In this document: positions 1-29,119 of the stretch, piece after piece
Position numbering within the stretch: position 1 is the first letter of the stretch
Layout: each line of letters opens with the position of its first letter
Position numbers and translations under genes: made by a program
DNA from: an uncultured Verrucomicrobiota bacterium
GTDB lineage: Bacteria > Verrucomicrobiota > Kiritimatiellia > PWTM01
Assembly: GCA_964464305.1 (NCBI GenBank)
Contig: CAYXFW010000002.1
Span: 1-29,119, forward strand
Direction of reading: 5' to 3'
DNA length: 29,119 bases
The notes under the pieces: model-generated
What the model saw: only the letters and a program-made list of their open reading frames with translations
Database searches by the model: none
Told to the model about the DNA's origin: nothing

Positions 1-869
1 ATGAAGACGTTCGCGCCGCGCTGGAGGGCGAGGTTGCGGCCCGTCCCGGGAAAGACGGCATCGAAGGCGGTGGTCGCGGGGATGTGCGCGCGGGGATGCA
101 CGAGACGCAGGGCCGCGACGGCGGTGAAGAACATCTCCGGATCGTCCGCGTACGCGTTGGGCTCCGCGCCGAGCGGCGTGTCGGGGTGCGGGATGTAGGG
201 GCCGATGCCCACCATGTCGAGGTCGAGTGTGCGGCAGAGCAGAAGGTTGTCCGCCAGAACGCCCGGCGTTTCGCCGGGCACGCCGATCATGAAGCCGCCG
301 CCGGTCTGAACGCCAAGCTCGCGCAGGTCGCGCAGGCAGCGCAGGCGCTCGTCGAGCGTGCAGTCGGGATGCAGCCGGGCGAAGATCGCAGGGTCGCTGG
401 TTTCGAAACGGAGCAGATAGCGGTCCATGCCGCAGTCGCGCCATCCTGCGTAGACCTCGCGCGGGCGGTTGCCGACGGACACGGTCACGGCCAGGCCGGT
501 TTCCGCCTTGATGCGGCGGATGATCTCGCCAAGTTCGCGGTCGCCGGCGGCGGAGGGTGCCTCGCCGGCCTGGAGCACGACGGTCGTCTGCTGCCAGCCG
601 GTCATCTTCCGGGCGACGTCGAGGATCTCGTCCGCCGGAAGCCGGTAGCGCCGCACCTTCTCGTTCGACCGCCGGATCCCGCAATAGAGACAGTCGTTGG
701 CGCAGATGTTGGAGAATTCGATGATGCCGCGAACGAAAACCTCGTCGCCCTTCCGCTCCCGCCGCACCGCATCGGCGCGCCGGTAGAGCGCCTCCCGCTC
801 CGCCCCCCTCAGGGCCAGCCATGAAAGCACCTCGCCGCGCGTCGGCACCGCATCGACTTGGATCCTCAT
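1..869 (-). CDS. hydE: HydE-type radical SAM protein ([FeFe]-hydrogenase maturase HydE family), 3' end beyond left edge
   Basis: Not in the ORF track (no stop in window). Manual translation from ATG at 869: MRIQVDAVPTRGEVLSWL...RRADAVRRERKGDEVFVRGIIEFSNICANDCLYCGIRRSN (CX3CX2C), DRYLLRFETSD, GGGFMIGVPGET, DLDMVGIGPYIPHPDTPL, RGANVF. These are HydE-family hallmarks. Confidence 0.8.
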   Translation of the reverse strand, partial: MRIQVDAVPTRGEVLSWLALRGAEREALYRRADAVRRERKGDEVFVRGIIEFSNICANDCLYCGIRRSNEKVRRYRLPADEILDVARKMTGWQQTTVVLQAGEAPSAAGDRELGEIIRRIKAETGLAVTVSVGNRPREVYAGWRDCGMDRYLLRFETSDPAIFARLHPDCTLDERLRCLRDLRELGVQTGGGFMIGVPGETPGVLADNLLLCRTLDLDMVGIGPYIPHPDTPLGAEPNAYADDPEMFFTAVAALRLVHPRAHIPATTAFDAVFPGTGRNLALQRGANVF

Positions 870-876
870 GAGCGCA

Positions 877-1581
877 TCACCTTACGGCCTTGCCGGCCCC
901 GGATCCAGAAGGCACCCGTGCGGCGATTTCCGCGACTCGGGAGCGGATGGCGCGGCGGTCGTTGCGGGCGATGTGCGTTTGCAGCCCGGGATCGGCGGCG
1001 ATGGCCTTCATCAGGGCACGGCGGGCCGCGCCGGGGCTCCGACCGCCGCGCGCGTCGGCCATGAGGCAGGCGGCGGTCTGCCAGCCGGGACCGACCGCGG
1101 ATTCGAGCCGGCGGCGCAGCGCCGCGGAGAGCGCGGGGGCGTGACCGCCGCTGGCGATCGAGACGAGCAGCGGCCCTCGGGCAAAGAAGGACGTCACGTG
1201 GAAGTCGCAGTGCGGAGGAGAATCCATCGCGTTCAGAAGGCGACGGTGGCGGCGGCACCAGGCGGACAGTCGCGCCACGACGCGCGGATCGCCGCAGCCC
1301 TCCATCACGACGTCCGCGGCGCGCACGTCCGATTCGCAGACCGGCCGCTCGACGAGGCGCACGCGCGTATCGCGTGCCGCCTGCCGACGCAGCGCGGGGC
1401 GCACCGCCAGCGTCACAAGGACGATCGAGGCCCAGTCGAAACGCAGTGCGGCGGACAGGCGGTCGGCGGTCTCCGGCCCCCCGCCGGCGATCAGCAGCCG
1501 CCGCCCGGTCGTGACGAGCGCGACCGGGAATGCGGCGTGACGCCGGGACGGCGAAGCGGAGGATGGACGCGCACGGGGCAC
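877..1581 (-). CDS. sirC: Precorrin-2 dehydrogenase / sirohydrochlorin ferrochelatase (CysG N-terminal, SirC/Met8-like)
   Basis: GRRLLIAGGG Rossmann motif; LNAMDSPPHCDFHVTSFFARGPLLVSIASGGHAPALSAALRRRLE matches the CysG-N pattern. GTG start 3 nt after the cysH stop. Confidence 0.85.
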   Translation of the reverse strand: MPRARPSSASPSRRHAAFPVALVTTGRRLLIAGGGPETADRLSAALRFDWASIVLVTLAVRPALRRQAARDTRVRLVERPVCESDVRAADVVMEGCGDPRVVARLSAWCRRHRRLLNAMDSPPHCDFHVTSFFARGPLLVSIASGGHAPALSAALRRRLESAVGPGWQTAACLMADARGGRSPGAARRALMKAIAADPGLQTHIARNDRRAIRSRVAEIAARVPSGSGAGKAVR

Positions 1582-1584
1582 GGC

Positions 1585-2322
1585 TCAGGGCCCCGGCCGC
1601 AGGTGCAGGCCGCATTCCTTGTGCTCGGGGTTCTCCCACCACCAACGCCCGGCGCGCTCGTCCTCGCCCGGACGAATCGCGCGCGTGCACGGCGCACAGC
1701 CGATCGACGTGTAGCCCCGATCGTAGAGCCGGTTGTACGGCAGCTTGTGCTCGCGGACATGGGCCTTGACCTGATCGAGCGTCCAGCCTGCGAGCGGGCT
1801 GATCTTCACGATGCCGCCGTGGGCGGCATCGACCTCCACGACGCGAAGGTCGGTCCGCGTCACGCCCTGCCCGCGACGGAGGCCCGTCATCCACGCGCGC
1901 AGGCCGGCCAGCGCACGGCCGAGCGGCTCGACCTTCCGGATGCCGCAGCACTCCCGGCGGTTGTCGACCGACTCGCGGAACGAGAAGAGCCCCTTCTGCC
2001 GTTCGAGCGCCTCGACCGGTTCGCGCTGCGGGAAATACCACTCGACGCGCAGGCCGCACCGCGCACTCATGGCCTCGGCGCACTCGTACGTCTCGGGATC
2101 GAGGCGCCCCGTATCGAGCGCGAACACGCGCGCGTCCGGCCTGCGCCTCGCGAGCAGGTCCATGAGGATGCAATCCTCGAAGCTGAAACTCGACGCCAGC
2201 GCAACCGACGGATGGTACAGCTCCAGCGCGCGCCCGATCACCGCTCCGGCGTCCGCGAGATCGACCCCGGCCCAGTCCCGCTCAAGTTCCTGTGCGATCA
2301 TTCCGCCCTCAATCTCCGCCAT
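1585..2322 (-). CDS. cysH: Adenosine 5'-phosphosulfate (APS) reductase, CysH family
   Basis: SSFSFED, LDTGRL, RRECCGIRKVEPL, WMTGLRRGQ, YTSIGCAPCT, RAGRWWWE, KECGLH. The CC pair plus CxxC is the [4Fe-4S] APS-reductase signature. Start uncertain (2379 TTG, 2322 or 2301 ATG; 2301 has a GAGGG RBS). Confidence 0.95.
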   Translation of the reverse strand: MAEIEGGMIAQELERDWAGVDLADAGAVIGRALELYHPSVALASSFSFEDCILMDLLARRRPDARVFALDTGRLDPETYECAEAMSARCGLRVEWYFPQREPVEALERQKGLFSFRESVDNRRECCGIRKVEPLGRALAGLRAWMTGLRRGQGVTRTDLRVVEVDAAHGGIVKISPLAGWTLDQVKAHVREHKLPYNRLYDRGYTSIGCAPCTRAIRPGEDERAGRWWWENPEHKECGLHLRPGP

Positions 2323-2361
2323 TTTGCCGGACTTTCCACCCGTTCCGGCAACCGCCTGCGT

Positions 2362-2389
2362 TTGACAAATCGCCGCCAACCCCTACGCT
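2362..2389 (+). promoter_or_regulatory. Putative sigma70 promoter for sulfite reductase operon
   Basis: TTGACA (2362-2367), 16 nt, TACGCT (2384-2389); 39 nt upstream of ATG 2429. Confidence 0.5.
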
Positions 2390-2428
2390 TTGGCGCGCAG
2401 GAACGCAACCCCTGACTACGGAACCGAC

Positions 2429-4111
2429 ATGCCGGCACAGCCCGATCTGACCCAGGTTGAACGCGACAAGCTGTCGATCGACCCGGATTTCGACTTCAGG
2501 AACGACATCGCATGCCGCGACCTCGCGGACATCACGCCCAACGAACTCGCGATGTTCAAGTGGACCGGGATCTACCCGCAGCTTCAGAAGGGTTTCTTCA
2601 TGATGCGGATCCGCATCCCCGGCGGGCTGCTGACCGCGGACCAGCTCGCGCGGATTGCGGATCTCGGCGACGAATACGCGCAGGGGCAGACCTGCATCAC
2701 GACCCGCCAGACCCTGCAGTTCCACTGGCTGCGCAAGGACGACCTCTGGAAGGTGCTCGAGGCCCTGCGCGAGGTCGGGCTCGACACGAAGAACGCGTGC
2801 GGCGACGTCACGCGCAACGTGGTGACCTGCCCGCTGCAGGGCGTCTGCCCGCATGAGATCGGCGACGTGCGGCCCATGCTGCTGGCGATCGCGAACGATC
2901 CTGAGCTGAAGGACCGCCAGCGGAATCTGCCCCGGAAGCACAAGATCAGCGTCGCCGGCTGCGGGCGCGCCTGCGGCCAGACGCTGATGAACTGCCAGGG
3001 CTGGCATCCGGTCCGCCGCGCGGGCCCCGACGGCGCGGAGGAGACCGGCTGGCGCTTCCACGCGGGCGGCGGGCTCGGCGCCCGGCCGTTCATGGCGAAG
3101 GCCGTCTTCGCATGGGTGCCGGAGGATCTCGTGCTCGACGTGGTGCGCGCCACGGCCGAGGTGTTCCGCGTTCAGGGCGACCGCCGCGTCCGCGCCCGCG
3201 CGCGGCTGAAGTACGTTGTCGACCGCATGGGCCCCGGCGGCTTCGCCGACGCGGTCCTCGCCGAACTCGGCACCCGCGGCGTCTCCGGCCTCCAACGCAT
3301 CGAACGCGCGACGGGGCCGGCGGACATCGGCCCGATGTTTCTCGACGGCCAGACCGTCATTCCCCAGCGTCAGCCGGGGATGAACACCGTGCGCCTGATC
3401 GTGCCCCGCTCCGAGCTGCCCTGCCGCGACGCACGGCTCTTCGCGGCATGGGCGCGCGAACTGGGCGACGGCTCGATCATGCTGACGGCCCGCCAGAACC
3501 TCCAGTTCCGCTTCGTTCCGGACGCCCGCGTACCGGACCTGCTCGGCCGCATCCGTTCGGCCGGCTATGCCACCGAGGGCCTCGAACGGCTGCCGGACAT
3601 GGTCGCGTGCGTCGGCACGACGCAGTGCAATCTGGCCGTCTCCGACACGCCCAATGCGTGGCGTCGGCTGCACACGGAGTTGGCGTCGGACAGGGAGTTC
3701 TGGGCGAAGGTGGGCCCGCTGCGGATTCACATGAACGGCTGCCCGAACTCCTGCGCACAGCACTGGATCGCGGACATCGGCCTCCGGGGGCGCCGGACGA
3801 CGACGGACACGGGCAGCGAGGAGGGTTTCGAGATCTGCATCGGCGGCGGTCTCGACGGCTCCGGGCACATTGCGCGCCCGATGTGCGAGGTGGCGACCGC
3901 CGGACTCGCGCCGGCCGTGCGCCGGATTCTTGAGATCTATCTCGAGGGCCGGCGCGACGACGCCGAGACCTTCGCAACCTTCGCACGCCGCGTCGGCACG
4001 GAGGCGATCTCGGCTCGGCTCGGCGTGCCGGCCGTCCGCGGCACGCCGGCGAATCAGACGAACCTGAAGCTACAGCCGGTCTTCGACGAGGCGGTCGCAT
4101 GGGAATCCTAG
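2429..4111 (+). CDS. sir: Ferredoxin-type sulfite (nitrite/sulfite) reductase, siroheme-[4Fe-4S] hemoprotein
   Basis: FMMRIRIPGG, ITTRQTLQFH, LPRKHKISVAGC, LTARQNLQ, ACVGTTQC...NGCPNSCAQHWIADIGLRG. Sulfur-pathway context favours sulfite over nitrite. ATG 2429 preferred over TTG 2390, which abuts the -10 box. Confidence 0.9.
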   Translation: MPAQPDLTQVERDKLSIDPDFDFRNDIACRDLADITPNELAMFKWTGIYPQLQKGFFMMRIRIPGGLLTADQLARIADLGDEYAQGQTCITTRQTLQFHWLRKDDLWKVLEALREVGLDTKNACGDVTRNVVTCPLQGVCPHEIGDVRPMLLAIANDPELKDRQRNLPRKHKISVAGCGRACGQTLMNCQGWHPVRRAGPDGAEETGWRFHAGGGLGARPFMAKAVFAWVPEDLVLDVVRATAEVFRVQGDRRVRARARLKYVVDRMGPGGFADAVLAELGTRGVSGLQRIERATGPADIGPMFLDGQTVIPQRQPGMNTVRLIVPRSELPCRDARLFAAWARELGDGSIMLTARQNLQFRFVPDARVPDLLGRIRSAGYATEGLERLPDMVACVGTTQCNLAVSDTPNAWRRLHTELASDREFWAKVGPLRIHMNGCPNSCAQHWIADIGLRGRRTTTDTGSEEGFEICIGGGLDGSGHIARPMCEVATAGLAPAVRRILEIYLEGRRDDAETFATFARRVGTEAISARLGVPAVRGTPANQTNLKLQPVFDEAVAWES

Positions 4112-4139
4112 GCACGGCCGACGGGGGCAACTTCGGGGC

Positions 4140-6566
4140 ATGACGATCCCGCTGGACGAGTCGATCCGCAGGGCCGAGGCCCTGATTGCATCGCGGCAGA
4201 ACGATGCCGCCATCGATCTGCTGCGCGCGCCCGGCGCGCCGGACGATGGCGCGCGATATGCGCTGCTGGCGCGGGCCTACTTCCAGCGCGGCGACAGCCG
4301 GGGCGACGTCTACTCGAGCCATTTCTTCGCGACCCGCGCGATGGAGCTCGGCGTCGCGACCGCCCCGGTCCTCGCCATCCGCGCCATTGCCGCGTTCCGC
4401 AAGGAGTTGTTCGCCGAAGCCGCGGATCACTTCGGCCGCTACGTCACCGGGCGAAGCCCCGGCGCCTCGCAATTCATGCTCGGGCTCTCGCTGCTACGTC
4501 TCGGCCGGGCGGCCGACGCCGTGCCGTGGATCGAGCGCGCCTCGGCGGCGCCGCTGGCGAGGCCGGAGTACGCGACGGCGCTCATCGAGGCCCGCGCGGC
4601 GGCGGCCGCCGGTGCGCCGGCCCCGACGCACGCGTGGACGAAAGCCCCGCACGGCCTCGGAGGACCGCGTGATCAACGCCCGCTGGACGCGCCCGCCCCC
4701 TACCCTTCGAGCGCCGTGTCCAAGCTGCTCGGCGACGCCTCGACGCCGAAGGACTTCGACTGGCTGGCGCGCAACATCCCGTGTCAGAAGGCGTGCCCGG
4801 CCGGGACCGACATTCCGGGCTACCTGGATGCAATTTATCGGGGCGATGTCGAGCGCGCCTACCGGATCAACCTTCACGACAACGTCTTTCCGGCCATCCT
4901 GGGCCGCGTCTGTTCGCGGCCCTGCGAGGCCGAGTGCCGCCACGGCTGGGAGGGCCTCGGTGAACCGGTGGCGATCTGTTTTTCCAAGCGCTCCGCCTCC
5001 GATTTCAGGGCACAGAAGCCGGTCGTCCTCGACCCGTGGTTCCCGCCGAGCGGCAAGACGGTCGCGGTGATCGGTTCCGGCCCGGCCGGCCTCGCCGCGG
5101 CGCGCAACCTGGCACTGATGGGCCACGGGGTGACGGTGGTCGAGAAGCACACGGTGCCCGGCGGCATGATGAACCAGGGCATCCCGGAGTTCCGGCTGCC
5201 GCGCGACGTCATCGATCGCGAAGTCGACCAGGTGCGGCGGCAGGGCGTGAATATCCTCTGCGGCGTCGCCGCCGGCCCCGACCTGCCGCTGGCGAAGCTG
5301 CTGGCGGACCACGACGCCGTCGTCCTGGCTTGCGGCACGCTGCGGCCGAACCTGCTCGACATTCCCGGTGCGGATCTCGCGGGTATCCGCCACGGGCTGC
5401 CCTTCCTGCTCGAGGCCAACGAGCGCCGCGCGGCGGAGGTCGGCCGCCACGTGGTCATCATCGGCGGCGGCTTCACGGCGATGGACTGTGCCCGCACGGC
5501 GGCGCGGCTCGGGGCCCAGACGGTCGAGCTTGAATTCGAAACGGCGGCCGACGGGCAGCCGGCGGTGATGAAGCTGCGCCGCGAGTCCGTGAAGGTGCTG
5601 TACCGCCGATCGAAGACCGAGATGCTGATCACGCCCGGCGAACTGGAGGAACTCAACCACGAAGGCATCCCGATGCACTTCATGGTGGCCCCGGTCGCCT
5701 ACGTCGGCGGGAATGGCCGCGTGAAGGCGATGCGGTTCGTCCGCACCGAGCTCGGCGAGCCCGACGCCGGGGGGCGCCGCCGGCCGGTGGCGGTTCCGGG
5801 CTCGGAGTTCGAGATTCCCGCCGATACCGTGCTGCTGGCGACCGGCCAGTTCCCCGACGCCGCATGGATCGACGCAGAGTTGCAGGCGGGGCTGGTCGAC
5901 CGCGACGGCTGGCTCCGCAGCGGAACGAGCCCGTGCACCGCCCTTGCGAAGCTCTTCGTCGCCGGCGACTTCGCCACCGGTGCGAGCACGCTGATCCAGG
6001 CGATCGCCCACGGCAAGGACTGCGCGCGCCGGGTCGATGCGTTCCTGATGGGCGCCGAACGGCTTCGCGAGGTGGCGCGGATCGAGGACGTCGAGACCAC
6101 GGGCCGCATCCGCGAGATGGATTACGTTCCGCGTCAGCCGATGCCGTCGCTGCCCGCCGCGCAGCGCACGCTCGAGGCCGAGGTCGAACTCGGTTTCGAC
6201 CGCGCGGCCTCCGTCGAGGAAACGCAGCGCTGCTACCTCTGCCACTTCAAGTACGAGATCGACCCGGACGCGTGCATCTTCTGCGACTGGTGCATCAAGG
6301 TGAAGCCGCGGCCGAACTGCATCGTCAAGGCGGCGGACCTCGTCCACGACCGCGAGGGCCGGATCGTGAGCCACCACCCGGCGACGTCGACCGAGGCGAC
6401 GAAGCTGATCTGGATCAACCAGGCCGACTGCATCCGCTGCAACGCGTGTGTCGAGGTCTGCCCCGTCGATGCGATCAGCGTCCAGCGCGTCAGCCTCCGC
6501 ACCGTCCGCGCCGCCGACGGCACCGCGACCGTCGACCTGGCGACGGCGACGCCCTTCACAGGCTGA
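4140..6566 (+). CDS. NAD(P)H-dependent iron-sulfur flavoprotein: N-terminal TPR-like region, GltD/SudA-like core, C-terminal 4Fe-4S ferredoxin (DsrL-like architecture)
   Basis: PCQKACPAG and GRVCSRPCEAEC clusters; VAVIGSGPAGL and VVIIGGGFTAMD dinucleotide motifs; YRRS; FVAGDFATG; C-terminal RCYLC, CIFCDWC, CIRCNACVEVCP. First ~150 aa are helical with a TPR-like pattern (YALLARAYFQRGD, QFMLGLSLLRLGRAADAVPWIERA). Confidence 0.85.
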   Translation: MTIPLDESIRRAEALIASRQNDAAIDLLRAPGAPDDGARYALLARAYFQRGDSRGDVYSSHFFATRAMELGVATAPVLAIRAIAAFRKELFAEAADHFGRYVTGRSPGASQFMLGLSLLRLGRAADAVPWIERASAAPLARPEYATALIEARAAAAAGAPAPTHAWTKAPHGLGGPRDQRPLDAPAPYPSSAVSKLLGDASTPKDFDWLARNIPCQKACPAGTDIPGYLDAIYRGDVERAYRINLHDNVFPAILGRVCSRPCEAECRHGWEGLGEPVAICFSKRSASDFRAQKPVVLDPWFPPSGKTVAVIGSGPAGLAAARNLALMGHGVTVVEKHTVPGGMMNQGIPEFRLPRDVIDREVDQVRRQGVNILCGVAAGPDLPLAKLLADHDAVVLACGTLRPNLLDIPGADLAGIRHGLPFLLEANERRAAEVGRHVVIIGGGFTAMDCARTAARLGAQTVELEFETAADGQPAVMKLRRESVKVLYRRSKTEMLITPGELEELNHEGIPMHFMVAPVAYVGGNGRVKAMRFVRTELGEPDAGGRRRPVAVPGSEFEIPADTVLLATGQFPDAAWIDAELQAGLVDRDGWLRSGTSPCTALAKLFVAGDFATGASTLIQAIAHGKDCARRVDAFLMGAERLREVARIEDVETTGRIREMDYVPRQPMPSLPAAQRTLEAEVELGFDRAASVEETQRCYLCHFKYEIDPDACIFCDWCIKVKPRPNCIVKAADLVHDREGRIVSHHPATSTEATKLIWINQADCIRCNACVEVCPVDAISVQRVSLRTVRAADGTATVDLATATPFTG

Positions 6567-6708
6567 CCGGAGGCGGAGTCGGCGAGGATCATCGGGCGGC
6601 CGGTTTGTCCATGGCCCGCAGGGCGGCGGGATCGCAGGCGGGGTCCGGAACGTTCTCCATCCGCTCCGGCGTCCATGGCGTCGACACGATGCGATCCCGA
6701 CGCGCCAG

Positions 6709-7956
6709 TCACGTCAGCGCTGCGTTCACATGGTCTCGTGCCATCGCGAAGACCTCCACCTCGCCGGCGACGGCCGGGGCGGCGGCGAATCCGGGGACGG
6801 GAGTGCCGCCGCGGCGCGGCGGGCGTAGCGGGCGGCCGCCGAAGTCGACCACGAGGTCCTCGAGGGCGTCGAGGATTGCGGCGCCGCCGGCCAGCCGGAC
6901 GACGCGGCCGGCCAGCGCACCGGCGGACCGCGGCAGGGGCGCGCCGGCCACCTCGCCGACGATCAGCACGCCCGGGGGCAGATGCGCGCCGGGGGGACGC
7001 GCGGCAAGGAATCCCGAGACGGTCGCGGCCAGGTCGCCGAGTGCGCCTTGGAGGATCGTCTCCTCCGGGCCGCCGGCGTGGAACACGACGGCCGCGGGCG
7101 TCCCGGCCGGCATGCCTTCGTCGCGAAGCTGCGCGACAACGCCCCCGATCACACCGACGGCCATGAAGAGCACGACAGGCTGCGCGGCGCGGGCGGCGGC
7201 GTCGACCGGCGCCAGCCCCCCCTCGTGAGTTCGCGGCGTCATGGCACAGAAACCGCGCGAGACGCCGCGGCGTGTCAGGAGCAGTCCCGTGGCGGTCGTC
7301 GCCGCACTGAGCGCGCTGACGCCCGGCAGCACGCGGTACGGCAGCCGTAGCGCCTCGAGCGCCGAGGTCTCCTCGGCCAGCCGGCCGAAGAGGCCCGGAT
7401 CGCCGCCCTTGAGCCGCACGACGCGGGCCCCGCGGCGCGCGTGGTCGAGCAGGGCCGCCGTGATCTCGGACTGCTGTGCATGATGGCACCCGCGGCGTTT
7501 GCCCACGTCGACGATCGCCGCACCGGAAGGGACGAGGTCGAGCAACGCCGGGTCGATCAGCGAGTCGTGGAGGCACACCTCGCACCGGCGCAGGGCGCGG
7601 ACGCCGTCGAGCGTGCAGTTGCCGGCGCGCCCGCAACCTGCGCCGACGAACGTCACGGCGCGAACGTAGAGGCTCCGGACGAGGCGCCCGACCGGATCAT
7701 CCGCCCGGAACACGAACACCGGGAGGTCGACGGTGTCTCCGAATACCGGCACCCTGAACCAGTCCAGGGCCGCGTCCTGCGGCGTCTCCACCGCCAAGGC
7801 GGCATCGGCATCCCCTGCGAGGACTGCCTCCCGGGGATCCCCCCGCACAGCGACCGAAACCCAGTCGCACGCGGGCAGGTCCACCCGCAGCCGGTGCGCC
7901 GCCGCGGCATGCTCTGCCGCCGCCACCAACCGGATGACCGTCTTGCCCCCGCTCAT
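6709..7956 (-). CDS. cobA: Uroporphyrinogen-III C-methyltransferase (SUMT) with extra N- and C-terminal segments
   Basis: VTFVGAG, LHDSLID, VDVGKR, VVRLKGGDPGLFGRLAEE, LPGVSALSAA, LTRRGVSRG. Start uncertain (7992 or 7956). Confidence 0.9.
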   Translation of the reverse strand: MSGGKTVIRLVAAAEHAAAAHRLRVDLPACDWVSVAVRGDPREAVLAGDADAALAVETPQDAALDWFRVPVFGDTVDLPVFVFRADDPVGRLVRSLYVRAVTFVGAGCGRAGNCTLDGVRALRRCEVCLHDSLIDPALLDLVPSGAAIVDVGKRRGCHHAQQSEITAALLDHARRGARVVRLKGGDPGLFGRLAEETSALEALRLPYRVLPGVSALSAATTATGLLLTRRGVSRGFCAMTPRTHEGGLAPVDAAARAAQPVVLFMAVGVIGGVVAQLRDEGMPAGTPAAVVFHAGGPEETILQGALGDLAATVSGFLAARPPGAHLPPGVLIVGEVAGAPLPRSAGALAGRVVRLAGGAAILDALEDLVVDFGGRPLRPPRRGGTPVPGFAAAPAVAGEVEVFAMARDHVNAALT

Positions 7957-8139
7957 GTCGAAAGCATGCACCGGAACCGTCCCTCCGTCCACCTCCGGCG
8001 CTTCGTCCTCGTGGAAGATCTTATCCCGGCATCACGTTGGGCCACGCACGGGCACCACGAAATCGAGAGATCGTGCAATTCTAACCTGCCACACATTAGG
8101 ACTTTGCACGCCTTGATCGACAGAAGCCGCATGCGGGAT

Positions 8140-8167
8140 TTGACAGGCGTCCGGATTCTGATATAGT
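8140..8167 (+). promoter_or_regulatory. Putative sigma70 promoter for cysDN-DUF2061
   Basis: TTGACA (8140-8145), 16 nt, TATAGT (8162-8167), with extended -10 TG at 8159-8160. Confidence 0.7.
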
Positions 8168-8221
8168 AGTATCTCCATCGGCGCACTCGTGTATAAGGCC
8201 GATGCAGCGTGAGGGCGGCGA

Positions 8222-9103
8222 ATGGACTCGTTGGACAGGTTGGAAGCGCACAGCGTGCACATCCTTCGGGAGGCGTACCGGGAATTCAAGAGCCTGGTGA
8301 TGCTCTGGTCGATCGGGAAGGACAGCACGGTCTTGCTGTGGCTGGCGCGCAAGGCGTTCTTCGGACACGTCCCCTTCCCGCTCATGCACATCGACACGGG
8401 CTTCAAGATCCCGGAGATGATCGCGTATCGCGACCGCATCGCGCGCGAATGGAAGCTCGATCTCATCGTCGGTCAGAACACCCAGGCGCTGGCGGCGAAG
8501 CAGACGTTTCCGGACGGCGCCCTCTCGCGCGTCGAGTGCTGCAAGGCGCTGAAGAGCGAGGCGCTCAAGCACACGCTGTCCGGCGAATGGCCGCGGCTCC
8601 GGCTCGATCACACGACCGGCCGGCTCGAGCCGGAGACGGTGCGGGAGACCTTCACGGGCGTCATTGTGGGTGTTCGCGCGGACGAGGAGGGCAGTCGCTC
8701 CAAGGAGCGCTACTTCTCCGCCCGTGACCGCCAGAACGAGTGGGACGTGGGGGATCAGCCGCCGGAGTTGTGGAAGCAGTTCAAGACGGACTTTGCACCC
8801 GGAACGCATGTGCGCGTCCACCCGCTTCTCGACTGGACCGAGTTGAACATCTGGGAGTACATCGAACGCGAGTCGATCCCGATCATCCCGCTCTACTTCG
8901 ACCGGGGCGGCGGCACGCGCTACCGGTCCCTCGGCTGCTTTCCCTGCACCGGCTGCGTCCGGTCGCCCGCGGGAAGCGTCGCGGAAATCGTCGAGGAACT
9001 GAAGACCGGCCGGTTTGCCAACGTCGCGGAACGGTCGGGGCGCGCGCAGGACAAGGAAGACGGCGGCGGCCTCGAGACCCTTCGGCGCGGCGGCTACATG
9101 TAG
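8222..9103 (+). CDS. cysD: Sulfate adenylyltransferase subunit 2
   Basis: [77 protein letters not shown]. Confidence 0.97.
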
Positions 9104-9111
9104 GCATCGCC

Positions 9112-10923
9112 ATGAACCTCCCAAATCCAACCCCGGACGAGGAACAGATTACCCTCGTGATGGCCGGTCACGTCGATCATGGCAAGAGCACGGTTATCGG
9201 GAGACTGCTCGTCGAGACCGGCGCCCTGCCCCAGGGCCGTCTCGAGCAGGTTCGCGAGACGTGCCGCCGGAACTCGAAGCCCTTCGAGTACGCCTTCCTG
9301 CTCGACGCATTGAAGGACGAGCAGTCGCAGGGCATCACGATCGACGCCGCCCGGTGCTTCTTCCGCACCGCCAAGCGCCGCTACATCCTCATCGACGCCC
9401 CCGGCCACGTCGAGTTCCTCAAGAACATGCTCACCGGCGCCTCGCGCGCCGAGGCCGCGCTCCTGGTCATCGACGCCAAGGAGGGCATCCGCGAGAATAC
9501 GAAGCGGCACGGCTACATGCTCTCCATGCTCGGCCTCCGCCAGGTCTCGGTCCTGGTGAACAAGATGGACCTCGTCGGGTACGACGAGCCGACGTTCGAC
9601 CGCATCCGCGCCGAGTACACCGCCTTCCTCGACCGTCTCGGCATCCGGCCTGTCAGCTTTATTCCCGTCAGCGGCATGCAGGGGGCCAACATCGCCGCCC
9701 GCGCGCCCGAAACAGCGTGGTTCGACGGCCCGACCGTGCTGGAGCAGATCGACGCCTTCCGGCGGCGCGAGTTCCCCGAATCGCTGCCGTTCCGCCTGCC
9801 GGTGCAGGATGTCTACAAGTTCACCGCGCGGAACGACGACCGCCGCATCGTGGCGGGCACGATCGAGACCGGCACGATCCGCGTCGGCGACGACGTCGTC
9901 TTCCAGCCCTCCGGCAAGACCTCGACCGTGCAGTCGATCGAGTATTTCAACGGCCCCCTGAAGACGTCCGCCGCCGCCGGCGAGGCGCCGGGGTTCACCC
10001 TGACGACGCAGATCTACATCCGCCCCGGCGAGTGGATGGTGAAGGCCGGCGATCCGCCGCTGAAGACGGCGACGCGTTTCCGCGCGAATCTGTTTTGGAT
10101 GGGCCGCGATCCGATGGTCCGCGGCCGGACGTACAAACTGAAGCTCGGAGCGGCCCGCTCGCCCGTGAAGCTCGTCGAGGTGCTGGCCGTCCTCGACGCG
10201 ACGGAGCTGTCCACCGTCGCCAACAAGCAGCAGGTCGACCGCCACGACGTCTCCGAGTGCATTCTGGAGACACCCAAGCCGGTCGCCTTCGACCTCGTTT
10301 CCGATCTCGAGAACACCGGCCGGCTGGTCATCGTCGACCACCACGAGATCGCCGGCGCGGGCATCATCCTGGCCACCGTGGAGTCGGCCGAATCGACCCT
10401 CCAGGAGCATATCCGCGCCCGCGAGATCGCCTGGAAGTCGAGCGCCATCCCGGCCACCGAACGCGCGCAGGCGCTCGGCCATGGCGCGAAGTTCGTCGTC
10501 TTCACCGGCGCCGGAGACGGCTCGGGCGACGCCTGCGCGCGCGCCCTCGAGCGCGCCCTGTTCGACCGAGGCTTTGCGGCGTACTACCTGGGCATGGAGA
10601 ACCTCGAGCGCGGGCTCGACGCCGATCTCGGCGAGGACGCCCGCGACGACCACATCCGGCGGCTCGGCGAACTCGCGCGCATCCTCACCGGCTCCGGCCT
10701 CATCTTCATTACGTCGTTAACCGGCGCCGACGCGGACGATCTCCGCATCCTCGAACAACTGAACCGGCCGAACGAGATCCTCACCGTGGGCGTCGGCGGC
10801 GAGAACCCCGCCGGCCACGCGACCAGCCTCTGGCTCGACCTGTCCGAGGGCATCGACGCCGGTGTCGCCCGCACCTGCGACCTGCTGCGGGACCGAAACG
10901 TAATTCTGGAGTACTGCATATGA
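9112..10923 (+). CDS. cysN: Sulfate adenylyltransferase subunit 1 (GTPase) with degenerate C-terminal APS-kinase-like domain
   Basis: GHVDHGKST, EQSQGITID, DAPGHVEFLKNM, NKMD; EF-Tu-like domains II/III; C-terminal CysC-like region. Real start ATG 9112, inside the longer 8740 ORF. Confidence 0.95.
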   Translation: MNLPNPTPDEEQITLVMAGHVDHGKSTVIGRLLVETGALPQGRLEQVRETCRRNSKPFEYAFLLDALKDEQSQGITIDAARCFFRTAKRRYILIDAPGHVEFLKNMLTGASRAEAALLVIDAKEGIRENTKRHGYMLSMLGLRQVSVLVNKMDLVGYDEPTFDRIRAEYTAFLDRLGIRPVSFIPVSGMQGANIAARAPETAWFDGPTVLEQIDAFRRREFPESLPFRLPVQDVYKFTARNDDRRIVAGTIETGTIRVGDDVVFQPSGKTSTVQSIEYFNGPLKTSAAAGEAPGFTLTTQIYIRPGEWMVKAGDPPLKTATRFRANLFWMGRDPMVRGRTYKLKLGAARSPVKLVEVLAVLDATELSTVANKQQVDRHDVSECILETPKPVAFDLVSDLENTGRLVIVDHHEIAGAGIILATVESAESTLQEHIRAREIAWKSSAIPATERAQALGHGAKFVVFTGAGDGSGDACARALERALFDRGFAAYYLGMENLERGLDADLGEDARDDHIRRLGELARILTGSGLIFITSLTGADADDLRILEQLNRPNEILTVGVGGENPAGHATSLWLDLSEGIDAGVARTCDLLRDRNVILEYCI

Positions 10924-11162
10924 TCGGCACCGAACTGCACCGGCGGAGCATCGTCAAGGCCGTGACATGGCGCCTGATGGGCACCGTCGGGACCTGCCTT
11001 GTCGGATGGTGGGTCACCGGCTCGCTGCGAACCGGGCTTGGCATCAGCCTGGTCGACTCCGCGATCAAGGTCTTTGGATTCTACTTCCACGAGCGCGCCT
11101 GGCATCGAGTGACGTGGGGGATCGGACCGGGTCCCGCCGATGGGCAGGGGGGCGGGATCTGA
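10920..11162 (+). CDS. DUF2061 family small membrane protein
   Basis: MIGTELHRRSIVKAVTWRLMGT...KVFGFYFHERAW matches the DUF2061 pattern (RSxxKAxTWR...YxHERxW); ATGA overlap with the cysN stop. Confidence 0.85.
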   Translation: MIGTELHRRSIVKAVTWRLMGTVGTCLVGWWVTGSLRTGLGISLVDSAIKVFGFYFHERAWHRVTWGIGPGPADGQGGGI

Positions 11163-11196
11163 GGATCTCAAGTGAACGGCATCGAGCGACAAGCCG

Positions 11197-11224
11197 TTGA
11201 CAACCGTTCGCCTTGGCGTATTAT
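11197..11224 (+). promoter_or_regulatory. Putative sigma70 promoter for rrf2-metY-metB-cysK
   Basis: TTGACA (11197-11202), 16 nt, TATTAT (11219-11224); GGAG RBS before ATG 11254. Confidence 0.7.
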
Positions 11225-11253
11225 CCCTTATCTCGATTGGATTGGTGGAGATC

Positions 11254-11694
11254 ATGAAGCTGTCTACGCGGAGTCGATACGGGGCGCGGTTGCTGCTGGA
11301 TCTGGCGATCCATGGCGACAAGGGTGCGGTGTCGCTCGGCTCGACGGCGGCGCGCCAGGGGGTGTCGGAAAAGTATCTCTGGCAGGTGGCGGCGGCCCTG
11401 AAGGCGGCGCAACTGGTCGAAGCGGTGCGGGGGGCGAGCGGCGGCTACCGGCTGGCGCGATCGCTCCGCGGCATCACCCTGCGGGACGTGGTATCGGCCC
11501 TCGACGGCGAGGTGGACCCGGCGGAACGCGCGGAATCCGTGGGAACGGACCGCGTGGCCGCCGGTGTGATGCGCGACGCCTGGCGCGCGGCGGGCAAGGG
11601 GTTCGAGAAGGCGCTGGAGGCCATCACGCTCGAGGACCTCGCCGACCGCCACCGCGCCAGGAACAAAAAGCCGACGATGGATTTTGCAATCTGA
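11254..11694 (+). CDS. Rrf2 family transcriptional regulator, cysteine-free, CymR-like
   Basis: MKLSTRSRYGARLLLDLA, SEKYLWQV, VRGASGGYRLAR, ITLEDL; no Cys residues; ends KPTMDFAI. Confidence 0.9.
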   Translation: MKLSTRSRYGARLLLDLAIHGDKGAVSLGSTAARQGVSEKYLWQVAAALKAAQLVEAVRGASGGYRLARSLRGITLRDVVSALDGEVDPAERAESVGTDRVAAGVMRDAWRAAGKGFEKALEAITLEDLADRHRARNKKPTMDFAI

Positions 11695-11700
11695 AGGCAA

Positions 11701-11728
11701 GGGACGAGGGGCGAGGGACGAGGGAGAA
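11701..11728 (+). repeat. Heptamer tandem array, left flank of four-helix-bundle gene
   Basis: GGGACGA GGGGCGA GGGACGA GGGAGAA in exact 7-nt phase. Confidence 0.85.
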
Positions 11729-11735
11729 GGCGGGA

Positions 11736-13551
<1,816 letters not shown>

Positions 13552-13578
13552 CCGCCCGGCGCCGGGGAGCGCACGACC

Positions 13579-14718
13579 ATGAGATTCGAAACGCGAGCCA
13601 TACGCGACGGACAGGCGCCGGACCCGAAGACCGGGTCGGTCATCGTGCCCGTCTACCAGACCTCCACCTTTCAGCAGGATGCCATCGGCCGGAACCGCGG
13701 CTTCGAATACACCCGCACCGGGAACCCGACGCGCAAGGCGCTCGAGGAGGCCCTCGCCTCGCTCGAAAACGGCCGGCACGGACTCGCCTTCGCGTCCGGC
13801 TCGGCCGCGATGGCGGCCGTGCTGCACACCCTCCGCCCCGGCGATCATGTCGTCGCGGGCGAGGACCTCTATGGCGGCACCCTGCGCATGTTCGAGCGCA
13901 TCTATCGGCCCTGGGGGCTTGATTTCTCGTATGCCAAGGTCGAGGACCCCGCCGACTTCGCGGCGAAGATGCGGCCGGCCACGAAGCTCGTCTGGGTCGA
14001 GTCGCCGACGAATCCCCTGCTCCGCATCGCCGACCTGGCAGCGGTCGCGCAGGTCGCGCACCGCGGCGGCGCGAAACTCGTGGTCGACAACACCTTTGCA
14101 ACCCCGTTCTTCCAGCGGCCGCTGGACCTCGGCGCGGACATCGTCGTCCACAGCGCAACGAAGTACCTCGGCGGCCACAGCGACGTGATCGGCGGCGCGA
14201 TCGTGGTGAGCGATCCGGCGCTGTTCGAATCCCTGAAGTTCATCCAGAACGGGCTCGGCGCCGTCCCCGCGCCGTGGGACTGCTGGCTCGTGTTGCGCGG
14301 GCTGCGCACGCTGGCCGTCCGCATGCGCGAACACGACCGCAACGCGCGGCACCTGGCGCAGGTGCTGGAGGCGCATCCGCGCGTGGCGCGGGTCCACCAC
14401 CCCGCCCTCCCCTCCCACCCGCAGCAGGCCTTGGCGGCGCGCCAGATGGAAGGGTTCGGAGGCACGTTCAGCATCGAACTCGCCGGGGATTTCGCCGGGA
14501 TCGAGCGGTTTCTCTCACGACTGAAGGTCTTCATCCTCGCGGAAAGCCTTGGCGGCGTCGAATCGCTCATCTGTTATCCCCCGCGCATGAGCCACGGAGC
14601 GCTCACGCCGGAGGAGCGCCATGCGCGGGGCATCCATGACAGTCTGCTGAGAGTATCCGTCGGAATCGAAAACGTGAAGGACCTGGAGGAGGATCTCCTC
14701 GGGGCCCTGTCGGAATAG
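13579..14718 (+). CDS. metB: Cystathionine gamma-synthase/gamma-lyase family PLP enzyme
   Basis: [67 protein letters not shown]. Synthase versus lyase cannot be resolved from sequence here. Confidence 0.85.
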
Positions 14719-14729
14719 GAGACACGACC

Positions 14730-15686
14730 ATGGGACACATCTATAAGGACAATTCGATCTCCATCGGCCACACGCCGCTGGTGAGACTGAACCGCCTGAC
14801 CCGGGGCCTGAAGGCCACGGTGCTGGCGAAGATTGAAGGCCGGAATCCCGCCTACTCGGTCAAGTGCCGCATCGGCGCCTCCATGGTCTGGGACGCCGAA
14901 AAGCGCGGCGTGCTGAAGCCCGGCATGGAGCTGGTCGAGCCGACCAGCGGCAATACCGGCATCGCACTGGCCTATGTCGGCGCGGCGCGCGGCTATCCGC
15001 TGACGCTCACGATGCCCGAGACGATGAGCCTCGAGCGGCGCCGCGTCCTCGCGATGTTCGGCGCCCGCCTCGTGCTGACGCCGGGACCGGAAGGGATGAA
15101 GGGCGCGATCAAGAAGGCCGAGGAGATCGCGGCCTCGGACCCGCAGCGATACTTCATGCCGCAGCAGTTCAAGAATCCCGCGAACCCGGCCATCCACGAG
15201 GCGACAACCGGGCCGGAGATCTGGGACGACACCGAAGGCAACATCGATGCCTTCGTTTCCGGCGTGGGAACGGGCGGCACGATCAGCGGGGTCGCGCGCT
15301 TCATCAAGAAGATCAAGGGGCACGCCATCGTCGCCGTCGCCGTGGAGCCGAAGGAAAGCCCGGTGATCACGCAGAAGATCGCCGGCCAGGATCTCAAGCC
15401 GGGGCCGCACAAGATCCAGGGCATCGGCGCCGGATTCATCCCCGACACGCTCGATCTCTCCATCGTGGACCGCGTCGAGCAGGTCGAGAGCGCGGAGGCG
15501 ATCGAGATCGCCCGCCGGCTGGCCCGCGAGGAAGGCATCCTGGCCGGCATCTCCTGCGGCGCCGCCGTCGCCGCCGCCCTCCGCCTCGCCGCCGAAGACC
15601 GCTTCGCCGGCAAGACCATCGTCGTCATCCTCCCCGACGCCGGCGAACGCTACCTCTCGACCGTTCTGTTCGAAGGCATCGGGTGA
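14730..15686 (+). CDS. cysK: Cysteine synthase A (O-acetylserine sulfhydrylase)
   Basis: [19 protein letters not shown] (PLP Lys), [45 protein letters not shown]. Confidence 0.97.
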
Positions 15687-15729
15687 CCGGAGCCGGAAGA
15701 AAGTAACGGGAAGGAACGAAGACCGAACC

Positions 15730-15800
15730 GGACAGGATCACAGGATGCGACGGGATCGGCTGTTCAGTGGTCCCATCCCGTCAATCCCGTCATCCCGTCC
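15730..15800. repeat. Inverted arrays of 8-9-mer repeats forming a hairpin between convergent genes
   Basis: Left GACAGGAT/ACAGGAT/GACGGGAT (15731-15756); right ATCCCGTC x3 (15775-15799); 18-nt loop. Confidence 0.8.
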
Positions 15801-15834
15801 GTCTTTGTGTCGCTCAGGGCATTCAAGCGTATCG

Positions 15835-16185
15835 TTACCGTCGGTGGCCTTCTTGGAGAGAGCGGTTCATCGGTTCCGATGTCGTGCCCCACGCGGGCAT
15901 TCCTCGCGCGACCCATTCGTCATAGTTCACCATAATGTTTCGCCCGTCCACGAACCACACGGCAAGGAATCCCAAGACAGCGAGCGCAAGAGCGGGGACG
16001 GGAGGCTTGGCAGTCCGAATCCAGCAACCTATCGACACCAATAGAATGACCCCGAAGACCCAACGAAAAGCCATCGGCCCGGCACCGTGATTATCGGGAT
16101 AGCGCAGCCAGATCAGCCCGACCAGCCCGACCATTCCCAAGAGCGCTCCTATGGCCAGAACGATTTGTATGATTCGAATCATCAT
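15835..16185 (-). CDS. Hypothetical small membrane protein (about three TM segments)
   Basis: 116-aa ORF with three hydrophobic stretches; more AT-rich codons than neighbours; no recognised family. Confidence 0.6.
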   Translation of the reverse strand: MMIRIIQIVLAIGALLGMVGLVGLIWLRYPDNHGAGPMAFRWVFGVILLVSIGCWIRTAKPPVPALALAVLGFLAVWFVDGRNIMVNYDEWVARGMPAWGTTSEPMNRSLQEGHRR

Positions 16186-16350
16186 GGACCTGTCGTGGGT
16201 CTAACGCCGGCTCTGGTCCCCGCCTGGCGCACGCGGCGGATCTCCCATGGGGCGGATGGTGCTCTTCCATTCGAAGGCGATCAAGCGGTTCTTGGGGGAG
16301 GCGGTTCACCTTGGCGGCGACGGATTGGCCGGGATCCGGCCATGAGGGTG

Positions 16351-16575
16351 TCAGCGGATGACCGGGAAGCCTTCCCGGTTCGCCGCCTCGGCCAGCCGGC
16401 TGTCCGCGCACACGAAGGGCAGTTGCCCGGGCTCGAAGCGGCACGCCACGAGCGCGGCCGCCAACTGGAAGGCGTCCGCCATGCGAAGCCGGTGAAGACG
16501 GAGACACCGTTCCGCTGCGGAGCGGACGACCTCCAGCGGTCCTTGCTGGAAAAGGCGAAGGGCGGCGCGCGCCAA
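16351..16575 (-). pseudogene. C-terminal remnant of a VapC/PIN-domain toxin
   Basis: EVVRSAAERCLRLHRLRMADAFQLAAALVAC...FVCADSRLAEAANREGFPVI matches the PIN C-terminal half (LRAADALQLAAAL...FVCxDxRLxxAAxxEGF). The N-terminal half with the first catalytic Asp is absent and there is no RBS or antitoxin. Confidence 0.75.
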
Positions 16576-16645
16576 GGAGGTTGGGTGGAGAACCCAGAGA
16601 AAACGCGCACCGCCCGATCTGAACGTACCCCTGCCGGGAGGCAAG

Positions 16646-19078
16646 TCAAATGGCACGGAGAGGTTTTTCGGTCCCGGCGGCACGGCCATCGCCGTGGGGG
16701 GCGGGTGCCTTCGGACGATCCACCGGCCCGGGCCGATCGGAGGTCCACTCGATGCGGAACGGAGATGAGTTCGTATCCGCCATCGGCACGAGAAGATCGG
16801 ACCCCGAGACCAGAGCGCTGCGGATGCGCGCCCACGTCGCATCGGTGAGCAGAAACATGAATCCGTCTTCGACGAGCTTGACCGCATTCGCGGACTGATC
16901 GCCAACGAACCCGACGTAATTGCCCGTCCTCCGGGCCATGTTTCCGGGATTGCAGCCAATCGCCATATCCCGGGATTGCCCCGGCTTCCAGACCAGACAG
17001 CAATCCGAACCGGGCTCCGGCCTCGTCAACGCGACACTGCAGATCCCCGTTTCCGAGGTCCGGCCCGCAAAGGTCGCAATGTCGACCGCATCGGCGCGAT
17101 CCAGCCGCAGCGTCACAGCCCGGTCATCGGCAAGCAAGCGGGCGCCGGGCAGAAGCATCCGGCCCATTCGAGCCAGGAGCGACGATTTCTCCTGCTCCGC
17201 CATCGATACGACATTGCTCCGGTCGCGATCGCACCAAGGCGTGGTGGGATAGAAGCGGTACTCTTCGCCGAGGCGGGCCAGCACCCGCGTCATCCCGAAG
17301 GCATCCGCCACCCGGGCCTCCTCGGCGGTCAACACGATGGCCGCGAGATGATTCGTCATCGGAATGCGCAGAATCTGGATCGGCTCGACATACGAAATCG
17401 TCGTAAAATCGGCTCGCCCTAGAAAGCTCTCTCCCGCCAGGATCGTTCGTTGGCCGGGTTTGAGTCCGTGGCCGTTTGTGGCATAGGCATAGATGCCATA
17501 AAAGAGGTCCATCACGTCCCTCGGAAACTGACCCGGCGATTCGCCCTGGCGCAGGGCCACGGATAGGATCAGTTCGGGATGCCCATGTTTGCGCAGCCCT
17601 TCGGTGACACAGGTCCGACACGAGACACCGCCGGTCGCCACCGGGATATCGTGTGTGTAGACCCGGGCGATGAGTTCGCCCGGAACCAAGTCGATGACCG
17701 ATGAACCGGCACGACCTGCAATGCAACCGGCCCGGTCCATGACGCGGCGGATGGCGGCGAAGGCGGTTTCCTCGACGTTGTCCGCGAACGGACCGGGGTG
17801 GCCGTAGTAGATCATGCTGGATTCCGGCTCGTAGCCTCCCTCGCGGAGCACACGGAGCGAGGGGATGTAGCTGCTCACCTCGTTGCAGTAGCCGGCGACG
17901 ACCATGTTCTCGCCGGGGAATTCCCGCGCGGAGCGGAGCGCATAGTCGATCACCACCTCGCCGCTCAGGCCGAGCAGGGTCAGGTCGGCGCCAAAGCGGA
18001 CGGCATGGACCTGGAACGGAAGCCTGCGGGCGGGCTTCCCGGCATCGTACGCCTCGAGCATCCGCGCGGCGCGGCGGCGTTTGTGCAGGCTTGCGCCGTC
18101 GGTTCCGGCCGCGGCGGCTTCCTTCTCGAACGTCTCGCGCGTGTGGGCCGCGAAGTCGAGCTGGGCGACCTCGTGGGCGGTGCGGATCGGCGGGCGGACG
18201 GCCGCGAGCCCCCCGGCCAGAGCCTTCTCGACGGCTCCGGCCAGCTCCCGGCCGTGCCGTTCCATGTGCTCGATCTTGCCGCGGGGATACGGGTTCTGGT
18301 CGGCTCCGCAGAGAATCATGTAGAGCGCGGTGGCCCCGGGGTGCGCCTGCTCGATCGCGCGCTGGGCAAAGCCGCCGAAGTCGCTGTCGACCTCGTTGAA
18401 CCCGGCGGGCATCGTCGTCCCGTGGCAGGCGTAGCCGAACAGCACGGCCCGAAGCCGTCCGTCCGGATGCGTGACGCGGAGCACCGGCACGCGGTGGTCC
18501 ACCGGTCCGGCGGAATTCGTGCCCAGCCGGACGCCCGCCGCGGTCTTCTCGCGACGATTGATGGCGAATCCGGCCGTGCCGGATCCGCAGTCGAGCCGCG
18601 CCGGGGAAAGGTCGGCGAGCGCCGCGCCGACGAGCGCGACCACCTCGTCCGTGACCTTGCGGCCATAGGCGACGACACGTCCGCGCTCGGCCTCGTCGAA
18701 CGAGTACATGGCCGCCAGGTTGGGCCAGACCACGGGGCCGTAGTGGGTGTGCGAGCCATTCAACAGCACTTGCGAGCGGTCCAGACCGTGCGCCTTCCCG
18801 ACGCGGGCGGCGATTTCGTCGGACATCTCCCGCGGGAATCCGATCAGGTCGGCTGTCACGATGACAACGCGCCCGCTGGCGCCGTCCTCGACCGCCAGCG
18901 CCTTCGCCCAGAGTTCATTGCGCACGGTCGTCGCCGCATTGGTTCGCGACGCGTAGCCCGACAGGCGAAACGGCATCGGCGGCGTGACGTTGCACCGCGC
19001 GACGCCGACCCGGAATTCCGCGGCGCCGGAGGTCGCGGCGGCGAGGACCGATACAAGAATCCATACCCTCCACTGCAT
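16646..19078 (-). CDS. Secreted neutral/alkaline-ceramidase-like metallohydrolase fused to a SARA/endofin C-terminal-like domain
   Basis: AAGGAG RBS 8 nt before ATG 19078; signal peptide MQWRVWILVSVLAAATSGA; GVARCNVTPP, SGYASR, TADLIG, SHTHYGP, FGYACH, GEVVIDY, GYCNEVSSYIPS, EGGYE. Then ~350 aa with TEGLRKHGHPEL, SFLG, RLGEEYRFYP, VEDG. Confidence 0.8.
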   Translation of the reverse strand: MQWRVWILVSVLAAATSGAAEFRVGVARCNVTPPMPFRLSGYASRTNAATTVRNELWAKALAVEDGASGRVVIVTADLIGFPREMSDEIAARVGKAHGLDRSQVLLNGSHTHYGPVVWPNLAAMYSFDEAERGRVVAYGRKVTDEVVALVGAALADLSPARLDCGSGTAGFAINRREKTAAGVRLGTNSAGPVDHRVPVLRVTHPDGRLRAVLFGYACHGTTMPAGFNEVDSDFGGFAQRAIEQAHPGATALYMILCGADQNPYPRGKIEHMERHGRELAGAVEKALAGGLAAVRPPIRTAHEVAQLDFAAHTRETFEKEAAAAGTDGASLHKRRRAARMLEAYDAGKPARRLPFQVHAVRFGADLTLLGLSGEVVIDYALRSAREFPGENMVVAGYCNEVSSYIPSLRVLREGGYEPESSMIYYGHPGPFADNVEETAFAAIRRVMDRAGCIAGRAGSSVIDLVPGELIARVYTHDIPVATGGVSCRTCVTEGLRKHGHPELILSVALRQGESPGQFPRDVMDLFYGIYAYATNGHGLKPGQRTILAGESFLGRADFTTISYVEPIQILRIPMTNHLAAIVLTAEEARVADAFGMTRVLARLGEEYRFYPTTPWCDRDRSNVVSMAEQEKSSLLARMGRMLLPGARLLADDRAVTLRLDRADAVDIATFAGRTSETGICSVALTRPEPGSDCCLVWKPGQSRDMAIGCNPGNMARRTGNYVGFVGDQSANAVKLVEDGFMFLLTDATWARIRSALVSGSDLLVPMADTNSSPFRIEWTSDRPGPVDRPKAPAPHGDGRAAGTEKPLRAI

Positions 19079-19092
19079 GGGCGTGACTCCTT

Positions 19093-20468
<1,376 letters not shown>

Positions 20469-20472
<4 letters not shown>

Positions 20473-21872
20473 GGCTTGAACGGTCCCTTCACGTAGAACA
20501 GGTCCGCGCGAACCCGGCTCGCATCGGGCACGCGGGCGAGCGAGTAGACGCTGCCGTCCCTGCCGACGGCGATGGAATTGACGTAGAGCGGGCGGCTCCC
20601 GTCGGGATAGAAGATCGCCCCCTGGTCGCGGCAGCGGCCGGTCGGAATGTGGTAGGTGACCAGGTGCAGATCCTCGAGGCCCTTGGCCGCGCCCATGGCG
20701 ATGCGGTCCTTGCCCTTGAGGCGCCGGCCGTTCTCGTAGATCGGCCCGCCGGTCAGGTAGTGGATCATGTCGCCGTCGGGGCCGAGCGCGAACCCGAGGT
20801 AGCCGTAGCTGAACTGGTCGAACATGCCGCTGCGCTTGGAGACGTCGGAGGTGATGCGGTCCAGCACCTCGATCCGCCGGGCGCGGGGATCGAAACGGAA
20901 CAGGTAGCCGGAGTTCCCGTGCACGCCGTAGATCCTCCCGTCCGCGGGACGGAAGAACGTCTGCCGCCAGTTGTAGCCCATGTGGCCGGGCGACGTCGGT
21001 TCGTACTGGCCGAAGTAGTCTTTCCGCAGATCTTCCTCCGCGATCTTCTCGAGGCTGTCCGTGTCGGCGCGGTAGCGGAGGATGTCCCCCTCGGAGGTGC
21101 TGAAATACGCGGAGCCGTCCGTCGGATCCACCACGATGGACCGGCAGATGGTGCGGTAGGCTGCGCCCTTGGCGTTCTCGCCTTCGGCGCATTGTTTGCC
21201 GAAGTTCTTCATGCTTCGCGTGGCCAGGTCGAACCGGAGGAACGAGCCGGTCGGCCAGGTCAGGTAGAAGATGCGTCCGCGCTTCGCATCCATGGCCATG
21301 CTCAGCACGCCCTCGCCGCCGGGCGCGGTGGCGAGGTTCTCGAAGACGCCGGTCTTGAGGTCGTAGGCCAGCAGGTGGCCGCCCGGGTAGGGCTTCCAGC
21401 CGGCGGGCGGGATGCCCATCGTCTCCATGCCGTCGACGATGCTGTAGAATCCGGTGTGCGAGGAGAAGTAGAGCTTGCCGCCGGCCTCCGTGAAATTCAC
21501 GTGGCTCTTGCCCTGGGCGACGGTCTTCGCGTCCTTCTCGCCGCAGATCTCCGTGAGGTCGCCGAGGCGGAGGACGCGTTCCGCCTTCGGATCGTAGGCG
21601 AACATCCGCCCGCCGAGATCGTACGGCTCGGTGCTGAGCACGTAGTAGATGCGCCCGTCGCTGCCGGTCCCCATGCCGTTATACGTATCGTGGCCCTCGG
21701 GAAACCCCGAATCGACCCTGTGCGCAACCAGTTTGCGCGCGGGTTGAAACGGATCCGGCGCTTCTGCGGCGCCGGCCCCGCCCGGAAGGGCGGCAGCCGC
21801 GGCGAGCAGCAGGACGAGGCCGGAGGCGATCCCGTTCGTTGACGGGTGCGGATGGGGGGGGCGCATTCTCAT
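20469..21872 (-). CDS. Secreted hypothetical protein, probable beta-propeller
   Basis: Hydrophobic signal (GLVLLLAAAAALPG); recurring beta-strand blades (DGRIYY, GKLYFSS, RIFYLTW, SAYFSTS, DGRIYGV, DMIHYLT, DGSVYSL); ATGA coupling to the upstream gene. Confidence 0.7.
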
Positions 21873-23071
21873 ATTCTCGTTCCTTCGTTAGCTCGAACCG
21901 GCTGCATCAGGACTGCGTCGAGGAATCGGTACGCGACCGACCGCATCTCGCCGGAGAACTCGTGCGGACCGTCGGGGTGCTCGACCCGCAGGCGCCCAAG
22001 CGTGCCGTAGAGACGATAGACCTGGGACGCCGCGGCGGCAATGCGGTCCACACTCTGCCACTTGAAGTTGTCGTCCTTCCGCGGCGCGCTGAGGAAGACA
22101 TGCCGCGGGGCCAGCGCGCCGATCAACTCGTGGAAGTCGAACGGAATGTCCTCCAGCCGGCCGGCGTAGTCCAGCAGGCGCGGCATGTAGCGAAGCTGGC
22201 ACCATCCCTTCTCCACCGCCCATGCGGCCGGGCTGCCGTCCATGTAGTCGAGATACGAGTCCAGCCCGCAACTGGAGACGATAGCCGCGATACGCTCGTC
22301 CAGAACCGCGGTGTACACCGCGTTGTGGCCGCCCAAGGAGTGTCCGATGACGCCAAACCCGCCGCACTTCACGAACGGCAGCGATTCGAGAACGTCCAGC
22401 GCGCGCATGTTGTCCCAGATGGCCTTCATCGTGCCGCTGACGTACCCCAACTGCTTCAGGTCGGGCCGGTATCCTGCCAGCAGCGGATAGCCGGGCGCAA
22501 GGGTCACGTAGCCTCGATCAGCAAGCTCGCCGGCATACTGGCGCCCGGGGGCTCCGCCCAGGCCCACGACCACGCCGCACCCGATCCGGTCGTCCGTCGG
22601 ATGCAGGCAGAGGACGGCGGGGCAGATGGCCTTCCCGGCCAGTGCCGTCTTCGGGATGCAGAGATAGGCCGGCACGCGACCGCCCGGCTCGGCCTGGTAG
22701 GTGATCGAACGGCGCACGTAGCTGCCGCAGTCGGCTTCGTCGTCCACCTTCACATCGACCGGGCAGCGTTTGTCCGGTCCGGGCAGCGGCCCCATCACGG
22801 CCAGCATGCCCCGCACGATCTCGTCGCGACGCTTCTGCCAGTCCGCCGGCGTCCGTACGGGGCGCACGGCGTTCGCGTCATCGTGCCAGACCATGAGGTT
22901 GTCCCGCGGCAGGCGGGCGGGCGGCACGGCGGTCGCAGCGGCGGAACCGGCGGCATCCGCCGGTTCCGCGCAAGCGACACAGACCGCCAGACTGGCGGCG
23001 AGGCGCGCTGCGACTCTCCCGGCCGGACCGGCCGCGAAATCATACGCCCGATGCGGTCCTTTCGCTTCCAT
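21869..23071 (-). CDS. Secreted alpha/beta hydrolase (dienelactone hydrolase / acetyl esterase-like)
   Basis: VPAYLCIP, AVLCLHPT, MKAIWDNMRALDVL, GVIGHSLGGHN (GxSxG nucleophile), ALAPRHVFLSAP, HEF. ATG 23071 with AGGA RBS. Confidence 0.85.
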   Translation of the reverse strand: MEAKGPHRAYDFAAGPAGRVAARLAASLAVCVACAEPADAAGSAAATAVPPARLPRDNLMVWHDDANAVRPVRTPADWQKRRDEIVRGMLAVMGPLPGPDKRCPVDVKVDDEADCGSYVRRSITYQAEPGGRVPAYLCIPKTALAGKAICPAVLCLHPTDDRIGCGVVVGLGGAPGRQYAGELADRGYVTLAPGYPLLAGYRPDLKQLGYVSGTMKAIWDNMRALDVLESLPFVKCGGFGVIGHSLGGHNAVYTAVLDERIAAIVSSCGLDSYLDYMDGSPAAWAVEKGWCQLRYMPRLLDYAGRLEDIPFDFHELIGALAPRHVFLSAPRKDDNFKWQSVDRIAAAASQVYRLYGTLGRLRVEHPDGPHEFSGEMRSVAYRFLDAVLMQPVRANEGTRI

Positions 23072-23118
23072 GGTTCCTGTCCCCCGCAGCGGGCGGAGCA
23101 CACCCGAATGGAACGGCT

Positions 23119-24456
23119 CTACGTTGCGGCAAGCTGGTCCCGGTGTGTCCAAACCTTCTCGAAGGCGGTTGCGTACTGATCGGTCACGTCCTGCGCCTCG
23201 CCGTAGAACAGGGGCAGGAAGATGTGGTTCGCGTTGAGGTGTTCGCAGCCGGGCATGCTCGCCGGGATCTTCGGCGCATGATGCCACCACTTCGCCTCGG
23301 CATAGATCTTCAGCGTGTGCTGCTGCGGGTAGTCCCAGTAGCTGGCCTTGACCCCCTCGGCCGCCAGGGCCTTCACCAACGCATCCCGCGTGATGCCGGA
23401 CTTCTTGAAGTCCAGCAGGAGCATGTTGGCATGGTAGTAGACCCGCTGCTGGTCGGGACGGCAGCGCGGCTCGACGATGCCGGACAGTTGCGTCAGCCGG
23501 TCGTTCAGCAAGCGGACATTCCGCGCGGCGATCGCGTTCATCTCGTCCAGGCCCTTCAACTGCATCCGCGCCACGGCCGCGGCGAAGGGGTGCATGCGGT
23601 ACTTCTGGCCAAAGCCGGTGCCCTCGTAGGCCCGCACCGGGCTGTCCTTCGGAAACGAGGCCGGTGCCTCGTAGTGGCCGAAGGCGGAGGCGCGCTCGTA
23701 GTACTCGCGCGTCCGGTACATGCCCATGCCGCCCTCGACGGCGGGCATCACCTTCGAGGCCTGGAAGCTGAAGATGGCCATCTCGCCCCACGTGCCCATC
23801 TTCCGGCCCTGCATCGAGGCGCCGTGGGCGTGGGCGCAATCCTCCAGCGCGACCAGACCCTTCTCCTTCGCCCAGGCGCAGATGCGGTCCATCTCGCACG
23901 GCAGCCCCCAGGCGTGCATCCCCTCCACCGCCCGCGTCTGCGGGGTGAGCTTGCGCTTCGCGTCCTCGAGATCGAGACAGCCGGTCTTCGGATCGACGTC
24001 CACGAAGACCGGCACGAGGTTCGCGAACCGCATGGCGAGGCACGCGGAAAAGAACGTATAGGTCGGCACGAGGACCTCGCTGCCCGGGGGCAGATCGAGC
24101 GAAAGCGCGAAGTACATGCTCGTCAGGGCGCTGGACCCGTTCATGTGCGCCTTCACGAAGGGCGCCTGGGTGTAGTCCTGCCATTCCTTCTCGAAGAGCG
24201 AAAGCTCCTCGTAGAACTTGTTCGAATCGAGAAGCTCGTGCAGACGGTTCTTCTCGGCCGCCCCGTAGCGGGGCCACCGGGTCAGCGCGGCGATGCGCTG
24301 CGGGGCGATGGTCACCGTCTTCGCGCCACCCTCGGCGGCCAGCGTTTCCCGGGTGGCGATGCGGGCCGCCGTCAGGCCGGCTGCGGCGGCGGTGCCGGTC
24401 TTGAGAAAGCTCCGGCGGGTCCAGGACAAATCGGCGCGGATGGATTTCGTCTTCAT
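23119..24456 (-). CDS. DegT/DnrJ/EryC1/StrS family PLP aminotransferase with Tat signal
   Basis: WTRRSFLKTGTAAAAG twin-arginine leader; VFVDVDP, EDCAHAHGA, FSFQASKVMPAVEGGM (PLP Lys), KYRM. Confidence 0.9.
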   Translation of the reverse strand: MKTKSIRADLSWTRRSFLKTGTAAAAGLTAARIATRETLAAEGGAKTVTIAPQRIAALTRWPRYGAAEKNRLHELLDSNKFYEELSLFEKEWQDYTQAPFVKAHMNGSSALTSMYFALSLDLPPGSEVLVPTYTFFSACLAMRFANLVPVFVDVDPKTGCLDLEDAKRKLTPQTRAVEGMHAWGLPCEMDRICAWAKEKGLVALEDCAHAHGASMQGRKMGTWGEMAIFSFQASKVMPAVEGGMGMYRTREYYERASAFGHYEAPASFPKDSPVRAYEGTGFGQKYRMHPFAAAVARMQLKGLDEMNAIAARNVRLLNDRLTQLSGIVEPRCRPDQQRVYYHANMLLLDFKKSGITRDALVKALAAEGVKASYWDYPQQHTLKIYAEAKWWHHAPKIPASMPGCEHLNANHIFLPLFYGEAQDVTDQYATAFEKVWTHRDQLAAT

Positions 24457-24521
24457 ATCTACACTCTCCCCTCGGGATCGACAGTCATCCCGCCCTTCTA
24501 CGCCGGCCCGCGGGGGCGGGT

Positions 24522-24563
24522 GTCGCAGGAGTGACGGGATGCGTCGCAGCTATGACGGATGCC
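24522..24563 (-). promoter_or_regulatory. 21-bp-spaced direct repeat, candidate AraC-family operator for the downstream aminotransferase operon
   Basis: GTCGCAGgagTGACGGGATGC (24522-24542) then GTCGCAGctaTGACGGATGCC (24543-24563) on the plus strand. Confidence 0.5.
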
Positions 24564-25434
24564 CCTCGTGGCCGAGCGCCGCCCGGTAGCGTTCCGGCGT
24601 GGTGCCCGTGACCTTCCGGAAGACGCGGTGAAACTGCGAGCGTGTCCCGAAGCCGACCTCGTCACCGATCTGCAGCACCGTCCGATCGGAATGCGCAAGA
24701 AGGCGGCAGGCGCAATGAACCCGCTCGTGAGAGAGCCACTGGCACGGGCTCATGCCCGTCGCGCGCCGGAACAGGACGCCGAGCTGCGTACCGCTGTACC
24801 CGCTGCGCCGGACCATCTCGGCCAGCGTCCACCGGTCGGTCAGACCGGCATGCACGAGCTCCGACATGCTTTCCACGACCCGGTGCGCGGCCCGGTCCTG
24901 AGGCACGGCGGGGCCGGCGCTGCGTTCGCGCTCGCCGCGCGCCAGCTCGAGGAGGAGCTGGGCCAGCAGCGCCGCGCACATGGACCGCTTGTCGGGCTGG
25001 TGGCCGAACGATTCCTTCTGAATCCGGTCGAGCAGGTACTCCAGCGCCGTCCGGCGCCACGGCGCCACGCTCGTCCGCGCGGGAATCCGAACACCGGCGA
25101 CCTCCAGACGCACCCGCGGGCCGCACCGCACGGCCAGCCCGGTCTCCCGCAGCATCGAGCGACGGAAGATCGTCACGAACCGCTCGCCCCGCCACCCCAG
25201 GCATGCGTGCGGATCCAGCGGCCCGATGACGAGGACATCCCCCGCGTCGAGCTTCAGGTCTCCGGTCCCCAGCCTGTACTTTGCCCCGCCGCTGGCGATG
25301 TAGCAGATCTCCCAGTCCTCGTCGGTATGCACATGCAGCCGCCCCGGTGCGCCCACCTGCCGGGAATAGGAGATGACCGGAACATCGGCATCCGGATACA
25401 TCACGGGTACCGGGGTTGCGGCCGGGCGGGTCAT
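24550..25434 (-). CDS. AraC family transcriptional regulator with N-terminal cupin
   Basis: LHVHTDEDWEICYIASG...GDVLVIGPLDPH cupin; C-terminal WTLAEMVRRSGYS...LFRRATGMSP and TVLQIGDEVGFGTRSQFHRVFRKVTGTTP double HTH. Confidence 0.93.
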   Translation of the reverse strand: MTRPAATPVPVMYPDADVPVISYSRQVGAPGRLHVHTDEDWEICYIASGGAKYRLGTGDLKLDAGDVLVIGPLDPHACLGWRGERFVTIFRRSMLRETGLAVRCGPRVRLEVAGVRIPARTSVAPWRRTALEYLLDRIQKESFGHQPDKRSMCAALLAQLLLELARGERERSAGPAVPQDRAAHRVVESMSELVHAGLTDRWTLAEMVRRSGYSGTQLGVLFRRATGMSPCQWLSHERVHCACRLLAHSDRTVLQIGDEVGFGTRSQFHRVFRKVTGTTPERYRAALGHEGHPS

Positions 25435-25447
25435 GCCGGGGCTCCCG

Positions 25448-26824
25448 TCAGGCGCCCTTCACCAGCGCGGCGCCGTGCGCCTGGATCTTCCGGACGGCGC
25501 CGACGATGTGGTCGAGGGCCGGGCGGTCGGCGAGCAGCATGTTCTGTGTCAGCGCCACCGTCGTGGCGCAGGCCTGCCGGTTGCCCTTCAGGTCCTGCAG
25601 GCTGTCCCGATAGGCCTTCAGCCGGGCGGCGCCGAAGAGACGCTGGAACCCGCGGGAGGCGATCGCCTCGTCGAGCAGGCCGTCGAAGTACTGCTCGCGG
25701 TAGACGCTGGAGCAGGGAACGCCCTCGGCGGACAGGGCCTCGAGGAACCGGTCGCGCGGCAGCCCGCCGAATTCCTTCGCGTCGTACGCGAACGGATAGA
25801 GGTGCCAGGCCGACTGGCTGCCCTCGGGCATGCGGACCGGCCGGATGCCGGGGATTTGTCCCAGGGCGGCGGACAGATAGGCAGCGTTCTCCCGGCGGCG
25901 GGCCGTGTCGCTCGTGAGCTTCTCGATCTGCTGGAGGAGGAGGACCGCCTGGAACTGCTGCATCCGGTAGTTGTTCCCCCGGGTGAAGCTGCCGGTGCCC
26001 TTGTTCGTTCCGACGGCGCGGCCGCAGTTGTGGAAGGAAATGCAGCGGTCGATGAGTTCGTCGCTGTTCCCGGTGACCGCCCCGCCTTCGCCCGCGGGCA
26101 GGTTCTTGGATTCCTGGAAGCTGAAGCATCCGAGGTCGCCGATCGTGCCGCACTTGCGTCCCTTGTACTCGGCGAGCCACGCCTGGCAGGCGTCCTCGAC
26201 GACGGCCAGCTTGCGCCGGGCCGCGATCGCGAGGATCGGATCCATATCGCACGGCAGGCCGAAGATGTGCACGGGCAGGATGGCGCGGGTTCGGTCCGTG
26301 ATCCGGCTTTCGATCGACGCGGGGTCGAGCGTCAGCGTGGCCGGGTCGGTGTCGGCGAACACGGGCAGCGCGTGGGCGTTGAGGACCGCGTTGTAGGTGG
26401 CGATGAACGTGTACGGCGAGACAATGACCTCGTCCCCCGCATCGACATCCATGACGTGCAGGGCGACCATCAGCGCCGTCGTGCCGCTCGCGGTGGCCAG
26501 GCAGCGCCGGGCGCCCAGGAGCTTCGCGTAGGCCGTTTCGAACTCGGCGACATGTCCGCCGGCGCCGCGGAACCACTTGCGGCTGCGGAGCACTTCGAGC
26601 ATCTGCGGCTCCCACGCCTCGCGCCATTCGGGCCACGCAAGCCAGCCGCCGGTGTGGACGGGCGAACCTCCGAGCAGGGCCGGCTTGTCCGACGCGGCCC
26701 GGACGAGCGAAGGAACCGCCCCCACCCCCGCAACGGCGGCCACCCTCCCCAGGGCGCCCGACAACCCCGCCCCTCCTGCGGCTGCGGTGTGAAGGAAACG
26801 GCGGCGATTCATCGATGCGCTCAT
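25448..26824 (-). CDS. DegT/DnrJ/EryC1/StrS family PLP aminotransferase with Tat signal
   Basis: MSASMNRRRFLHTAAAGG twin-arginine leader; SGTTAL, PVHIFG, VEDACQAW, FSFQESKNLPAGEGG, NYRM. ATG 26824 with GGAGG RBS. Confidence 0.92.
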   Translation of the reverse strand: MSASMNRRRFLHTAAAGGAGLSGALGRVAAVAGVGAVPSLVRAASDKPALLGGSPVHTGGWLAWPEWREAWEPQMLEVLRSRKWFRGAGGHVAEFETAYAKLLGARRCLATASGTTALMVALHVMDVDAGDEVIVSPYTFIATYNAVLNAHALPVFADTDPATLTLDPASIESRITDRTRAILPVHIFGLPCDMDPILAIAARRKLAVVEDACQAWLAEYKGRKCGTIGDLGCFSFQESKNLPAGEGGAVTGNSDELIDRCISFHNCGRAVGTNKGTGSFTRGNNYRMQQFQAVLLLQQIEKLTSDTARRRENAAYLSAALGQIPGIRPVRMPEGSQSAWHLYPFAYDAKEFGGLPRDRFLEALSAEGVPCSSVYREQYFDGLLDEAIASRGFQRLFGAARLKAYRDSLQDLKGNRQACATTVALTQNMLLADRPALDHIVGAVRKIQAHGAALVKGA

Positions 26825-26919
26825 GGCACCCTCCCGGAACCGGCCCTTGGACGGCGAAACGTCCCGGGGCGGGACACGGCACACGCCGGCAGGACCCCGG
26901 ACCGCGCATCCACCCCCGC

Positions 26920-26948
26920 AGTCTAGGACCTGCTCCCGTACGGAGCAA
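26920..26948 (-). promoter_or_regulatory. Putative promoter with overlapping palindrome upstream of the aminotransferase/AraC genes
   Basis: Minus strand TTGCTC, 17 nt, TAGACT; palindrome TGCTCC-N5-GGAGCA (26931-26947) overlaps the -35 and spacer. Confidence 0.4.
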
Positions 26949-27054
26949 CCCCGAAGACGCGCCCGAACTCAGGCCGGAGGGCGCCGACATGACGACAAGG
27001 AGGTCCTTTCCCCTGTTCCCCGGCGCCTTCCCCCCGATTTGACGGCATGGCCCG

Positions 27055-29119
27055 CTATGGCCGTGCCCCGTGCAATCCCGCACCTCGCGCGGGTGACGGC
27101 TGGACGATGGGCTCTGTCTCGACCTTGACCCCGCCACCTTCGCGGGGAAAGAACCAGAGCTCGTATTCGATCTCCGATGGGGCGTGGAATCCGGCGACCC
27201 CGCCGACAAAGTGCCAACCCTGCTCGATAAAGACCTCCAATGTCTTGATCTGCCCGGCCGGCACCCACCCGCTCATCGGGCGATCACCGTACAGGTCATG
27301 GACATTACCCTTGAAGTCTCCTATCCACTCTCCATCCCATCGCCCACCCTTGAATACCCAGTTTCGAGCCTGATACATGGTCTGGTCACCGCCGGTCTGG
27401 GGAAAGAATCTCTGTCCAGTGGTGGCATCGAACAGAGAAGCATAGGGGCTCGAGGACTTTCGCCTGAGGTAATACGCGAGAGCACCGGGGCCGCGAACCG
27501 TGACGGTGCCCTGCTTGATCTTCACGTGCTTTGTGACCTCGGCGAGGGCATGCTGTGGGGGCGATTTCGTGTCTTCGCCATTCAGGTAATAGGGGCCTTC
27601 CGGGGTGCTCCCGCTGAGTCGGAACCAGTGCTTGTCGAAGCGGTGCGATCCGTTCATGACCATGAATCCGCCGCCGGACGTGCTCCACTGATCCGCCTTC
27701 GGGCAGATGGAGCCGTGGGGGCCCGCGTGCTGGGTCTTCCACCCCGCGTTGTCGTATTCACAGCCCAGGTCGGTGAGGCCGCTGAAAGCGTCCTGATCCG
27801 TTTTCCTGAATTTGCCGATGCGGGCGCGGCAGACGCTGTCGTCGGCGGTGCGCCACTCAATTTCGCACAGGCGGGAGGATTGGCGGGTGAAAGCCACGCT
27901 GGCGGGGACGATGGTTTTATTGTGCAGAGGCAGGGGTCCGGAGTAATGCACGGTGCCGTGCGGCATCCGGCCTTCGGCATCGGCCCAACTGAAGTGGAAG
28001 ACCTTGAAGAGCAGTTCATTCTTCCCCCGGGGGGCATAGACGAGAAACCCCGTGTTATAGCCGTCGACCTGCGCGCCGGTATAGAGGATGTAATGATCCA
28101 CCGGGCCGATGGAACCGCCGTTGAACGTGAAGGGTTTCGACCATTTGCCATCGCCTCCTACCCAGTAGCTGCTGAGGATTTCCAGGTTGTCGGGGGCGCC
28201 TTGGGCCTCGAACCGGTTGCGCTCGCGTCCGAGGGTGCCGATGCCGGCCTCGCCGACGGTCAAGGGGCGCGTGACTTTCACTTCGTCGAAGTTGCTGCCC
28301 CGGCGCAGGCCGAGCTTGATTTCGTATTGGCCGTCGTCGGGGAAGGTGTGCCGGACGCCTTGTTTCCCGCTGCCGACGTATCCGCCGGCGACGTACCAGC
28401 GGTATTCCGTGATATCCGCCGTGTCGTTTGTCAGCTGGGCTTCAAAGCCCACCGTGGAGCCGATGGGGTAAACGTTGGTTTCTGGACGGAACCCGATCCT
28501 TGCTTCCATGTCGGGCGGGTATTCAACGGATATGTTCTTGATGATCGCATCGTTTTCCTTGGGGTCGCTGGACTCCATGACGAGTTGCACGTAATGCGGC
28601 CCGGGCGTCGTGAAGGCGTGGTTGAAGGTCGCGCCCGACCCGGCTTCCCGGCCGTCGACATGCCATTTGAAGACGTACGTATTGTTCGGGTTCTTTTGTT
28701 CGACGTCTTCGATGAACGTGATTTCATTGCCAAGGGGATAGGCCGGCTTGTCCGGCTCCGCTTTGATTCCGATGGATGCATAGGGGTGGGGGTTCAAGGC
28801 CACGTTCACCACGCCGCCTTTGGCGAGCGGCGCATGCGCGGCCGGGGCCTGGGAAATCACTGTGTCGGGCTTGGACCCGGGGTCGTTAGCGGCCGCCTGC
28901 GCTGCGTTCAGGGTCAGACCGAGGGGGGTTAGGATCCCGAGGGCTTCTGTTTTCGTCTTGCCGATCAGGTCGGGCACGATGACTTCTTCAGAGACTTGGA
29001 CCGAAATGACGTCCGTATGCTTACCCCAGGTGGCGCGAACGGTGGTGGTTCCGGCGGCGACGGCTTGCACGATTCCGTCCTGGCTCACTCGGGCGACATT
29101 CTCGTCGTCCGATTCCCAA
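27055..29119 (-). CDS. Large surface/secreted protein with Big_2 (Ig-like), PASTA and two PKD-like domains; 5' end beyond right edge
   Basis: Frame is open to the edge: WESDDENVARVSQDGIVQAVAAGTTTVRATW (Big_2), VIVPDLIGKTKTEA...TVISQAP (PASTA), FKWHVDG...FNHAFTTPGPHYVQL and YRWYVAG...RHTFPDDGQYEIKL (PKD), then an unrecognised C-terminal region. Confidence 0.8.
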   Translation of the reverse strand, partial: WESDDENVARVSQDGIVQAVAAGTTTVRATWGKHTDVISVQVSEEVIVPDLIGKTKTEALGILTPLGLTLNAAQAAANDPGSKPDTVISQAPAAHAPLAKGGVVNVALNPHPYASIGIKAEPDKPAYPLGNEITFIEDVEQKNPNNTYVFKWHVDGREAGSGATFNHAFTTPGPHYVQLVMESSDPKENDAIIKNISVEYPPDMEARIGFRPETNVYPIGSTVGFEAQLTNDTADITEYRWYVAGGYVGSGKQGVRHTFPDDGQYEIKLGLRRGSNFDEVKVTRPLTVGEAGIGTLGRERNRFEAQGAPDNLEILSSYWVGGDGKWSKPFTFNGGSIGPVDHYILYTGAQVDGYNTGFLVYAPRGKNELLFKVFHFSWADAEGRMPHGTVHYSGPLPLHNKTIVPASVAFTRQSSRLCEIEWRTADDSVCRARIGKFRKTDQDAFSGLTDLGCEYDNAGWKTQHAGPHGSICPKADQWSTSGGGFMVMNGSHRFDKHWFRLSGSTPEGPYYLNGEDTKSPPQHALAEVTKHVKIKQGTVTVRGPGALAYYLRRKSSSPYASLFDATTGQRFFPQTGGDQTMYQARNWVFKGGRWDGEWIGDFKGNVHDLYGDRPMSGWVPAGQIKTLEVFIEQGWHFVGGVAGFHAPSEIEYELWFFPREGGGVKVETEPIVQPSPARGAGLHGARP

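What the first reader, a model, noticed from the sequence alone, without database searches (positions are those of the whole stretch)
16646..17730. Bacterial SARA/endofin C-terminal-like domain fused to a secreted ceramidase-like hydrolase
Seen: after the natural-looking end of the hydrolase (...ETAFAAIRRVMDRAG, ~17726) the frame continues ~350 aa with visibly lower-GC codons: CVTEGLRKHGHPELIL...FPRDVMDLFYGIY...ESFLGRADF...RVLARLGEEYRFYP...SDCCLVW...KLVEDGFMFLLTDATWARIRSAL...FRIEW. From recall, this follows in order the C-terminal region of animal ZFYVE9/SARA and ZFYVE16/endofin (PKDIFNHF..LY, SFLGS, RLMLRLGAEYRLYP, ADSHLVC, IVEDGVMVQIT...LRQAL, IHIQW; Pfam SARA_C/DUF3480). Known: those are endosomal signalling scaffolds and this domain's biochemistry is unresolved. 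Inference: a recent in-frame capture placing a eukaryote-like domain on an exported, possibly lipid-amide-cleaving enzyme. It could be a host/predator interaction factor or an immunity-type (SuFu-like) module, and a tractable model for the domain's function.
Basis: partly seen in the sequence, partly recalled or inferred. Interest (0 to 1): 0.85.

Follow-up and report, generated by a model that had tools for sequence, protein, structure and literature searches.

The report
Young hydrolase fusion with SARA/SUFU-like domain
In one groundwater bacterial strain, about 1 kb from another bacterium's SARA/endofin-type (SUFU-like) gene has recently landed in frame at the end of an exported ceramidase-like enzyme; the domain match is real, but this domain is common in bacteria and nothing shows the new fusion does anything yet.

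Summary
The gene at 16646-19096 (-) encodes 816 aa: a Sec signal peptide, a neutral-ceramidase-like Zn hydrolase of about 430 aa, then about 335 aa that are a true SARA_C domain. Evidence for the domain: Pfam PF11979 scores 36 bits (cut-off 25), phmmer hits the human ZFYVE9 C-terminal structure 4BKW at E 6e-6, and an AF2 model (pLDDT 88) matches 4BKW at Z 30 and TM 0.67. The fold is a two-lobed SUFU-like clamp.

The fusion is real and very young. A second NCBI MAG contig is 100% identical across it, and an independent Logan contig spans it. Strains 96-99% identical carry the empty site, where the hydrolase ends ...DRAG+5 aa. All orthologues are about 450 aa. The domain was found in none of about 345 other genomes of the phylum.

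The domain is not eukaryote-specific. It has 910 representative clusters at E <= 0.001, and those whose origin could be checked are bacterial (six phyla or candidate phyla, automatic UniProt-type names). The nearest relatives (42-47% identity) are stand-alone exported proteins.

No fused relative exists elsewhere, no RNA or protein data were found, and no toxin genes flank the relatives examined. Most likely this is a recent passenger fusion. If it is active, it would act as a protein-binding tether.

The parts
16646..19096 (-). Whole fusion gene: 816 aa from ATG 19096. An alternative ATG at 19078 gives the 810-aa product that NCBI annotates.
19019..19096 (-). Sec-type signal peptide (about residues 1-26: basic n-region, hydrophobic core, SGA-AE site). 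The start overlaps the stop of the upstream paralogue (ATGA).
   Evidence: Read from the sequence. Orthologues have the same leader.
17727..19018 (-). Neutral/alkaline-ceramidase-like catalytic domain (residues about 27-457). The HTH, CHGT, GE and SSY motifs align with the Zn-site region of P. aeruginosa ceramidase 2ZWS. It lacks the C-terminal Ig-like domain of true neutral ceramidases.
   Evidence: PF04734 E 1e-17. 2zws_A E 4e-12. More than 3600 relatives of 440-480 aa.
17726..17727 (-). Left (5') junction of the insert. Homology to every empty-site allele ends here, inside the Gly codon of ...DRAG.
16671..17726 (-). Foreign segment, at most 1056 nt (352 codons). It has no start codon of its own and no signal peptide. 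G+C is 0.635 and GC3 about 0.75.
16712..17710 (-). SARA_C / two-lobed SUFU-like domain (residues about 463-795).
17165..17704 (-). N-lobe (model residues about 11-190). It has the SUFU N-terminal-domain fold.
   Evidence: 1m1l Z 12.3, 3k5j Z 11.1. YqcF hit.
16742..17164 (-). C-lobe (model residues about 191-331), carrying the invariant E-D-G and W motifs shared with human SARA.
16646..16711 (-). Disordered 21-aa tail plus the TGA stop (16646-16648). The stop lies in sequence resembling the native 3' flank (shared CATTTGAC).
   Evidence: pLDDT below 50..
16670..16709 (-). Right (3') junction zone, position ambiguous. Clear homology to the empty-site alleles resumes at 16670 (L037) or 16628 (L035, X2). 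A 9-nt identity to the native last codons lies at about 16700-16708.
16548..16631 (.). Multi-copy intergenic element of 71-84 nt that natively follows the hydrolase gene. It also occurs downstream of other genes in the same-genus genomes.
   Evidence: No tRNA. No Rfam match.
16351..16551 (-). 3' remnant (67 aa) of a PIN toxin gene. Relative to the empty-site relatives, 657 nt are deleted: the Phd antitoxin and the 5' half of PIN.
19093..20493 (-). Upstream paralogous ceramidase-like gene, translationally coupled. Its synteny with same-genus genomes is conserved.

Best explanation
SHOWN. About 1.0 kb of foreign DNA (at most 16671-17726) sits in frame at the last codons of a Sec-exported, neutral-ceramidase-like Zn hydrolase. 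The foreign piece is an internal fragment of a gene for a bacterial SARA_C protein, a two-lobed SUFU-like fold. It lacks that gene's start codon and signal peptide. The native stop codon is gone, so the frame runs through 339-352 foreign codons and ends at a TGA in the native 3' flank. The event is strain-level and young. Strains 96-99% identical at DNA level have the uninterrupted gene ending ...DRAG-APAAR. Same-genus genomes and the rest of the phylum sample lack the domain. The segment keeps a foreign codon composition. The same small region also lost a Phd antitoxin and half of a PIN toxin, so it is a recombination-prone spot.

INFERRED. The product is an exported two-module protein. The nearest relatives of the insert (P0002, P0004; tree support 1.0) are themselves stand-alone proteins with N-terminal signal or anchor segments. 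The hydrolase leader therefore puts the domain back into its usual compartment, and it should fold. It keeps 38 of 43 family-conserved positions, which is typical for the family.

FUNCTION. By homology to SUFU (which clamps the Gli peptide between its two lobes), to bacterial SUFU-type immunity proteins, and to the partner-binding C-terminal regions of SARA and endofin, the domain is most likely a protein/peptide-binding clamp, not an enzyme.

MY COMMITMENT. The fusion is most likely (about 55%) a recent passenger with no evolved role. If it acts, the likeliest role (about 25%) is to tether or target the hydrolase to a protein partner in the envelope.
For: - Domain identity.
- Family is bacterial and broad.
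- Orthologous hydrolases end at the junction.
- Empty-site alleles: the X2 contig joins 17727 to 16628 with 71 other letters; L035 and L037-L039 show the same.
- Junction confirmed independently: a 1918-nt Logan contig spans 16400-18259. GCA_018895195.1 contig JAHIOL010000022.1 is 100% identical over 2492 nt, and its protein P0274 equals residues 89-816. Run X3, from a third study, holds both insert and hydrolase pieces at 100% identity and similar depth.
- Domain found in no other genome of a sample of the class (46), family (11), genus (3) and phylum (300, overlapping; about 345 distinct in all).
- Composition shift.
- No excess decay: 5 of 43 deviations against a family median of 4.
- Nearest relatives are exported.
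- No other protein with this architecture among 5.8 billion.
- The hydrolase part is under purifying selection: 35 synonymous against 12 non-synonymous codon differences to the empty-site allele.
Against: - No RNA run holds the locus and no proteomics were available, so translation of the fusion is unproven.
- The same allele was recovered in two NCBI MAGs, and probably in a third study's run. That argues it is not an ephemeral lesion and leaves room for a selected function.
- The family-conserved Trp and Tyr of the C-W-[ST]-Y strand are Arg and Cys here. This could weaken folding.
- The binding-clamp role is by analogy only. No partner is known for any bacterial member, and neighbourhoods are heterogeneous.
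Confidence: 0.72

Rival explanations
1. Adaptive tether or targeting module. The SARA_C clamp binds an envelope or prey/host surface protein and so localises the exported amidohydrolase to its substrate.
For: - The domain is intact and confidently folded.
- The donor clade is exported.
- The allele occurs in more than one assembly or run.
- True neutral ceramidases carry an extra C-terminal domain at this position, which this short family lacks.
Against: - It is a single-strain event with no other example among 5.8 billion proteins and about 3600 unfused relatives of the hydrolase.
- No partner is known.
- There has been no time for co-adaptation, since the codon usage is not ameliorated.
Confidence: 0.25
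2. Cis-acting inhibitor or immunity-type module. Like bacterial SUFU-family immunity proteins, the domain masks the hydrolase until it is released.
For: The N-lobe matches SUFU-type immunity proteins (B. subtilis YqcF, Neisseria 3K5J). The SUFU superfamily is known to neutralise very diverse toxins (PMC3482391).
Against: - Thousands of orthologous hydrolases need no such domain.
- No toxin genes lie beside the 8 bacterial SARA_C loci examined.
- The fusion is too young for a fitted interface.
- The window copy gets no Pfam SUFU hit.
Confidence: 0.08
3. Assembly artefact: two organisms' DNA joined by the assembler at about 17727.
For: The genome is a fragmented MAG: 831 contigs, 76% complete. 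Synteny with same-genus genomes breaks exactly at the junction. A multi-copy repeat lies 15 nt beyond the stop.
Against: - An independent assembler (Logan) spans the junction by more than 500 nt on each side at even depth.
- A second NCBI assembly is 100% identical over 2492 nt across both junctions.
- In run X3 the insert and hydrolase pieces have similar depth, 22-26.
- The junction is not at a repeat.
Confidence: 0.03
4. Eukaryote-to-bacterium capture of the animal SARA/endofin domain, acting as a host-mimicking effector.
For: The Pfam family was defined on animal proteins. The best solved structure is human ZFYVE9.
Against: - Identity to ZFYVE9/16 is only 19-20%, against 42-47% to bacterial proteins.
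- The family has 910 clusters, and members whose source could be checked come from many free-living bacterial phyla.
- The habitat is groundwater.
Confidence: 0.02

Closest known systems
C-terminal domain of human ZFYVE9 (SARA) and ZFYVE16 (endofin); Pfam PF11979 SARA_C (formerly DUF3480); PDB 4BKW
   Same: Same domain. It is significant by sequence. The fold match covers the whole domain: Z 30.4, rmsd 3.3 A over 314 residues, TM 0.67-0.68. Shared motifs are R-L-G-x-E-Y-R-x-Y-P, V-E-D-G and the final W.
   Different: Only 19-20% identical. There is no FYVE finger and no Smad-binding domain. The protein is exported instead of cytosolic or endosomal, and the domain is fused to a hydrolase. The conserved Trp and Tyr of the first lobe are replaced.
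Bacterial stand-alone SARA_C-like proteins (e.g. P0002 from JGI 3300082978, P0004 on OBEQ011024259.1, Minicystis rosea CP016211 locus L018). Databases name them automatically as 'Smad anchor for receptor activation-like C-terminal domain-containing protein'.
   Same: These are the true nearest relatives: 42-47% identity, clade support 1.0. They have the same two lobes and the same conserved columns. The nearest ones are exported.
   Different: They are separate genes of 320-550 aa. About 45% carry a third C-terminal domain of about 150 aa, and a few are fused to PqqD, TPR or CHAT. None is fused to a hydrolase. No member has been studied experimentally, as far as the papers searched show.
Suppressor of fused (SUFU; PF05076 + PF12470) and bacterial Imm-SUFU immunity proteins (YqcF, PDB 3K5J)
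   Same: Two-lobed architecture. The N-lobe superposes at Z 11-12. Two of 111 bacterial relatives also hit Pfam SUFU. The language-model neighbours are SUFU clusters.
   Different: Sequence similarity is marginal. The window copy has no Pfam SUFU hit. There is no toxin-immunity gene context.
Neutral/alkaline ceramidase (PF04734; P. aeruginosa 2ZWS, human ASAH2 4WGK)
   Same: The N-terminal half of the catalytic domain aligns at E 4e-12, with the His-x-His and His metal motifs kept.
   Different: It belongs to a short (about 450 aa), multi-paralogue family named in Verrucomicrobiota/Phycisphaerae-type MAGs, without the Ig-like C-terminal domain. The substrate is unknown. The operon partners are a paralogue, a beta-propeller-like protein and a CE15-like esterase.

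Membership tests
Pfam SARA_C (PF11979) | Whole-protein score above the curated gathering threshold | tested here: met
   36.4 bits against 25, E 3.9e-9. The HMM matches in two stretches, the best covering profile positions 1-51.
Pfam SARA_C (PF11979) | Collinear sequence homology with the ZFYVE9 C-terminal region over the whole domain | tested here: met
   phmmer against 4bkw_A, E 5.7e-6, query 39-333 to chain 68-377.
Pfam SARA_C (PF11979) | Same three-dimensional fold as 4BKW | tested here: met
   AF2 model pLDDT 88. Foldseek E 2e-23, TM 0.67. VIA-align Z 30.4 over 314 residues. ZFYVE16 and ZFYVE9 are the top Swiss-Prot models.
Pfam SARA_C (PF11979) | Family-conserved residues retained | tested here: met
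   38 of 43 columns conserved at 80% or more are kept, including all invariant ones (G46, E139, R150, P163, E289-D290-G291). W40R and Y42C are deviations.
SARA/endofin protein family (ZFYVE9/16 architecture) | FYVE zinc finger and Smad-binding domain N-terminal to SARA_C | tested here: not met
   Only Ceramidase_alk and SARA_C are found in the protein. It is not a SARA/endofin orthologue.
SUFU superfamily | SUFU N-domain fold in the first lobe and a two-lobe arrangement | tested here: met
   1m1l Z 12.3, 3k5j Z 11.1, full-length SUFU Z about 12.5. Foldseek E 1e-10.
SUFU superfamily | Pfam SUFU (PF05076) sequence match | tested here: not met
   No hit for the window copy at E <= 1. Two of 111 relatives hit at E 2.5e-5.
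Imm-SUFU polymorphic-toxin immunity proteins | Gene adjacent to a polymorphic toxin or inside a poly-immunity locus | tested here: not met
   The neighbours of 8 bacterial SARA_C loci and of the window gene are unrelated housekeeping or hydrolase genes.
Neutral ceramidase (PF04734 + PF17048) | N-terminal catalytic domain with Zn-ligand motifs | tested here: met
   PF04734 E 1e-17. Alignment to 2zws keeps HTH and the second His. The GE and SY motifs are present, but that part of the alignment is weak.
Neutral ceramidase (PF04734 + PF17048) | C-terminal Ig-like domain, and ceramide as substrate | tested here: not met
   There is no PF17048 hit, and orthologues end about 5 aa after the catalytic domain. 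The substrate cannot be tested with these tools.

The most novel reading that the evidence does not exclude
The bacterial SARA_C proteins are the prokaryotic stock from which animals took the SARA/endofin C-terminal domain. They would be two-lobed SUFU-type clamps that also work outside the cytoplasm. On this reading, the natural fusion is a freshly selected case in which such a clamp targets or gates an exported lipid-amide hydrolase. Comparing the filled and empty alleles would then give a direct handle on what the domain binds.
Probability: 0.15. Interest if true: 0.6.

Novelty: new variant of a known kind. Interest (0 to 1): 0.4.

Why it matters
1. It is a clean natural snapshot of how a multi-domain protein is born. 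A gene fragment lands in frame on the stop codon of another gene, and both the filled and the empty alleles are still present in environmental populations.

2. It draws attention to a large, unstudied bacterial family homologous to the C-terminal domain of SARA and endofin. The biochemistry of that domain is unresolved. The family shows it to be a SUFU-like two-lobed module, which I could not find stated in the open literature searched. The stand-alone bacterial proteins, more than this one-off fusion, are the practical route to its function.

3. For annotation: the hydrolase should not be called a ceramidase with confidence, and the extension should not be read as eukaryotic contamination.

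Tried and rejected
- tRNA integration site. The conserved 83-nt stretch at 16548-16631 is not a tRNA and matches no Rfam family. It is a multi-copy intergenic element.
- Flanking repeats. No direct or inverted repeats bracket the insert; only chance-size matches were found.
- Link between the Phd-PIN pair upstream of the SARA_C gene on L050 and the Phd-PIN pair downstream of the hydrolase in the empty-site relatives. The proteins are not closely related: PIN 25% identity, E 0.16. I treat this as coincidence.
- Full-length fused relatives. None found.
- Closer donor in JGI metagenome contigs. None better than 42% identity.
- The search for related loci with broad alignments failed for lack of a conserved stretch. 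It worked with 5 sequences.
- Conserved gene neighbourhood for the bacterial family. None seen in 8 loci. The family is sporadic even in Myxococcota, with 4 of 201 genomes.
- Literature searches for DUF3480, 4BKW, SUFU-like + ZFYVE9, endofin + suppressor of fused gave nothing relevant. The polymorphic-toxin survey PMC3482391 discusses SuFu immunity proteins but not SARA.
- Complex prediction (hydrolase against SARA_C) was not run. A brand-new fusion has no co-evolution signal, so neither outcome would have moved the odds.
- The exact 3' boundary of the insert stays ambiguous, between 16670 and 16709.
Full report
WHAT IS THERE
The long minus-strand frame 16646-20266 holds one real gene from ATG 19096 to TGA 16646, 816 aa (P0001). 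Its start overlaps the stop of an upstream paralogue as ATGA. The protein begins with a Sec-type leader.

Residues 28-254 match Pfam Ceramidase_alk at E 1e-17. The first half aligns with P. aeruginosa neutral ceramidase 2ZWS at E 4e-12, with the His-x-His and second His metal motifs kept.

The hydrolase belongs to a very large family of about 450-aa proteins. More than 3600 hits were found, all 440-480 aa, and some are named from Verrucomicrobiota and Phycisphaerae MAGs. The family has 6-7 paralogues per genome in this genus. It lacks the Ig-like C-terminal domain of true ceramidases, so its substrate is open.

THE EXTENSION IS A REAL SARA_C DOMAIN
- Pfam SARA_C (PF11979) scores 36.4 bits against a cut-off of 25.
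- A plain phmmer search of all PDB sequences returns one hit, the crystal structure of the C-terminal region of human ZFYVE9 (4BKW). The E-value is 5.7e-6, and the alignment is collinear over residues 39-333 of the 362-aa query.
- An AlphaFold2 model built on 28 homologues is confident: pLDDT 88, pTM 0.86.
- The model's best PDB match is 4BKW: Foldseek E 2e-23, TM 0.67; VIA-align Z 30.4, rmsd 3.3 A over 314 residues.
- The best Swiss-Prot models are ZFYVE16 and ZFYVE9, E 1e-24.
- The next matches are full-length Suppressor of fused (Z about 12.5), its N-terminal domain (1M1L), the Neisseria SUFU homologue 3K5J (Z 11.1) and the B. subtilis immunity protein YqcF.

The domain is therefore a two-lobed SUFU-like module.

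THE DOMAIN IS NOT EUKARYOTE-SPECIFIC
- An exhaustive search of 1.84 billion representatives found 910 clusters at E <= 0.001 and 183 at E <= 1e-30. Most are 320-550 aa.
- Of 111 sampled, 96 hit Pfam SARA_C and 2 hit Pfam SUFU. A few are fused to PqqD, TPR or CHAT.
- Members lie in Anaerolineae, Terriglobales, Polyangiales, Rokubacteria and Aminicenantes MAGs, and in the complete genome of Minicystis rosea DSM 24000.
- ESM-Atlas clusters that are 90-100% bacterial already carry the automatic name 'Smad anchor for receptor activation-like, C-terminal domain-containing protein'.
- The family is sporadic: 4 of 201 Myxococcota genomes have it.
- About 18% of members have an N-terminal hydrophobic segment, and about 45% have a third C-terminal domain of about 150 aa.
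- In a tree, the window copy groups with P0002 (47-48%) and P0004 (42%) with support 1.0. Both are stand-alone proteins with signal or anchor segments.
- The window copy keeps 38 of 43 family-conserved columns against a family median of 39, so it is not decayed. It does have Arg and Cys in place of the conserved Trp and Tyr of the C-W-[ST]-Y strand.

THE FUSION IS REAL AND VERY YOUNG
- Orthologous hydrolases in three genomes of the same genus (66-69% identity), and in family members, stop 2-15 residues after the junction.
- Closer alleles end ...DRAG-ASAAR (91%; P0153, P0275) or ...DRAG-APAAR (96% DNA identity; P0278).
- DNA alignment of the 96% allele (L037, GCA_017973875.1; also a JGI and a Logan contig) shows homology from 19091 to exactly 17727. 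It resumes at 16670.
- The 91% allele (L035), and a contig in run X2 that is 99% identical in the hydrolase, join 17727 to 16628 with 71 other letters between.
- The foreign segment is thus at most 16671-17726, which is 1056 nt or 352 codons. A 9-nt identity to the native last codons near 16700-16708 may mean a clean 1017-nt insertion. The 3' boundary is ambiguous.
- The segment has no start codon or leader of its own. The stop used (16646-16648) lies in sequence resembling the native 3' flank.
- GC3 is about 0.75 in the insert and about 0.89 in the hydrolase.
- A profile of the domain finds nothing in 60 relatives (3 of the same genus, 11 of the same family, 46 of the same class) nor in 300 genomes sampled from the phylum. 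The two samples overlap, and together they cover about 345 distinct other genomes.
- No protein with this architecture exists among 5.8 billion clusters.

IT IS NOT A CHIMERIC ASSEMBLY
- A Logan contig of 1918 nt, made by a different assembler from run X1 (probably the source sample), covers 16400-18259 with one mismatch.
- A contig of a second NCBI MAG (GCA_018895195.1, JAHIOL010000022.1, 2492 nt) is 100% identical to 16342-18833. Its annotated protein equals residues 89-816.
- Run X3, from a third study, holds pieces of both the insert and the hydrolase at 100% identity and similar depth.
- The junction is not at a repeat.
- The hydrolase part differs from the empty-site allele by 35 synonymous and 12 non-synonymous codons, which indicates purifying selection on that part.

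THE SURROUNDINGS
- Compared with the empty-site relatives, the window has also lost 657 nt just downstream. These carried a Phd antitoxin and the 5' half of a PIN toxin. A 67-aa PIN remnant is left at 16351-16551.
- A 71-84-nt multi-copy intergenic element (16548-16631) follows the gene.
- The left part of the window, up to 15697 (the cysteine and methionine genes), is 86-88% identical to same-genus genomes but lies at another locus there. The joint near 16314 is supported only by the window's own assembly.

HOW IT PROBABLY WORKS
Shown: the frame predicts an exported hydrolase with a C-terminal SARA_C module.

Inferred: because the donor clade is itself exported, the module should fold in the envelope.

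By analogy, I take the module to be a protein/peptide-binding clamp. SUFU clamps the Gli peptide between its lobes. SUFU-type immunity proteins bind very diverse toxins (PMC3482391). The SARA and endofin C-terminal regions bind partners; this last point is from my own knowledge and was not checked here.

Nothing indicates an evolved partnership with the hydrolase. The fusion is unique, unameliorated and polymorphic, and thousands of orthologues do without it.

My odds are as follows:
- The fusion exists as DNA: 0.95.
- Passenger without an evolved role: about 0.55.
- Tether or targeting module: about 0.25.
- Cis-inhibitor or immunity-like module: about 0.08.

No RNA run holds the locus, so expression is unknown.

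COMPARISON AND NOVELTY
The domain is a member of Pfam SARA_C, and all tests I could run were met. The protein is not a SARA/endofin orthologue, because it has no FYVE finger and no Smad-binding domain. It does not meet the context criterion of Imm-SUFU immunity proteins.

Bacterial SARA_C proteins are already labelled automatically in databases. I found no paper on them, on DUF3480, on 4BKW, or on the SARA-SUFU fold relationship.

The hydrolase-SARA_C architecture is new but is a one-strain event. I therefore rate it 'new variant of a known kind' with moderate interest, mainly as a caught-in-the-act domain accretion and as a pointer to the unstudied bacterial family.

Noticed in passing
window 16314-16551 (-), compared with L037 1568-2453: Truncated PIN toxin gene: 67 C-terminal residues, 93% identical to the intact PIN of the empty-site relatives. 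The Phd antitoxin and the 5' half of PIN (657 nt) are deleted. This is a decayed toxin-antitoxin pair next to the insertion.
   Followed up: yes
window 16548-16631: Intergenic element of 71-84 nt present in many copies (80-92% identical) in all four related genomes searched, usually just after the stop codons of convergent genes. It is not a tRNA and matches no Rfam family. It may be a REP-like or terminator-associated repeat.
   Followed up: partly
window 15698-16313, including ORF 15835-16185 (-): About 600 bp of lower-GC DNA with a 116-aa hydrophobic ORF (no Pfam hit). It is absent downstream of cysK in same-genus genomes and absent from the empty-site relatives. The joint near 16314 between the cysK block and the hydrolase block is supported only by this assembly.
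   Followed up: partly
proteins P0027, P0039, P0045, P0052, P0093, P0096, P0114, P0142 and others: About 15% of bacterial SARA_C-like proteins begin with a conserved M-S-W-W-K-K-L-F-G-type N-terminus. It might be an amphipathic membrane-binding helix or a sorting tag. Unexplained.
   Followed up: no
alignment A3 columns about 455-610 (e.g. P0005, P0006, P0010, P0020): About 45% of the bacterial family carry an additional conserved C-terminal domain of about 150 aa. It starts with an S-P-V-D-G...Y motif and has no Pfam match. The window copy keeps only a P-V-D remnant of the linker.
   Followed up: no
window 19093-23119 (-): Operon of translationally coupled exported proteins: a CE15/glucuronyl-esterase-like protein, a beta-propeller-like protein with no Pfam hit, and two divergent ceramidase-like paralogues. 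Upstream lie two DegT-family aminotransferases and an AraC regulator. The substrate of the pathway is unknown.
   Followed up: partly
L050 3769-5975 (OBEQ011024259.1): In one of the two closest stand-alone relatives, the SARA_C gene lies directly downstream of a Phd-PIN pair. That pair is not closely related to the pair at the window's locus, so this is probably coincidence.
   Followed up: yes
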